Source of the DNA: Moorellales bacterium
Lineage (GTDB): Bacteria > Bacillota > DSM-521 > Neomoorellales > SLTJ01
Direction: 5' to 3'
NCBI GenBank assembly: GCA_049719955.1
Contig: JBNARC010000005.1
Span: 3,976-67,975, forward strand
Length of the DNA stretch: 64,000 bases
Position numbers and translations under genes: made by a program. The notes under the pieces are model-generated. The model searched no databases, was not told where the DNA came from, and saw nothing but the letters and a program-made list of their open reading frames with translations. This document shows, piece after piece, positions 1 through 64,000 of the stretch (position 1 is its first letter; each line of letters starts with the position of its first letter).

Positions 1-189
1 GCGTGCTCCCGGAGCCTGAAGCTCGAGCCTGGAGAAGCGACCGTACGAGCGGGCGCCCGGAGGTGCCGGCCCGAACCGAAACCGCCGGCAGGACAACGCG
101 GGGAAACTTAGGCCGGCCGTAAGGGGCGGCGATCCCTCGGGCCGCCCACGGGCGGGGACCAGGCCGACCCGAACGTAAAGGAAGGAGAG

Positions 190-1227
190 ATGCCCGTGCA
201 ATACGACCTTTTCCCTTTCACCGCCCTGGTAGGGCAGGAGGATATGAAGTTAGCCCTGCTCCTGAACGCCGTCTACCCCAAGATCGGCGGGGTCTTGATC
301 CGCGGCGAGAAGGGCACGGCTAAGTCCACCGCGGTGCGTGCCCTGGCGCGGCTCTTGCCCGAGATCCGGGTGGTGGCCGATTGCCCCTTCCGCTGCGACC
401 CGGACGACCCCGGCGCCCTGTGCGCGGACTGCCGGCGGCGGCTGGAGGAGGGGGAGGAGCTGCCGGTGGCCGTGCGCCGCATGCGGGTGGTGGAGCTGCC
501 GGTCTCCGCTACCGAAGATCGAGTGGTGGGTACCCTGGACCTGGAGCAGGCCATCAAGAAGGGGGAGAGGCGCTTCGAGCCAGGGGTGCTGGCCGAGGCC
601 AACCGCGGCCTCCTCTACGTGGACGAGGTAAACCTGTTGGACGATCACGTGGTGGACGTGCTGCTGGACGCCGCGGCCATGGGGGTGAACACCGTGGAGC
701 GCGAGGGCATCTCCTTCAGCCACCCGGCGAGCTTCATCCTGGTGGGCACCATGAACCCGGAGGAAGGGGAACTCCGGCCCCAGTTGCTGGACCGCTTCGG
801 GCTGTGCGTGAGCGTGACCGGGGTGGACGACCCGGCCCTGCGGGCGGAGATCGTGAGGCGGCGCCTGGCCTTTGAGGAGGACCCGGCGGGCTTTGCCGCC
901 GCTTGGGACGGGGAAGAGGAGAAATTGCGCCGGCAGATCGCCGCCGCCCGGGCATTGCTGCCCCAGGTCCAGATGCCGGAGGAGATGCTGCTCCTGATCG
1001 CCCGCACGGCGCTGGTGCTGGGGGTGGACGGCCACCGCGCGGACCTGGTGATGGTGAAGGCGGCCAAGGCCCACGCCGCCCTGGCGGGCCGCACCCTGGT
1101 GACCGAAGCGGACGTAGAGGCCACGGCGGGCTTTGCCCTGGCCCACCGCCTGCGGCGCCGCCCCTTTGAGGAAGTGGCCCTCGACCGGGAAAAGCTGGCC
1201 CACCTTTTAAGGACAGGCGCCACCTAA
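190..1227 (+). CDS. AAA+ ATPase of the Mg-chelatase subunit I (ChlI/BchI) family; in an anaerobe this could be a cobalt/nickel-chelatase ATPase subunit
   Basis: 345-aa ORF. N-terminus [40 protein letters not shown] includes Walker A. Walker B is [32 protein letters not shown] is present. A purine-rich SD (GGAAGGAGAG) lies directly upstream of the ATG. Confidence 0.85.
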
Positions 1228-1230
1228 CCA

Positions 1231-1424
1231 CCCATAAGACTTTGCCGATGGCGCAGGCAACTAAGTCCGGAGGCCACGGACGGCCGAAGCCGCGGGGCGC
1301 CACGGATGGCGCCTCCGCCGGGAACCCGCCGGAGGGCGAGGCCCGAACCGTAGTTCGGTCGGCGAGGTAACAGTACGAACGGGGAGCACCCGTAGCGCCT
1401 AAGGTAAACTGGGCATAACTCAGG
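1231..1424 (+). repeat. Degenerate, internally deleted copy (A) of the ~270-nt hairpin repeat family
   Basis: 1269-1400 aligns with 15583-15713 and 43134-43265 (GGAGGCCACGGACGGCC...GGTCGGCGAGGT.ACAGT.CGAACGG.GA). It keeps the central hairpins and the 3' arm but lacks the 5' terminal repeat. It starts 4 nt after the upstream stop codon. Confidence 0.7.
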
Positions 1425-1436
1425 TGCGGACGAGCC

Positions 1437-1465
1437 TTGACAAGTGAGAGACGTTATCATAAGAT
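1437..1465 (+). promoter_or_regulatory. Sigma-A-type promoter for the feo operon
   Basis: TTGACA (1437-1442), 17-nt spacer, TAAGAT (1460-1465). It lies about 100 nt upstream of the feoB start. Confidence 0.5.
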
Positions 1466-1525
1466 AGTCTATACAAGCGCGATAACAGCTTGATACCGCA
1501 GAGCCGGATACTTTTTGTTTGCAGT

Positions 1526-1544
1526 ATCAATGAGAATGAAAATC
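1526..1544 (+). promoter_or_regulatory. Candidate Fur-family operator (Fur-box-like AT-rich site) in the feoB leader
   Basis: ATCAATGAGAATGAAAATC matches GATAATGATAATCATTATC at 12 of 19 positions by hand alignment. It is an isolated AT-rich island between the promoter and the RBS of an iron-uptake operon. Confidence 0.3.
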
Positions 1545-1562
1545 AATCGCAGGAGGCCAAAA

Positions 1563-2108
1563 ATGCCGGCTGACGTTCATTCGAAGAGCCCCCTTCCCCG
1601 TCTGGTGTTGATGGGCACCCCTAACGTGGGCAAGAGCGCTTTATTTCACGCCTTAACAGGGGCATACGTAACCGTCTCTAACTACCCCGGAACCACGGTG
1701 GAAATAGCCAGAGGTCGGGCGGTTATCGGCGGAACGGTATGGGAGGTCATCGATACGCCGGGTCTTTATTCTCTTTTCCCCGTCACCGAGGAGGAAAGGG
1801 TGGCCAGGTCTGTCCTTTTCACCGCTCCCGATCTGGTGTTGCACGTGGTGGACGGCAAGAGCCTGGAGCGTTCGCTGGCCTTGACCCTTCAGCTCCTAGA
1901 GACCGGGCTTCCCGTGATCCTGGTAGTCAACCTGCTGGACGAAGCGGAGCGGGCGGGGGTGCGCCTCGACCTGCCCGGTCTAAAGGAGCGTCTGGGTATA
2001 CCGGTGGTGGGTACGGTGGCGGCTACCGGGCGCGGCCTGGAGGAGTTGAAGGCGGCCGTAGTTAGTCTCTACCGCTCCCGCCGGGAAAGGGGGAGAAAGG
2101 TCGGATGA
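1563..2108 (+). CDS. feoB: Ferrous iron transport protein B, stand-alone N-terminal GTPase (G-domain) polypeptide
   Basis: G1 GTPNVGKS, G2 YPGTTVE and G3 DTPG motifs are present. The start was moved to ATG 1563 because AGGAGG (1551-1556) precedes it; the ORF track opens at 1515. Its stop overlaps the next ORF start (ATGA at 2105-2108). Confidence 0.85.
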   Translation: MPADVHSKSPLPRLVLMGTPNVGKSALFHALTGAYVTVSNYPGTTVEIARGRAVIGGTVWEVIDTPGLYSLFPVTEEERVARSVLFTAPDLVLHVVDGKSLERSLALTLQLLETGLPVILVVNLLDEAERAGVRLDLPGLKERLGIPVVGTVAATGRGLEELKAAVVSLYRSRRERGRKVG

Positions 2109-3562
2109 CCACCTCAAGTGTGCCGGTGCGGCCAACCCTTCCGCCCGAGCTGGAAGGGGCAGTAGAGCAAGTAAGCAGTTTGTTGAAGGGGTCGTACCCT
2201 CTGGCTCCACGGGCTATGGCCTTGTTGCTGCTTGCGGGTGACGGCGAGGCGGGCTCGCTGGTGAGGCAACGCGAGGGGTCGGCGGCGGAGGAGATAAAGC
2301 GGGTGGTAGAGCAGATACGGTCCCAATTCGGGGAACCACTGAACTACCTAATTATGCGCGGCTATTACCAGGTAGCGGCCGAGCTGGCGCAGGGGACGGT
2401 AGTCAGGCCCCACTCGCCGCTCAGAAGCTGGGGAACTAGATTGGGCGAATGGACCATGCGACCGTGGCCGGGGATCCCCATCCTGCTGTTGGTGCTTTAC
2501 TTCGGCTTCTACCAGGCGGTAGGGAGATTCGGAGCCGGGTGGCTGGTTGGGTACCTGGAGGAAGATCTGTTTGAAGGGTTGATTAATCCTCTGGTTAATG
2601 CCTGGGTAGCGGCGCTACCTTGGTCATGGTTGCGGGAACTTATTGGCCTGGACTACGGCGTAATTACCTTAGGGTTACGCTACGCGGTGGCGATCATCCT
2701 GCCCATAGTGGGTGTGTTTTTCCTGGTCTTTTCCCTCCTGGAGGACAGCGGTTACCTGCCGCGTTTGGCCCTGCTGGCCGACCGGGCGTTGAAACTCGTG
2801 GGACTGAACGGTCGCGCTATTATTCCCCTTATCCTGGGATTGGGATGCGGCACCATGGCTACGGTGGTAACCCGCACCCTCGAAAGCAAACGGGAGAAAC
2901 TCATCGCCACTTTTCTCTTAGCCTTGGCCGTACCCTGTTCCGCCCAATTAGGTGTGATCATGGCCGTGCTGTCCCCGTATCCCCGGGCGCTCGTGCTCTG
3001 GGGGGCAGTGGTAATGCTGGTAATGCTGGTAATGGGGCATTTGAGCGCCCGTCTGGTGCCCGGCGACCACAGCGGCTTTTACCTGGAGATCCCCCCCATA
3101 CGTGGGCCACGTCCGGGAAACGTGCTTACTAAGACCTTCGCCCGCATGCGCTGGTATTTCATAGAAATACTGCCCCTGTTCCTGCTGGTGAGCGTACTTA
3201 TATGGGCTGGAAGACTGTCCGGGGTTTTTGACTTGGCGCTTCGGGCCTTAACCCCCTTTACCGCAGCGCTGGGGCTCCCTCCCGAAGCCGCCGCCGTTTT
3301 CCTGTACGGCTTTTTCCGAAGGGACTACGGGGTGGCCGGGCTGTACGATTTGGCCTCGGGTGGGATTCTCAGTCCCAGGCAGTTGTTGGTAGCCGCTGTG
3401 ACCCTTACCCTGTTTGTTCCCTGCGTAGCCCAGGCCACGGTAATGTTCAGAGAACGAGGGCCGCGGGCGGCGCTGGCCATCCTGGCCCTGGTGCTGGCTC
3501 TGGCCTTCGGCCTGGGTTACCTGCTGAACCGGCTGTTGGCGATTTGGGGGCCGGCCTTGTGA
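2105..3562 (+). CDS. feoB: Ferrous iron transport protein B, membrane (gate/nucleoside-recognition) domain polypeptide
   Basis: 485-aa polytopic membrane ORF with a FeoB-like helical linker region followed by TM segments (ILGLGCGTMATVVTR, LFVPCVAQATVM). It is translationally coupled to the G-domain ORF. Confidence 0.8.
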   Translation: MTTSSVPVRPTLPPELEGAVEQVSSLLKGSYPLAPRAMALLLLAGDGEAGSLVRQREGSAAEEIKRVVEQIRSQFGEPLNYLIMRGYYQVAAELAQGTVVRPHSPLRSWGTRLGEWTMRPWPGIPILLLVLYFGFYQAVGRFGAGWLVGYLEEDLFEGLINPLVNAWVAALPWSWLRELIGLDYGVITLGLRYAVAIILPIVGVFFLVFSLLEDSGYLPRLALLADRALKLVGLNGRAIIPLILGLGCGTMATVVTRTLESKREKLIATFLLALAVPCSAQLGVIMAVLSPYPRALVLWGAVVMLVMLVMGHLSARLVPGDHSGFYLEIPPIRGPRPGNVLTKTFARMRWYFIEILPLFLLVSVLIWAGRLSGVFDLALRALTPFTAALGLPPEAAAVFLYGFFRRDYGVAGLYDLASGGILSPRQLLVAAVTLTLFVPCVAQATVMFRERGPRAALAILALVLALAFGLGYLLNRLLAIWGPAL

Positions 3563-4011
3563 GCGGAGGTAGGGGATGGATGCGGGGTTGCGGTCAAGGG
3601 TGGAGCCGTGGGAGCGGAGGCCCCGGGTTCGGGTGCCGTCAGTGGGGAGGGCCCGGGCTGCGTTTACGGGGTTGGCGCTGGCGCTGGGGCCGTCGGGTCG
3701 GGAAGCGTGCCGGAGAAGAAGGGGGGAGAGTTCCCGTCGCCGGGCAGGCCGGCGTACCGCTGGTTTCTCTGGTCGAGGGAACCGGGGGGCGGGTAATAGG
3801 GTTGGATACGGGCGATCCTTTACGGCTTCAAAGGCTGCTGGCGCTGGGCCTGGTACCGGGCGTGTGGGTAGAAGTGGTTCAGCGCTTTCCGTGCTACGTG
3901 GTACAGGTGGGTCTGACCCAGGTAGCGCTCGACCTGGATACGGCCCGAGGGGTGTACGTGGCTCCGGAACCCTTGCCCGCCGAGCCATCTCCGCCCCCTG
4001 CCCAACCTTGA
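3559..4011 (+). CDS. feoA: FeoA-domain protein with an unusual Gly/Arg/Trp-rich N-terminal extension
   Basis: The C-terminal part VPLVSLVEGTGGRVIGLDTGDPLRLQRLLALGLVPGVWVEVVQRFPCYVVQVGLTQVALDLDTARGVYV looks like a FeoA SH3-like domain. The only in-frame canonical starts upstream of the domain are GTG 3559 (GTGA overlap with the feoB stop) and ATG 3580. Confidence 0.55.
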   Translation: MSGGRGWMRGCGQGWSRGSGGPGFGCRQWGGPGLRLRGWRWRWGRRVGKRAGEEGGRVPVAGQAGVPLVSLVEGTGGRVIGLDTGDPLRLQRLLALGLVPGVWVEVVQRFPCYVVQVGLTQVALDLDTARGVYVAPEPLPAEPSPPPAQP

Positions 4012-4036
4012 CAAAACGTCCGGGGTGACGTATAAA
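4008..4036 (+). promoter_or_regulatory. Sigma-A-type promoter upstream of the FmdB-like gene
   Basis: TTGACA (4008-4013), 17-nt spacer, TATAAA (4031-4036). Confidence 0.5.
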
Positions 4037-4081
4037 TCTGCCTGGAACCCGTACGTTAACCAGGTTAGGGAGGTGAAGGCC

Positions 4082-4327
4082 GTGCCTGCTTACGATTACC
4101 GGTGTGAGCGTTGCGGCGTTTTTGAGGTCCAGCAGCGTATTACCGAGTTGCCCCTTACCAACTGTCCCAATTGCGGCGGGCCGGTTAAGCGCCTTCTCAG
4201 CCGCAACATTTGTGTCCTTTATAAGGGCAGCGGCTGGCACTGCACCGACTATCGCAGTCAGGAATACAAGGAGAAGGCCAAGGCGGAGAGCGAATCCAAG
4301 ACGGAGGCGCCCTCGGCGGCCAGTTGA
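4082..4327 (+). CDS. FmdB-family zinc-ribbon putative regulatory protein
   Basis: YDYRCERCGVFEV...CPNCGG (CxxC...CxxC) with a Ser/Glu/Lys-rich tail. GTG 4082 is preceded by GGGAGGTG; the ORF track opens at 4025. Confidence 0.7.
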   Translation: MPAYDYRCERCGVFEVQQRITELPLTNCPNCGGPVKRLLSRNICVLYKGSGWHCTDYRSQEYKEKAKAESESKTEAPSAAS

Positions 4328-4869
4328 CTATGCTAGCGGGCGCGCAAACGCCAGTTTTGGCGGTAGTGGGTTGGAGCGGAAGCGGCAAGACTACGGTTAT
4401 TGAGAGACTGATTCCCGCCCTGGCCAAGATTGGGATACCGAGAGTGGCGGTCATTAAACATTCTCACCACCGCCTGACCGATACGCCCGGTAAGGATACC
4501 GACCGGCTGCAAAGGGCCGGAGCCACGGTGGTGGGTCTGGTGGGGGAGGACGGCTACCTGCTGCGTTGTCAGTATGCACTGCCAAGGGAAGGGCTCGAGG
4601 GGCTGATGACTCTATTGCCAACCCTCGGCCCTTTTGATTTGGTTCTCCTGGAGGGATTCAAGCGCCGGCCGGGCCCAAAGATTGAGGTGGTGCGACGGGG
4701 AGTCAGCGTCGAGTTGATTTCCTCTCCCGAGGAATTGCTGGCCGTCATAGGGGACGTGCCGCCTCCCGCCGGAATTCCTTGGGTACGGTTCGGCGAGGAA
4801 GAAAGGCTGGCGGTCATAGTCAAGAAGTGGTTAAACAGGCCAGAAGGCGGGGGGCAAGCACGGACATGA
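4324..4869 (+). CDS. mobB: Molybdopterin-guanine dinucleotide biosynthesis adapter protein MobB
   Basis: VLAVVGWSGSGKTTVIERLIPAL (P-loop), then VAVIKHSHH and GKDTDR. The start is TTG 4324 (TTGA overlap) or ATG 4330. Confidence 0.8.
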   Translation: MTMLAGAQTPVLAVVGWSGSGKTTVIERLIPALAKIGIPRVAVIKHSHHRLTDTPGKDTDRLQRAGATVVGLVGEDGYLLRCQYALPREGLEGLMTLLPTLGPFDLVLLEGFKRRPGPKIEVVRRGVSVELISSPEELLAVIGDVPPPAGIPWVRFGEEERLAVIVKKWLNRPEGGGQART

Positions 4870-5699
4870 AAGGCTTGTGGTTCACCGAGTTACAGACTCC
4901 TACGGTAGCTATCTCCTGCCGCGTAAAGCAAACTTTGCATTGGGAAAAGACGCCCTATCAAGAACTGGCGGTCTTGGATACGGAGCCCTTCGGGCGCATG
5001 CTTACCCTGGACGGCGTGATCCAAACCACGGTTGGGGACGAATTTGTGTATCACGAGATGATTACCTGGGTGGTGTTAAGTACGCATCCGCATCCCCAAC
5101 GAGTATTGATTATAGGCGGGGGCGACGGCGGCGCCCTGCGAGAGGTACTCAAGCATCCCGAGGTGGAAAGCGCTACGCTGGTGGAGATCGACCGTAGGGT
5201 GACGGAGGTGTGTCGCCAATATTTGCCGGAGATCGCCGGGGCTTTTAACGATCCCCGGGCCACGGTCCTCTTCGAGGACGGCATCCTCCACGTGCAGGAG
5301 CACCCCGCAGCCTACGATGTGATCATTATCGATTCTACCGACCCGGTAGGGCCGGCGGAAGGTTTGTTTTCCGCCGAGTTCTACCGTAACGCTTATCGGG
5401 CCTTGCGGGATGATGGTGTATTTGTAGCTCAAACCGAGTCGCCCTTCTTCAACCGGGATTTGCTGGCTCGCATTTACCGGGACGTATCCGGCGTTTTTCC
5501 GGTATGCCGCCTGTATCTGGCCCCGGTGCCCACCTATCCCGGCGGTTTGTGGACGTTTACGGTGGGTAGTAAGCGTTTCGATCCGGCGGTGGTAGAGCCC
5601 AGGATGCCCCAAGGAGTAACCACGCGGTACTACAATCCTGCGGTTCACCGGGCGGCCTTTGCCTTGCCCAATTTTGTCCGAGAGCTCATTGGCAGTTAG
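4866..5699 (+). CDS. speE: Spermidine synthase (polyamine aminopropyltransferase)
   Basis: MKGLWFTE...LDGVIQTTVGDEFVYHEM...VLIIGGGDGGALREVLKH...IIIDSTDPVGPAEGLF. ATG 4866 overlaps the mobB stop (ATGA). Confidence 0.9.
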   Translation: MKGLWFTELQTPTVAISCRVKQTLHWEKTPYQELAVLDTEPFGRMLTLDGVIQTTVGDEFVYHEMITWVVLSTHPHPQRVLIIGGGDGGALREVLKHPEVESATLVEIDRRVTEVCRQYLPEIAGAFNDPRATVLFEDGILHVQEHPAAYDVIIIDSTDPVGPAEGLFSAEFYRNAYRALRDDGVFVAQTESPFFNRDLLARIYRDVSGVFPVCRLYLAPVPTYPGGLWTFTVGSKRFDPAVVEPRMPQGVTTRYYNPAVHRAAFALPNFVRELIGS

Positions 5700-5722
5700 C
5701 TCGGCATAAGGAGAGGAGCCGG

Positions 5723-6631
5723 GTGAGGCCCTTAGCGATAAAGCAAAGCGGGAGGTTTCTGGGTGCCAATGCCGGTTGGGAAGAAGCGCGGGTGGTACTG
5801 GTGGGGGTGCCGCTTGATGATACCGTGTCCTTCCGGCCGGGCACCCGTCTGGCCCCAAGCCGTATTCGCGAGGTCTCCGAAAGTCTGGAGGAATATAGTC
5901 TCCGTCTGGATCGAAGCCTTGAAGAAGTGGGCCCGTACGACGCGGGTGACCTAGAACTCGTCCCCGGGAGTACGGTGGAGAACCTGGAGCGCATCGAGGG
6001 CTGCGCGGCTTGGGTACTGGAAAGCGGCAAGAACCTGGCCGTAATCGGGGGAGAGCACCTACTTACCTACGGCGTGATTCGGGCGCTGATAAAGCATTAC
6101 CCGGACCTAGTGGTGCTGCAGTGGGATGCCCATGCCGACCTGCGGTCGGAGTACCAGGGCGCGCGGTTTTCCCACGCCACGGTAATGCGCCGGGTGAGGG
6201 AGTTGGGCGTACCCGTTTACCAAGTGGGTATTCGCTCGGTAGCCCCGGAGGAGCGGGAACCGGTGCGAGAACTAAGGGCGCAGCCGGTACTGCTCTCCCA
6301 GGGCCAGCCGGTATCGGATAAGAAACAGGGAGCCATCTGGACCGAGGATTTGGCCGCCCCGGTGGGAGAACTGGTCTCCAGGCTCAAAGGCCGCCCCGTA
6401 TACTTGAGCCTGGACATAGACGTGGTTGATCCAGGCTACGCACCGGGCACCGGATGTCCGGAGCCGGGAGGAGTAGCTCCCAGGGAGGTCCTGCAGGCAA
6501 TTGAACGGTTGCAGGAGCTAGATCTGGTGGGGTTCGATTTGGTCGAGGTCAACCCGATGGTGGACGCGGGGGATTGCACCTCGTTCCTGGCGGCTAAGTT
6601 AATTCGGGAGCTGCTGTTGGCCATGGCCTAA
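5723..6631 (+). CDS. speB: Agmatinase (ureohydrolase family)
   Basis: Ureohydrolase motifs GGEHLLT, WDAHADLR, LSLDIDVVDPGYAPGTG and DLVEVNP. It lies next to speE. Confidence 0.85.
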   Translation: MRPLAIKQSGRFLGANAGWEEARVVLVGVPLDDTVSFRPGTRLAPSRIREVSESLEEYSLRLDRSLEEVGPYDAGDLELVPGSTVENLERIEGCAAWVLESGKNLAVIGGEHLLTYGVIRALIKHYPDLVVLQWDAHADLRSEYQGARFSHATVMRRVRELGVPVYQVGIRSVAPEEREPVRELRAQPVLLSQGQPVSDKKQGAIWTEDLAAPVGELVSRLKGRPVYLSLDIDVVDPGYAPGTGCPEPGGVAPREVLQAIERLQELDLVGFDLVEVNPMVDAGDCTSFLAAKLIRELLLAMA

Positions 6632-6660
6632 CTAATTTGCATCCTGAGCAGGCATCGGGT

Positions 6661-6690
6661 TTGACTCCGGTCCCGAACTCGTGCTATAAT
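6661..6690 (+). promoter_or_regulatory. Sigma-A promoter with extended -10 for the tRNA pair
   Basis: TTGACT (6661-6666), 18-nt spacer, TGcTATAAT (6682-6690). Confidence 0.6.
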
Positions 6691-6713
6691 TAGGCCGTCG
6701 AAGGCGGAGCTGC

Positions 6714-6792
6714 GGAGCTGTGGTGTAGCACGGTTTAACACGCCGGCCTGTCACGCCGGAGATCGCGGGTTCAAATCCCGTCAGCTCCGCCA
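6714..6792 (+). tRNA. tRNA-Asp (anticodon GTC)
   Basis: Hand-folded cloverleaf: acceptor GGAGCTG/CAGCTCC, D stem GTGT/ACAC, anticodon stem CCGGC/GCCGG with loop CTGTCAC, T arm GCGGG-TTCAAAT-CCCGT, discriminator G and an encoded CCA. Confidence 0.9.
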
Positions 6793-6798
6793 TAAGGT

Positions 6799-6874
6799 GC
6801 CTCGGTAGCTCAGTTGGTAGAGCAGTGGACTGAAAATCCACGTGTCGGCGGTTCGATTCCGCCCTGAGGCACCA
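6799..6874 (+). tRNA. tRNA-Phe (anticodon GAA)
   Basis: GCCTCGGTAGCTCAGTTGGTAGAGC...GTGGA-CTGAAAA-TCCAC...GGCGG-TTCGATT-CCGCC...CTGAGGC-A-CCA. It is 76 nt long with a canonical cloverleaf. Confidence 0.9.
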
Positions 6875-6894
6875 TTTTCTTAAGATAAATCGGT

Positions 6895-6936
6895 TCGCGG
6901 GTTCAGGCCAACAAGGGATTGAACCCGCGATTTTTT
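6895..6936 (+). terminator. Rho-independent terminator after the tRNA pair
   Basis: 11-bp stem TCGCGGGTTCA / TGAACCCGCGA, 14-nt loop, then TTTTTT (6931-6936). Confidence 0.7.
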
Positions 6937-6978
6937 CGCGCCAGGGCTAAGCGGAGCGTGAGCGCTAAACCGGTACCC

Positions 6979-7007
6979 TTGCGTCCTTCCTGTCCGGGGG
7001 ATATAAT
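6979..7007 (+). promoter_or_regulatory. Sigma-A-type promoter for the sufC/sufB-like pair
   Basis: TTGCGT (6979-6984), 17-nt spacer, TATAAT (7002-7007). Confidence 0.45.
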
Positions 7008-7064
7008 AGCAGCGACGTCAAGTGTGGCTGTGGCCAGAGAACCACACCGAAACGGAGGCAGGCC

Positions 7065-7907
7065 ATGCTAAAGCTGGAGAATTTGTCGGTCAAGGTGGGG
7101 GACCGCGAGATCCTTCACGATATTAATCTGGAAATCCGGCCGGGTGAGGTCCACGTACTGTTCGGTCCCAATGGGTCGGGCAAGACCAGTCTATTGGGAA
7201 CCATCATGGGTTTTGAGCGCTACCGGGTGGTACGGGGCCGGATTTACTTTCAAGGCCAGGACGTTACCGATTGGCCGGTAGATGCCCGGGCGCGACTGGG
7301 AATCGGCCTGTCCTTTCAGCGGCCGCCTACTGTGAGAGGGGTTACTACCCGGCAACTGGTAGAAGTGTGCGGTCAGGGGCGGGCCAAAGTGGAAGCTTTG
7401 GCCGCCGAGGTCAACTTTCAGGACTTCCTGGACCGAGAAGTGAACCTCGGTTTCTCCGGAGGAGAGCTGAAACGATCGGAGTTGTTGCAGTTGTTGGCGC
7501 AGGATCCTCAGTTGGTGTTGCTGGACGAGCCGGAGTCGGGCGTGGATCTAGAGAATATGGCCTTGATCGGGCGGGTTGTGAACCGCTTGCTTGAGAGGGA
7601 CGTAAGCCACCGCGAAGGCAAATCGCAGAGAGAAATTCGACGTGGTCGCCGTAAGTCCGGACTGATTATTACTCACACCGGGCACATTTTGAACTACGTA
7701 AACGGCGACGTGGGGCACGTGCTGTTTGAAGGGCGCCTCTCCTGCGTGGGCAACCCCCGGGAGCTGCTGTCCTGTATTCAGGAGCTGGGTTACGAAGAGT
7801 GCATCCGCTGTTCGGTCGGAAACGCTACCTCAGCAGGAGGGCAACAAAACCATGAGCACGAGTCGGCGACAGGAAATACTGGCCCGAGCGCGGGCGGCAG
7901 TAGATAA
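7065..7907 (+). CDS. SufC-like ABC ATPase of a two-gene minimal SUF-type Fe-S assembly module
   Basis: Walker A GPNGSGKTSL, signature FSGGELKR, Walker B LVLLDEPESGVD and H-loop ITHTGH. A Cys-containing tail is present (CIQELGYEECIRC). The 3' end overlaps the next gene. Confidence 0.75.
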   Translation: MLKLENLSVKVGDREILHDINLEIRPGEVHVLFGPNGSGKTSLLGTIMGFERYRVVRGRIYFQGQDVTDWPVDARARLGIGLSFQRPPTVRGVTTRQLVEVCGQGRAKVEALAAEVNFQDFLDREVNLGFSGGELKRSELLQLLAQDPQLVLLDEPESGVDLENMALIGRVVNRLLERDVSHREGKSQREIRRGRRKSGLIITHTGHILNYVNGDVGHVLFEGRLSCVGNPRELLSCIQELGYEECIRCSVGNATSAGGQQNHEHESATGNTGPSAGGSR

Positions 7908-9084
7908 GGCGGCGGCCTACGGCGAGGACCTGGACCTCAGCCGCTTTCGGGTTCCGGTTCCGGAGGAGAAGACAGCGCTCGACCCGGCGGAGCTGCCGGC
8001 AAAAGACCGCGAGCGTCTCCTGGCGGCAGGAATTGACCTGGGGGGAGAGGATCGCTCCGGGACCTTCCTGCAGGTAAACCATTCGGTGCGGTGTTGCGGC
8101 GTGGCTCAAGAAGGGCTGGAGGTGCTCAGCACTTTCGAGGCCCTCGACAAATATCCCTGGGTGGAAGATTATTGGTGGCGTTTAGTGGCGCCGGACCAGG
8201 ACAAGTATACGGCTCAGGTAGCGATGGCCGAGCACCGAAACGGCTATTTCATCCGGGCTTTACCCGGCTCCAGTACTGTCTATCCGCTGCAGGCCTGTCT
8301 CTACCTCCAGGAAGATGGGACCGTCCAAAACGTGCACAACATCGTAATTGTGGAAGAAGGCGCCGAGCTACACCTGATTAGCGGCTGTGCCAGCGCCGCC
8401 CAGGTGAAGCGGGGCCTCCACATCGGGGTTTCCGAGTTTTACGTGAAGAAGGGCGGCCGGCTCACCTTCACCATGATTCACTACTGGGGTGAAGAGGTGG
8501 CGGTTCGTCCGCGCTCGGCGGCGGTGGTGGCCGAGGGCGGGCTTTTCGTTTCTAATTACATCTGCCTGCGACCGGTGCGCAGCCTTCAGATGTACCCCAC
8601 GGCTTGGCTGCAGGGACCGGAGGCGGTGGCCCGCTACTACAGTATTCTGGTGGCTCCCCCCGGAACCTTCATGGACGTTGGGTCGCAGGTAGTACTTCAG
8701 GCTCCCCAAACGCGGGCGGAAGTGGTGGCTCGCACCTTGACCGTAGGGGGCGAAATTATTAACCGGGGTCGTTTGGTTGCCGAAGCTCCGGAAGTGAAGG
8801 CGCACCTGGAGTGCCGGGGTTTGGTGCTGGGCGAGAGAGGCGTCATACACGCCATTCCCGAGCTGCTAACCAAGGTGGGCAACGTGGACCTATCCCACGA
8901 GGCGGCGGTGGGGAAAATCGCCCAAGAGGAAATAGAATATCTTATGGCTCGCGGGCTCAGCGAAGAAGAGGCCACTGCTACCATTGTGCGCGGTTTCCTT
9001 AACGTGCAGATTACCGGCCTGCCGGACGCCTTGCAGGCCGAGATCGACCGGGCGGTAGCCATGGGAGAAAAGGCCTTGTTCTGA
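7852..9084 (+). CDS. SufB/SufD-family Fe-S cluster assembly scaffold protein
   Basis: About 410 aa with the SufBD beta-helix region (IVIVEEGAELHLISGC...FYVKKGGRLTFTMIHYWG...) and C-terminal HEAAVGKIAQEEIEYLMARGLSEEEATATIVRGF. ATG 7852 is preceded by AGGAGG (7835-7840); the ORF track opens at 7726. Confidence 0.75.
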   Translation: MSTSRRQEILARARAAVDKAAAYGEDLDLSRFRVPVPEEKTALDPAELPAKDRERLLAAGIDLGGEDRSGTFLQVNHSVRCCGVAQEGLEVLSTFEALDKYPWVEDYWWRLVAPDQDKYTAQVAMAEHRNGYFIRALPGSSTVYPLQACLYLQEDGTVQNVHNIVIVEEGAELHLISGCASAAQVKRGLHIGVSEFYVKKGGRLTFTMIHYWGEEVAVRPRSAAVVAEGGLFVSNYICLRPVRSLQMYPTAWLQGPEAVARYYSILVAPPGTFMDVGSQVVLQAPQTRAEVVARTLTVGGEIINRGRLVAEAPEVKAHLECRGLVLGERGVIHAIPELLTKVGNVDLSHEAAVGKIAQEEIEYLMARGLSEEEATATIVRGFLNVQITGLPDALQAEIDRAVAMGEKALF

Positions 9085-9151
9085 GCCACATTTGCCAGTG
9101 CGTACGGGTATCAAGAAGGGGAGTAACCGGGTAAGGAAGGGGTTCAGTCGG

Positions 9152-10561
9152 ATGCGGTCCCGTGGTGAAGCTCTTCGGCCGCCCTCGTTAGTGGTGCCGG
9201 TTACCGCCCTGGCCGCTTTCCTGTCTCCTTTCATGGGCAGCGCCTTCAACCTGGCGGTAGCGGCTCTAGGGGCAGAATTTGGTGCCGGAGCGAAGCAACT
9301 AGGGTGGGTGGTGACGGTCTACCTGTTGGCCACGGCCGCCTGCCTTCTACCTTGGGGGCGGGTAGCGGATTTGCGCGGACGGGAGAAGGTATTCCTTTGG
9401 GGCATAGCCCTGTTCGATGTTTCTTTGCTGGCTTGTGCCTTGGCCCCGAACCTCGGCTTCTTGGTGGCCGCCCGGCTGGTTTGCGGCGTGGCCGCGGCCA
9501 TGGTATTCGGCACCATGACCGCCATCTTGGTAGCCTACTCTCCACCGGGAGAGCGGGGGAAAAGGCTGGGCGTGAATACGGCTTTCGTTTACGCGGGCCT
9601 TTCCGCCGGTCCTTTTGTGGGAGGGGTTATTACTCAGCACCTGGGTTGGCGTTGGATATTTGGCGCCAGTTTCTTGCTAGGCATTATTACCCTAATATTG
9701 GGTATCGTCGGTTTGGGAGCCGAGGCACGAAAGGAAGCGGATTCAAAGGTCGAATACGATCTGCCCGGTGTCCTGCTCTCCGTGGTGGGTATCTCCGCGC
9801 TGCTGTATGCTACCTCCGGTTCCACTCTGCCGGCAGAAGTGAATCACTATCTGTCGCTGTTCGGGGGAGTGGCGGTGGCGGGGTTCCTGTGGTGGGAGAC
9901 CCGCTCGAATAATCCTCTCCTAGATGTACGGTTATTTACCACCAACTGGGGTTTCGCCCTGTCTAACCTGGCTGCCCTTATCAGCTACAGCGGCAGCTTT
10001 GCCACCAGCTACGTCATATCCCTATACCTGCAGGTCGCGCGGGGTCTTTCCCCTCAGGCGGCCGGCATAGTGCTTTTGGGCCAGCCGGTAGTTCAGACTC
10101 TGGTATCTCCCCTTGCCGGACGACTTTCCGATCGTCTGGAACCCCGGGTGGTGGCCTCGGTGGGGATGACGCTTACCGCCGTTGCTCTAGGGCTTATGGC
10201 GTTACTGCCCGCTAACGGTGAATTCTGGCGCCTGATCTTGTGCTTGTGCTTGTTGGGGCTGGGTTTTGGTATCTTTTCTTCTCCCAATGTAAATGCCATC
10301 ATGAGTTCGGCTCCCAGAACCCATTACGGCAGTGCCTCATCTATACTGGCACTTATGCGGCTTTTGGGTCAGACCTTGAGCATGGCCCTGGCCGGGATCG
10401 TTCTGGCCTATTATCTGGGTAACCAGCCTTTGAACCCGGCGTCGGCCGAAAACTTGATCCGGGGAGTGAAGGGCACTCTGGTCGTTTTCTGCCTCTTGTC
10501 AGCCACCGGTATACCCGCTTCCCTAGCTCGCGGTAGAATCCACGCAGAACATTCGGCCTAA
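9152..10561 (+). CDS. MFS transporter (14-TMS DHA2/EmrB-like drug:H+ antiporter type)
   Basis: The ORF is polytopic. It carries the MFS motif WGRVADLRGREKV and many TM segments. The start is provisional (ATG 9152 versus the ORF opening at 9092). Confidence 0.7.
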   Translation: MRSRGEALRPPSLVVPVTALAAFLSPFMGSAFNLAVAALGAEFGAGAKQLGWVVTVYLLATAACLLPWGRVADLRGREKVFLWGIALFDVSLLACALAPNLGFLVAARLVCGVAAAMVFGTMTAILVAYSPPGERGKRLGVNTAFVYAGLSAGPFVGGVITQHLGWRWIFGASFLLGIITLILGIVGLGAEARKEADSKVEYDLPGVLLSVVGISALLYATSGSTLPAEVNHYLSLFGGVAVAGFLWWETRSNNPLLDVRLFTTNWGFALSNLAALISYSGSFATSYVISLYLQVARGLSPQAAGIVLLGQPVVQTLVSPLAGRLSDRLEPRVVASVGMTLTAVALGLMALLPANGEFWRLILCLCLLGLGFGIFSSPNVNAIMSSAPRTHYGSASSILALMRLLGQTLSMALAGIVLAYYLGNQPLNPASAENLIRGVKGTLVVFCLLSATGIPASLARGRIHAEHSA

Positions 10562-10632
10562 TAACTTATTTTGGACCGTTTACCGCCGGGATTGGCTGGT
10601 TTGTCGAAGTCGGCCGCCGGGGGTGAAGGTGG

Positions 10633-11367
10633 GTGTGGAGGGTAAGTGTGGTCCACGCGGACGGCTCACTTCGTTGGCAGTCTCGGTTGCAGCAGGTAGC
10701 GGCAAAAAGCCTCGACATTGGCTCTTCGACCACCAGGTTCCTGACTTCGCATGAGGCTTTTGTGAAGCTGGGATGGCAGTTGGCCCGGCTTCCGACCGGT
10801 ATAGTCTTCTTGGGAAGTGGCGGTCTTCACCACCTGTCCTACCATTTGATACTCCGTCAGGCCAACAGGCCTTTGACGGTGTTGGTCTTCGATCGTCACG
10901 GCGACTATCTTCCGGCACCGCCCGGTTACATCAGTTGTGGCTCCTGGCTTCTGGAGTTGCTGAAGCAACCGCGAGTGATAGAGATCTGGCTGGTTGGTTC
11001 CGAGTCTACGCTTCGGCCTCCTGAAAGGCTACGGTTGATGTCTTCCAGGCAATTGGACAGCGCTTTGCGGGACCGGGGACTAAAGCGCAGGCGGGTATAT
11101 GTTTCCATAGATAAAGACGTGCTACGGGAGGCGGACACCGACTGGGGTTCGGGAAGACTGAGACTGGAATGGTTATTGAGGTGGCTAGGGCGGTTACAGG
11201 ATTGCTGCCGATTGGTTGGGGTGGATGTTTGCGGCGAGACAGTACCTCGCGGGCCCTGGCCCAGTGACGCCGAACTTCAGGCCATTAGGCGTAGCGAAGA
11301 GATAAACCTGGCCTTGTGCGAGGCGGTGTTGAAACGTTCGCTGGTCCGTACATTGCGGGCCTCCTAG
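10633..11367 (+). CDS. Divergent arginase/ureohydrolase-fold protein (function unknown)
   Basis: Motif positions parallel the SpeB in this window: GSGGLHH (vs GGEH), VFDRHGD (vs WDAHAD), VSIDKDVL (vs LDIDVVD) and GVDVCGE (vs DLVEVNP). Confidence 0.45.
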   Translation: MWRVSVVHADGSLRWQSRLQQVAAKSLDIGSSTTRFLTSHEAFVKLGWQLARLPTGIVFLGSGGLHHLSYHLILRQANRPLTVLVFDRHGDYLPAPPGYISCGSWLLELLKQPRVIEIWLVGSESTLRPPERLRLMSSRQLDSALRDRGLKRRRVYVSIDKDVLREADTDWGSGRLRLEWLLRWLGRLQDCCRLVGVDVCGETVPRGPWPSDAELQAIRRSEEINLALCEAVLKRSLVRTLRAS

Positions 11368-11405
11368 TGACCACCAGGTAGCGTTGGGTTAGGCCGAGCC
11401 TACGG

Positions 11406-11450
11406 TTCGCGGTTTCGGGTAGTAGTGCCTGAAACCGCGAAACGGTTTCT
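11406..11450 (+). terminator. Strong hairpin and possible terminator downstream of the arginase-fold ORF
   Basis: Perfect 11-bp stem TTCGCGGTTTC / GAAACCGCGAA with a 14-nt loop, followed by a weak T tract (ACGGTTTCTT). Confidence 0.35.
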
Positions 11451-11505
11451 TGGCCGGAACCGGTCCGACCGGGGGAGCATACTTTGGTGGTAGGAGGTGG
11501 TGTAG

Positions 11506-11721
11506 ATGGCAACAACAGGAACAACCGGGGTACAACTGCCGGACCGCACCGGGCCGGTGTCGGAGAAGCGTCTGGCCGGGGTCGGGGGATTGGCCCGGGC
11601 TTATATACCCTTCCAAGAGTATACTCGTCGCCATTCACCCGAGGAGGGCTTGAGAAAAGGAACCATTTTCCCCGAGCTCTATCAGCCGTACCGGGTGGGT
11701 AGGAACAGGGAGGGGCACTGA
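11506..11721 (+). CDS. cotJA: Spore coat-associated protein CotJA
   Basis: AYIPFQEYTRRHSPEEGLRKGTIFPELYQPY matches the CotJA signature. It is the first gene of a cotJABC triplet. A CATACTTT element (11478-11485) lies upstream. Confidence 0.8.
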   Translation: MATTGTTGVQLPDRTGPVSEKRLAGVGGLARAYIPFQEYTRRHSPEEGLRKGTIFPELYQPYRVGRNREGH

Positions 11722-11723
11722 CC

Positions 11724-11981
11724 GTGGAGGCTCACCGGAAAGAGTTATTGGAAAAAATTATGGCTCTGGAATTCACCGCTTTGGAGTTTAACCTGTACTT
11801 GGACACCCACCCGGAGGACGAAAGGGCGTTGGCGGATTTTAACCAAGTGGCACATGAGTTGGCCGCGCTCAAACAACATTACGAGCACCGTTACGGGCCG
11901 CTCATTAACTTCGGTTGGGGTTCCAGCCATGAGCGTTGGCGTTGGCCCGATGAACCCTGGCCGTGGGAGATCAGTTTTTAG
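11724..11981 (+). CDS. cotJB: Spore coat protein CotJB
   Basis: LLEKIMALEFTALEFNLYLDTHPEDERALADFN...YEHRYGPL...WPW. Typical CotJB with a GTG start. Confidence 0.85.
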   Translation: MEAHRKELLEKIMALEFTALEFNLYLDTHPEDERALADFNQVAHELAALKQHYEHRYGPLINFGWGSSHERWRWPDEPWPWEISF

Positions 11982-11993
11982 GGGGCGGATACC

Positions 11994-12566
11994 ATGTGGC
12001 TCTACGAAAAAAAACTTCAGTACCCCATAAGGGTGCGTCAGTCTAATCCCCGTCTGGCCAAGTGTATCATAACGCAGTACGGCGGGCCGGACGGTGAGCT
12101 AGGGGCCTCGCTGCGCTATCTAACTCAGCGCTATACCATGCCCATTCCTCAGGCCAAGGCGGTTTTGACCGATATCGGTACCGAAGAGTTGGCGCATATG
12201 GAGATAGTGGCGGCGCTGGTATATAACCTTATCAAGGACGCCCGCCTGGAGGACATCAAACGGGCGGGCCTGGACGGGTACTACGCCGACCACGATCGGG
12301 CCGTATTTTTTGTGAACGGCGACGGCGTGCCCTGGACGGCGGCCTACATTCAGGCCAAAGGAGACCCTATTACCGATATGCACGAAAACCTTGCCGCCGA
12401 GCAAAAGGCCCGCTCTACCTACGAGTGGCTGATAAACCTTTCGGATGATCCAGACGTCACCGATGTGCTTCGGTTCTTGAGAGAACGGGAGATCGTTCAT
12501 TATCAGCGGTTTGGCGAAACCCTGCAGCTTCTATACGAATACTTCGATTCCAAAAAGTACTATTAG
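11994..12566 (+). CDS. cotJC: Spore coat protein CotJC (manganese catalase family)
   Basis: MWLYEKKLQYPIRV...GGPDGELGASLRYLTQRY...GTEELAHMEIV...LRFLREREIVHYQRF. Confidence 0.9.
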   Translation: MWLYEKKLQYPIRVRQSNPRLAKCIITQYGGPDGELGASLRYLTQRYTMPIPQAKAVLTDIGTEELAHMEIVAALVYNLIKDARLEDIKRAGLDGYYADHDRAVFFVNGDGVPWTAAYIQAKGDPITDMHENLAAEQKARSTYEWLINLSDDPDVTDVLRFLREREIVHYQRFGETLQLLYEYFDSKKYY

Positions 12567-12587
12567 CCGGCGACGGGCGATCAAGGG

Positions 12588-12620
12588 GGCAGCCGGGTGC
12601 GAATACCGGTTGCCTCTTTT
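12588..12620 (+). terminator. Rho-independent terminator after cotJC
   Basis: 9-bp stem GGCAGCCGG / CCGGTTGCC (one G-T pair), 9-nt loop, then TCTTTT. Confidence 0.55.
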
Positions 12621-12755
12621 CGGTTAGGCTTTGGTCCCCAACGAAGCCTACTGGAGGCGGTATTGCCGGGGGTAGAGGAAGGAATTCGGGGTTGAGAGAA
12701 GAACTATGGGTAGCAAGCCCGCTATCCAACCATCGCGAAGAGGAGGCAGAAGAAC

Positions 12756-13688
12756 ATGTCGCCGGGCAGTGCCACCTTGGTAATCGAAGACCGTCAAGAT
12801 AGACTTTACCTGATCGATCTTCCCCACCTTATGGCCGGCTTTAATCCCTTTCTGGCTGCCTGGCTCTTGTTGACCCCGGAGGCTAATTACTTAGTGGATC
12901 CGGGGCCGCCGGTGCATGCCCCTCACCTGCTCCGCGCCTTGGAAGACCTGGGTCTGGAGCGATTGGATTACATACTGCTAACCCATATTCACCTCGACCA
13001 CGCCGGGGCCACTGCCCGGGTGCTGGAACGGTTTCCCCAAGCTCGAGTGTTCGCCCACTCGCTGGGGCGGCCTCATCTGACTTCGCCTCGAGCCTTGTGG
13101 GAGGCCAGCCAGGACGTCATGGGTCAACTGGCCACCTACTACGGCCCTCCGCCTCCCGTGCCGGCTTCAAGCCTGGCGGAAACGGTCCCGGGGATTGAAG
13201 TAATCGAAACCCCGGGTCATGCCCCGCACCACCTGTGTTTCCGCCGCGGCCGGGTTCTATTCGTAGGGGAGGCCGCCGGAGTTTACCAGGCGCTAAACGG
13301 CTTTTACCTCCGCCCGGCTACCCCGCGACGCTTTTTCTTTGAAATCGCCATCGGCTCCTTGGACAAGCTTTTAGCGTTAGAGCTAGAAGGGGTTATGCTT
13401 TGCCACGGACATTACGGGCCTAACCCCCGGGCCCGAAAAACGCTTTCCCTTCATCGCGACCAGCTCTACCTATGGCGGGAGGTAGCCGCCGACTACCTTC
13501 CCCGCGTAGGGGACGAGAAGACTTGGTACGAAACTACGCGGGCAGAACTGCTGAAGCGCGATCCTCTACTGCAAAACTATTTCAAGCTGCCGCCAGACGT
13601 GCAGCGGCGGGAGCAGTATTTTCTGGATAACAGCCTGGAAGGCTACCGGGAGTATCTGCTTTCGGACAAACGCGCAAGCGTTCAATAG
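12756..13688 (+). CDS. MBL-fold metallo-hydrolase
   Basis: LLTHIHLDHAG (HxHxDH motif) with later GHAPHH and CHGH. Confidence 0.75.
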   Translation: MSPGSATLVIEDRQDRLYLIDLPHLMAGFNPFLAAWLLLTPEANYLVDPGPPVHAPHLLRALEDLGLERLDYILLTHIHLDHAGATARVLERFPQARVFAHSLGRPHLTSPRALWEASQDVMGQLATYYGPPPPVPASSLAETVPGIEVIETPGHAPHHLCFRRGRVLFVGEAAGVYQALNGFYLRPATPRRFFFEIAIGSLDKLLALELEGVMLCHGHYGPNPRARKTLSLHRDQLYLWREVAADYLPRVGDEKTWYETTRAELLKRDPLLQNYFKLPPDVQRREQYFLDNSLEGYREYLLSDKRASVQ

Positions 13689-13744
13689 CGCCGGGTGCGG
13701 GGTTGGGCCTAGAAGTTTAATCGCCGCCTGGCCGCCCTCTTCGG

Positions 13745-13773
13745 TTGACAACGGGCAGGGGTTGTGGTACATT
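13745..13773 (+). promoter_or_regulatory. Sigma-A-type promoter for csp with a long (~135 nt) leader
   Basis: TTGACA (13745-13750), 17-nt spacer, TGgTACATT (13765-13773). Confidence 0.45.
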
Positions 13774-13913
13774 TGAGTTGCTTGTGAGTAGGCACCAACC
13801 TAAAGGTAAGGTGTTGGCCGGCGGGCGCCGGCACCAGGGCCGGGCAGCGCCGGCCGATTTCCTTCCCGGGTGGCCGAAATCACAGGGAAACTTTTTTAGG
13901 AGGAATGCTTTTG

Positions 13914-14117
13914 ATGCACGGTCGGGTCAAGTGGTTTAACCAGGAGAAGGGTTACGGTTTCATCGAGCGGGACGATGGCGGAGACGTTTTCGTCCACTAT
14001 TCGGCCATCCAGGAGGAAGGGTTCAGGACCCTTTCCGAAGGTCAGGAAGTAGAGTTTGATATCGTCCAGGGGCCGCGGGGTCCGCAGGCCGCCAACGTGG
14101 TAAAGCTTAGGGGCTAG
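13914..14117 (+). CDS. csp: Cold-shock protein (CspA family)
   Basis: [30 protein letters not shown] carries RNP1 and RNP2. ATG 13914 lies 10 nt after AGGAGG (13898-13903); the ORF track opens at 13905. Confidence 0.9.
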
Positions 14118-14132
14118 CAAACGAACAAACCG

Positions 14133-14158
14133 GCCCCCGGCCTCGGCCGGGGGCTTTT
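14133..14158 (+). terminator. Rho-independent terminator after csp
   Basis: GCCCCCGGC-CTCG-GCCGGGGGC followed by TTTT. Confidence 0.75.
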
Positions 14159-14226
14159 GATTCCCAGTGTTCACGGAAGGAGTTTTCAAATCTTGCGGGA
14201 ATAATTACATCTAGGGGGGAGTAGCC

Positions 14227-14775
14227 TTGAGGCTTGAAATCCGGACCAAGAACGTAGAACTTACCGAGGCATTGCGGCGCTATGTGGAAAAGCGCCTGGC
14301 CCGATTGGCCCGCTACCTGGACGGTATCGAGGATATTCAGGTAAGGTTACGGCTGGAAAGAAGCAGGCATGTGGTTGAGGTTACCATACCCCTGGATGGC
14401 CTGGTTTTGCGGGCCGAGGAACAAACCGGGGACATGTACGCCTCCATCGACTTGGTGACGGAGAAATTGGAAAGACAGATAGCTAAGTATAAGACCCGCC
14501 TCAACCGACGCCTACGGACCGGAGCGGCGAGGGAGGTGACGGAAGCAGTACCGGCCGAAGGATCGGAAGAAACAGGACCGGAAGCGACGGCAGAGGCGAC
14601 CATCGCGCGGGTTAAGCGTTTCCCCATAAAGCCGATGTCAATAGATGAAGCGATACTGCAGATGGATCTATTGGGCCACAACTTCTTTGTATTTGCCAAC
14701 TCCCGTACCGACAGAATCAACGTGGTTTACCGCCGCCGCGACGGTCGGTACGGTCTGATTGAGCCGGAAGAATAG
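14227..14775 (+). CDS. hpf: Ribosome hibernation-promoting factor, long form
   Basis: MRLEIRTKNVELTEALRRYVEKRL...LERQIAKYK, plus a C-terminal dimerisation domain KRFPIKPMSIDEAILQMDLLGHNFFVF...VVYRRRDGRYGLIEP. Confidence 0.9.
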   Translation: MRLEIRTKNVELTEALRRYVEKRLARLARYLDGIEDIQVRLRLERSRHVVEVTIPLDGLVLRAEEQTGDMYASIDLVTEKLERQIAKYKTRLNRRLRTGAAREVTEAVPAEGSEETGPEATAEATIARVKRFPIKPMSIDEAILQMDLLGHNFFVFANSRTDRINVVYRRRDGRYGLIEPEE

Positions 14776-14799
14776 ACCCTGGGGGGAGCGTTAGGGCCT

Positions 14800-15453
14800 T
14801 TGGAGAAGAAGGGTTACCCGGAGCTAGAGGAGGTCATACGCCGGGTACGGGGGGTAGCGTCGGTTCGCGTATTCCGGGATGAGGAAGGGAACGTCAGCGA
14901 AATTCACGTGGTAGCGGACCCCAGGCGCAACCCAAAGCAACTGGTGCGGGACATAGAGAGCGCGGTAGCGGTAGCCATGGGTATCCAGCTTGACCACAAG
15001 AAGATAAGCGTGGTGCAGTTTGAATCCGGCTCTCGGGTAGAAGAGGCCCGGCCCGAGTATCCGCCGTCCGGGCCCGTCGAGCCCTTGCCCGTCCTGACCG
15101 GGCTAAGCTATCACCTTCAGGGCCAGCAGGTGCGGGTGGAGGTGCAACTGGAGCTGGGAGGCGAGGTTTACTCGGGTTCCGCCAGTAGTGAATCGCAGTT
15201 GCTCAGTCCCGGTGCGCTTGCCGCCGAGGCGGTACTCAAGGCCCTGGAGACGCGGTGGGGCCCCCGGGCGGCCGTCAGGTTGGGGGATGCGGTGAAGCTT
15301 CGGGTAGCCTATAGGGATGCCTGGGTGGTGGTGGTGGAAACCGTCGAGGGGCCCCAGATCGGCGCCGCCCTAGTGATGCGGGAGGATCTGGAGGCGGCGG
15401 CCGAGGCCACCTTGGCCGCGCTGGCGCCAAGGCCCCGGCGGCGTCCGGCCTAA
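14800..15453 (+). CDS. Hypothetical protein (two-domain, no recognised family)
   Basis: 217-aa ORF with an SD (GGGGGGAG) and coding-like composition. N-terminal part: VRGVASVRVFRDEEGNVSEIHVVADPRRNPKQLVRDIESAV. It sits between hpf and secA. Confidence 0.5.
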   Translation: MEKKGYPELEEVIRRVRGVASVRVFRDEEGNVSEIHVVADPRRNPKQLVRDIESAVAVAMGIQLDHKKISVVQFESGSRVEEARPEYPPSGPVEPLPVLTGLSYHLQGQQVRVEVQLELGGEVYSGSASSESQLLSPGALAAEAVLKALETRWGPRAAVRLGDAVKLRVAYRDAWVVVVETVEGPQIGAALVMREDLEAAAEATLAALAPRPRRRPA

Positions 15454-15464
15454 CAGGCGGCATA

Positions 15465-15737
15465 CTGAGTTATCCCCATTCGAGTGAACTTGAGTTGACT
15501 GGCGGTACCGGGTGCTCGCCTGAGTACATTGGCAACTCGCCGGGCACCGAACTTGGCGAGGACGAGCGCGCCAGGCGCTCGCGAGGCCACGGACGGCCGG
15601 AGCCGAGGAGCGCCATGGACGGCGCTTCCGAGGGGAGCCCGCCGTAGCGCGAAGGCTGAGCCCTAGTTTGGTCGGCGAGGTGACAGTACGAACGGGGAGC
15701 ACCCGGTACCGCCCGTGGGAAAGTGGGAATACGTCAG
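15465..15737 (+). repeat. Full-length copy (B) of the ~270-nt hairpin-forming dispersed intergenic repeat
   Basis: Perfect 17-bp terminal inverted repeat GGCGGTACCGGGTGCTC (15501-15517) / GAGCACCCGGTACCGCC (15697-15713). An outer imperfect stem CTGAGTTATCCCCA / TGGGAATACGTCAG is present. Central hairpins are GGCC-ACGGAC-GGCC and GGAGCGCC-ATGGAC-GGCGCTTCC. It is homologous to 43025-43285, 1231-1424 and 29173-29248. Confidence 0.85.
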
Positions 15738-15747
15738 GGCCATAAGG

Positions 15748-15777
15748 TTGCAACTTCTCGTCTGCGAGTGCTAGAAT
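15748..15777 (+). promoter_or_regulatory. Sigma-A promoter with extended -10 for secA
   Basis: TTGCAA (15748-15753), 18-nt spacer, TGcTAGAAT (15769-15777). Confidence 0.5.
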
Positions 15778-15849
15778 AGGAGGCAGAGTGGAAAAGAGGA
15801 ACCGCCACGGTTCCTCTTGGCGCCTTATACGGGAAGGCGGTGGGTTTAG

Positions 15850-18504
<2,655 letters not shown>

Positions 18505-18561
18505 AACACCCTTTCGTAGCGGGAGCGCGGCCGGGCGATCTTATGGAGGTGAAGTCAAGCC

Positions 18562-19693
18562 GTGCTTGCCGACTATAGACCCCGCCTGGAAATGCTGAAA
18601 TCCCGGCTGGAAGAATTGAGGGTTTCCCTTTGACCTGGCCGGCAAGGAGGAAACTATAAAGGAATTGGAGGCGCGCCTGGCCCTTCCTGAGGTCTGGCAG
18701 GACGCCCGCCAGGCGGCGGAGCTGGGCCGGCGGCTGGCGGAGCTCAAGGAGGAGCGGGAGAAGTTCCTCTCCTTGGCGCGCCAGGTAGAGGATCTATGGG
18801 TTCTATGGGAGCTGGCGCTGGAAGAGGGTGAGGAAGGCCTGGCGGAAGAGGTGGCCCGGGGCCTGGCGGCGGCGGAGAAAAGCCTGGACCGGGCGGAAAT
18901 CGAGGTGCTCCTGAACCAGCCCTACGACCACCACTCCGCCTACCTTTCCCTGCACGCCGGCGCCGGGGGCACCGAGGCTCAGGACTGGGCGGCCATGCTG
19001 CTGCGCATGTATACCCGTTGGGCGGAGGAGAAGGGCTACCAGGTAGAAGTGGTAGATTGTCTGGAAGGCGAGGAGGCGGGGATTAAGAGTGCCACCCTGC
19101 GCATCGCCGGGCCCTACGCCTACGGTTACCTTAAGGCGGAAAACGGAGTGCACCGCCTGGTGCGCATTTCTCCCTTTGATGCCGCCCGCCGGCGGCACAC
19201 CTCCTTTGCTTCGGTGGAGGTGCTGCCGGAGCTGGAGCCGGAAGAGGAGATAACCATCGACCCCGAGGACCTGCGCATCGATACCTTCCGGGCCAGCGGC
19301 CACGGCGGCCAGCACGTAAACAAGACCGAGTCGGCGGTGCGCATCACCCACCTGCCCACGGGGATAGTGGTGCAGTGCCAGAACGAGCGCTCCCAGCACG
19401 CCAACCGCCTGACCGCCATGAAGATTCTGCAGGCCAAGCTGTTTGAGCTGAAAAGACGGCAGGAAGAGGAGCGCTTGAGCGCCCTGAAAGGGGAGCAGCG
19501 GGAAATCGCCTGGGGAAGTCAGATCCGGTCCTACGTCTTTCAGCCCTACCAGATGGTGAAGGATCACCGCACCGGAGTGGAAGTGGGCAACGTGGAGGCG
19601 GTCATGGACGGGGAAATCGACCCCTTTATCTTCGCCTACCTGCGGCACCGCGTGCAGAAGGGGGAGAAGGCCCCGACCCGCGCCGCGCCTTAG
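18562..19693 (+). CDS. prfB: Peptide chain release factor 2, expressed through a programmed +1 frameshift (join 18562..18630, 18632..19693)
   Basis: Frame 0 reads GTG-LADYRPRLEMLKSRLEELRVSL and stops at CTT TGA C (18628-18634). The +1 frame continues DLAGKEETIKELEARLALPEVW... with the SPF and GGQ motifs (RASGHGGQHVNKTESAVRITH). Confidence 0.9.
18625..18634 (+). other. Programmed +1 ribosomal frameshift site of prfB
   Basis: CCC TTT GAC context containing the classical CTT-TGA-C shift site, with an upstream SD-like GAGGG. Confidence 0.85.
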
Positions 19694-19709
19694 AAAGGAG
19701 AAGGCGAGC

Positions 19710-21395
19710 TTGCCTGGCCCCTTGCGCCGGCGCCACTGGCAGCGGCTGCGCCAGATCGTAAACGTGGCCGTGGCCCAGGGCTTCGGCTACATAGTGGAGC
19801 AACTGGGCCTGGCGGGTCTGGTTTCCCGGTCCCGCCGGGGGGGAACCGTCGAGGGGGAAAGGCCCCGTCTCTCCCGGGGCGAGCGCCTGGCGCGCGCATT
19901 GGAGGAGCTGGGGCCCACTTTTATCAAGCTGGGGCAGATGCTGAGCACCCGCTCCGACCTCCTCCCGGCGGACGTGGTGGCGGAGCTGGAGAAGCTTCAG
20001 GACCGGGTGCCGCCGTTTTCCGCCGAAGAGGTCCGGGAAGCGGTACGGCGGGAGTTGGGGGTGCCGTTGGAGCAGGCCTTCGCCGAGTTCGACCCGGTGC
20101 CCATAGCGGCGGCCTCCATCGGACAGGTGCACCGGGCCCGGCTGTTTACCGGCGAAGAGGTAGCGGTAAAGGTGCAGCGGCCGCGGCTGGAGGAAACCGT
20201 GGAGGCGGATTTGGAGATCCTGTTCGCTCTGGCCCGTCTGGCCGACCTGCACCCGGTGTGGGGCCGGATGTACGACTTCACCGCCCTGGCCGAGGAGTTT
20301 GCCTTTACCCTGCGCCAGGAGATGGATTTCCAGGCCGAGGGTCGCAACGCCGACCGGCTGCGCCAGAACCTGACCGGCATGCCCCAGGTGCGCATCCCCC
20401 GGGTGTACTGGGAGTACACCACCCGGCGGCTGCTGACCATGGAATACGTGGCCGGCACTAAACTTAACGAACCGGAGCGATTGGCCGCTCAAAAGGTGGA
20501 CCGCCGGGCGGTGGCGCGCCTTCTCATTCAAGCGGTGCTCAAGCAGATCTTCCTGGACGGTTTCTTTCACGCCGACCTACACCCGGGAAACCTGGCGGTG
20601 CAGCCCGGGCCGGTGCTGGTGTTCATGGACTTCGGGCTGGTGGGCACGCTGGCTCCGGAGCGGCGGGAGCAGTGCTTGGCGATCGTACGGGGGCTGGTGA
20701 AAGGCGACGCCGAGCTTCTGGTCCGGGCCCTGACCGCCCTGGGCGTGGCCACGCCCCACACCGACCGGGAGGGCTTGCGGCGGGATCTGGAGCGGATTCG
20801 GGAGAAGTACTACCGGCTTCCTTTCTCGCAGATGCAATTGGGGCGGGTGCTGGGCGACCTGGTGGAGAGCGCCTTCAAGCACCGGTTGCGCCTTCCCCGG
20901 GAGCTGGCGCTGATGATCAAGACCCTAACCACCCTGGAGGCGGTGGTGCGGGAACTGGATCCGGAGTTGGACCTGGCCGAAGTAGCCACCGCCTTTCGGC
21001 GTCAGTACCTGCGGGAACAGATGCGGCCGCCGGCCCTGCGGGCCCGTTTGCGCCGGGCCTGGGAAGAGGCTGCCTGGCTGGCGGTGGGGTTACCCCGGAA
21101 TCTCAATCGGCTGTTGGATAAGCTGGCCCACGACGGAATAAGCCTGGAGCTGCGCCACCGAGAATTGCCGGAATTTCGGGCCCATCTGGACCAGATCGCC
21201 AACCGGCTCTGCTTTGCCATTATCCTGCTGTCCTTTAGTCTGATGATGACCGGGCTGGTGATCAGCTCGGCGCTGGTGCAGGGGAGCCGGGGCCTTTTCT
21301 TCTGGCGGCTGCCGGTGCTGGAAATCGGTTTCGGGGCGGCCGCGGTCCTGTTCCTGGGGCTGATCTGGGCGATCGTGCGCAGCGGGCGGTTCTAA
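19710..21395 (+). CDS. ABC1/UbiB-family atypical protein kinase
   Basis: GPTFIKLGQMLSTRSDLLPADV, AAASIGQVHRA, HADLHPGNL and DFGLVG, with C-terminal TM helices. Confidence 0.85.
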   Translation: MPGPLRRRHWQRLRQIVNVAVAQGFGYIVEQLGLAGLVSRSRRGGTVEGERPRLSRGERLARALEELGPTFIKLGQMLSTRSDLLPADVVAELEKLQDRVPPFSAEEVREAVRRELGVPLEQAFAEFDPVPIAAASIGQVHRARLFTGEEVAVKVQRPRLEETVEADLEILFALARLADLHPVWGRMYDFTALAEEFAFTLRQEMDFQAEGRNADRLRQNLTGMPQVRIPRVYWEYTTRRLLTMEYVAGTKLNEPERLAAQKVDRRAVARLLIQAVLKQIFLDGFFHADLHPGNLAVQPGPVLVFMDFGLVGTLAPERREQCLAIVRGLVKGDAELLVRALTALGVATPHTDREGLRRDLERIREKYYRLPFSQMQLGRVLGDLVESAFKHRLRLPRELALMIKTLTTLEAVVRELDPELDLAEVATAFRRQYLREQMRPPALRARLRRAWEEAAWLAVGLPRNLNRLLDKLAHDGISLELRHRELPEFRAHLDQIANRLCFAIILLSFSLMMTGLVISSALVQGSRGLFFWRLPVLEIGFGAAAVLFLGLIWAIVRSGRF

Positions 21396-21403
21396 GTTCC
21401 CCG

Positions 21404-21424
21404 AACGGCGAGACGCCGGTTTTC
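21404..21424 (+). terminator. Small hairpin with T tract after the ubiB-like gene
   Basis: CGGCG-AGA-CGCCG followed by GTTTT. This is a short stem. Confidence 0.35.
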
Positions 21425-21483
21425 GAGCCCGGTGGTGGGTCGGAGGCCAGGCCGCGGCGGGCCGGAAAAGGGGGGCCGGTAGG

Positions 21484-22356
21484 ATGACCAGGTACGGGCG
21501 AGAGCTGATAGACTACTTTCTCCTCAGCGGCGGGGCGGCGGTGGTGGCTCTGGGCATTGCCGCCTTTCAGGTGCCCCACCGGATCGCCGCCGGCGGCCTG
21601 AGCGGCCTGGCCACGGTCTTGCACTACACCCTGGGGCTGCCGGTGGGCCTTACCCTTCTGGGCCTGAACGTCCCCTTGTTCGTTTTGGCCATAAAGGTAA
21701 AAGGGTGGCGCTTTACCTTTCGCAGCCTTTACGGTACGGTAATGCTGTCGCTGCTGGTGGACCTGTTCTTGGCCCTGATTCGCACCCCCACCGCCGATCC
21801 CCTCCTGGCCACCCTTTACGGCGGAGCCCTGGTGGGGTTGGGCCTAAGCCTGGTCTTCCGGGCCGGCGGAACCACCGGGGGCACGGACATGGCGGCCCAG
21901 ATCCTGCGCGCCTTCTTCCCCGGCAGCACCGGCCGGGCTCTGGTGCTGATAGACGGCGCGGTGATCGGCCTGGCCGCCTGCGTGTTCGGGCTGGAGCTGG
22001 CGCTTTACGGCCTCATCTCCGTATTCTTGAGCGGAGTGGTAATCGATGCCGTGCAGGAAGGGGGGCTTTACGCCCGGGCGGCGCTCATCATCACCGACCG
22101 GGCGGAGGAGCTGGCCCCGGCCATCCTCACCCGGCTCAACCGGGGGGCTACCCTCTTTGAGGGGCGGGGGCTTTATACCGGCGAGAGGCGGCCGGTCATC
22201 CTGTGCGTGGTTTCCCGGGCCGAGGTCCCCCGGCTCAAGGCGTTGGTAGCGGAATGCGATCCCCGGGCCTTTGTGGTGGTGACCGGGGTGCACGAGGTGC
22301 TGGGCGAGGGCTTTAAGGCCATAGAAGGAGGCGAAGGTTCACCTTGGAGCCGGTGA
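21484..22356 (+). CDS. YitT-family membrane protein (DUF2179 C-terminal domain)
   Basis: Several TM segments are followed by a soluble C-terminal domain (ARAALIITDRAEELAPAIL...GATLFEGRGLYTGERRPVILCVVSRAEVPRLKALV). Confidence 0.75.
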   Translation: MTRYGRELIDYFLLSGGAAVVALGIAAFQVPHRIAAGGLSGLATVLHYTLGLPVGLTLLGLNVPLFVLAIKVKGWRFTFRSLYGTVMLSLLVDLFLALIRTPTADPLLATLYGGALVGLGLSLVFRAGGTTGGTDMAAQILRAFFPGSTGRALVLIDGAVIGLAACVFGLELALYGLISVFLSGVVIDAVQEGGLYARAALIITDRAEELAPAILTRLNRGATLFEGRGLYTGERRPVILCVVSRAEVPRLKALVAECDPRAFVVVTGVHEVLGEGFKAIEGGEGSPWSR

Positions 22357-23168
22357 TCAAGGAAGAGCTCAACCGAAAAGCACGCCAGTTGCGCGGCCTG
22401 GCCCTGAAAATGATCGGGACCGCGGGCTCCGGGCATCCGGGAGGCTCGCTCTCGGCGGCGGAAATCATGGCGGTGCTTTACTTCCACGAGCTGCGGGTAG
22501 ACCCCGCCCGCCCCGATTGGCCGGATCGAGACCGCTTTATTCTGTCTAAGGGGCATGCTGCGCCTCTACTATACGCCGCCCTGGCCGAGCGGGGTTTCTT
22601 CCCCCCTGAAGAACTGCTTACCCTGCGCCGCCTGGGTAGCCGGTTGCAGGGCCATCCTGACTGCCGGCGCCTGCCGGGGGTGGACATGTCTACCGGCTCC
22701 TTGGGGCAGGGCCTTTCGGTAGGAAACGGCCTGGCCCTGGGGGCTAAGCTGGACGGCCGCTCTTACCGGGTCTACGTGCTCCTGGGAGACGGCGAGATCC
22801 AGGAGGGGATGGTGTGGGAGGCCAGTATGGCCGCCGCCCACTATCGCCTGGACAACCTGGTGGCGATTGTGGACCACAACGGGCTGCAGATCGACGGTCC
22901 GGTGGCTAAAGTGATGTCTCCCGAGCCGCTGGCGGAGAAGTGGCAGGCCTTCGGCTGGGAGGTAGTGCGGGTGGACGGGCACCAAGTGGAGGAAATCGCC
23001 GCGGCGCTGGAGCACGCCCGGCAGGTGAAGGGCCGGCCCACCATGATTATCGCCGACACGATCAAGGGCAAGGGCGTATCCTTTATGGAGAACCGGGTGG
23101 AGTGGCACGGGGTAGCTCCCAAGGGGGAAGAGTTGGCCCGGGCCCTGGCCGAACTGGGCGTCGAGTAG
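22344..23168 (+). CDS. Transketolase, N-terminal (TPP-binding) subunit of a split enzyme
   Basis: GSGHPGGSLSAAEIMAVLYF...RDRFILSKGHAAPLLYA...GSLGQGLSVGNGLALG...LLGDGEIQEGMVWEA. Confidence 0.9.
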   Translation: MEPVIKEELNRKARQLRGLALKMIGTAGSGHPGGSLSAAEIMAVLYFHELRVDPARPDWPDRDRFILSKGHAAPLLYAALAERGFFPPEELLTLRRLGSRLQGHPDCRRLPGVDMSTGSLGQGLSVGNGLALGAKLDGRSYRVYVLLGDGEIQEGMVWEASMAAAHYRLDNLVAIVDHNGLQIDGPVAKVMSPEPLAEKWQAFGWEVVRVDGHQVEEIAAALEHARQVKGRPTMIIADTIKGKGVSFMENRVEWHGVAPKGEELARALAELGVE

Positions 23169-23219
23169 TAGCTTTCCAGGGGGCGCCCCGAAGGGGTCCG
23201 GGCGCAGGGGGGCCCGAAA

Positions 23220-23549
23220 TTGGAGCCGCATTTTCGGGTGTGGATCGAAGAGGCAGGAGAGCCGGTGTTCGGGGACGGCCTATTCCAGCTCCTGCAAGGA
23301 GTAGATCGGCTGGGCTCCATCACGCAGGCGGCCAGGGCTTTGGGTATGTCCTACCGGCAGGCCTGGGGCCATGTGCGTAAGGCCGAGGAGCGGCTGGGCG
23401 TTCAGTTATTGGAGCGGCAGGTGGGCGGGGAGGCGGGGGGAGGGGCCCGCCTCACCCCCACCGGCAGGCAATGGCTGGAGCGCTATCGCCGTTTTCAGGC
23501 CGAAGTGGGCCGGGCAGTAGATGAGGCCTTCCGCGAGTTCTTCGGTTAG
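23220..23549 (+). CDS. ModE N-terminal-like winged-helix DNA-binding protein (no Mop/TOBE domain)
   Basis: 109 aa. GSITQAARALGMSYRQAWGHVRKAEERLGVQLLERQVGG matches the HTH of ModE/LysR-N type molybdate regulators. The ORF ends right after the DNA-binding domain. Confidence 0.65.
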   Translation: MEPHFRVWIEEAGEPVFGDGLFQLLQGVDRLGSITQAARALGMSYRQAWGHVRKAEERLGVQLLERQVGGEAGGGARLTPTGRQWLERYRRFQAEVGRAVDEAFREFFG

Positions 23550-23559
23550 GCCGGCCACT

Positions 23560-24096
23560 TCAGTTCGTCTTGTGATCGGCCTCCAAGGACCTCAGGCCAG
23601 GTTTCTGGCCGATTCCGTGGTTCTCCGGTTGGGTTTCGCCCGGGGGTCGCCGCCGGCGGATTCGGCCTTCAAGCCGGCGCTGGGCCGCTTCCAGTCGGGC
23701 CAAGAGCCCTTCATCCTCCCGGGTCGGGGTGAAGGCTTCGGCCACCAGGTTTCGGCGAAAAGCCAGGACTCGTTCCAGGATCGCTCTTCCCGCCGGGCTC
23801 AGACTAAGCCTGACCACGCGGCGGTCCTCTTCGTCCCGGTAACGCTCTACCAGCCCTTCCGCCACCAGACCGTCAATCAGGGCGGTTACGCTGCCCGGAC
23901 TGACCAGCAACCGTTCCTGCAGCTCGCTCATGGTAAGATTGCGGCAGCGGGCCAAGTGTAGGAGGGCCCAAAGGCGGGGTAAAGTTAGTCCCTCTTCCTT
24001 CAGGAAGGTCTTGGTAAGGAAGTTGAGCAAGTAGTTGAGACCTCGCAGGGCGGCCTCCAGGCGGGCAACGATTTCGGTTTCTTGCCGCGAAGACAC
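23560..24096 (-). CDS. MarR-family transcriptional regulator
   Basis: LPRLWALLHLARCRNLTMSELQERLLVSPGSVTALIDGLVAEGLVERYRDEEDRRVVRLSLSPAGR. It is the last gene of the minus-strand efflux operon. Confidence 0.85.
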   Translation of the reverse strand: MSSRQETEIVARLEAALRGLNYLLNFLTKTFLKEEGLTLPRLWALLHLARCRNLTMSELQERLLVSPGSVTALIDGLVAEGLVERYRDEEDRRVVRLSLSPAGRAILERVLAFRRNLVAEAFTPTREDEGLLARLEAAQRRLEGRIRRRRPPGETQPENHGIGQKPGLRSLEADHKTN

Positions 24097-24111
24097 CGCG
24101 CGTGTCCCCCC

Positions 24112-24915
24112 CTATACCAGGCGGTGAAGCTGCCTGGCGCTAAGCAGGATTAAGACCAGGGCAAAGGCGGCCAGAAGGCCCAAGTCTCGAGCCACGCTTC
24201 CGGGAAGTCCCAACAGAAAGGCCCGGAGGGCCTCAACAATGTAGCTCATCGGGTTCCCGAAGGCTATGACCCTAAGCCAGGGGGGCATCAGCTCCACGGG
24301 ATACAAGGCGTTGGAGGCAAAGAACAGGGGCATGGTGATCACCTGCCCTATTCCCATAAAGCGCTCCCGGGTTCGCATCCAGCACGCCAGGAGCATAGAT
24401 AGGCTGGAGAACACGCAGGCCCCGGCGGTGACCGTGAGGAGGGCACCTAAGAGCGGTGCCGCTCCCCAGCGGAAGCGCACCCCCAGCAGGGCGGCAATCA
24501 CCATAATGATTACCCCTTGGATTAAGGCCCGCAAGCTGGCAGAAAGCCCCTTACCCAGCACAAAGGCGGCCCGGGGCACAGGAGCCACCAGTAGCTTCTG
24601 AAAGATACCGGCATCTCGCTCCCAGAGCACGGAGATGCCGAAGAAAATAGAAATAAATACCACCGACTGGCTCAAGATTCCGGGTGTGAGGTATTCCAGG
24701 TAGGAGACCCCGCCGGTGGGCAGTCCGCGGAGACGGCCAAAAACCTGCCCGAATATGGCCAGCCATAGTAGGGGCTGCACCGCCCGGGTTACTACTTCGG
24801 CGGGGTCGTTCCGGAGCTTGCGGGCCTCAAGCTCGGCGATGGCCAGGGTGCCGGCTAAGAACCGACACGCGCTAGCCCAAACGCCGGAAAACATGGCGGG
24901 CGCGGCGTACGTCAA
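24112..24915 (-). CDS. ABC-2-type transporter permease
   Basis: Six-TM ABC-2 architecture. It overlaps the upstream ATPase gene. The start is TTG 24915 or ATG 24894. Confidence 0.8.
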   Translation of the reverse strand: MTYAAPAMFSGVWASACRFLAGTLAIAELEARKLRNDPAEVVTRAVQPLLWLAIFGQVFGRLRGLPTGGVSYLEYLTPGILSQSVVFISIFFGISVLWERDAGIFQKLLVAPVPRAAFVLGKGLSASLRALIQGVIIMVIAALLGVRFRWGAAPLLGALLTVTAGACVFSSLSMLLACWMRTRERFMGIGQVITMPLFFASNALYPVELMPPWLRVIAFGNPMSYIVEALRAFLLGLPGSVARDLGLLAAFALVLILLSARQLHRLV

Positions 24916-25678
24916 GGTAGCTTCCCCCCTCCGCTTCGGCCAGGCTATGTCCGGTGAAGTGCACGAATACCTCTTCCAAGGTGCCTTGAGGAACGCCGGC
25001 GGCCCGCTTTAGCTCCTCCGGGGAACCTACGGCGGTTACCCGGCCGCGGTGCATTATGGCTACCCGATCGCATAGAGCTTCTGCCTCCTCCAAATAGTGG
25101 GTGGTAAGCACAATGCTCAGCCCCTGCTCCGCCCGAAGAGACCGGAGATGTTCCCAGAAAGCCCTGCGGGCCACGGGGTCTAGACCGGCGGTGGGTTCGT
25201 CGAGGAACAGAAGTTGGGGGCGGTGCACCAGGGCCTGGGCCAATTCCAGACGCCGGATCATGCCGCCGGAAAAGGTGCGTACCAGGGAGTGAGCCCGGTC
25301 GCCTAATTCTACCAGCTTTAATAGAGACTGAATGCGCTGGCGCCGTTGGTCGGCAGGAACGCGGTAGAGTTTGGCAAAGATTAGCAAGTTCTCGTAGGCA
25401 CTTAGGGTCCCGTCAACGGATAGACCCTGCGGCACGCACCCGATCAGGCCGCGAATGGCGGCGGCCTGACGGCGCAGTTCGTATCCCCCTATTCGGGCGG
25501 TGCCGGCGGTGGGCGCTATCAGCGTGGTTAGGAGCCGGATGGTGGTGGTCTTACCGGCGCCGTTGGGACCCAGGAGACCGAAGATTTCCCCGGCCTGGAT
25601 TTCCAGCGATACCCGGTCCACGGCCGCTCGGCCGTTGAACACCTTGGTGAGGTCGTAAGTAGTTACTATCGGGGGCAT
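24872..25678 (-). CDS. ABC transporter ATP-binding protein (DrrA/daunorubicin-resistance type)
   Basis: GLLGPNGAGKTTT, FSGGMIRRLELAQAL, LLFLDEPTAGLDP and TTHYLEEAE. ATG 25678 has a GAAGGAAGGG SD; the ORF opens at 25735. Confidence 0.85.
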   Translation of the reverse strand: MPPIVTTYDLTKVFNGRAAVDRVSLEIQAGEIFGLLGPNGAGKTTTIRLLTTLIAPTAGTARIGGYELRRQAAAIRGLIGCVPQGLSVDGTLSAYENLLIFAKLYRVPADQRRQRIQSLLKLVELGDRAHSLVRTFSGGMIRRLELAQALVHRPQLLFLDEPTAGLDPVARRAFWEHLRSLRAEQGLSIVLTTHYLEEAEALCDRVAIMHRGRVTAVGSPEELKRAAGVPQGTLEEVFVHFTGHSLAEAEGGSYLDVRRARHVFRRLG

Positions 25679-25745
25679 GGTGACCGGCCCTTCCTTCGCG
25701 CTTGGAATATTTCCGGCTTCAAAATAAACCTCCATAAGAAATTCG

Positions 25746-26978
25746 TCAAGCGTGTCCCTGCGCTTCTATGGGAAGAAACACCCAGAGGGCGGCGGTGAAG
25801 GCGCAGGCCAGGCTGATGGCCAGGGCCAAGGCGTTCCACGAGCCGGTAGCGTCTAAAATCCAGCCGGTGAGAGTGGGGCCCAGTATCAGTCCCCCGTTTT
25901 GGGCGGTAAGCGCCAGCCCTAATCCCAACGGTACCTCCCGCGCCTGGCGGGCCAAATGAGGGATGGCGGCGAAAACTACCGTGGGGACCATGCTGCCTAT
26001 TAGGCCTACACAGAACTGTACTACCGGTACCACGCCAACGGCCAGGTGAAATATCAGGAGATAAAGTACGGCCTGGGTGGCGGAGCTACCTCCGCAAATC
26101 AGGCGCGAGGAGCGGTAGCGGTCGTAGAGGTGGCCTGCCAACGGGCACCCCACCAGCGCTCCCAGGGAGGCCAGACTCCCGATCAGGGTGGCGGTAGCCA
26201 GGGATAGGGATCTCACCTGCACCAGGAAGGTGGGAAACCAGGTGGTAACCGAAAGCATGGTACCGGCGTATACCAGGAAGGCGGCATTAACGTAAATTAG
26301 GCTTAGATTCGGCCCCCCGGGCCGGCGGATCGAGGCTCGCTCCGAAGAAGGCTCCTTCGCGACTTCCTCAGGGTTGGTGACCTCCGGTGCCAGGAAGTAC
26401 ATGGCTAAAGCGGCGGCCAGACAAAGAACCAGGCAAAAGCCCCAGACGCCGCGCGCGGAAAGGACTCGGGCCAGCCAGGGCGTCAGGTTAAAAATCGCTA
26501 AAGTGCCCACCGGCACCCAGGCGGCCCAAATGCCCATGGCCAGACCGCGTTTTTCGGGAGGGGCACTATGGCTGACAATGGAGGGTGCGGCTACGGCTAC
26601 AAGGGCAAACCCCACGCCCCCCACGATCCGTCCCACCACTATTCCCGCCGCGCTGAAGTAAATCAGGGGCACCAAATTGCCGATCACTAAGGCCAACATA
26701 CCCAGTAGGGCCAGCTTCTTTAAGCTTCTACGGCCCATGATTATACCGGCCGGAATGCCCAGAACCGCGCCCGCAATACCAAAACTGGACATAACCAAGC
26801 CCATCACCAAAGGACTGAGATTAAGGCTGGAGCGCAGAAGCGGCGCCATAGGCGGTATTTGGTTCTGGCTGGCCGCAGCCGCCACTCCGGCGGCGAAGGC
26901 TACCCAGATCGGCAACCAAGAGCTGGTACCAACCTCAGTGCGTCTTTCTAGTAAAGCGTAGGCTTCACCTTCCGTCAA
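25746..26978 (-). CDS. MFS transporter (12-TMS)
   Basis: 410-aa polytopic ORF. The TTG start is preceded by AAAGGAGTGGGGG. It is the first gene of the minus-strand block. Confidence 0.75.
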   Translation of the reverse strand: MTEGEAYALLERRTEVGTSSWLPIWVAFAAGVAAAASQNQIPPMAPLLRSSLNLSPLVMGLVMSSFGIAGAVLGIPAGIIMGRRSLKKLALLGMLALVIGNLVPLIYFSAAGIVVGRIVGGVGFALVAVAAPSIVSHSAPPEKRGLAMGIWAAWVPVGTLAIFNLTPWLARVLSARGVWGFCLVLCLAAALAMYFLAPEVTNPEEVAKEPSSERASIRRPGGPNLSLIYVNAAFLVYAGTMLSVTTWFPTFLVQVRSLSLATATLIGSLASLGALVGCPLAGHLYDRYRSSRLICGGSSATQAVLYLLIFHLAVGVVPVVQFCVGLIGSMVPTVVFAAIPHLARQAREVPLGLGLALTAQNGGLILGPTLTGWILDATGSWNALALAISLACAFTAALWVFLPIEAQGHA

Positions 26979-27142
26979 TTACCCCCACTCCTTTCTGATG
27001 TGGTCGTAAGTCGGCAGGACCACCCTTCTGCTCATGGTTATGCCGCTCGCCCGACTCCTAGGGTGGTAACATATGGCTAACCAGTTCGCCAGGGGAATCC
27101 GCGATTCCTTCCGGGGCAGGAGCAGCGGCCCTGCTGCAGACG

Positions 27143-27181
27143 TTGCTTTTGGGGCTTCGTTATGCTAGAATTGACATAACG
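27143..27181 (+). promoter_or_regulatory. tupA promoter with overlapping 24-bp palindromic operator
   Basis: TTGCTT (27143-27148), 17-nt spacer, TGcTAGAAT (27163-27171). The inverted repeat CGTTATG-N10-CATAACG (27158-27181) starts 8 nt upstream of the -10. Confidence 0.5.
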
Positions 27182-27326
27182 GTGGCCCGGATAGAGGGTC
27201 TGAGCCCCTCGGCCGCCAAAGAGAGGTGGTGGAAACTTGCGCCGGGTCGGGAGGGTTGACGGCGCGGATCCTTAAAGGGCCGGATACCGGGCCCGACGCC
27301 GGGCGAGGCAGTAAAGTCTTTAGGAG
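27178..27326 (+). promoter_or_regulatory. Structured ~150-nt leader of tupA; candidate Moco/Tuco-type riboswitch (unverified)
   Basis: GC-rich leader with several local hairpins (GAGGG-TCTGAGC-CCCTC; GCGCC...GGCGC) and AAAG(A/G)G elements, ending at the TAGGAGG SD. Its position upstream of a tungstate transporter fits the known distribution of the Moco RNA motif. I cannot confirm the consensus by eye. Confidence 0.25.
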
Positions 27327-28286
27327 GTGCAGAGCGTGTTGCGCCTGGGCAAGACCGGGTTTACAAGGTTTCTGGCTCTAGGGCTGTTGGTCTTATTGGT
27401 GGCTGGCCTGGCCCTTGTGGCCGGGTGCAATAAGGGAACCGGCGGGGCTGCGGGGACGGCTCAAACTGAAGCCCAGGGCGGGTCGGCGCCGCCCGGGGGG
27501 CAAAGCGGGTCGGCGGCCGCCGCCGGGGACCGGGAAGTGATCCTGGCCACTACTACCAGTACCTACGATACCGGCCTCCTGGACTACCTGCTGCCGATCT
27601 TCGAGCAGAAGACCGGTTATAAGGTTAAGCCCATTGCCGTGGGTACGGGCCAGGCCCTGAAGATGGGTGAGGAAGGCAATGCCGACGTGTTGCTGGTGCA
27701 CGCGCCGGCCTCGGAGAAACCCCTGGTGGACCGGGGGATACTGATCAATTATCGCCTGGTGATGCACAACGACTTTATCCTCGTAGGCCCTCCGGATGAC
27801 CCGGTCGGGGTGCGGCAGGCGGGCACGGCGGTAGAGGCCTTGCAGAAGATCGCCCAGCGTCGGGCGGTTTTCGTGTCCCGGGGTGATGACTCGGGCACCC
27901 ACGAGAAGGAGAAGGATCTTTGGGAGAAGGCCGGGATTGACCCTCAGGGCGACTGGTACGTGAGCGCCGGAGCGGGAATGGGCCAGACCCTGACCATCGC
28001 CTCCGAACGGGGAGGGTATACCCTCACCGACCGTGGCACCTATCTGGCTACGAAGAAGAACCTGCGGCTGGAAATCGTGCACCAGGGCGATCCCCTGCTG
28101 CTGAACATCTACCACGTGGCGCAGGTCAACCCGGAGAGATTCCCCAACCTGGACATCAACGCCGAGGGAGCTAAAGCCTTCGTGGAGTTTATGGTTTCTC
28201 CCGAGGGCCAAGAGCTCATCGGCCAGTTCGGAAAGGATAAGTACGGGGAGCCTCTGTTCGTTCCCGACGCAGACAAGGAGGGTTAG
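27327..28286 (+). CDS. tupA: Tungstate ABC transporter substrate-binding lipoprotein TupA
   Basis: Signal peptide with lipobox LVAGC. The mature part is VILATTTSTYDTGLLDYLLPIFEQKTGYKVKPIAVGTGQALKMGEEGNADVLLVHAP...SRGDDSGTHEKE. Confidence 0.85.
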   Translation: MQSVLRLGKTGFTRFLALGLLVLLVAGLALVAGCNKGTGGAAGTAQTEAQGGSAPPGGQSGSAAAAGDREVILATTTSTYDTGLLDYLLPIFEQKTGYKVKPIAVGTGQALKMGEEGNADVLLVHAPASEKPLVDRGILINYRLVMHNDFILVGPPDDPVGVRQAGTAVEALQKIAQRRAVFVSRGDDSGTHEKEKDLWEKAGIDPQGDWYVSAGAGMGQTLTIASERGGYTLTDRGTYLATKKNLRLEIVHQGDPLLLNIYHVAQVNPERFPNLDINAEGAKAFVEFMVSPEGQELIGQFGKDKYGEPLFVPDADKEG

Positions 28287-28326
28287 CCGTCGCGTCGAGT
28301 GATGCCACCCGCAAGCTTCTGAGGGG

Positions 28327-28365
28327 TTGTCTTTTGTCCGGCGTTACGCTAAAATGAACATAACG
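28327..28365 (+). promoter_or_regulatory. Second copy of the tup promoter/operator module, upstream of tupB
   Basis: TTGTCT (28327-28332), 17-nt spacer, TAAAAT (28350-28355). The palindrome CGTTACG-N10-CATAACG (28342-28365) is 20/24 identical to 27158-27181 and has the same 8-nt offset to the -10. Confidence 0.45.
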
Positions 28366-28398
28366 CCTGAAGCGACCAGAGGGGGCACCGAACCGGTC

Positions 28399-29103
28399 AT
28401 GGAATTCGTGGCGCAGGGAATGATTGAGGGTTTACGTCTCCTGCTTACCTTGAACCCGGAAGTGGTAGAAATAACCCTCCGCACCTTGCGGGTAACCGGA
28501 ACTGCCACCCTCGTTAGCGTGCTTTTGGGCGTTCCTCTGGGGGTGCTTTTGGGTCTAAAGCGTTTTTGGGGCCGGCGGGCCCTGCTGAGTCTGGTCTATA
28601 GCGGCATGGGCCTGCCTCCTACGGTAGTGGGGTTGTGGGTCAGCCTCTTTCTCTGGCGCTCCGGCCCTCTAGGTAATCTTAGGCTCATATACACTACCGC
28701 GGCCATGGTAATTGCCCAGGCGGTGATAGCCACCCCCCTGGTGGCCAGCCTGACCGCGGCGGCTTTGCAGCAGTTACCTCCCAAGCTGCGTTTGCAAATC
28801 TTGGCCCTGGGAGCTTCGCGCTGGCAGCTCATCTGGCAGTTGCTGCGAGAGGCCCGGTTGGGGGTTCTGGCCGCGGTAATCGCCGGGTTCGGCGGGGTAA
28901 TCTCCGAGGTAGGGGCGGCGGCCATGGTGGGAGGTAACATCGCCGGCGAAACCCGGGTGCTAACTACCGCCATTATGTTGGAGGTATCCCGGGGGCACTT
29001 TGACTTGGCCCTTGCCTTAAGCTTCATCCTGTTGGCGCTGGTTTACGCGGTGGTAGCGGCCCTAGCCTGGGCCCAGCAGGGGTACCGGAGCCCCGGAACC
29101 TGA
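28399..29103 (+). CDS. tupB: Tungstate ABC transporter permease TupB
   Basis: BPD-type permease with EVVEITLRTLRVTGTATLVS... and the EAA-like region LQILALGASRWQLIWQLLREARLG. ATG 28399 was chosen because the internal promoter at 28327-28355 would exclude earlier starts; the ORF opens at 28327. Confidence 0.75.
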   Translation: MEFVAQGMIEGLRLLLTLNPEVVEITLRTLRVTGTATLVSVLLGVPLGVLLGLKRFWGRRALLSLVYSGMGLPPTVVGLWVSLFLWRSGPLGNLRLIYTTAAMVIAQAVIATPLVASLTAAALQQLPPKLRLQILALGASRWQLIWQLLREARLGVLAAVIAGFGGVISEVGAAAMVGGNIAGETRVLTTAIMLEVSRGHFDLALALSFILLALVYAVVAALAWAQQGYRSPGT

Positions 29104-29147
29104 AAACGTTAGCGAGATCCTTAACCGTTGACCGGGAGGCGAAAAAC

Positions 29148-30344
29148 TTGGCGGGCCCAAGCAGGATTCGAGCTGAGTTACCCCCACTTTTAGGTTGGCG
29201 GGCGGTACCGGGTGCTCTCCTGAGTACATTGGCACCTCGCCGGGCACCTGATAGGCCAGGCATTCGAGGGCTGGCAGCGTTGCTGACGGCCGTATTGCTA
29301 CTGGCCTGCGTGGTCGGGTGCGGTCGACCGGTTCCGCCTTCGCAGTTGGGAGCCCAGCCGGGGACGACCGGTCGGGTAAAGTTGAGCGGAGGGGGAGCTA
29401 CCTTTCCCTATCCCCTCTACTCCAAGTGGATCGAGGAATACAAAAAGCTTAAGCCCGGCGTGCTGGTGGATTACCAGTCCATAGGTAGCGGCGGCGGTAT
29501 CCGGGGCATAACCGAGGGCACCCTGGATTTCGCCGGTAGCGACGCGCCCATGACGCCGGAGGAGCGGGCCAAGGCACCGGCCGAGATCGTGCACCTGCCG
29601 GTAGTGCTGGGAGCGGTGGCGGTTACCTACAACCTTCCCGGCAACCCGGTGCTTAATTTGGACGGCGAGACCCTGGCCGAGATCTACCTGGGCCGCATTA
29701 CCAAGTGGAACCATCCCCGCCTGCAGGCTCTCAACCCGGGATTGACCCTTCCCGAGCGGGATATCGCCGTGATACACCGCTCGGACGGCAGCGGCACTAC
29801 CTTCGTGTTTACCGACTATCTCAGCCGCACCAGCCCGGCCTGGAGGGAGGGACCGGGTACCGGGAAGTCCGTTTCCTGGCCTTTCGGCATTGGCGGCAAG
29901 GGTAACGAGGGGGTTACCGGCCAGCTCAAGCTGATAGAGGGCGCCATCGGCTACGTGGAGCTGGCCTACGCGGTGAAGAACGGCCTGCCTTGCGCCCGGA
30001 TGAAGAACCGGGCGGGCCGATTTGTGGCGCCTACCCCGGCGGCGGTGGCCGCGGCGGCAGCCGGTGCCGCCCAGGATATGCCGGAGGACCTATGCCTGTC
30101 CCTGGTAAACGCGCCGGGACCCGACGCCTACCCGATTTCCACCTTTTCTTACCTGCTGGTTTACCAGGATCAGCCCGATCCGGTTAAGGGCAAGGCCCTG
30201 GCGGAGTTCTTGTGGTGGGCGGTGCACGAGGGGCAGCAGTACGCGGAGGAGTTGCTTTACGCGCCGTTGCCGGAACCGGTGGTAAAACGTCTGGAGGAGA
30301 AGCTGAAAACCCTTACCAGTCAGGGCCGCCCGCTGTTGCCGTAG
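29148..30344 (+). CDS. pstS: Phosphate-binding lipoprotein PstS
   Basis: GGGATFPYPLYSKW, SIGSGGGIRGI, FAGSDAPM and HRSDGSGTTFVFT are the canonical phosphate-ligand motifs. The lipobox is LLLACVVGC. TTG 29148 has a GGGAGG SD; the alternative start TTG 29229 lies inside repeat copy D. Confidence 0.85.
   Translation: MAGPSRIRAELPPLLGWRAVPGALLSTLAPRRAPDRPGIRGLAALLTAVLLLACVVGCGRPVPPSQLGAQPGTTGRVKLSGGGATFPYPLYSKWIEEYKKLKPGVLVDYQSIGSGGGIRGITEGTLDFAGSDAPMTPEERAKAPAEIVHLPVVLGAVAVTYNLPGNPVLNLDGETLAEIYLGRITKWNHPRLQALNPGLTLPERDIAVIHRSDGSGTTFVFTDYLSRTSPAWREGPGTGKSVSWPFGIGGKGNEGVTGQLKLIEGAIGYVELAYAVKNGLPCARMKNRAGRFVAPTPAAVAAAAAGAAQDMPEDLCLSLVNAPGPDAYPISTFSYLLVYQDQPDPVKGKALAEFLWWAVHEGQQYAEELLYAPLPEPVVKRLEEKLKTLTSQGRPLLP
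29173..29248 (+). repeat. 5' fragment (copy D) of the hairpin repeat family, inside the 5' end of the pstS ORF
   Basis: CTGAGTTACCCCCACTTTTAGGTTGGCGGGCGGTACCGGGTGCTCTCCTGAGTACATTGGCACCTCGCCGGGCACC aligns with the 5' arms of copies B and C. Homology stops at 29248. Confidence 0.75.
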
Positions 30345-30390
30345 GCGTAGGCGTGCGGGTGGGTCGTAAGGCCGGAGGAGATCAGGGCCG

Positions 30391-31476
30391 ATGAGCGAGG
30401 TATTTCGTCTGGAAGAGGTAGAAGTCAGGAAGGCCGGCCGTACCGTGCTACAGGTACCGGCGCTCTCCGTTAATCAAGGAGAAGTGTTGGGCCTAATCGG
30501 GCCCAACGGCGCCGGCAAGACCACCCTGTTGCTGGTTTTGGGGGGACTGGAGGTACCGCACCGGGGCGAGGTCTGGTTCCGGGGCCGTCGGGTACAGACC
30601 GAGCGTGAGCGCCTGGCCATGCGCCGGCGGCTGGCGGTGGTGTTTCAGGAACCGCTCCTGCTCGGCACTACCGTTTATCATAACGTGGCCGCCGGCCTGC
30701 GCTTTCGGGGAGTGCCGCCGGCGGAGATCAGGCGGCGGGTAGAAACCTGGCTGGAACGATTGGGAATAGCCGAACTGGCCTCCCGACCGGCGCGCGCTCT
30801 TTCCGGCGGGGAGGCCCAACGGGTAAGCTTGGCCCGGGCCCTGGCACTGGAGCCCGAGATCCTGCTGTTGGACGAGCCCTTTGCCTCTCTGGACGCTCCC
30901 ACCCGGGCCGGTTTGATGGAGGAACTGCACGGCATCCTCGCTTCCACCGGTCTTACGGCGGTTTTCGTTACCCACGACTTTCGGGAACTGCCCATGCTGG
31001 CTCACCGGGCCGCAGCTCTTTTGGAAGGCCGACTGGTGCAGGTGGGCACGCCGGAAGAGGTGTTGAACCGTCCGGCCAGCCTGGAGTTAGCTTCCTTTGT
31101 GGGGGTAACCAACCGAATTACGGCGCAACTGGTGGGGCGGCAGAACGGGTGTTACCGGTTACGCGGTCCGGAAGGGCTGGAACTGTGGGCCGGTTCTGCT
31201 ACCAACGGCGCGTCGTCCCGAACGGTTACCGCCTTGTGGCGACCGGAGGAAGGATTGCTTCTTTGTGCCCCGGCGGGCTCGGAGCCCAATGTCTGGCCGG
31301 CGGTAGTAAAGAAAATTGTGCCCTTTGGTGCCGAGGACCGGTTGGTTTTGGCCTGCGGGGGGCAGCAACTAACCGCCTTGTGTTCGCACCAACTGGTCCG
31401 ACAAATGGCCTTGAGCGAAGGGGCGAGAGTGTACCTTAAGGTACCGCCGGAAAGGGTACACGTCTTGCCCGCCTAG
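30391..31476 (+). CDS. tupC: ABC transporter ATP-binding protein, TupC/ModC-like with a C-terminal TOBE-like extension
   Basis: GLIGPNGAGKTTLL, LSGGEAQRVSLARAL, LLLDEPFASLD and VTHDF, plus about 120 aa of C-terminal beta-rich domain. Confidence 0.75.
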   Translation: MSEVFRLEEVEVRKAGRTVLQVPALSVNQGEVLGLIGPNGAGKTTLLLVLGGLEVPHRGEVWFRGRRVQTERERLAMRRRLAVVFQEPLLLGTTVYHNVAAGLRFRGVPPAEIRRRVETWLERLGIAELASRPARALSGGEAQRVSLARALALEPEILLLDEPFASLDAPTRAGLMEELHGILASTGLTAVFVTHDFRELPMLAHRAAALLEGRLVQVGTPEEVLNRPASLELASFVGVTNRITAQLVGRQNGCYRLRGPEGLELWAGSATNGASSRTVTALWRPEEGLLLCAPAGSEPNVWPAVVKKIVPFGAEDRLVLACGGQQLTALCSHQLVRQMALSEGARVYLKVPPERVHVLPA

Positions 31477-32132
31477 TCATTCGCCGACTTGCGCTCTCCG
31501 GTTACCAGGTAAATTACCCGCTCGGCGATATTGGTGGCGTGGTCGGCAATACGCTCCAGGTACCGGCTGATGAAGAGGAGGTAGGTGGATTGCCGGATGG
31601 TGTGGGGATCCTCCATCATATAGGTAAGGAGTTCCCGGAAGATCTGCGAATGCAGGTGATCCACCAAGTCATCGTCGCGGGTGAGGGCGTTGGCCAGGTT
31701 TACGTCCTCCCGCACGTAGGCGTCCAGGCAGTCCTTAACCATTTTTTGGGTGATCTCCGCCATCCGGGGAATATCGATTAGCGGCTTGATGAAGGGTTCG
31801 TTGCCGATGCGCAGAGTGGTGCGGGCAATGTCGCAGGCGTGATCGCCCATGCGTTCCAGATCCCCCACAATCTTAAAGGCCGCGCTTATCTTACGTAGGT
31901 CCTTCGCCATAGGCTGTTGGGTGGCGATTAGGCGGATGCACTTCTCCTCGATTTGTATCTCCAGTTCATCCACCGCTTCGTCTCCGTCTAGCACTTTCTG
32001 AGCCAGTTCCTGATCCTGTCGTACCAGCGACTGAATGCTGAGGGCAATCGCCTCTTCCACCAGGCTGCCCATGCGCAAAATATCTTGTTGCAGTTCGCGT
32101 AAGGCGTTATCGAAGCCCAGCCTCGGTGGCAT
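31473..32132 (-). CDS. phoU: Phosphate signalling complex protein PhoU
   Basis: 219 aa with two PhoU repeats (DLERMGDHACDIA and YLERIADHATNIAE). Confidence 0.9.
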   Translation of the reverse strand: MPPRLGFDNALRELQQDILRMGSLVEEAIALSIQSLVRQDQELAQKVLDGDEAVDELEIQIEEKCIRLIATQQPMAKDLRKISAAFKIVGDLERMGDHACDIARTTLRIGNEPFIKPLIDIPRMAEITQKMVKDCLDAYVREDVNLANALTRDDDLVDHLHSQIFRELLTYMMEDPHTIRQSTYLLFISRYLERIADHATNIAERVIYLVTGERKSAND

Positions 32133-32211
32133 CTCTCTTCCCTCCTTTCCGAGGAGATTATATCATAAGTGCGGTCGGCGGGGCAGCGAGCGAGCAAAAG
32201 TTTAACTTGAG

Positions 32212-33075
32212 GTGATGGGCTTGCCGGAAAGCATAACCGTATGGGCGCCCGCCAAGCTCAATCTTACCTTAGACGTCTTAGGCAGGCGTCCGGACGGATA
32301 TCACGAACTGCTCAGCGTGATGCAAACCCTGGAGCTGGCCGATCGGCTGGAGCTAAGCCTTATTCCGGAGGGCACGGAGGTACTGGGCGGGCCGAACTTA
32401 CCCCGTCCGGAGGATAACTTGGTCTACCGGGCCATAGAAGTATTGCGGGAGAAGACCGGGTTCCGGGGTGGGCTACGCGTCCACCTGGAGAAGCACATTC
32501 CCGTTGCCGCCGGCCTTGGCGGTGGAAGCGCAGACGCCGCCGCCGCTTTGAGTGCGGCTAATCTGCTTCTTGGTCTGGGTCTCACCCCCCACCAGCTCGT
32601 TGGTCTGGCGGTCAGACTAGGCTCGGATGTGCCCTTTTGCCTGGTGGGGGGTACGGTCCTGGTGGGCGGCCGGGGCGAAAAGCTTTCTTTATTGCCCTCG
32701 GCTCCCTCCATGTGGTTGGTCTTGGCCCGGCCGGCGTTAGAACTGTCCACTGCTAAGGTATACCAGGCTTGGGATCAATTGGGAGAGTTACGTCCTCCTT
32801 CTACATACCGCCTGGTAGCGGCCCTCCACCAGGGTTGGTCGGAAGGAGTGGTAGCCGCCCTAAGCAATCAGCTTGAACCGGTAACCCTTCGGCTTTGTCC
32901 GAAGGTGGCGGCATTAAAGGAGAAGCTCCTGACCTGGGGAGCCGGAAAGGTATGGCTATGCGGGAGCGGCCCCACCTTGGCGGCTCTGGTAGATTCCCGG
33001 GCGCAAGGCGAAGAGCTGGCCGACCGGGCCCGGGCCGAAGGTTACCAGACCTGGTTGACGCGCACCCGGGTTTAA
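32212..33075 (+). CDS. ispE: 4-diphosphocytidyl-2-C-methyl-D-erythritol kinase
   Basis: APAKLNLTLDVLGRRPDGYHEL, HLEKHIPVAAGLGGGSADAAA (GHMP kinase motif) and GSDVPFC. Confidence 0.9.
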   Translation: MMGLPESITVWAPAKLNLTLDVLGRRPDGYHELLSVMQTLELADRLELSLIPEGTEVLGGPNLPRPEDNLVYRAIEVLREKTGFRGGLRVHLEKHIPVAAGLGGGSADAAAALSAANLLLGLGLTPHQLVGLAVRLGSDVPFCLVGGTVLVGGRGEKLSLLPSAPSMWLVLARPALELSTAKVYQAWDQLGELRPPSTYRLVAALHQGWSEGVVAALSNQLEPVTLRLCPKVAALKEKLLTWGAGKVWLCGSGPTLAALVDSRAQGEELADRARAEGYQTWLTRTRV

Positions 33076-33104
33076 GGGATACTAAGCAGGGGGAGTGGGC
33101 GCAT

Positions 33105-33785
33105 ATGGGAAAATTGCAGCCCATTGAAGTAGAAAGCGTTCGACCGTTGCGAGAGCTGGTCTTTGAAGCCCTGCGGGATGCCATCGTAAACGGCACCCTG
33201 GCCCCGGGCGAGCGCCTCATGGAAGTACAACTCGCCGAGGAACTGGGAGTGTCGCGCACCCCGGTAAGGGAGGCCATCAGGCGGCTGGAACTGGAGGGCT
33301 ACGTAGTGACCGTACCTCGAAAAGGGGCCTATGTGGCCGGCATCTCCGCCAAGGACGTGGCCGAGGTGTTCGAGATCCGCGCCGCCCTGGAGGGGCTGGC
33401 CGCCGAGCTGGCCGCCGAGCGCATCACCGAGGAGGAACTGGAGGAACTGGAGCGGCGGCTGCACCGGGTGGCAGTATGCGTGGAAGAGGGAGATCTGGAG
33501 GCCCTGGTGGAGGCGGATACCCAGTTCCACGAGGTGCTGTATCGGGCCAGCCGTAACCGGCGGCTCAGCCAGATCATCGGTCACCTGCGGGAGCAGATCC
33601 AGCGCTTCCGTGCTAGTTCGCTGGCCACCCCCGGCCGGCGCTACGAAACCTTGGAGGAACATAAGAAGATCGTAGAGGCCCTGGCCAAGCGTAACGCGGC
33701 CTTGGCCCGTCGGCTGGCGGAGCAGCACATCGAGAACGCCGAAAACCGCCTTTTCCAATACCCGTCCGGAGGACCGGATCGGTAG
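33105..33785 (+). CDS. GntR-family (FadR/FCD subfamily) transcriptional regulator
   Basis: LVFEALRDAIVNGTLAPGERLMEVQLAEELGVSRTPVREAIRRLELEGYV plus a C-terminal FCD-like helical domain. ATG 33105 lies after GGGGGAG; the ORF track opens at 32895. Confidence 0.85.
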   Translation: MGKLQPIEVESVRPLRELVFEALRDAIVNGTLAPGERLMEVQLAEELGVSRTPVREAIRRLELEGYVVTVPRKGAYVAGISAKDVAEVFEIRAALEGLAAELAAERITEEELEELERRLHRVAVCVEEGDLEALVEADTQFHEVLYRASRNRRLSQIIGHLREQIQRFRASSLATPGRRYETLEEHKKIVEALAKRNAALARRLAEQHIENAENRLFQYPSGGPDR

Positions 33786-33797
33786 GAGGTGGGGAGA

Positions 33798-34577
33798 GTG
33801 GGCCTGGCGGTAGAGGCCCTGGTTATGGGCGGAAGCGACCGAGAAGGGGAGGGAGATTATCGACCGGCCCGGCTCCTGCTTGGAAGGCCGATGCTTACCT
33901 ACGTGCTGGAGGCTCTGCGCGGGTGCGCGGCCGTGGGGAGGGTAGCGGTGGCCGGCCCGCGGGAGTACCTGGACGGCCTCCTGCCGCCGGAGGTAATCCC
34001 GGTATCTTCAGGCGAGAACCTAATTGCCACCCTGGAGAAGGCTTTGGCCGAGTTTCGGCCCCAAGGGTGGCTTCTGGTAGCCACTGCGGACGCACCGCTT
34101 ATAACCCCGGCGGCGGTAGAGGACTTTCTGGACCGGTGCCAGCCCCTTTTGGAGCATTATAATTTCTTTTATAGTGTGGTGCGCAAAGAGGTATACGAAG
34201 CTTTCTGTCCCCGCGGCCGTAGGACCTACGCCCACCTCCGGGAGGGTAGCCTCACCGGAGGCAACCTTTTCTTGGTCCGGCCGGAGGTGGCCTTGGCCGC
34301 CTGCCGGCGGGGGGCGGAAATTATGCGGCTGCGCAAGAGCCCCCTACGCCTGGCCCGTTTGATCGGGCCCTGGTTCTTGTTGCGATTTCTGCTGCACCGC
34401 CTGCCGCTGGCGGAAGCCGAGGCGCGTTTCTCCGCTCTTCTGGGGCTAAAAGGCATAACCATTAGCGTCCCCTATGCCGAGGTGGCCTTTGATCTGGACC
34501 ACCCCGAAGATTTCGCCCTGGCGGAAGCCTTGCTGGCCGCCCGTTCCGGGGATCCACCGCCTTATAGTTCGGAATAA
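33798..34577 (+). CDS. MobA-like NTP-transferase family protein (nucleotidyltransferase)
   Basis: ALVMGGSDR...[12 protein letters not shown]...[18 protein letters not shown]. The start is GTG 33798 (8 nt after GGAGG) or GTG 33789. Confidence 0.6.
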
Positions 34578-34599
34578 CTTCAGGGAGGAGGGTTTTGCC

Positions 34600-35994
34600 G
34601 TGGCCAAGACGGTGGCCGTAATTCTGGCTGCCGGCCAGGGAAAGCGCATGCGCTCCCGTTACCCCAAGGTGCTGCACCTGCTGGTCGGCCGTCCTCTGCT
34701 GGAGCATGTTTTGGAGGCGGTGCGGGAGGCGGGGGTACCGGAGCAGATAATAGTAGTGGGGCACCAGGCGGAACTGGTACGTGAGAGGCTAGGGGATGGT
34801 TACCGGTACGCCTACCAGGACCCGCCTTTGGGTACCGGCCACGCCGTCCTGCAAGCCGAGCCCTTAATTCCCGCGGAGGCGGACACGGTGCTGGTGGCCT
34901 GCGGGGATACGCCTCTTTTGGGAGCGGAAACTCTACGCCGGTTGTTGGCCGAGCACCTGGCTCAGGGCTCCGTGGCCACTCTGCTTACCGCCGTGGTAGC
35001 CGACCCTTCCGGTTACGGCAGGGTCTTGCGGGGTGCCGGGGGCGAGGTGCGAGCGATTGTAGAGGAGAGGGATGCGGGCCCGGAGGTAAAACGGGTGCGG
35101 GAAATTAACAGCGGCACCTACGTGTTTGAGCGCCGAGCCCTTTTTGCGGCCCTGCGCGAAATCGGGGCGGCCAACGCCCAGGGAGAGTATTATCTGCCCG
35201 ACGTGATCGCGGTTTTGGTCCGGGGAGGGGCCAGGGTGGCGACGGTGGAGGCGGCAGCGGAGGAGATTATGGGCATCAACAGCCGGGTGGAGCTGGCGGC
35301 GGCCGAGGCGGTGTTACGGCGGCGCATCAACCGCCGCCTGATGGAAAATGGGGTTACCATCATTGACCCCGAGAGCACTTATGTGGAGGCCACGGTAGAG
35401 GTGGAACCGGATACGGTGCTCTATCCCGGCACCCTCCTTCAGGGCCGAACGGTAATCGGAGAGGGTTGCCGGGTGGGCCCTTATGTAAGCCTGCGCGACT
35501 CCCGGCTGGGACGGGAGGTAGAGGTGCGCTACGCGGTAGTGGAGGAGAGTGAGATCGGCGACCGGTGCCGCATCGGGCCTTTTGCTTACCTGCGGCCGGG
35601 CACGCGACTCGAAGCCGGGGTAAAGGTGGGGGACTTCGTGGAGATCAAGCAATCGCTTATCGGTGAAGGCAGCAAGGTTCCCCACCTTTCTTATGTGGGA
35701 GATGCAGTGGTGGGTAAAGGGGTTAACATCGGCGCCGGAACCATCACCTGCAACTACGACGGCGAGCGTAAATGGCCCACCTACATAGAAGACGGGGCCT
35801 TCATCGGGAGCAACACCAACTTGGTGGCGCCGGTGCGGGTAGGACGGGGGGCCTACGTAGGCGCGGGTTCCACCATTACCAAGGATATTCCGGCCGAAGC
35901 TTTAGGAGTGGCCCGTAGCCGGCAGACGGTGGTTCCGGGGTGGCAGGCGCGCCGAGGGAGGAGAAAGGCGGAAAACCACGAAAAAGAAGGATAG
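34600..35994 (+). CDS. glmU: Bifunctional UDP-N-acetylglucosamine pyrophosphorylase / glucosamine-1-phosphate N-acetyltransferase
   Basis: [26 protein letters not shown] and C-terminal hexapeptide repeats ([18 protein letters not shown]). GTG 34600 lies after GGGAGGAGGG; the ORF track opens at 34474. Confidence 0.92.
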
Positions 35995-36045
35995 ACCCGG
36001 GGCCTGTCCCAGGCGGGCCGCCGGCTACCTAGGAGGGGTAAGGCC

Positions 36046-36984
36046 ATGTACGATCGCTTGAAAATCTTTGCCGGCAACGCCAACCGTCCTCTGGCGGAAG
36101 AGATCGCCGCCTATGTGGGCACCTCTCTGGGTTCGGCTGAGATTAAGCGCTTCAGCGACGGCGAGATCAGTGTGGCCATCGAAGAGAGTGTGCGCGGAGC
36201 GGACGTATTCGTAATCCAACCCACCTGCTTTCCCGTCAACGAGAACCTAATGGAGCTCTTGATCATGATCGACGCCCTGCGAAGGGCCTCCGCACGCCGG
36301 ATAACCGCGGTTATCCCTTATTACGGTTACGCCCGACAGGAGCGCAAGACCCGGGGAAGGGAGCCCATATCCGCCAAGCTGGTGGCCAATCTTCTGGTAC
36401 AGGCGGGAGCCCGGAGGGTGGTAGCCATGGACCTGCACGCCGGTGCCATCCAGGGTTTCTTCGATATTCCCGTGGATCACCTTCCGGGGGTACCCATACT
36501 GGCTCAATACTATCAAAGTCAAGGGTTAGAGAATATAGTGGTGGTTTCCCCGGACGTAGGGGGCGTTACCCGGGCGCGGGATCTGGCCGCTCGTATTGGG
36601 GGAGAAATTGCCATCATCGACAAGCGCCGGCCGGCGCCGAACGTGGCCGAGATCATGAACCTGATCGGCCGGGTAGAGGGCAAAGTCGCTATATTGATCG
36701 ATGACATTATCGACACCGCCGGCACCATCACCCAGGCGGCGCAGGCCTTGAAGGACCGAGGGGCTCGGGCGGTCTACGCCTGCTGCACTCACCCGGTGCT
36801 GTCGGGTCAGGCGGTGGAGCGGCTCCGCGACTCCTGTTTAGAAGAACTGGTGGTTACCAATACCATCCCTCTCCCCGCCGAAAAGCGTTGGGATCGGGTT
36901 AAGGTGCTTTCGGTGGCGCCGTTGCTGGGGGAGGCCATAGTGCGCATTCACCGCGATCGTTCGGTATCGCAGCTTTTTGATTAA
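36046..36984 (+). CDS. prs: Ribose-phosphate pyrophosphokinase
   Basis: [36 protein letters not shown] and DDIIDTAGT. Confidence 0.95.
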
Positions 36985-36985
36985 G

Positions 36986-37579
36986 CTAGCCTTGGGCCTC
37001 GGGGGGCGGCACCGGCCGGTCTTTCTCCGGGCCCAAAATACGACGCCAATATTCCTGAAAATTCTTTAGGGTTCCTCCCTCCCAATTGATCTCCTCTACC
37101 GCCTCGGCCCGGATTACTAAACTGGCGGGTCCTGCCGCCCGCACCGCCCGGGCGGGAAGCAACCCCTTTCCCCGCGCCAGCGCCTGCCAGGAACCGGGGT
37201 GAATTACGAAGTGGTCGATGTTTCCCGTCGCGTCTACCAGGTATTCCTCGGTATGGCCCCAGAAACGGCCATCCTCACTGATGACCCGGGCGCCCAGCAG
37301 ATTTACCGCCTGGCGCACCAGCGGCGCTAACTCCGGCACCTCGGAGAGACGCTTTACCGCGTTGGCATCGTCTACGGTTACCGCGTGTTCGCCTACGTTT
37401 CTTACCGCCTTAAAAGGAACCAGCCGGTGTTCTCGGAACAGGCCGCCGGGATCCAGCATCAGGGCCACTACCGTGAGGGTCTTGGGATCCACTACCGGAG
37501 CGCGGATCCGGCCCAGTTGCTGGCCGTCGGCGAGACTGACCACCGGCAACCCCAGGAGCCGGCGGCTCTTAGTCAGCAT
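36986..37579 (-). CDS. PRC-barrel domain protein
   Basis: LLGLPVVSLADGQQLGRIRAPVVDPKTLTVVALML and a second PRC-like half. A GGAGGTG SD is present. It is convergent with prs. Confidence 0.65.
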   Translation of the reverse strand: MLTKSRRLLGLPVVSLADGQQLGRIRAPVVDPKTLTVVALMLDPGGLFREHRLVPFKAVRNVGEHAVTVDDANAVKRLSEVPELAPLVRQAVNLLGARVISEDGRFWGHTEEYLVDATGNIDHFVIHPGSWQALARGKGLLPARAVRAAGPASLVIRAEAVEEINWEGGTLKNFQEYWRRILGPEKDRPVPPPEAQG

Positions 37580-37857
37580 GCTCTCACCTCCACTGCCAAT
37601 ATTATGCCGGTTCCCGGCGAATATGCCGCCTAGGGTGACGGCCGCCGAGGACAGCAGGAAGAGACTCGCTCAGATCCTTGAGTGGACATGTCGAGCCGCT
37701 TATTGACGCCCTGCTGCCTCTGCCTGTATTGCTTGGCCATGGTGGGTTCAAAGAATTCACTTTCTGTTCTCAGGGAGGCCGCCAGCGCGGTCGCTTGCTG
37801 GTCTTGCTTGGTGAGGATACTTGGTGTAGCATTATGATGCAGAGGAGGTGTGCAGTA

Positions 37858-38076
37858 GTGAGGTTCTCGGTCACCGTAGAAGCGGAGCTGCTTTCCGAGG
37901 CCATGAGGCTGAGCGGAATGAGACGCAAGCGTGAGGTGATCGAACTGGCCCTGAAGGAGTTTGTGCGCAGTAGGCAAGTGGAGGAGTTGCGGCGGCTGGC
38001 GGGGTCGGGAGTAGTGGATTGGGCGCCTGAGGAACTGGAGGCATGGAGGACGGCTGAGCCGGAGGCCAGGTCATGA
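37858..38076 (+). CDS. vapB: Type II antitoxin, VapB family
   Basis: 72 aa: VRFSVTVEAELLSEAMRLSGMRRKREVIELALKEFVR. GTG 37858 lies 7 nt after AGGAGGTG. It overlaps the PIN gene by 4 nt. Confidence 0.7.
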   Translation: MRFSVTVEAELLSEAMRLSGMRRKREVIELALKEFVRSRQVEELRRLAGSGVVDWAPEELEAWRTAEPEARS

Positions 38077-38489
38077 GCGGGGTGAGGGCCGGCGGTATAT
38101 TACCCGATACTTCGGTTTGGGTTCGGTATTTTCGCCCCAAGGGCGACGAGGACCTAAAGCGAGAGGTGGCGCAGGCTCTGGCCACGGAGGAGGTGTTCAC
38201 GTGCTGGGTGGTTAAGGCCGAGCTTCTCGTGGGGGCCAGGGACGACCAGGCCTTCGAACTGCTGCGGTCCCGCCTTGGTGCTCTAAGGGAGGTAGAACTG
38301 GTTCCCGAGATCTGGACACAAGCAGCGCGTTTGGGCCGGCGCCTCAGGCACCGGGGCTTTACCGTTCCCCTTGCGGATTTGGTAGTGGCGCAGTGCGCCA
38401 TTACGGCGGGACTGGAGCTATGGCATGCCGACGCTCACTTCGAGCACGTGCGCCACGTAGTTCCGCTGCGAATTCGCACTTTTTGCTGA
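38073..38489 (+). CDS. vapC: Type II toxin, VapC (PIN-domain ribonuclease)
   Basis: LPDTSVWV (first acidic residue), KAELLVGA, PLADLVVAQCAI and HADAHFE are consistent with the PIN acidic quartet. Confidence 0.8.
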   Translation: MSGVRAGGILPDTSVWVRYFRPKGDEDLKREVAQALATEEVFTCWVVKAELLVGARDDQAFELLRSRLGALREVELVPEIWTQAARLGRRLRHRGFTVPLADLVVAQCAITAGLELWHADAHFEHVRHVVPLRIRTFC

Positions 38490-38535
38490 ATTCAAGGCCA
38501 AACGCGGTCGAACCCGCTAAGAACTGCGGCAGACT

Positions 38536-38751
38536 ACGGTAGGGCCTTGTTCGACTGATCAAGCGGGGAAGGGCTTGCGCCCGTTCCTGCTGCGGGGCCT
38601 GGACAAGGTACGCTCGTCCTGGCGTTTCGATTGCGCGGCGCACAACCTGATAAGGCGGTTCCGGGTAGGAGCGGGGGGCCGGCCGGAAAGGGTTTTTAAT
38701 GGGGAATGGGTCAGCCGTATAGGCGGTGAAGCGCGGGCCCAAACTAAGTAG
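38536..38751 (+). pseudogene. C-terminal remnant of an IS1182/IS5-type DDE transposase
   Basis: Frame-1 translation gives ...DQAGKGLRPFLLRGLDKVRSSWRFDCAAHNLIRR..., which matches the conserved transposase C-terminus (RFLLRGLEKV...EW...AHNL.K). There is no start codon and no upstream catalytic domain. Confidence 0.45.
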
Positions 38752-38784
38752 CAGCCTTAGACTAGCGGGTGGGAGCGAGACCTT

Positions 38785-40362
38785 GTGGCGCCCAGGCCCC
38801 TGAAGAAGCCCCTGCCTTTAGACGGGGGTTCGGGCAAGAAGGCGGACGACACCGGGCTGGAGCCGGCCCTGGCCCCGGAGCTTTCCCGCAACCGGGAACT
38901 TTTAAGCGCCTATCTGGGCGGCAGCGACGACGTGGTGTTCCGGCCCCTGGAAGTAGTGGAGCCGCCGGCTAAAGGCCTGGCGGTTTACGCCGATGGCCTG
39001 GTGAAGCGGGATACGGTAGAGGAACAGATCCTCAAGCCGCTAATGCTGGAGCTGGCCATGGTGAACCGGCGGCGGGAGCCGGTTTCGGCCGCGGAACTCC
39101 TTAGCTTCCTGGAGCGGCGGGCGGTGACCGTGGGGGAGGTGCGCCGCACCTCCGGGGTAATGGAGATCGTGGTGGCCGTGCTTTCCGGAGATACGGCTTT
39201 TCTGGTGGACGGGGTGGCGGAGGCCCTGGTGGTCAATTCCCGGGGTTGGCCCAGCCGGGCGGTGGAAGAACCGGTTACCGAGTCCCTAGTACGGGGGCCT
39301 AGAGAGGGCTTCACCGAGACCCTGCGGACCAACACCGCCCTGCTGCGGCGCCACCTGCGCGATCCGCACCTGCGCATCCGGCAGTTCCGGCTGGGCCGGC
39401 GGGGTCAAACCGACTGCGCCCTGGCATACCTGGAGGGGGTGGTGCGGCCGGAAGTGGTAGAGGAGGTGAGGAAACGCCTCAAGACCATAGACATTGACTG
39501 CCTGCTGGAGACCGGCGAAGTAGAGCAGTTTATAGAGGATAGCCCTTTTTCGGTTTTTCCTCAGGTGCAGTACAGCGAGCGGCCGGACAAGGTGGTGGCT
39601 GGGCTTCTGGAAGGCCGGGTGGCGGTTCTGGTTGATGGGACCCCCTTTGTGGTAATGGTACCGGCGGTGTTCGGGCACTTCCTCACCAGCCCCGAGGACT
39701 ACTACGAGCGCTGGGTAATTGGCTCCCTGTTGCGCTTCCTGCGCTACCTTGCCTCCCTTGTGGCCACCTTCCTCCCTGCCCTTTACGTAGCCTTGACCTC
39801 CTTTCATCCCGGGCTCTGGCCCACTCCTTTGGCCCTGGCCATTGCCGCCGGTCGGGAAGGCATACCCTTCCCCTCGGTGGTGGAAGCGCTTCTCATGGAG
39901 ATAGCTTTTGAGTTCTTACGCGAGGCCGGGGCGCGGCTTCCCCGGCCCATCGGCGCCACCATCGGCATTGTGGGGGGTATCATTATCGGCGACGCCGCGG
40001 TTCGCTCTCGACTGGTCAGCCCCATAATGGTGGTAGTAGTGGCCCTCACCGCCATCGCTTCCTTTACCATTCCCGCCTACAACATGGCTATCGCTTTTCG
40101 CATCCTGCGCTTCCCCATTACCTTGGCCGCAGGAGTACTGGGCTTGTACGGGGTAATACTGGGCTTTATCGTCGTCAACGTGCACCTGGTGTGTCTCAAA
40201 AGCTTCGGAGTGGTGTACCTTTCTCCCCTGGTACCCTACCGGCGTCAGGACTGGAAGGATGCGGTATTCCGGGCCCCGCTCCGGGTAATAACCAGTCGCC
40301 CGGTAATGCTCCGACCGGTAGACCGGAAACGGCAGGTCAACCGCAAGCGGGGGGGCTGGTAA
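38785..40362 (+). CDS. Spore germination receptor subunit A (GerA/GerK/SpoVAF family)
   Basis: 525 aa with GRVAVLVDGTPFVVMVP, P.ALYVALTSFHP and REAGARLPRPIGATIGIVGGIIIGDAAV. Confidence 0.9.
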   Translation: MAPRPLKKPLPLDGGSGKKADDTGLEPALAPELSRNRELLSAYLGGSDDVVFRPLEVVEPPAKGLAVYADGLVKRDTVEEQILKPLMLELAMVNRRREPVSAAELLSFLERRAVTVGEVRRTSGVMEIVVAVLSGDTAFLVDGVAEALVVNSRGWPSRAVEEPVTESLVRGPREGFTETLRTNTALLRRHLRDPHLRIRQFRLGRRGQTDCALAYLEGVVRPEVVEEVRKRLKTIDIDCLLETGEVEQFIEDSPFSVFPQVQYSERPDKVVAGLLEGRVAVLVDGTPFVVMVPAVFGHFLTSPEDYYERWVIGSLLRFLRYLASLVATFLPALYVALTSFHPGLWPTPLALAIAAGREGIPFPSVVEALLMEIAFEFLREAGARLPRPIGATIGIVGGIIIGDAAVRSRLVSPIMVVVVALTAIASFTIPAYNMAIAFRILRFPITLAAGVLGLYGVILGFIVVNVHLVCLKSFGVVYLSPLVPYRRQDWKDAVFRAPLRVITSRPVMLRPVDRKRQVNRKRGGW

Positions 40363-40363
40363 A

Positions 40364-41467
40364 GTGGACTCCTCGCGGGGGTTCGTCGACCGCATTTCCG
40401 ACCTGCAGCTTAGCCTCCTCACCCTCTTCATGGTGATGGGGGGTAACTACTTGATAATGCCCCGCCTGGTGGTGCCGGTTGCCGGCCGGGACGGGTGGCT
40501 GGTGCTCCTGGTGGGCGGCGCCGTGGCTACCCTGGCCGCAGCCGTCATTGTCCGGCTGCAGTTGCGCTTTCCCGGCCAAACCGCCATCGCCTACAACCAA
40601 ACTTTGCTGGGCCCGCTGCTGGGGAGAATATTGAGCCTGTGGCTCTTGGCCCACTTCGCCCTGGCGGCTAGTGCCCACCTGCGTTTGCTTCTGGACAGCC
40701 TGAAGATGTTCTTGCTGCCTCGCACTCCTTTAGAAGTGACCCTGGCCTGTCTGTTGTTCGTCTCTGCCTACGCGGTTCGGCACGGAATAAACGCTTTGGC
40801 CCGTCTGGCCCAGACTTTCTTTCCTCTGGTGGTGGGGTTCCTGGCGGTAATCTTTTTGATGTTCCAGGTCACCACCGACTATCGCAACCTGCTGCCGGTG
40901 GCCGCCGGGGGCTTAAGGCCCCTGGCCCTGGGAGCGCTTACCGCGGTCGCGGCCTACCAGGGCTACGGACATATAGTATTCACCATGGCTTTTCTTCACC
41001 GGCCGGAGCAGGCCGCGGCGGCGGTAGGGCGCGGGATGCTGTTGGTTACCGGACTTTACGCTTTCACCTACGTGGTAGCGGTGGCGTCGCTGGGTCCGGA
41101 ATTGTTGGGTCACCTGCTCTACCCGGTGCTGGACCTGGTGCGCGCGCTTGATTTCCCCGCCTTGCTTTTCGAGCGGGTAGAGGTGCTGATGATAGTGGTC
41201 TGGATACTGGCCGCCTACCTGGCCTTCAGCTTGGCCTTCTACCTGGTATCTATGGGAAGCGCCCAGTTGTTGCACTTGGAAAAGCACGAGCCCCTGGTAT
41301 ATCTGTTAGTACCGGCGTTCTTTTTCCTGGCCCGGTTACCCGACAACTTGGCCGAACTGGAAGTACTGAGCCGGCTAGCCCGTATAAGTTTCTTGTTGCT
41401 GAGCGCGATTTACGCCCTGGTACTTCCCTTGGTGGTCTACCTTAAGGAGCGTGGCGCCGGTGGTTAG
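40364..41467 (+). CDS. Spore germination receptor subunit B (APC-type permease, GerAB family)
   Basis: 367-aa 10-TM ORF. It begins ISDLQLSLLTLFMVMGGNYLIMP. It lies between the A and C subunit genes. Confidence 0.85.
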   Translation: MDSSRGFVDRISDLQLSLLTLFMVMGGNYLIMPRLVVPVAGRDGWLVLLVGGAVATLAAAVIVRLQLRFPGQTAIAYNQTLLGPLLGRILSLWLLAHFALAASAHLRLLLDSLKMFLLPRTPLEVTLACLLFVSAYAVRHGINALARLAQTFFPLVVGFLAVIFLMFQVTTDYRNLLPVAAGGLRPLALGALTAVAAYQGYGHIVFTMAFLHRPEQAAAAVGRGMLLVTGLYAFTYVVAVASLGPELLGHLLYPVLDLVRALDFPALLFERVEVLMIVVWILAAYLAFSLAFYLVSMGSAQLLHLEKHEPLVYLLVPAFFFLARLPDNLAELEVLSRLARISFLLLSAIYALVLPLVVYLKERGAGG

Positions 41468-42644
41468 GCGCGCAAAGTGGTGGATGGCCTGGTGCCTGGT
41501 GGCCGGTCTGGTGCTGGGCGGGTGCTGGGACCGTATCGAGGTGGAGCACCGGGCGTTTGTAGTAGGAGTGGCGGTGGACCGAGCCCCGGAGCAAAAAGGG
41601 ACGGCGAGAGTCTCGGGGCCGCGTACTCCCCGGTTGCGGCTTACCTTTCAAGTTGCCAACCCGGTGAAGTTAGTCGGCGGAGGAAAGGAGTCCGGAGGTG
41701 GAGGCGGGGGAGCGTCGGCGGAGTTACCTTTCTGGAATTTGGTTACCGTTTCTCCCGGGATTTTTCTGGCGGTGCGGGAAGTGAGTACCCGGATAGACCG
41801 CATTCCCTACTTCGAGCACCTGCAGGTGGTGGTGCTAGGAGAAGAGGTGGCCCGGGAAGGTCTGGAACCGGCGTTGGACTTCTTTCGCCGCAACGGGGAG
41901 ATGCACGGTCGGGTGGAGGTGGCGGTGGCCCAAGGGGAGGCCCAGAAGGTGCTGACGGTTACTCCCCGGCTTCAGCCCCTACCCGCTCTATACTTGGTAG
42001 ATCTGATTCGCCTCGGGGAAAAACGCACCGGGCATCATGCGCCGACTACGGACTTAACCCAAGTTTTCGGCCGCCTGGCGGCCCAAACCGCTATGGTGTT
42101 GCCCAGAGTGGTGCCCGGTAAGCAGGAGGTAAAGGTAACGGGAGGGGCGGTGGTGCGCCGGGGTCGCTTGGTAGGCTGGCTGGGGGAAACCGAGGCCGAG
42201 GGCTACCGCTGGTTGGTAAACCGGGCGCGGGGGGTGGTGGTAGGCACCCCCGGGCCGCAGCGGGCTTTAGACGCCTTTGAGGTGTGGCACGCCCGGACGC
42301 GCCTGGTACCGCAGGTGGTAGGCGACCGGCTCCGCTTCCGGGTGATCATCGAGGCCGAAGGGGATCTCTCCGAGCACCTGGGAGTGACTTCGGCCGCTAC
42401 CGCAAACTACTTGGATAAAGCTCAGATGGAGGTAGGCCGTACCATAGCCCGGCGGGTTGAAGCCGCGGTGAAAAGGCTCCAGAGCCTTAAGGCGGACGCC
42501 GTTGGCTTCGGGCAGGAGGTGGAGCGCCGGCACCCACTTCTGTGGAAGCGTATAGAGAAGCGATGGGAAGAGGAGATTTTCCCCTCTTTACCGGTGGAGG
42601 TGGAGGCACGGGTGAAGATCCGGCAGGTGGGCCTCTACCGCTAA
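41451..42644 (+). CDS. Spore germination receptor subunit C (Ger(x)C lipoprotein)
   Basis: Lipobox LVLGGC followed by WDRIEVEHRAFVVGVAVD. The length and the C-terminal domain are typical of this family. Confidence 0.85.
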   Translation: MAPVVRRAKWWMAWCLVAGLVLGGCWDRIEVEHRAFVVGVAVDRAPEQKGTARVSGPRTPRLRLTFQVANPVKLVGGGKESGGGGGGASAELPFWNLVTVSPGIFLAVREVSTRIDRIPYFEHLQVVVLGEEVAREGLEPALDFFRRNGEMHGRVEVAVAQGEAQKVLTVTPRLQPLPALYLVDLIRLGEKRTGHHAPTTDLTQVFGRLAAQTAMVLPRVVPGKQEVKVTGGAVVRRGRLVGWLGETEAEGYRWLVNRARGVVVGTPGPQRALDAFEVWHARTRLVPQVVGDRLRFRVIIEAEGDLSEHLGVTSAATANYLDKAQMEVGRTIARRVEAAVKRLQSLKADAVGFGQEVERRHPLLWKRIEKRWEEEIFPSLPVEVEARVKIRQVGLYR

Positions 42645-42680
42645 CCGAAGGCCGGATCGGATAAGGCGAACCGGGGCAAG

Positions 42681-42962
42681 TTGATACGGCTCCTACGGGG
42701 AAGTTTGAAAGGCTTTGGAAGCGGAGTGAGAACGCTGTTCTGGGCAGTGGTGGAGTGGTTAAGCCAGCGTTTTGACTGGGCTTTGGTGGCGGTGATGGTA
42801 GCCGGCGGGGCCTGGAGTTTCTGGCTGGAGGGCCCCTCTCTGGCCGGGCGGGGTTTTGGGGCCGAAGCCAGGTTGGCCGTCTGGGGCGGGTTGGCAATGA
42901 TGCTAGGGTCGGTCTTGCTCTGGTTGCTGCTGCAGATCCTTGGCACCTTCCGGCCCCTTTAG
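42681..42962 (+). CDS. Small hypothetical membrane protein (two or three TM segments)
   Basis: 93-aa ORF with a TTG start and a weak SD. Hydrophobic segments are WALVAVMVAGGAWSFWL and VWGGLAMMLGSVLLWLLLQIL. It trails the ger operon. Confidence 0.35.
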   Translation: MIRLLRGSLKGFGSGVRTLFWAVVEWLSQRFDWALVAVMVAGGAWSFWLEGPSLAGRGFGAEARLAVWGGLAMMLGSVLLWLLLQILGTFRPL

Positions 42963-43024
42963 CCATTGGATGCCTCGGGGCGCGCCATCACTGCTTCCAG
43001 GCGGGCAGTCATCAGCCGGGCGGT

Positions 43025-43285
43025 CTAACGAATCCCCGCTTTTGGGTTGGCGGGAGGTACCGGGTGCTCGCCTGAGCACATTGGCAACTCGCCGGGAACC
43101 GAACTTGGCGAGGCCGAGTGCGAAGGCGGGTCGGAGGCCACGGACGGCCGAAGCCGAGGAGCGCCATGGACGGCGCTTCCGAGGGGAGCCCGCCGTAGCG
43201 CGAAGGCGGAGCCTTAGTTCGGTCGGCGAGGTGACAGTGCGAACGGCGAATACCCGGTACCTCCCAAGAAAACCGGGGCACATCC
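43025..43285 (+). repeat. Full-length copy (C) of the ~270-nt hairpin-forming dispersed intergenic repeat
   Basis: Terminal inverted repeat GGGAGGTACCGGGTGCTCGCC (43052-43072) / GGCGAATACCCGGTACCTCCC (43245-43265). Outer stem CCCCGCTTTT / AAAACCGGGG. The core is near-identical to copy B across 43073-43244. Confidence 0.85.
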
Positions 43286-43298
43286 GCCGGGCGGCCTC

Positions 43299-43327
43299 TT
43301 GGAGCCCCAGCCGGGTTATGGTATGCT
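43299..43327 (+). promoter_or_regulatory. Sigma-A-type promoter for pth
   Basis: TTGGAG (43299-43304), 17-nt spacer, TGgTATGCT (43319-43327). Confidence 0.4.
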
Positions 43328-43359
43328 TAGGCGAGGATTTCTGCCGGTAAGGAGGCCTA

Positions 43360-43932
43360 ATGGTGATACGGCTGGTGGTGGGATTGGGCAACCCCGGTCG
43401 GCGTTACCGGCGCACCCGGCATAATCTGGGGCAAGTAGTGGTGGAAGTCTTAGCCCGGCAATTGGGTGCCGATCCCTGGCAACGGGAGGGACAAACCGAG
43501 ACCGCCCGCCTGAGACGTACCGGGGTAGAAGTGGTCCTGGCCAAACCCCTTACTTTCATGAACCTCAGCGGCAGTGTCGTGGCCCCCCTGGTGCGAAGCC
43601 TGAAGGCGGCTCCGGAGGAAGTGGTGCTGGTGCACGACGATCTCGATCTGCCGGTCGGCCGGATCCGACTGCGACCCGGCGGCAGCGCCGGCGGCCACCG
43701 GGGGGTGGCTTCGGTTCTAGAGGCCTTGGGGAGCGATCGGGTGGGGCGGGTTAAGCTGGGAATCGGGCGGCCCCCGGTGGGCGTGGATCCGGCCGAGTAC
43801 GTGCTGCAACCTCTTTCCGAAGCGGAGTGGGACGCCTTTGCCGGTCCCGTGGAACGGGCTGCCGAAGCTCTAGAATTCCTGCTTAGTGGCGCTGCCTGGG
43901 CCGAGGCCATGAACCGGTTCAACGGCACCTAG
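43360..43932 (+). CDS. pth: Peptidyl-tRNA hydrolase
   Basis: LVVGLGNPGRRYRRTRHNLG, FMNLSGSVV and VHDDLDLPVGRIRLRPGGSAGGHRG. Confidence 0.95.
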   Translation: MVIRLVVGLGNPGRRYRRTRHNLGQVVVEVLARQLGADPWQREGQTETARLRRTGVEVVLAKPLTFMNLSGSVVAPLVRSLKAAPEEVVLVHDDLDLPVGRIRLRPGGSAGGHRGVASVLEALGSDRVGRVKLGIGRPPVGVDPAEYVLQPLSEAEWDAFAGPVERAAEALEFLLSGAAWAEAMNRFNGT

Positions 43933-43956
43933 GTCGGCCGAAGCCGACCCGGTTTT
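43932..43956 (+). terminator. Hairpin with T tract after pth
   Basis: GGTCGGC-CGAA-GCCGACC followed by CGGTTTT. Confidence 0.4.
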
Positions 43957-43984
43957 GATGTCAGAATGTCGGCGACGCGGTTTC

Positions 43985-44013
43985 TTGACCCGCCGGAACG
44001 GTTACACTATAAT
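43985..44013 (+). promoter_or_regulatory. Sigma-A-type promoter for mfd
   Basis: TTGACC (43985-43990), 17-nt spacer, TATAAT (44008-44013). Confidence 0.55.
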
Positions 44014-44156
44014 GGGTACGCAGCCGCCCCGGACGCGGGCTCAAAGCGCTTCTGCCGTAGAGGCAGGCGCTACCGCCTTCCAGGCCGGAATGGAGGGCGA
44101 TCCAGAGGTGCCTTGACCGGGGGCGGGGGGCCATTATTTCTTGAGGTGATGCTTCC

Positions 44157-47100
44157 TTGCCGCTAGCGGGGCTGATAGAAATTATAAGTAAAAGCGAAGA
44201 ATTCCGTCAGACGCTCCAGGGTTTCTCCGGTACCGTGCGCCGTCAATTGGTATACGGTCTTAACGACGGAGCCATCGGTCTGTGGCTGGCCGCCTTGTAC
44301 CGGCAGACCCGATTCTCTTTCTTGGTAGTGGCTCCGAACGTGACCGAGGCGCAGCGATTGGCCGGAGACCTGCAAACGCTTGTGGGGTCGGAAACTCAGC
44401 TCTTCCCGGCGCGGGAAGTGGTACCGGGGGAGGTTATTGCCCAGAGCCCGGAGCTGGAGAGTGTGCGGTTGGCGGTTCTAGAACGCATACGTCAGGGGCG
44501 AAGTCTGGTGGTGGCCCCCGCGGAGGCGGCGGCCCAGCCCTTGTTGCCTCCTGAGGTGCTGGACCAGGCGCGGCTGACCATACGCCGGGGTGAGCAAATG
44601 GATTGGGATGAGTTACTGGCCCGCGTGGAATACCTGGGGTACGACCGGGTAGATCTGGTAGAGGTCCCCGGTCAGTACAGCGTTCGCGGCGGGTTGATAG
44701 ATATCTATCCTCGGTCGGCCGAGCATCCGGTGCGGGTGGAATTCTTTGGGGATGAGGTGGCGTCCTTAAGGCCCTTTAACCCGCAGACCCAGCGCTCTAC
44801 CGGAGAAGTCCCGGAGGTCGAGATCGGCCCCGCCCGGGAAATGCTCTTGCCCGCGCCTATATGGGAGAAGGGAGTGTCCGAGTGGGAAGCGGACCTGCGG
44901 GCGGCCACGGAACGTCTTTCCCGCCGGAACCGGGCGGCAGCCCAGAACTTGAGCCGATACCTGGGCGAGCGGCTGGAGCGGGCCCGGCAGGGCCTGAAGG
45001 GATTACGCCTGGACGATCTTTGGGTCTATTTCTATCCTGAGTCTCGCTTTCTCTGGCATTATTTTTCTCCTGCACCGTTGGTGGTGTTGGTGGAGCCGGC
45101 CCGGGTGGCCGAGGGTTTGGACTTCATTCGGCGCGAACGGCTGGAATTGTATCGAGCGCTTATCGAGCAGGGTAAAGCCCTCCCGCGCCAGGCCCGGCCG
45201 GAGCCTGATCTGCAGCAGTTAGCGGTCGATTGGCAAAAGGGACCGCTTCTGGGCTTTTCGCCCTTGCCCCGGTCGGTGGCGGGGATAAGCTGGCAGAAGG
45301 TCGTTTCGGTACGTGCCAAACAGCCCCCGCAGGGGCTGGTCGGCAAGCCGGGCCTGCTGACCGAGATGCTGCGCCGGTGGCAGGCAGAAGGGTATACCCG
45401 GGTGATAATCCTGGGCGGACCGCAGCGGGCCCGGCACCTGGCGGAGGCCCTAAGGGAGGACGGTTTTTCCGTAGTCCTGGACGACGGAAAAAAAGAGGGA
45501 ATTCCCGAAGGACAAACCTTCGTCACCTGGGGCGGGTTCAGCCAGGGAACCGAGCTTCCCGACTTGCGGCTGGTGGTGTTGAGTGAGACCGAAGTTTACG
45601 GTCAACAGCGCCGCCCCCGGCCGTTGCCGGTCTTTCGGGAGGGCGCGAGGCTGGCGAGCTTCACCGAACTGGCCGAGGGAGACTATGTGGTGCACATTCA
45701 TCACGGCATCGGGCGTTACCAGGGGATAAAGAGGCTTACCGTGGGCGGGGTGGAGAAGGATTACCTGCTCATTCAGTATGCCGGCGAGGACCGGCTTTAC
45801 GTTCCCGTGGACCAGATCTCTCTGGTCCACAAGTACATCGGTAGCCCTGACGGTCAGCCCCCTAAACTCAGCCGCCTTTCCAGTAGCGAGTGGGCCCGGG
45901 TGAAGAGCCGGGTGAAGAGCACGGTACGCGACTTGGCTAAGGAATTGCTGGAGCTGTACGCCACTCGGGAAACCATCATAGGGCACGCCTACGGCCCGGA
46001 TACCGTATGGCAGCAGGAGTTCGAAGAGGCCTTTCCCTATCGGGAGACGCCGGACCAACTACGGGCGATCGCCGAGGTCAAAGCCGACATGCAGCGGCCC
46101 AAGCCCATGGATCGGCTGCTGTGCGGCGACGTGGGTTACGGTAAGACCGAGGTGGCTCTGCGCGCCGCCTTCAAGGCGGTTATGGAGAACAAACAGGTGG
46201 CGGTGCTGGTGCCCACCACGGTGCTGGCCCAGCAGCACTATCGGACCTTCAGCGAGCGCTTTGCTCCCTATCCGGTGAAGGTAGAGGTCTTAAGCCGTTT
46301 CCGCACTCCCAAGGAGCAGCGGGAGATCGTGCGCGGTCTGGCCCAGGGACAGATAGACATCGTCATCGGCACCCATCGGCTGCTTTCGCGGGACGTAAAG
46401 TTCAAAGATCTGGGCCTGCTGATAATCGACGAAGAGCAACGCTTCGGGGTGACTCATAAGGAGAAAATAAAGCAATTGCGGCGCTCGGTGGACGTGCTCA
46501 CCTTAAGCGCAACTCCTATTCCCCGCACCCTGCACATGTCTTTGGTAGGAGTGCGGGACATGAGCCTGATCGAGACTGCTCCCGAGGACCGCTACCCGGT
46601 ACAGACCTACGTAGTGGAGTACAGCGAGGAATTGGTGCGGGAGGCCATTCGGCGTGAGTTGGGTCGAGGTGGTCAAGTCTACTTTGTCCACAACCGTATT
46701 GCCGACATCGAGCCGGTAGCGGCGCGGATCAAAGAATTGGTGCCCGAGGCGCGGGTAGCGGTGGGACACGGTCGGCTACCGGAAGAAGAGCTGGAGCAGG
46801 TGATGGTGGATTTCGTGGAAGGGCGTTACGACGTCCTAGTTTGCACCACCATTATCGAGAACGGCCTGGATATCCCTAACGTTAATACCTTAATCGTAGA
46901 CGAGGCCGATACCTTTGGTTTGGCCCAACTGTATCAGTTGCGAGGGCGGGTGGGCCGGTCCAACCGGGTGGCCTACGCCTACTTTACCTACCGACGCGAC
47001 CGGGTTATTAATCCTCTGGCGGAGAAGCGGCTGGCGGCCATTAGTGAATTCACCGCTCTGGGCTCCGGCTTCAAGATAGCCCTGCGGGACCTGGAGCTAA

Positions 47101-47717
47101 GAGGAGCGGGAAACCTATTGGGGCCGGAGCAACACGGTCACATCCAGGCCGTAGGCTTTAACCTGTATTGTCAATTGCTGGAAGAAGCCATCAGGGAGCA
47201 GAAGCAGGGGGAAAAGCCCGAGATTGCGGCGGAGGCGCCCTCGCTGGAGTTGGCGGTAGATGCCTACCTCGACGACGGTTATGTACGGGCGGCGGGCCTG
47301 AAGATGGAGTTTTACCAGCGACTGCTGGCGGCCGAAACTCCAGAGGAAGTGGCGGCGTTGGAAGCGGAACTGAGAGACCGTTTTGGCGAGCCACCGGAAC
47401 CTACCGCCCGCCTGCTGACCCTAGCCCGCCTGAGGGCCCTGGCACGGCGTCTGGGAGTGGCGGGAGTGGAGCAACAGGGTCGGGAAGTAGTGGTGCGGTT
47501 CAACCGTGGCCACGTCTACCAGGGAGAAATGTTGCTGCGGTTGGCGCAGCGGTTCCCCCGGCGCTTGGCTTTTTCGACCAGCGGCGGCCTGACCATGCGG
47601 GTTAAGGTGCAGGATATGGACCAGGAAGGTCTGTTAAAGTTGTTGCAGGGCGTATTTACCGTCTTACACGAACTGGCTTCAGAAGCCCAGGCGGCCAAGA
47701 AAATCATGGGCGACTAA
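44157..47717 (+). CDS. mfd: Transcription-repair coupling factor
   Basis: 1186 aa with the CarD/RNAP-interaction region ([14 protein letters not shown]), the helicase motifs ([33 protein letters not shown]) and the TRG motif region. Confidence 0.97.
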
Positions 47718-47914
47718 GGCGGTGCCATTTGAGGCATTATTAAGGTGACACCGTCGGTTGTGCCGTGGTGCGGCACGATCGGTCAAAGGAGGCAAGGGAG
47801 CCGTTCTTAGGACGAAGTAAGATCCTTAGAGCGAGTTAGCAGATAAGAGCTAGGCCAAGCTACGAAGAGCTAGACAAGCCCTGATCCGGCGAGAGATTGG
47901 ATAATGGAAAAAAA

Positions 47915-47945
47915 TGAATAGCCATGGGAAAGGGGTTATATACTA
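47915..47945 (+). promoter_or_regulatory. Forespore sigma-G/sigma-F-type promoter for spoVT
   Basis: TGAATA (47915-47920), 18-nt spacer, TATACTA (47939-47945). The B. subtilis sigma-G consensus is GnATa-N17/18-CATacTA. spoVT is sigma-G dependent in B. subtilis. Confidence 0.5.
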
Positions 47946-47981
47946 ACAATGAAAAGTGGGGAAAAGGAGGGTAGTTTGGAC

Positions 47982-48548
47982 GTGAAGGCAACGGGTATCG
48001 TTAGGCGTATAGACGATCTCGGGCGGGTGGTGATACCCAAGGAAATTCGCCGTACCCTGCGCATTCGCGAGGGCGACCCGCTGGAGATCTTCGTGGACCG
48101 CGAGGGGGAGGTCATCCTCAAGAAGTACTCGCCCATCGGTGAGTTAGGCGATTTTGCCAAGGAATACGCCGACTCCCTTCACGAGGCTGTGGGACACATC
48201 GCCTGCATTGCCGACCGGGATAACATTATCGCCGTAGCCGGAGCGCCCAAGAAGGAATTTCTTAACCGGCCCGTCGGCCCGGCGGTAGAGAGGGTTATGG
48301 AGGAGCGCAAACCGGTGGTAATAAACACCCCGGGCGAGCACCTGTTGTGCAAGGACTGCCCGGTTCGCACCGAGGAAGATGAGAGCTGCCCGTTTAGCGC
48401 CGAGGTAATTGCCCCCATCGTGGCCGAGGGCGATCCGATAGGTGCGGTTATTCTGTGCTCTCGGGAGCCGGGGGTAAAGATGGGTGAGCTGGAGTTGAAG
48501 CTGGCGGAGACGGCCGCCGGATTCCTGGCCAAACAAATGGAACAGTAA
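47982..48548 (+). CDS. spoVT: Stage V sporulation protein T (AbrB-family regulator)
   Basis: KATGIVRRIDDLGRVVIPKEIRRTLRIREGDPLEIFVDREGEVILKKYSPIGELGDFAKEYADSL is almost colinear with B. subtilis SpoVT. GTG 47982 lies 10 nt after AAGGAGG; the ORF track opens at 47949. Confidence 0.93.
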   Translation: MKATGIVRRIDDLGRVVIPKEIRRTLRIREGDPLEIFVDREGEVILKKYSPIGELGDFAKEYADSLHEAVGHIACIADRDNIIAVAGAPKKEFLNRPVGPAVERVMEERKPVVINTPGEHLLCKDCPVRTEEDESCPFSAEVIAPIVAEGDPIGAVILCSREPGVKMGELELKLAETAAGFLAKQMEQ

Positions 48549-48622
48549 GGGAAACCCGAACGCAGGCGTCAGCGTTATGCTAAAATAGGGAGGTGGTATT
48601 TGGAGGTTCTGGAGGGATTAGA

Positions 48623-50131
48623 TTGGGCAAGCTATGGGTTGTGGGGCTGGGTCCGGGGGACGAGAAATTGCTTCCGCCGGTTAATTTTTCCCTATTAAAG
48701 AGGGTGCGGCCGATATACCTGCGGACCGCCCGGCACCCGGTGGTGCCCTGGTTGGAAGCCCAAGGAGTAGGCTTTGTAAGCTTCGATGGCTATTATGAGG
48801 AAGGGTCCACTTTTGAAGAGGTTTACCAAGCCATAGTGGAAACCTTGCTTCACGAGGCCCGGGAGAAGGGAGAGGTGGCCTACGCCGTACCTGGACATCC
48901 CCTGGTGGCGGAGGATACCGTGCGACGTCTGCTGGAGTTCTCGCAACAGGGAGAGGTCCAGGTGCAAATACTCCCGGCCATGAGCTGCCTGGACGCCATA
49001 TTTGGCGCCTTGCGGGTGGATCCGGCCGAAGGGGTGGCAGTGGTGGATGCCGGTCGGCTGGAGCGGGCCGACCTGAGTCCCGAGCTAAGCCTGGTAGTGC
49101 TCCAGGTGTACAACCGTCTGGTTGCTTCAGAGGTCAAGCTTGCATTGGCGCCGCTATACGGCGACGAGTGGACGGTCTATTTAGTGCGGGCGGCGGGAGT
49201 GCCGGGCGAAGAGAAAGTGGCCCGGCTTTCCCTATACGAGATCGATCGCCAGCCCTGGGTGGATCACCTGACTAGCCTGTATGTCCCCGCGATTTCCTCC
49301 GCCAATGGTTTCGGCCCCCCCGGCTCCCTGGCTACCCTCGAGGCGGTAATGGCCCGGCTGCGGGGACCCCAGGGTTGTCCTTGGGATCGGGCCCAGACCC
49401 ATAGGAGCCTTCGGCGTTATCTCTTGGAGGAGTGCTTTGAAACTCTTGAGGCCTTAGACGAAGGTGACCCGGAGCGCTTGAAGGAAGAATTAGGAGACTT
49501 GTTGCTCCAGGTGGTATTTCACGCCCGCATTGCTGAAGAAGCCGGCCACTTCAACCTGCGTGAAGTGGTAGCCGGCTTGGTAGAGAAGCTTTATCGCCGG
49601 CATCCTCATGTCTTCGGTAGGGGACAGGCCCGCACCCCCGAGGAGGTGCAAGATAATTGGCAGAGGATAAAGGAGAAAGAAAAGGGCCGTTCACCTTCTC
49701 TGCTGGGGGGCGTGCCCAGGGAACTGCCGGCCCTGGCCCGGGCCCAGAAACTCCAAGAACGGGCGGCGGCGGTGGGTTTTGACTGGCCGGAAGTGGCCGG
49801 GGTGTGGGAGAAACTCCGGGAAGAGGAAGAAGAACTGGCGGCTGCGGTCGCAGCCGGTCACCAAGCCGAGGTGGAGGCCGAACTGGGCGACCTTCTGTTT
49901 GCCGTGGTGAACCTGGCGCGGTTCTTGAAAGTAGACGCGGAGGGCGCCCTGCGGGCGAGCATCCAGCGGTTCGTGCGGCGTTTCGGATACCTGGAGGAAC
50001 ATTGTCGCCGGCAAGGCCGTAGGCCGGAAGAGCTTAGTTTGGCGGAAATGGACCGGCTTTGGGAGGAAGCCAAGGCCCGAGAAAGTAAAAATTTTTGCGG
50101 GTCGGGACCGCGACAGCAGGAGAATTCTTGA
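48623..50131 (+). CDS. mazG: YabN-type fusion protein: tetrapyrrole-methylase-like domain plus MazG nucleotide pyrophosphohydrolase
   Basis: [12 protein letters not shown] (methylase fold) at the N-terminus. The tandem MazG repeats are [14 protein letters not shown]...[12 protein letters not shown] and [10 protein letters not shown]...[13 protein letters not shown]. The start is TTG 48623 (after GGAGGG) or GTG 48593. Confidence 0.85.
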
Positions 50132-50189
50132 GGGCAGCGAAGCATATACACAAACATTTACCAGACTCCGCCAAAGGAGTGATCGGTTG

Positions 50190-50465
50190 ATGAACAAAAT
50201 GGATCTGATTAACAGCGTGGCCGAGAAGACAGAAATGACCAAGAAGGATGCCGAAAAGGTCATCAATGCCGTATTCGACAGCATCGGCGAAGCCCTGGCG
50301 AACGGAGAGAAGGTTCAATTGGTGGGGTTTGGCACCTTTGAGGTCAGGGAAAGAGCCGCGCGTACCGGGCGTAACCCGCGTACCGGGGAGGAGATTTCCA
50401 TCCCCGCCACCCGCGTACCGACCTTCAAGCCGGGTAAGACTTTGCGAGAAACCGTGGGAGCCTAG
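50190..50465 (+). CDS. hup: DNA-binding protein HU
   Basis: [36 protein letters not shown]...[38 protein letters not shown]. Confidence 0.95.
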
Positions 50466-50729
50466 TTGAGGGTAGACAAGTTCCTGCAAGTATCGCGTTT
50501 GCTCCGGCGGAGGGTACTGGCTAAGGAGGCTTGCCTGGCGGGTCGGGTCCGGGTAAACGGGCGTACGGCCAAACCGGGTACCGAGGTTAAAGCCGGGGAC
50601 GTGTTGTTTATTGACTGGGGCCACAGGCAACTGGAAATTGAAATCCTGGCCTTGGGCCCGGCCACCAAACGCGATTCTTCCTCTCTTTATAGGGTCCTAA
50701 GAGAGAGCAAGCAGGATTTGCCGTCATAG
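50466..50729 (+). CDS. yabO: S4-domain RNA-binding protein (YabO/Hsp15-like)
   Basis: MRVDKFLQVSRLLRRRVLAKEACLAGRVRVNGRTAKPGTEVKAGD. Its position matches B. subtilis yabO. Confidence 0.85.
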   Translation: MRVDKFLQVSRLLRRRVLAKEACLAGRVRVNGRTAKPGTEVKAGDVLFIDWGHRQLEIEILALGPATKRDSSSLYRVLRESKQDLPS

Positions 50730-50773
50730 ATCTCCTCCTGCGCAGCCATTCTTATGGTAGGAGGTCGGACAGC

Positions 50774-51694
50774 ATGAGACGGCTGATCCTGCTTATTTTA
50801 TGCCTGCTGACAGTATCCGCGTTGTTCCCCGCTTGTGTCCGTCGTCCCGGCCTGCCCGCCCGCGAGCCCCTGATTTCCCTTTACGTTAAGGAAAGAGGTA
50901 CGGTGGAGCGCATTAAGCTGGAAGACTACTTGGTGGGAGTAGTGGCCGGGGAGATGGATCCCACCTGGCCGGTTAACGCTTTGGCGGCTCAGGCCATTTT
51001 GGCGCGGACCTTCACCCTGAAAAAGATGTCCGAAGGCGGGGTGAAGGCCCACGGCACCGACGCCTCCACCGACGAGAAAGAATTTCAGGCCTATGCCCCG
51101 GAAAAGGCCAACGAAACCGTCCGACAGGCGGTAAACCTAACCCGGGGGCTGGTTTGCACCTACCGGGGGCGTTACATTAACGGCTGGTTTCATGCCGACG
51201 CCGGGGGACGAACTGCGGCCAGCGCCGCCGAGGGCCTGGCCTATGATCGGGAACCCGCCCCTTACGTGCACAGCGTGGCCGATCCCGGCTTCTCCTCTTC
51301 TCCTCCCGAGAACCGCGCCTGGCGGGCAACCTTTCCCTGGACGGAGGTTAGGCGGGCGGTACGAGCAGTTATGGGGCGCGACCCCGGCCCCAACCCTTCG
51401 GCGGCCATAGTAAGTCGGGGTCCTTCGGGAAGGGCCACCTCCATTCGGGTGGGTGAGGTGACCGTCAGCGGCCCGGCCCTCCGACTGGCCTTGGGCAGCG
51501 AGAGGATGCGCTCCACCCTACTGACGGGGTTGGCCGTACGCAACGGCAGCCTGGTAGTGGAAGGCCGGGGCTTCGGTCACGGCGTGGGCATGAGCCAGTG
51601 GGGCGCTAAGGTGCTGGCGGAACAGGGCAAAAGCCCGGAGGAAATTATCCGCTATTTCTTCCGGGACGTAAAGATAGAGCGGGCCTGGCGTTAG
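50774..51694 (+). CDS. spoIID: Stage II sporulation protein D (lytic transglycosylase)
   Basis: Signal/TM segment, then LEDYLVGVVAGEM...ALAAQAILARTF, then YHADAGGRT and GFGHGVGMSQWGA. Confidence 0.9.
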   Translation: MRRLILLILCLLTVSALFPACVRRPGLPAREPLISLYVKERGTVERIKLEDYLVGVVAGEMDPTWPVNALAAQAILARTFTLKKMSEGGVKAHGTDASTDEKEFQAYAPEKANETVRQAVNLTRGLVCTYRGRYINGWFHADAGGRTAASAAEGLAYDREPAPYVHSVADPGFSSSPPENRAWRATFPWTEVRRAVRAVMGRDPGPNPSAAIVSRGPSGRATSIRVGEVTVSGPALRLALGSERMRSTLLTGLAVRNGSLVVEGRGFGHGVGMSQWGAKVLAEQGKSPEEIIRYFFRDVKIERAWR

Positions 51695-51785
51695 CCGGCC
51701 ACGGGCCGGTCGCCCGTTCCTGGGTTGGAGGCATTGAGGGATCGGTCGGGGCGTATCATGTCTATGGGGGAGCGGGGGTGGGAAA

Positions 51786-52055
51786 ATGGAGAACCGGCAC
51801 CAGCTCAGCCTGAGTGATCGGCGGGAGCTCACGGTCAGCGGGGTAACCCATGTGGATCACTATCACGGCCGAGAGGTGGTAGTGGCCACCAGTCTGGGGT
51901 TTCTGGTGGTTACCGGAGAGGAACTGAGTATTGAGCATCTCAATCTGGAAGACGGCATTCTCAAGCTAAAGGGGCTGATTAGCGGCCTCACCTACAGCGA
52001 ACAAGAGAGGGGTGCGGGCCGGGGCCAGAGCCGGTGGCGCCGGCTGTGGCGGTAA
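51786..52055 (+). CDS. yabP: Sporulation protein YabP
   Basis: HQLSLSDRRELTVSGVTHVDHYHGREVVVATSLGFLVVTGEELSIEHLNLEDGILKLKG. Confidence 0.9.
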   Translation: MENRHQLSLSDRRELTVSGVTHVDHYHGREVVVATSLGFLVVTGEELSIEHLNLEDGILKLKGLISGLTYSEQERGAGRGQSRWRRLWR

Positions 52056-52059
52056 AGCC

Positions 52060-52389
52060 ATGGGGGGACAGGCAAGCCTGCTGGCGGCCACCTGTCTTAT
52101 GGGGTTGGTCGCGGGCGGGACTTTTGACCTTTTGGGACGGCTGAGTCGGCGTTGGAGCCGGAAGGCGAGGTTCGTCGCCGATCTCGGGCTGTGGATGCTG
52201 CTGGCGGCAGCTCTGTTCGGGCTGCTATGGCACCTGGCGGCCGGGCAGGTACGCTTTTCTGCTTTCTTGGGAATGGGTTTGGGGTGGTGGGGTTACCGAC
52301 GTTTTCTGGCCGGACAATGGTCACCGAATAGAAAATCACCTCCCGTCTCGGGAGGGAAGGAGGAAAATGAGGCTTCACGCCGAAGATAA
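52060..52389 (+). CDS. yabQ: Spore cortex biosynthesis protein YabQ
   Basis: Small membrane protein: GLVAGGTFDLLGRLSRRW...ADLGLWMLLAAALFGLLWHLAAGQVRFSAFLGMGLGWWGY. ATG 52060; the ORF track opens at 52012. Confidence 0.8.
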   Translation: MGGQASLLAATCLMGLVAGGTFDLLGRLSRRWSRKARFVADLGLWMLLAAALFGLLWHLAAGQVRFSAFLGMGLGWWGYRRFLAGQWSPNRKSPPVSGGKEENEASRRR

Positions 52390-52423
52390 TTTTGTAATTT
52401 ATCTGTACCAGATTTGTACCTAA

Positions 52424-52675
52424 TTGCGGTGGTGGGGCTGCCTGCACCTAGAGATACGTGGCCTCGAAAAACTTAGCTTTCGCGAGCGACAAGTAGTGAC
52501 CCTAAAAGAAATGGGGTTGAGTAACGAGGAAATCTCTCGCCGTTTGGGCATCGGTCCGGCCTCAGTAGCCACCCTCTACCGTCGAGCCCGGACCAAGGGT
52601 TATCAGGTGGTCTTAGTGCTGCCGGAAGAGTATCTGGGGCTGCCCGAGGTGGAAGAAGCGGAGGAGCCTTCGTGA
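52424..52675 (+). CDS. Small LuxR/sigma-70-region-4-type helix-turn-helix protein
   Basis: LSFRERQVVTLKEMGLSNEEISRRLGIGPASVATLYRRARTKG. The only in-frame start is TTG 52424, and it has no obvious SD. Its stop overlaps the divIC start (GTGA). Confidence 0.55.
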   Translation: MRWWGCLHLEIRGLEKLSFRERQVVTLKEMGLSNEEISRRLGIGPASVATLYRRARTKGYQVVLVLPEEYLGLPEVEEAEEPS

Positions 52676-53136
52676 GCATGCGGAACCGGTCGGCACCGGG
52701 CGCTTCCTCGCGGACATGGGCACCTCGCCGAGTACCGAGCCTCAGCGCGGTTGGCGGGCTGACACGAACGGGGAAGGTCTGGTCCCGTCGAGAGCAAAGC
52801 GGGATTATGTTGGGCGGCGCCTCACCTTCGAAGGGCAAAGAGGGGCGGGGGGCGCGGCGCCCGCCTTTCCGGGGGCGCGCCTTGCTCCTGCTGCTGATCC
52901 TGGGATACTGCTTGGTGCTCAGTCTGCGCAGCGAGTGGCAAATCTATCGGCTAAAGCGGGAGTTGGCCCAGGTGGAAGCTACGCGCCAGGAGTTGCTGCT
53001 TAAGCGGCAGGCCCTAGAAAGGGAAAAACAGCGCCTCAACGACCCGGTTTACCTGGAGGGAGTGGTACGGGAGGAATTGGGTTTGGTCCGGCCGGGCGAG
53101 GTGTTGGTGGTGCCGGGGGATCGACTGGCGCCCTAA
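52672..53136 (+). CDS. divIC: Septum formation initiator DivIC/FtsB family
   Basis: TM segment LLLLLILGYCLVL, then the coiled coil YRLKRELAQVEATRQELLLKRQALEREKQRLNDPVYLEGVVREELGLVRPGE. GTG 52672 lies 5 nt after GGAGGAG. ATG 52807 is an alternative start. Confidence 0.8.
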   Translation: MSMRNRSAPGASSRTWAPRRVPSLSAVGGLTRTGKVWSRREQSGIMLGGASPSKGKEGRGARRPPFRGRALLLLLILGYCLVLSLRSEWQIYRLKRELAQVEATRQELLLKRQALEREKQRLNDPVYLEGVVREELGLVRPGEVLVVPGDRLAP

Positions 53137-53162
53137 GCGACAGGCAGAAGCGCCCGCACGTA

Positions 53163-53206
53163 TTGACAGTCGGGAATCGGCTCCGTATAATGAGGCTAGC
53201 CTCATT
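53163..53206 (+). promoter_or_regulatory. Consensus sigma-A promoter for yabR with an abutting 18-bp perfect palindrome
   Basis: TTGACA (53163-53168), 17-nt spacer, TATAAT (53186-53191). AATGAGGCTAGCCTCATT (53189-53206) is a perfect inverted repeat that overlaps the -10 and the expected transcription start. Confidence 0.6.
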
Positions 53207-53231
53207 TCGGTTAGGGGGAATCTTCGGCAAT

Positions 53232-53615
53232 ATGGCCCTGGCAGTCGGCACGGTGGTTGAGGGCGTGGTGACCGGCATCACCAAGTTCGGCGCCTTTGTG
53301 CAGCTTCCCACGGGAGAAACCGGACTGGTACACATTTCCGAGGTTGCCAACACCTACGTGAAGGATGTTAAAGACTATCTCAAAGAGCAAGACCGAGTAA
53401 AAGTCAAGATTATTCATATTGACGAGCGCGGTCGAATCGGGCTTTCCATTAAGCAAGCCGATCCGGCCTACGAGGCCAGGCCTCGACGGTCTCGTCCGGC
53501 CTATAATCCTACCTTCGAGGAAAAGCTGGCCCGCTTCCTTAAGGAGAGTGAGGACAGGTTGCAAGATCTAAAGCGAAGCGTGGACGGCAAGCGCGGTGGC
53601 CGTGGCGCCCGGTAG
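53232..53615 (+). CDS. yabR: S1-domain RNA-binding protein YabR
   Basis: VGTVVEGVVTGITKFGAFVQLPTGETGLVHISEVANTYVKDVKDYLKEQDRVKVKII. ATG 53232 lies downstream of the promoter; the ORF track's 53163 start lies inside the -35. Confidence 0.88.
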   Translation: MALAVGTVVEGVVTGITKFGAFVQLPTGETGLVHISEVANTYVKDVKDYLKEQDRVKVKIIHIDERGRIGLSIKQADPAYEARPRRSRPAYNPTFEEKLARFLKESEDRLQDLKRSVDGKRGGRGAR

Positions 53616-53620
53616 GATCT

Positions 53621-53648
53621 AACCCTCCGCAAGGAGGGTTTAGTTTTT
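53621..53648 (+). terminator. Rho-independent terminator after yabR
   Basis: AACCCTCC-GCAA-GGAGGGTT followed by TAGTTTTT. Confidence 0.7.
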
Positions 53649-53728
53649 GAAGGCAGGGGGCGGCGTGTCTGGAGGCAAGAGACCGGCCGCGAGCAGCCGT
53701 TGACATCGGGACCAACTCCGTTCGCCTC

Positions 53729-54571
53729 TTGGTGGCTCGAGTGGAGCAGGGAAGGGTTGTTCCCTTATGTCGGCGGCTGGTTAGTACCCGACTAGGTGAG
53801 GGGCTGGAGCCGGGAGCGCCGTTAACCGAGGCGGCGCGGCGACGCACCTTGGCGGCTCTAGCCGGCTTTGTCCAGGTGATGGCCCATTTTCGGCCGGCGA
53901 CGGTACAGGCGGTAGCCACCAGCGCCGCCCGGGAAGCCAGGGATGGCGCCGAATTCGCCGCTACGGCCGGCCGGGTATTGGGAGCACCGGTAAGGGTGAT
54001 CAGTGGAGAAGAGGAGGCCAGGCTTAGCTACCTGGGTGCGGTCACCGGCCTTGGCCTGGAACGGGCGGTAGTAGTGGACATCGGCGGCGGAAGCACGGAG
54101 TTCACCTATCCCTGTAATCACACCCTGGTATCTCATTCCTACCCGGTAGGCGCGGTACGGTGCACCGCCGGGGGGAACTCGCGAGAAGAGGTGGAAAAGC
54201 TTCTGGCGCCGGTTGCCCACGGTGTTCCTCCGGAGTTGCCTTTAGTGGGAGTAGGCGGTACGGTTACCACCCTGGCCGCGGTGCAGATGCGCCTTGACCC
54301 CTACGACCCGGAGCGGGTACACGGAAGTCGCCTTTCTGCCGGGGCTGTGGACCGGCTTTACGCCTACCTGGCCAGCCTGGCGCCGAGCGAGCGACGGCAG
54401 GTCCCCGGCCTTCAGCCGGAACGGGCAGACATTATCCTGGCCGGAACCATGATTCTGCAAGTGCTGCTGGCCTGCCTCAGGCGCCCGGAAATCGTGGTGA
54501 GCGAAGCCGATCTGCTCTACGCGCTAATCCTGACCCCGGAACTGGCGGACTTGGCATCCGCCTGGAGCTGA
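53729..54571 (+). CDS. Ppx/GppA-family phosphatase (start unresolved)
   Basis: SGEEEARLSYLGAV and VVDIGGGSTEF (ASKHA motifs). The first phosphate-binding motif AAVDIGTNSVRLLV is encoded in-frame upstream of the first canonical start (TTG 53729). Confidence 0.7.
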   Translation: MVARVEQGRVVPLCRRLVSTRLGEGLEPGAPLTEAARRRTLAALAGFVQVMAHFRPATVQAVATSAAREARDGAEFAATAGRVLGAPVRVISGEEEARLSYLGAVTGLGLERAVVVDIGGGSTEFTYPCNHTLVSHSYPVGAVRCTAGGNSREEVEKLLAPVAHGVPPELPLVGVGGTVTTLAAVQMRLDPYDPERVHGSRLSAGAVDRLYAYLASLAPSERRQVPGLQPERADIILAGTMILQVLLACLRRPEIVVSEADLLYALILTPELADLASAWS

Positions 54572-55335
54572 CGCTGGCTTTCGGGCGCGAGTTCCCCGTT
54601 GGCCTCTAACCCCCGTAGATGCTGCCAATAGGCGGCGGCGCGGGCCGTCTGAGGTCCGTAGCGGCCGTCGGCATAGGACCAGTAGAGTCCCAGGGACTTA
54701 AGAGCCAATTGAACCTGTACCACATCCGGCCCCACCATGCCGGCCTTCAACCGGCGCGCCGACCAGCCCGGTGGTAGGGCCGGTTCTCCGGTTATCTTCA
54801 CCGGCGTACCCAGGGGTACCCAAGGATATAGCTCTTCCACGTCACGGTTGAACATGCGCACGCACCCGTGTGATTCCGCCCGGCCGATGGATTGGGGCCG
54901 GTTGGTGCCGTGGATGCCGTATGTACCCCAAGGAACGTTAAGCCCCAGCCAGCGGGTGCCGAATCCGCCTCCCCAACTCAGGCTTTTGTGCACTATTCGC
55001 CATTCTCCCACCGGGGTGGGGGTGCTGCGCTTGCCCACGCATACCGGATAGGTTTTGAACGGACGACCTTCCGCCAGGAGAGTGAGGGTATGCCGGTTGA
55101 TGTCGACAAGAAGGCTGATCCGTCCCTGAGGGGAGTCTTTTGGCCGGCGCTCAGGGTTGGTCGACGATTGTACGGCCGAGGGGGCGGGGGATGGAATCGC
55201 CGGGGACGAAGGGGGAGAAAGGAAACGATAGACCTCCGGGCACCCGAACGGCGACTGCTCTTGGGCGACCGCTACCGTTCCCGATAGGACTGATCCAAGA
55301 AGTAGGCAACATACCCATAACCAGGTCCACCCCAC
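54517..55335 (-). CDS. L,D-transpeptidase (YkuD domain) with a C-terminal peptidoglycan-binding domain
   Basis: YPVCVGKRSTPTPVGEW...GIHGTNRPQSIGRAESHGCVRM (catalytic HGC) and PDVVQVQLALKSLGLY...DGRYGPQTARAAAYWQ (PG_binding_1). An N-terminal signal peptide is present. Confidence 0.85.
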   Translation of the reverse strand: MGWTWLWVCCLLLGSVLSGTVAVAQEQSPFGCPEVYRFLSPPSSPAIPSPAPSAVQSSTNPERRPKDSPQGRISLLVDINRHTLTLLAEGRPFKTYPVCVGKRSTPTPVGEWRIVHKSLSWGGGFGTRWLGLNVPWGTYGIHGTNRPQSIGRAESHGCVRMFNRDVEELYPWVPLGTPVKITGEPALPPGWSARRLKAGMVGPDVVQVQLALKSLGLYWSYADGRYGPQTARAAAYWQHLRGLEANGELAPESQRQLQADAKSASSGVRISA

Positions 55336-55419
55336 ATTTCAACACCTCCGGCACCTAAGGTTACCCCAGATAATGGCGGTTATGCGGGGCAATACTAGAA
55401 GCGAAAACAACAAGGAGAG

Positions 55420-55866
55420 GTGGACGTGGATAGCCGAATAGGTTTCTTGTTGTTGGCGGGCCTGGCCGGTGCGGCCATGGCTTTCCAGGGTTCGCTAAAC
55501 ACCGTCCTGGGTAGGGTTACCGGGCTGATGCCGGCCACCCTGGCGGTGCACGCTGTGGGTGCGGCGACCGCCGCCCTGTTATTGCTGTTTCCGTTAGGGG
55601 AGGCAAGCCTCGCCAAACTGCTTCAGGCGCCCTGGTACGCCTACCTGGGGGGTGTACTAGGAGTGCTGATAATATATAGCGTGGTGGCCAGTATCCCCCG
55701 GTTGGGGGTGGCAGTGGCCACTACGGCCATCATTGTGGGCCAGGTTGGGCTGGCCATGCTAATCGATCACTACGGGCTGTTCGGGCTGCAGAAGGCACCC
55801 TTTACCTGGCTCAAGCTGGGAGGTCTAGCCCTTCTGGCCATCGGCGCCCGACTTATGCTCAACTAG
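55420..55866 (+). CDS. DMT-superfamily small membrane transporter (YdcZ/DUF606-like)
   Basis: 148 aa with five predicted TM segments and GSLNTVLGRVTG near the N-terminus. Confidence 0.65.
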   Translation: MDVDSRIGFLLLAGLAGAAMAFQGSLNTVLGRVTGLMPATLAVHAVGAATAALLLLFPLGEASLAKLLQAPWYAYLGGVLGVLIIYSVVASIPRLGVAVATTAIIVGQVGLAMLIDHYGLFGLQKAPFTWLKLGGLALLAIGARLMLN

Positions 55867-55879
55867 GCCGGAATCCCGC

Positions 55880-55908
55880 TTGACAAATCGCCGGCGGGAA
55901 CACATAAT
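55880..55908 (+). promoter_or_regulatory. Sigma-A-type promoter for tRNA-Met
   Basis: TTGACA (55880-55885), 17-nt spacer, CATAAT (55903-55908). Confidence 0.55.
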
Positions 55909-55932
55909 CTTTATTGGAGGAACGATCAACGT

Positions 55933-56009
55933 GGCGGTGTAGCTCAGTTGGTTAGAGCGCACGGTTCATACCCGTGGTGTCGCAGGTTCGAGTCCTGCCA
56001 CCGCTACCA
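55933..56009 (+). tRNA. tRNA with CAT anticodon, elongator Met type (tRNA-Ile2/lysidine cannot be excluded by eye)
   Basis: GGCGGTG-TA-GCTC-AGTTGGTTA-GAGC-G-CACGG-TTCATAC-CCGTG-GTGTC-GCAGG-TTCGAGT-CCTGC-CACCGCT-A-CCA. It lacks the initiator features. A tRNA occupies the same position upstream of spoIIE in B. subtilis. Confidence 0.88.
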
Positions 56010-56020
56010 AACGACAAAAG

Positions 56021-56051
56021 GCCCGGCGCAAGCCGGGTTTATTTCTTTCTT
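56021..56051 (+). terminator. Rho-independent terminator after tRNA-Met
   Basis: CCCGGC-GCAA-GCCGGG followed by TTTATTTCTTTCTT. Confidence 0.7.
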
Positions 56052-56116
56052 GTCGGATCCGGTTGAGTGGGTCTCGGGAGCCCTCGACAACCGCCACCGC
56101 TAGCCTGATCTATAAT
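56051..56116 (+). promoter_or_regulatory. spoIIE promoter with Spo0A-box-like elements and a 21-nt spacer
   Basis: TGTCGGA (56051-56057, + strand) and TGTCGAG (complement of 56083-56089) each match the 0A box TGTCGAA at 6/7. A -35-like TCGACA (56084-56089) is separated by 21 nt from TATAAT (56111-56116). Confidence 0.45.
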
Positions 56117-56155
56117 TTTCGTTAGCAAGGGCTCAACCGTGGAGGAGGAGGAGCG

Positions 56156-58537
56156 GTGGCAGAAGGGGTGGAGGTTCATCCTTATCGGCGGTTGGGGGCC
56201 AAACCCCAACCCAAGCGGAGCCGGGCCCGGGTTACGGAGCTGGTGCCGGGCATGGCGGTGGCGTTCTGGTGTGGGGTGGCTTTTCTGTTAGGTCGGGCCA
56301 CAGTTTTTGGGGAGCTACATCCTTTTGCGCCGGCGTTCTACGCCGCCCTCATGGCCGCCCGACCCACTCACTGGGCCTTGGGGTTGATACTGGCGGCCGG
56401 GCTGGCCACCAGTCTACGGGGCCTAGATTGGCTGGGCGCAGTGGCGGGGCTGGCGGCAATCGGCCTGGCTCTGGGCAAGCTGGGCCGCAACCAAAAGGGG
56501 GTTTCGGCCGTATCCACCGCCAGCCTGGCCATTGTCGGCGTATTGGTGCCCAAAGGTCTGCTCTTGACCTTAAGGCCCGCAGTGCTGGACCAGGTGATCG
56601 CCTTGGGTACCGAGGCCTTGCTGGCCGGCCTTCTCAGCCTGGCCTTTGGGGTAGTGTTCTCCAGCCGCCTGCGGCGAGAGGTGGGCGCGCCCATCGGCGA
56701 AGAAGTGGCTTGCTGGCTGCTTTTTCTGCTGGGTCTGTTGGTAGGGCTGGACGGACTGAAGCCTCTAGGAGTACCGGTGGTAAAGGTGGGGGCCGGAATC
56801 TTGGTGCTACTGGCGGCTTTGACCGGCGGTGCAGGAGGTGGCACCGTGGCCGGGGTGGCCGTAGGCGCAGTTCCCTTTCTCACGGCCCTGGAGCCTCCGG
56901 CCTGGATTTCCCTTTATGCGGTCAGCGGCCTGCTGGCCGGGGTATTGGCCTCTTTTCGGCGGGCCGGAACGGTATTGGGTTTCCTTTCCGGAATACTGGT
57001 GATGTCGGTTTACTTCTTCGAGCGGTCGGCTATAGTGGAGACCCTGGAGGCCTCTCTGGCGGCAGCGGCGGTATTCTGCCTGCTGCCGGACTCTCTGGTT
57101 GGACAGGTCAATTGGTTGCCCCTGGCCGGCGAGCGAGCGGAGGACTACTGGCGGCGACGGCTACGTCGGAGTCAGGAGCTCATTCGGGATCAATTGCGCC
57201 AACTGGCAGTGGTGTTTAAGGATTTGGGGGAGAGCTTTCGTCAAACCCTAAAACGAGGCGAGAGAGACGAGGCCGGAGCCGGTGTGCCTTCCTGGGCCAG
57301 CCTGGTTTCCAAGGTTTGCAGTAGTTGCCCGGCTCAGGAACTGTGCCTGCAGAAAGAAGGGGCCACCATTCAACCGGCCTTGTTGGAACTTCTACCGGTG
57401 TTGCGGGACAAGCAGCGAGTAGAATTGGAGGATCTGCCCGTCTTATTGCGAGGAAAATGTATCCGACCTCGAGAGTTGGTGGCCGGGGTCAATCGCACCT
57501 GGGAAACCTATTGCCGCTATCTTTCCTGGCAGAGACACTTGGAGCAGACCCGGGAATTGGTTTCCCAGCAACTTTTTCAGGTAGCCGGACTGATCGGGGA
57601 GTTGGAAAAGCGCGTAGCCCTTCCGGGCGAAACCGACCGACGCCTGGCGCTAACGGTGGGACAAGCCCTACGCCGGGAGGGTCTGCCGGTTGAAGATACG
57701 GAAGTCCTGGTGCAGCGGGACGGCCGCATGGAGATCAGGCTGGCCTTGCCCCGGTGCGAAAGTAGGGGGTTATGTCGGCAGCGGCTACGCGATCTGTTGG
57801 CCCGTACCCTGGAGCAGCGTTTGGCGGTGGATGATAGCCGATGCCCCTGGGTGGTAGGAGGAAAAAGTTGTCAGGTGCGCTTCCTTCCGGCCGGCTCCCT
57901 CAAGATCGGTACCGGTTTGGCCCAGGCGGCCCGGGACGGTTGCGCTTTCTGCGGCGACGCCTGGGCGGCCGTGGCTCTGCCCTCGGGGTACTACTTTCTC
58001 GGTCTGAGCGACGGCATGGGTTCGGGGCCTCGTGCGGCGGTAGAAAGTGGCAGGGCCATGTCTCTGGTAACCCGGCTGCTCAGCCTGGGATTCTCTCCCG
58101 AGATCGCAGTGCATACGGTCAACAGCCTGTTGTTGCAGCCCGGGGAGACGGAGAAATTCGCCACCATGGACCTCGCTTTTGTCAATCTGTACACGGGCGA
58201 GGGCCGTTTGGTGAAGGTGGGAGCAGCGCCCAGCTTTCTGAAACGGGGAGAACAGGTCTGGGTGCTGGAAGGAGGCACTCCCCCCGCGGGAATTCTCCCG
58301 GAACTCAATCTTTCGGTGGTCACCCGGTGGCTGGAGCCGGGAGATTTACTGGTACTGGTGACCGACGGGGTACTAATGCGGGGAGAAGAATGGCTGTATC
58401 AGGCCTTGGCCGAGATTCGCATTACCGAGCCTCAGGCAGTAGCCGACTTGCTCTTGCACCAGGCGGTGGCCCTGGCCGGCAACCGTCTGCGAGACGATAT
58501 GAGCATCCTGGCGGCGCGCGTAGAAAGAGTGGCCTGA
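56156..58537 (+). CDS. spoIIE: Stage II sporulation protein E (membrane PP2C phosphatase)
   Basis: 793 aa. The N-terminal half is polytopic. The C-terminal PP2C domain has FCGDAWA, LSDGMGSGPRAA and LVLVTDGV. Confidence 0.93.
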   Translation: MAEGVEVHPYRRLGAKPQPKRSRARVTELVPGMAVAFWCGVAFLLGRATVFGELHPFAPAFYAALMAARPTHWALGLILAAGLATSLRGLDWLGAVAGLAAIGLALGKLGRNQKGVSAVSTASLAIVGVLVPKGLLLTLRPAVLDQVIALGTEALLAGLLSLAFGVVFSSRLRREVGAPIGEEVACWLLFLLGLLVGLDGLKPLGVPVVKVGAGILVLLAALTGGAGGGTVAGVAVGAVPFLTALEPPAWISLYAVSGLLAGVLASFRRAGTVLGFLSGILVMSVYFFERSAIVETLEASLAAAAVFCLLPDSLVGQVNWLPLAGERAEDYWRRRLRRSQELIRDQLRQLAVVFKDLGESFRQTLKRGERDEAGAGVPSWASLVSKVCSSCPAQELCLQKEGATIQPALLELLPVLRDKQRVELEDLPVLLRGKCIRPRELVAGVNRTWETYCRYLSWQRHLEQTRELVSQQLFQVAGLIGELEKRVALPGETDRRLALTVGQALRREGLPVEDTEVLVQRDGRMEIRLALPRCESRGLCRQRLRDLLARTLEQRLAVDDSRCPWVVGGKSCQVRFLPAGSLKIGTGLAQAARDGCAFCGDAWAAVALPSGYYFLGLSDGMGSGPRAAVESGRAMSLVTRLLSLGFSPEIAVHTVNSLLLQPGETEKFATMDLAFVNLYTGEGRLVKVGAAPSFLKRGEQVWVLEGGTPPAGILPELNLSVVTRWLEPGDLLVLVTDGVLMRGEEWLYQALAEIRITEPQAVADLLLHQAVALAGNRLRDDMSILAARVERVA

Positions 58538-58576
58538 CCGGGAGGAAGAAGCATGCCGGCGTAGAAGATCGCTCCC

Positions 58577-59992
58577 ATGGAAGAAAAGGTCAGAGCCGCG
58601 ATCGTCAAGTACCGGTTGTTTAGGGGTGGAGAAAGACTGGTAGTGGCCGTGTCCGGGGGTCCGGACTCGGTGGCTTTGCTCCACCTTTTTTGTCGCCTCC
58701 GGGAAGCGTGGGGCTGGCGGCTGCACGTAGCCCACCTGGATCACCAACTCCGACCGGAGGCAGAGGCGGAGGCCCGGTTCGTATGGAATCTCGCCCGCGA
58801 CTGGGGGCTAGGCATCAGTCTGGGCCGGGAACAGGTCCGGTCCCGGGCCCGACCTGGCGATTCGCTGGAGGATGTTGCCCGCCGGGTGAGACGGGAGTTC
58901 CTGTTGCGGGTGGCCAGGGTAATGGGAGCGGAGAAGGTAGTATTGGGGCATCACGCCGACGACCAGGCGGAGACGGTGCTGCTGCACCTGTTGCGTGGCA
59001 GTGGCACCGGTGGGTTGGCCGGAATGGCCTGGCAACAAGGGGTCTTTGTCCGGCCGCTTTTGGAGGTAACCCGGGCCGAAATCGAGAGCTATTGCTCCCG
59101 CCACCGGCTTCCGTTTGTGCGTGACCCTTCCAACGCCGATCCTTCCTTCTGGCGAAACCGCATCCGTTGGGAGCTTATCCCTCTGCTCCAAAGCAAGTTT
59201 AATCCCCGGATAGTCGAGGCGGTAGGACAGACGGCCCAAGTGCTGGCGGAAGAGGACCGTTATTTGGAGGAAGAGCTGGACCGGCTCTGGCCGCATCTGT
59301 TGTCGGAGGACCGCCCGGAACGCGTGGTACTGGTGCGGTCGGAGTTGGCCGCGCTTCCCCTGGCCCTGCGGCGCCGGGCGGTACGGCGGGCCTTTTTCCT
59401 TTTAGTGGGCCGGGAGAACAACTTTCTAACCTATCGCCAGGTGGAGGAAGTGCTGGCCACTCTACTGGCTCAGCCGGGCAAGCGAATTTCCCTTCCTCAA
59501 GGAGTAACCGCTTTCGGCGAGGGAGAACGCCTGGTGCTGAGTCGAAAGCCACCTTCGTCTCCCCCGGAAGACCTCCCCTGGCCGCCTTGCCGTCGGTTGC
59601 CGGTACCGGGAAGAGTTCGGATGGGAGGGTGGGAACTAGAGGCGGAGATCCTCAGCAGAGAAGAGGGAGCCGTACAAGGGAGCCGGTGGCAGGTAGACTG
59701 CGACTCGGACCGTCTTTCCGGGCCGTTGTTTCTTCGCTACTGGCAACCGGGCGATTATTTCTGGCCGCGCGGGCTGGGGAGGAGAAAGAAACTCCAGGAC
59801 TTCTTTGTGGACGCCAAGGTGCCCCGGGCCGAACGTCATCGCTTACCCTTGGTAGTCTGTCCGGAGGGCATTGTCTGGATAGTGGGGTTGCGGGCGGACG
59901 AACGCTGGAAGATAACCCCGGATACTCAAAGAGTGCTTCGCCTACGGGCCTGGCGGATCGCCGGTGGTGAGGTGGAAATAGAGGGAAGCTGA
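58577..59992 (+). CDS. tilS: tRNA(Ile)-lysidine synthetase
   Basis: LVVAVSGGPDSVALLH (PP-loop SGGxDS), GHHADDQAETVLL, and a C-terminal substrate-binding domain ending PLVVCPEGIVWIVGLR. Confidence 0.93.
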   Translation: MEEKVRAAIVKYRLFRGGERLVVAVSGGPDSVALLHLFCRLREAWGWRLHVAHLDHQLRPEAEAEARFVWNLARDWGLGISLGREQVRSRARPGDSLEDVARRVRREFLLRVARVMGAEKVVLGHHADDQAETVLLHLLRGSGTGGLAGMAWQQGVFVRPLLEVTRAEIESYCSRHRLPFVRDPSNADPSFWRNRIRWELIPLLQSKFNPRIVEAVGQTAQVLAEEDRYLEEELDRLWPHLLSEDRPERVVLVRSELAALPLALRRRAVRRAFFLLVGRENNFLTYRQVEEVLATLLAQPGKRISLPQGVTAFGEGERLVLSRKPPSSPPEDLPWPPCRRLPVPGRVRMGGWELEAEILSREEGAVQGSRWQVDCDSDRLSGPLFLRYWQPGDYFWPRGLGRRKKLQDFFVDAKVPRAERHRLPLVVCPEGIVWIVGLRADERWKITPDTQRVLRLRAWRIAGGEVEIEGS

Positions 59993-59996
59993 GTTT

Positions 59997-60025
59997 TTGA
60001 AAATCGGCTCGAACTATGCTATAAT
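59997..60025 (+). promoter_or_regulatory. Sigma-A promoter with extended -10 for ftsH
   Basis: TTGAAA (59997-60002), 17-nt spacer, TaTGcTATAAT (60015-60025). Confidence 0.6.
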
Positions 60026-60075
60026 AATTTCCCAATGGGAGCGAGCAGCGCCACCACGGCGAGAGGAGGATATGT

Positions 60076-62004
60076 TTGAACCGGGTCTTCAAGAACGTCG
60101 CCATTTACCTGTTGCTGGTGCTAATGGCGGTGTCGGCCATGCGGATGATGGGCACCCCGGTAGCACCCTCGGTGCAGGAGCTAAGCGTTAGCGACTTTTA
60201 CCGGGCAGTAGACCAGGGTAGGGTGCAGAAGGTCACAATTACCGCCCAGGAGGGCATTTATCACCTGGAAGGAGCCATGGCCGACGGTCAGTCTTTTACG
60301 GTTAACGTACCCCGCGAGGAAGGCTTTATCCGTTATCTGGTGGACAAGGGCGTAAACATAGGCTCCACTAAAGCCGGCGGCGCTCCTTGGTGGACTAACC
60401 TTTTAGGCACGGTGCTCCCGGTGCTGTTGCTGGTGGGCTTATTCTTATTTATGCTCCAGCAGACCCAGGGCGGCGGCAGCCGGGTAATGCAGTTCGGCCG
60501 CAGTCGGGCGCGACTGTTGAGCGAGGACCGACGCCGGGTTACCTTTAGCGATGTGGCCGGGGTGGACGAGGCCAAGGAAGAGCTGCAGGAAGTGGTGGAG
60601 TTTCTGCGTAATCCCCGCAAGTACGCCGAACTGGGCGCCCGCATTCCCAAGGGGGTGCTGCTCTACGGTCCTCCCGGTACGGGAAAGACTCTGCTGGCCA
60701 AGGCAGTGGCCGGGGAGGCGGGAGTGCCGTTTTTCAGCATCAGCGGTTCGGATTTTGTAGAAATGTTTGTAGGGGTAGGCGCGGCCCGAGTGCGGGATCT
60801 GTTTGAACAGGCCAAAAGGAATGCGCCTTGCATTGTGTTTATCGACGAAATCGATGCCGTGGGTCGGCACCGGGGCGCCGGGTTGGGCGGTGGCCACGAC
60901 GAGCGAGAGCAGACCCTGAACCAGCTCTTAGTGGAAATGGACGGGTTTAATCCCAACGATGGGATAATCATAATGGCCGCTACCAACCGGCCGGACATTC
61001 TCGATCCGGCGCTTCTACGACCCGGCCGCTTCGACCGGCAGATAGTGGTAGACGTTCCCGACGTGCACGGCCGGGAGGAGATACTGAAGGTGCACGCCCG
61101 GGGCAAGCCGCTGGATAGCGACGTGGATCTCAACGTGCTGGCCCGACGCACCCCCGGATTCACCGGGGCGGACCTGGCCAACCTGTTCAACGAGGCGGCC
61201 TTGCTGGCAGCGCGACGGGGCAAGAAGCGAATCGGCATGGACGAACTGGAGGACGCCATCGAGCGGGTGGTGGCCGGACCGGAGAAAAAGTCGCGGGTGA
61301 TCAGCGAGTTCGAGAAAAGGCTGGTGGCCTATCACGAGGCCGGGCACGCGCTCTTAGGCCATTACCTGCCGCACACCGATCCTCTGCACAAGGTATCCAT
61401 CATCCCCCGGGGTCGGGCCGGAGGTTATACCCTGTTGCTGCCTAAAGAGGATCGGCGTTATATGACGAAATCCCAGATTTTGGATCAGGTGACCATGCTC
61501 CTGGGCGGCCGGGTGGCCGAGGCCTTGGTGCTGAAGGAAATCAGTACCGGAGCCCAGAACGACCTGGAGAGGGCCACGGAGCTGGTGCGCAAACTCATAA
61601 CCGAGTTCGGCATGTCGGAGGAACTGGGGCCCCTCACCTTCGGTCACCGGCACGATCAGGTATTCTTGGGTCGGGACCTGGCCCGGGACCGCAACTACAG
61701 CGAGGCCGTGGCTTTCTCCATCGACCGGGAGGCCCGCCGCATTATGGACGAGTGCTACAACCGGGCCAAGCAAATCCTGGAGGAGCACATGGATAAGCTC
61801 CACCTGGTGGCCCAAACCCTGATGGAGAAGGAAACCTTGGAGGCGGAAGAGTTTGAGGCTCTAATAGAAACTAATTCTCTCCCGGAAAAGGCCGGGCAGC
61901 CGGCGGCTTTAGCCCCGGCGCCGGTAGCCCTAGAAACGCGAGAAGAGGCCAGGAGTTTTCTCAAACTGAGGTTTAGCTATATGCCGGGTCTAGACTACGC
62001 CTAA
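60076..62004 (+). CDS. ftsH: ATP-dependent zinc metalloprotease FtsH
   Basis: [44 protein letters not shown] and HEAGHAL (zinc site). TTG start after GAGAGGAGGA. Confidence 0.97.
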
Positions 62005-62028
62005 TTCCAGCTTACGGAGGGAACAGCG

Positions 62029-62478
62029 GTGGAACGGACTCTGGTAATGGTCAAGCCCGACGGGGTGCAGCGGGGTCTGGTCGGCGAGATCATTTCCCGG
62101 CTGGAGCGGCGGGGCTACCGCCTGGTGGGCATCAAAATGTTGCAGCTCAGCCGCCAGATGGCGGAGGAGCACTACGCCGAGCACCGTGGCAAACCCTTCT
62201 TCGAGGGACTGGTGAACTACATCGGTTCCGGGCCGGTGGTGGCCATGGTCTGGGAGGGTAAGGGAGTGGTGGCCGGAGTGCGCCAGCTCATGGGGAGTAC
62301 CAATCCCGCCCAGGCGGCGGCGGGCACCATCCGGGGGGACCTGGCCGTAGACGTGGGCCGCAACGTGGTCCACGGTTCGGATTCGGTAGCCAGTGCGGAA
62401 CGGGAGATCGCTTTCTACTTTCGGCCCGAAGAGTTGGTGGAGTATCGTCGCGCCGGTGAGGAGTGGTTGTACGAGTGA
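62029..62478 (+). CDS. ndk: Nucleoside-diphosphate kinase
   Basis: [33 protein letters not shown] and NVVHGSDS (catalytic His). Confidence 0.95.
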
Positions 62479-62486
62479 GCCCGGCC

Positions 62487-63437
62487 ATGACTACGCGCGA
62501 GGCGTACGGGTTGGCCCTGGCGGAGCTGGGAGCCGAAAACCCGGACATAGTGGTGCTGGATGCCGACCTTTCCAAGTCCACGCGCACGGAGATATTTGCC
62601 GCTCGGTATCCCGAGCGCTTTTTTAATATGGGAATAGCGGAACAAAACCTGATGGGCACGGCCGCCGGTCTGGCTTTGGCAGGCAAGATTCCCTTCGCCA
62701 GTACCTTTGCCGTCTTCGCCACCGGTAGAGCCTTCGAGCAGGTACGCAATTCCATCTGTCACGCCCGGCTGAACGTCAAGATAGTGGCCAGCCACGCCGG
62801 CATTACCGTAGGGGAGGACGGCGCCTCGCATCAGGCTATTGAGGACATCGCCCTCATGCGGGCCCTGCCCCACATGACGGTGATAGTGCCCGCCGACGGA
62901 GTGCAGACCGCCCGGGCAGTGCGGGCGGTAGCCGCTTACGAGGGCCCGGTGTACCTGCGCCTGGGGCGGATGGCCGTTCCCCAGGTGTATCCGGAAGGCT
63001 ACCGCTTTCGGTGGGGCAAGGCGGACGTTCTTCGGGCAGGGGACGACGCCACCATAGTGGCCTGCGGGTTGATGGTGTCCATAGCCCTGGAGGCGGCGGA
63101 GGCGCTTTCCCGCGAGGGGATTGAAGTCACGGTCCTTAACATGGCCATGGTGAAACCCCTAGACCTCGAAACTTTAGTGGAGGCGGCCCGGCGCACCGGA
63201 GCGGTGGTAACCGCTGAGGAGCACAGCATTATCGGCGGGCTGGGAAGCGCGGTAGCCGAGGCTTTGGCCGAGAACTGGCCCGTTCCCACCTACCGGGTAG
63301 GTTTGCGCGACGTGTTCGGCGAGTCCGGTCGGCCGGAAGAACTGCTAGACCGATACGGTCTGAGTGCTCCTCACCTGGTGGAGGCGGTACGCCGGGTGCT
63401 GGCCCGGAAGACAATGGGAGCCGACCGGCGAGGGTAG
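62487..63437 (+). CDS. Transketolase, C-terminal (pyrimidine-binding) subunit of a split enzyme
   Basis: TREAYGLALAELGAENPDIVVLDADLSKST, RFFNMGIAEQNLMGTAAGLA and GEDGASHQAIEDIALMRALP. The start is ATG 62487 or GTG 62475. Confidence 0.9.
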   Translation: MTTREAYGLALAELGAENPDIVVLDADLSKSTRTEIFAARYPERFFNMGIAEQNLMGTAAGLALAGKIPFASTFAVFATGRAFEQVRNSICHARLNVKIVASHAGITVGEDGASHQAIEDIALMRALPHMTVIVPADGVQTARAVRAVAAYEGPVYLRLGRMAVPQVYPEGYRFRWGKADVLRAGDDATIVACGLMVSIALEAAEALSREGIEVTVLNMAMVKPLDLETLVEAARRTGAVVTAEEHSIIGGLGSAVAEALAENWPVPTYRVGLRDVFGESGRPEELLDRYGLSAPHLVEAVRRVLARKTMGADRRG

Positions 63438-63610
63438 CCGGGCCGTTAGGGCCCGGTTGTCCGGGCCGAAACACGGTCCGATTGGCAAGGAGTCCTGGGG
63501 ATGCCGGCCGGGCATTCCTGGGGCTTTTTTCTTTTGTCGGGAGGAGAAAGGATTTCTGGGGTGGGGTGTCGAAAAACAAATGCAGGCGGCAGTACAGGGG
63601 GAAAAGCGGT

Positions 63611-64000
63611 TTGATCAAACTATACAACGTCACTAAGGTTTACCCGGGCGGTATCCAGGCCTTATTGGACGTAAACCTGCATATAGAGAAGGGCGAGTTT
63701 GTCTTTTTGATGGGGCCGAGCGGCGCCGGCAAATCCACCCTGCTCCGACTGATCTTAAGGGAGGAACTTCCCACCCGAGGTCAGGTGCTGGTGGCCGGCC
63801 GCAGTGTGACCCGTCTGAAGCCCCGGGAAATTCCCGGCCTGCGCCGCAGTATCGGGATGGTATTCCAAGATTTTCGACTCCTGGAAGACCGAACGGTGTA
63901 CGAGAACGTAGCCTTCGCTCTGGAAGTGCTGGAGTACTCCCGGGAGGAGATCCGGCGACGGGTGCCGGCACTGTTGGAAATGGTGGGTTTGGCCGATAGG
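63611..64000 (+). CDS. ftsE: Cell-division ABC ATPase FtsE (3' end beyond the window)
   Basis: Not in the ORF track because it runs off the end. My translation from TTG 63611 is LIKLYNVTKVYPGGIQALLDVNLHIEKGEFVFLMGPSGAGKSTLLRLILREELPTRGQVLVAG...VFQDFRLLEDRTVYENVAFALEV. Confidence 0.85.
   Translation, partial: MIKLYNVTKVYPGGIQALLDVNLHIEKGEFVFLMGPSGAGKSTLLRLILREELPTRGQVLVAGRSVTRLKPREIPGLRRSIGMVFQDFRLLEDRTVYENVAFALEVLEYSREEIRRRVPALLEMVGLADR

Follow-up and report, generated by a model that had tools for sequence, protein, structure and literature searches.

A probable miniature transposon with IS10-like ends upstream of secA in an uncultured Moorellales-like lineage

Introduction

The window, that is, the whole 64,000-nucleotide stretch of DNA analyzed here, contains a 273-nt block (copy B) between a 217-aa open reading frame (ORF), whose stop codon TAA lies at 15451-15453, and the promoter of secA. 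The question is what this block is. A preliminary description regarded it as a noncoding, hairpin-forming block with homologous copies elsewhere in the window, and proposed three identities: a MITE- or REP-like mobile repeat, a 3′-UTR stabilizer or insulator, and a multi-copy structured noncoding RNA.

The first of these is favored here. With a probability of about 0.8, the block belongs to a family of non-autonomous DNA transposons (MITEs), about 260-275 bp long and with IS10-like ends, that are mobilized in trans. This reading is based on the terminal inverted repeats, the 9-bp duplications, the orthologous sites that are filled in one genome and empty in another, and the lineage-restricted distribution of the copies. 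The preliminary description had added that termini matching a known IS family would make the block an ordinary MITE, and the termini do resemble those of IS10. The block is a genuine element of a familiar type, namely a lineage-specific MITE, and it lies outside every described RNA family. The kind of element is itself ordinary; the noteworthy parts are its promoter-proximal placement, its conserved tip and its association with an IS110-family insertion sequence.

Position and anatomy of the block

The features of copy B and its flanks are as follows; a slash marks the junction of an insertion site.

15456..15464, no strand: left-flank 9-mer GGCGGCATA, read from the sequence as a decayed target-site duplication
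15465..15737, + strand: copy B of the candidate MITE, full length, the feature studied; nhmmer E = 3.5e-80, rod-like fold of -151.5 kcal/mol
15465..15478, + strand: 5′ terminal inverted repeat CTGAGTTATCCCCA (outer stem); family consensus CTGAGTTATCCCCACTTTC
15501..15517, + strand: 5′ arm GGCGGTACCGGGTGCTC of the subterminal 17-bp stem, perfect pairing with 15697-15713
15519..15534, + strand: IS110-family insertion site CCTG/AGTACATTGG, uninterrupted in copy B; the IS is inserted there in related copies
15585..15598, + strand: apical hairpin 1, GGCC-ACGGAC-GGCC, loop ACGGAC; stem invariant in 11 copies
15607..15629, + strand: apical hairpin 2, GGAGCGCC-ATGGAC-GGCGCTTCC, loop ATGGAC; three stem pairs with compensatory changes, loop differing at Y positions only
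15697..15713, + strand: 3′ arm GAGCACCCGGTACCGCC of the subterminal 17-bp stem, perfect pairing with 15501-15517
15724..15737, + strand: 3′ terminal inverted repeat TGGGAATACGTCAG (outer stem); consensus TGGGGATAACTCAG
15738..15747, no strand: right flank GGCCATAAGG, a putative duplicated-target remnant plus AGG, abutting the -35 box
15748..15777, + strand: secA promoter of the sigma-A type, TTGCAA-18-TAGAAT with TG, outside the element; the -35 hexamer starts at 15748, and the relatives L007 and L009 have the same promoter at their empty sites

The hairpin block is real, and every stem and loop listed in the preliminary description is present, including the CTCGCCG/CGGCGAG pairing. The 17-bp repeat, which had been taken as terminal, is however subterminal: it sits 36 nt inward of the true 5′ terminus and 24 nt inward of the true 3′ terminus of the transposon, both of which are formed by the outer stem. 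The statement that the block holds no ORF also needs correction, as a 166-aa minus-strand ORF (15370-15870) spans copy B and overlaps both neighboring genes. Its translation has no database relative, and a search of the translated open minus-strand frame of the element for gene calls on the other copies gave zero matches. The ORFs of the element, which is 260-275 bp long, are spurious only, and it has no coding capacity.

An Rfam search of the window at gathering thresholds returned only three tRNAs and no family on the element. The preliminary description had recognized neither a named RNA family nor an IS end in the block; its ends resemble those of IS10. Other RNA identities were considered and rejected. 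The raiA-motif RNA, which often occurs near hpf/secA, was dismissed because there is no Rfam match and the element is multi-copy; 6S-like RNA, omega or bridge RNA and retron ncRNA were dismissed on account of the duplications and terminal repeats and the lack of an adjacent gene.

Copies and insertion polymorphism

Fourteen copies of the element were found: five in the window, two in L007 (the metagenome-assembled genome GCA_024653205.1) and seven on short metagenome contigs (L011, L014, L015, L016, L018, L019 and L026). A pattern scan of the metagenomes gave six of the contig copies, and L026 was reached through an IS110 look-up. The in-window copies gave blastn E values of 1e-18 to 1e-83 and nhmmer E values down to 1e-80. 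Besides copy B, the window contains the following.

1231..1423, + strand: copy A of the candidate MITE, 5′-truncated, 3′ terminus intact; -35 box TTGACA at 1437, 13 nt downstream
29173..29248, + strand: copy D, a 5′ fragment (terminal repeat and 5′ arm)
43025..43286, + strand: copy C, full length, 3′ terminus decayed; flanks CCGGGCGGT (43016-43024) and CCGGGCGGC (43287-43295), TTGGAG 12 nt downstream
about 52689..52810, + strand: copy E, old and diverged, central domain deleted, 3′ terminus recognizable; found as two collinear halves (E = 0.004 and 0.0019)

The four copies listed in the preliminary description were all recovered, with the end of copy C moved to 43286; the fifth, at about 52689-52810, had been missed. 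Copy A, which had been called internally deleted, lacks the 5′ arm and is 5′-truncated instead.

The SecA of the window is nearest to those of Moorellaceae/Thermanaeromonas, at about 75% identity, which places the window in an uncultured Clostridia lineage. Closer relatives are L007, whose SecA is 94% identical, together with its JGI twin L008, and the metagenome contig L009, with 85% identity. The comparison of orthologous spacers reads as follows.

Spacer from the 217-aa ORF to secA: filled in the window (396 nt); empty in L007 (156 nt, same promoter); empty in L009
Spacer from secA to prfB: empty in the window; filled in L007, antisense (copy L007b, 12696-12913); empty in L009
Spacer upstream of csp: empty in the window, same promoter; filled in L007 (copy L007a, 7823-8134)

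Comparison of the window with L007 therefore gives three orthologous sites at which only one of the two genomes carries the element. The relatives L009, L021 and L022 (85, 77 and 76% SecA identity; about 55 kb in total) have zero copies. In a pattern scan of the genome contig collection, six chance matches appeared, none of them similar to the element; viral contigs scanned with the core and terminus patterns gave no match, and BLAST searches of plasmids and phages with the element gave nothing meaningful. Exact-protein look-ups with the window SecA and with an 89-aa ORF (window 51786-52055) returned no record. The element family is restricted to one uncultured Moorellales-like Clostridia lineage, in which it has spread recently.

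These positions also bear on the idea that the element is a 3′-UTR mRNA stabilizer, a terminator or a transcriptional insulator, selected between adjacent genes. All five window copies are in sense orientation downstream of a + strand gene, the hairpin is very stable, and REP and ERIC repeats are known to behave in this way. However, the genes of the window are almost all on the + strand, so that the orientation rule is confounded, and the two copies in L007 break it: L007a lies in a divergent promoter region upstream of csp, with no co-directional gene upstream, and L007b is antisense between secA and prfB. The earlier statement that the copies share the orientation of the flanking genes consequently holds in the window and fails in L007. 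Moreover, the absence of a T tract, already pointed out in the preliminary description, agrees with intrinsic terminator prediction on copies A, B and C, which gave zero terminator-like sites and no U tract, and the element-free orthologous sites keep the same promoters and genes, which indicates that the element is dispensable. As a general rule, a stabilizer or insulator function is quite unlikely.

Some further observations concern the surroundings of the copies. The 217-aa ORF (window 14800-15453), between hpf and secA, has no Pfam domain; its position is kept in the relatives (215 aa in L007, 172 aa in L009 and 227 aa in L022), and it is absent in L021. The 5′ leader of secA carries a hairpin, GAGGAACC-loop-GGTTCCTC, at window 15797-15820, with equivalents in L007, L009, L021 and L022; across these relatives, of 76-94% SecA identity, the stem is kept and the loop varies, and it may be a leader regulatory element. 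The sequence CCCTTTGAC, in the 5′ region of prfB (window 18626-18634), is the well-known +1 programmed frameshift site of RF2 (CUU UGA C) and is conserved in L009.

Copy D runs into the beginning of a gene for a PBP-like lipoprotein (window 29229-29300), where an in-frame TTG within the fragment (29229) is followed by a lipoprotein-type signal peptide (LLLACVVGC); this gene may owe its start codon or its 5′ UTR to the remnant. In L011, a core copy lies within a longer hairpin (40-480) that has other outer arms, GTGCCGGTTCTGTGCCTCGT and ACGAGGGCAGAACCGGCAC, and a fold of -268 kcal/mol (z -10.8), with a second, partial homology at 63-143; this copy may have inserted into a different palindromic repeat, which would give a nested arrangement.

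Termini, target-site duplications and likeness to IS10

From the aligned copies and their flanks, the termini of the element read CTGAGTTATCCCCAC(TTTC) ... (GAAAG)TGGGGATAACTCAG, with terminal inverted repeats of about 19 bp. The terminal repeats are intact in seven copies; CTGAGTTATCCCCAC(TTTC) stands at both ends of L015, L007a and L019 and is slightly decayed in copy B. The preliminary description had suggested looking for target-site duplications, and they are present, with a length of 9 bp. The flanking 9-mers are these.

L015: CGGAGCCTG left, CGGAGCCTG right; perfect duplication
L007a: GGCCCGGTA left, GGCCCGGTA right; perfect duplication
Copy C: CCGGGCGGT left, CCGGGCGGC right; 8/9 identical
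Copy B: GGCGGCATA left, GGCCATA... right; decayed
L019: ends intact, flanking 9-mers without match

The right flank of copy B may be read as GGC(GG)CATA after a loss of 2 nt.

The IS10 subgroup of the IS4 family is characterized by termini that begin with CT and by 9-bp direct repeats (PMC2266710). On plasmid R100, the IS10 ends were read as CTGATGAATCCCC and CTGAGAGATCCCC, where they bracket the gene for an "IS4-like element ISVsa5 family transposase", with CTGATGAATCCCCTAATGA as the outside end and CTGAGAGATCCCCTCATAA as the inside one. The terminus of the element is identical to the inside end at 11/13 positions and to the outside end at 10/13, and the 5′ end of copy C, CTAACGAATCCCC, matches the outside end at 11/13. 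By our own estimate, a likeness of this degree could arise by chance at about the 1e-2 level, after allowing for all the IS families compared. An autonomous partner, which the preliminary description had also proposed to look for, was found neither by tblastn with the IS10 transposase in the window and 27 fetched loci nor, by the element termini, on the viral contigs. Since no autonomous IS with these termini was found, the probable assignment to the IS10 subgroup of the IS4 family is based on 10-11/13 terminal bases and on the duplication length.

Distance to -35 boxes

The preliminary description emphasized the position of the copies between a stop codon and a promoter. What is constant in their context is a nearby -35 box rather than a nearby stop codon. 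When the gap is measured from the intact end of an element to the next -35-like hexamer, the following values are obtained.

L015, 3′ end: gap 12 nt; TTGACA-17-TAACAT
L007a, 3′ end: gap 12 nt; TTGACT-17-TAAAGT
Copy C, 3′ end: gap 12 nt; TTGGAG, weak promoter
L019, 3′ end: gap 12 nt; TTGACG, without -10
L019, 5′ end: gap 12 nt; TTGATG-18-TATAAT, divergent gene
Copy A, 3′ end: gap 13 nt; TTGACA-17-TAAGAT
Copy B, 3′ end: gap 10 nt; TTGCAA-18-TAGAAT

Six copies therefore end 10-13 nt upstream of a -35 hexamer, mostly 12 nt, which equals the 9-bp duplication plus 3 (flank coordinates: window 15738-15753, 1424-1442 and 43287-43304; L015 689-706; L007 8135-8152; L019 both sides). The gap of copy B would also be 12 nt if its duplicated 9-mer lost 2 nt. 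The flanks of L016 and L018 have no -35-like hexamer at such a distance. Given the base composition, the probability of TTG at a given position is about 0.011, and by our own estimate six copies with TTG at 10-13 nt are far beyond chance. In most mapped insertions, the duplicated 9-mer ends 3 bp before a sigma-A -35 box, and either end of the element can be promoter-proximal, as L019 demonstrates for the 5′ end.

The -35 boxes lie outside the duplication, and the csp and secA promoters are found at the sites that lack the element as well; therefore, the promoters are target DNA and not cargo, and the possibility that the -35 box forms part of the element was rejected for the same reasons. Lack of room does not explain the spacing at the L007a site, where several hundred bases of free spacer are available. 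The spacing may result from target choice or from selection.

If target choice is responsible, the transposase, or a complex of it with RNA polymerase/sigma-A or with a DNA-binding domain like sigma region 4, would cut roughly at -39 to -47, which is the position of the proximal UP element, with a 9-bp stagger whose end lies 3 bp before the -35 box, and would do so in both orientations of the element.

Fold, pairing and the AYGGAY loops

The + strand RNA of copy B is predicted to fold into a single long rod with a minimum free energy of -151.5 kcal/mol (z = -8.4; 0/200 shuffles were as stable), whereas the - strand RNA reaches -135.7 kcal/mol (z = -6.5), a difference of 16 kcal/mol in favor of the + strand. 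A composite structure of 93 pairs was tested on an alignment of 11 copies, in which 96% of the cells are paired. Both sides have changed in 11/93 pairs, compared with 4.4 +/- 1.4 in shuffles (0/500 reach 11) and 1-3 in slid controls. Pairing is kept least in the terminal-repeat helix (80%) and most in the interior helices (94-100%); helix 3, which is the 17-bp subterminal stem, has three pairs with compensatory changes. G-U pairs exceed A-C mismatches (41 to 12 cells, and 10 to 3 interior pairs), which favors the + strand as the paired one, and the apical loops are invariant in the 11 copies apart from Y/Y changes. Furthermore, four copies (C, L007b, L011 and L014) have termini that match the consensus at only 38-58% and cores that are 85-92% identical, a pattern that would not be expected from the simple neutral decay of a MITE.

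The 11 compensatory pairs, the invariant loops and the cores that outlast the termini together suggest that the interior is under constraint beyond transposition. Several of the compensatory events may predate insertion and have occurred in master copies, and in long quasi-palindromes template-switch correction from arm to arm is known to mimic compensation without selection.

In a permissive scan, TwoAYGGAY was the only Rfam model that touched the element, with 20.5 bits against a gathering cutoff of 43 and E of about 0.9 even in a 321-nt search; the match uses model positions 45-113 of 168 and covers the enclosing stem and both hairpins. In a larger search with this model, the match fell beyond the E-value limit. 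The element resembles TwoAYGGAY but is not a member of that family, for which a role as a CsrA-binding sRNA in Clostridia has been proposed (PMC4333381).

Both loops of the element read C-A-Y-G-G-A-C-G. The pattern of CsrA/RsmE sites is CANGGANG, and both loops fit it.

On this basis, the element could mainly be a functional multi-copy structured RNA, a relative of TwoAYGGAY in which the two CANGGANG-type loops would be bound by a dimer of CsrA; in that case, the transposon ends would serve merely to carry it, and the old copies would have been kept by the host for this function. The span of the TwoAYGGAY match, the invariant loops with the compensated stem of hairpin 2, the excess of G-U pairs, the better + strand fold and the cores that persist in the four old copies all agree with it. 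Against it, the Rfam score is far below the cutoff, L007b is conserved and yet antisense in the secA-prfB spacer, where the mRNA would carry GUCCGU loops and not AYGGAY, and the young copy L007a lies upstream of a promoter without a co-directional upstream gene. In addition, tblastn with a B. subtilis CsrA query gave no match in about 150 kb of the clade, and the template switching mentioned above can yield compensatory changes without selection. We therefore regard it as unlikely that RNA function is the main role of the element. Of the third identity proposed in the preliminary description, the compensatory pairing and the invariant loops are compatible with a structured RNA, and no significant Rfam match accompanies them.

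A joint reading, which we put forward only tentatively, combines promoter-directed integration by the MITE with a conserved two-hairpin CANGGANG module that would make each transcribed copy a CsrA-type site, so that such sites would be seeded across operons.

An IS110-family insertion sequence that uses the element as target

In L014, the element is interrupted at CCTG/AG...GGGC/AGTACATTGG by an IS of 1.58 kb (1516-3090, - strand), which encodes a 406-aa protein with DEDD_Tnp_IS110 and Transposase_20 domains. The same IS (93% identical) occupies the same site of another copy in L026 (445-2017), and a 69-nt insertion at this site of L007a (L007 7852-7920) consists of the left and right ends of this IS. 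The element is thus a specific insertion site of an IS110-family IS, with CTCTCCTG/AG/TACATTGG as the candidate target and the same junction in three copies.

IS relatives with 85% nucleotide identity sit in unrelated targets. When the left ends of the IS are aligned (L014 3090-2842, L023-L025 and L026), two short variable stretches appear between conserved flanks in noncoding DNA. The variant GGGCCTGAGAC (L014, L026) matches the element junction CCTG/AG, and the variant AAAAAAAGAC (L023/L024) matches the target ATAAA/AG. In IS110 biology, the target loop of the bridge RNA matches the target site, and by analogy the variable left-end stretch looks like such a target-binding loop.

The IS110 ORF was also considered as the transposase of the MITE itself and was rejected, because the protein, an enzyme of the DEDD type, makes no duplications on insertion and its relatives lie in other targets. 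Another reading is that the element is a REP/BIME or an IS200/IS605-type (PATE) palindrome moved by a tyrosine (HUH) transposase, or that it is part of an IS110 element. Its palindromic structure and intergenic location, as well as the physical association of an IS110-family IS with three copies, would agree with this. However, HUH and IS110 transposition produce no 9-bp duplications and need no terminal inverted repeats, and the element has both; it is about 270 bp long rather than 20-40 bp; in L007a, the element into which the IS110 sequence is inserted is complete, with ends and a duplication of its own; and close IS110 relatives are found in unrelated targets. This origin is highly improbable.

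Proposed mechanism and implications

In the favored reading, the transposase, a DDE enzyme of the IS10 subgroup within the IS4 family, would act in trans by binding the terminal repeats, and would cut the target with a 9-bp stagger, which would leave the 9-bp direct repeats. The two halves of the element are complementary, so that its DNA or RNA would form a long rod tipped by the two AYGGAY-loop hairpins; transcription from an upstream gene would yield the more stable + strand hairpin. Once transcribed, this hairpin may work like REP or ERIC, as a barrier or a site of processing at the 3′ end, and perhaps also as a CsrA-type module to which proteins bind.

For genome annotation, the label of an unassigned structured RNA can be removed, and the blocks should be masked as a MITE family in searches for riboswitches or sRNAs in this clade. 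The family is also a strain-level marker, as its sites differ between genomes with 94% SecA identity, and it points to an active IS10-like transposase in the uncultured Moorellales-like lineage. The copies interrupted by the IS110-family IS offer an example from nature of how target-specific that IS is. Should the 12-bp spacing to the -35 box prove general across the genome, it would provide an uncommon example of a bacterial DDE transposon whose choice of target is directed by promoters. If the joint reading of promoter targeting and CsrA-type loops is true, a bacterial transposon would target promoter-upstream DNA, much as Ty3 is directed to Pol III start sites, and would seed a post-transcriptional regulatory motif across operons.

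Comparison with known systems

The closest likeness is to the IS10 subgroup. The termini of the element begin with CT, have CTGA(G)..ATCCCC in common with the two ends of IS10, and agree with them at 10-11 of the first 13 bases, and like IS10-derived MITEs the element is short and noncoding, with terminal inverted repeats. The 9-bp target duplications are a further shared trait (PMC2266710). On the other hand, the host belongs to a thermophile-like Clostridia lineage and not to the Enterobacteria, no cognate transposase was found in the window and the fetched loci, and the whole interior of the element is a foldback hairpin. The symmetric IS10 hotspot is NGCTNAGCN; the 9-mers of the element do not fit it, and the insertions occur at a fixed distance from -35 boxes.

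Hairpin MITEs such as ERIC/IRU, Correia (NEMIS), RUP, BOX and SMAG are intergenic and multi-copy, form long RNA hairpins if co-transcribed, show compensatory changes, and differ in their insertions between close strains. The element is like them in all these traits, but has no sequence relationship with them, and its duplication length and termini differ. To our knowledge, a fixed 12-nt promoter-proximal placement is not a described property of such MITEs.

TwoAYGGAY (RF01731) shares with the element an adjacent pair of AYGGAY-loop hairpins in an enclosing stem, the association with Clostridia, and loops that fit the CsrA pattern (PMC4333381). In contrast to it, the element is multi-copy, with transposon ends and target duplications, and scores 20.5 bits against 43. 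Finally, REP/BIME sequences that serve as targets of IS110-family members (e.g., IS621) offer a parallel for the interrupted copies, since in both cases a dispersed palindromic repeat is the sequence-specific landing site; here, the repeat is a 270-bp MITE, probably made by a DDE transposase, and not a 35-bp REP.
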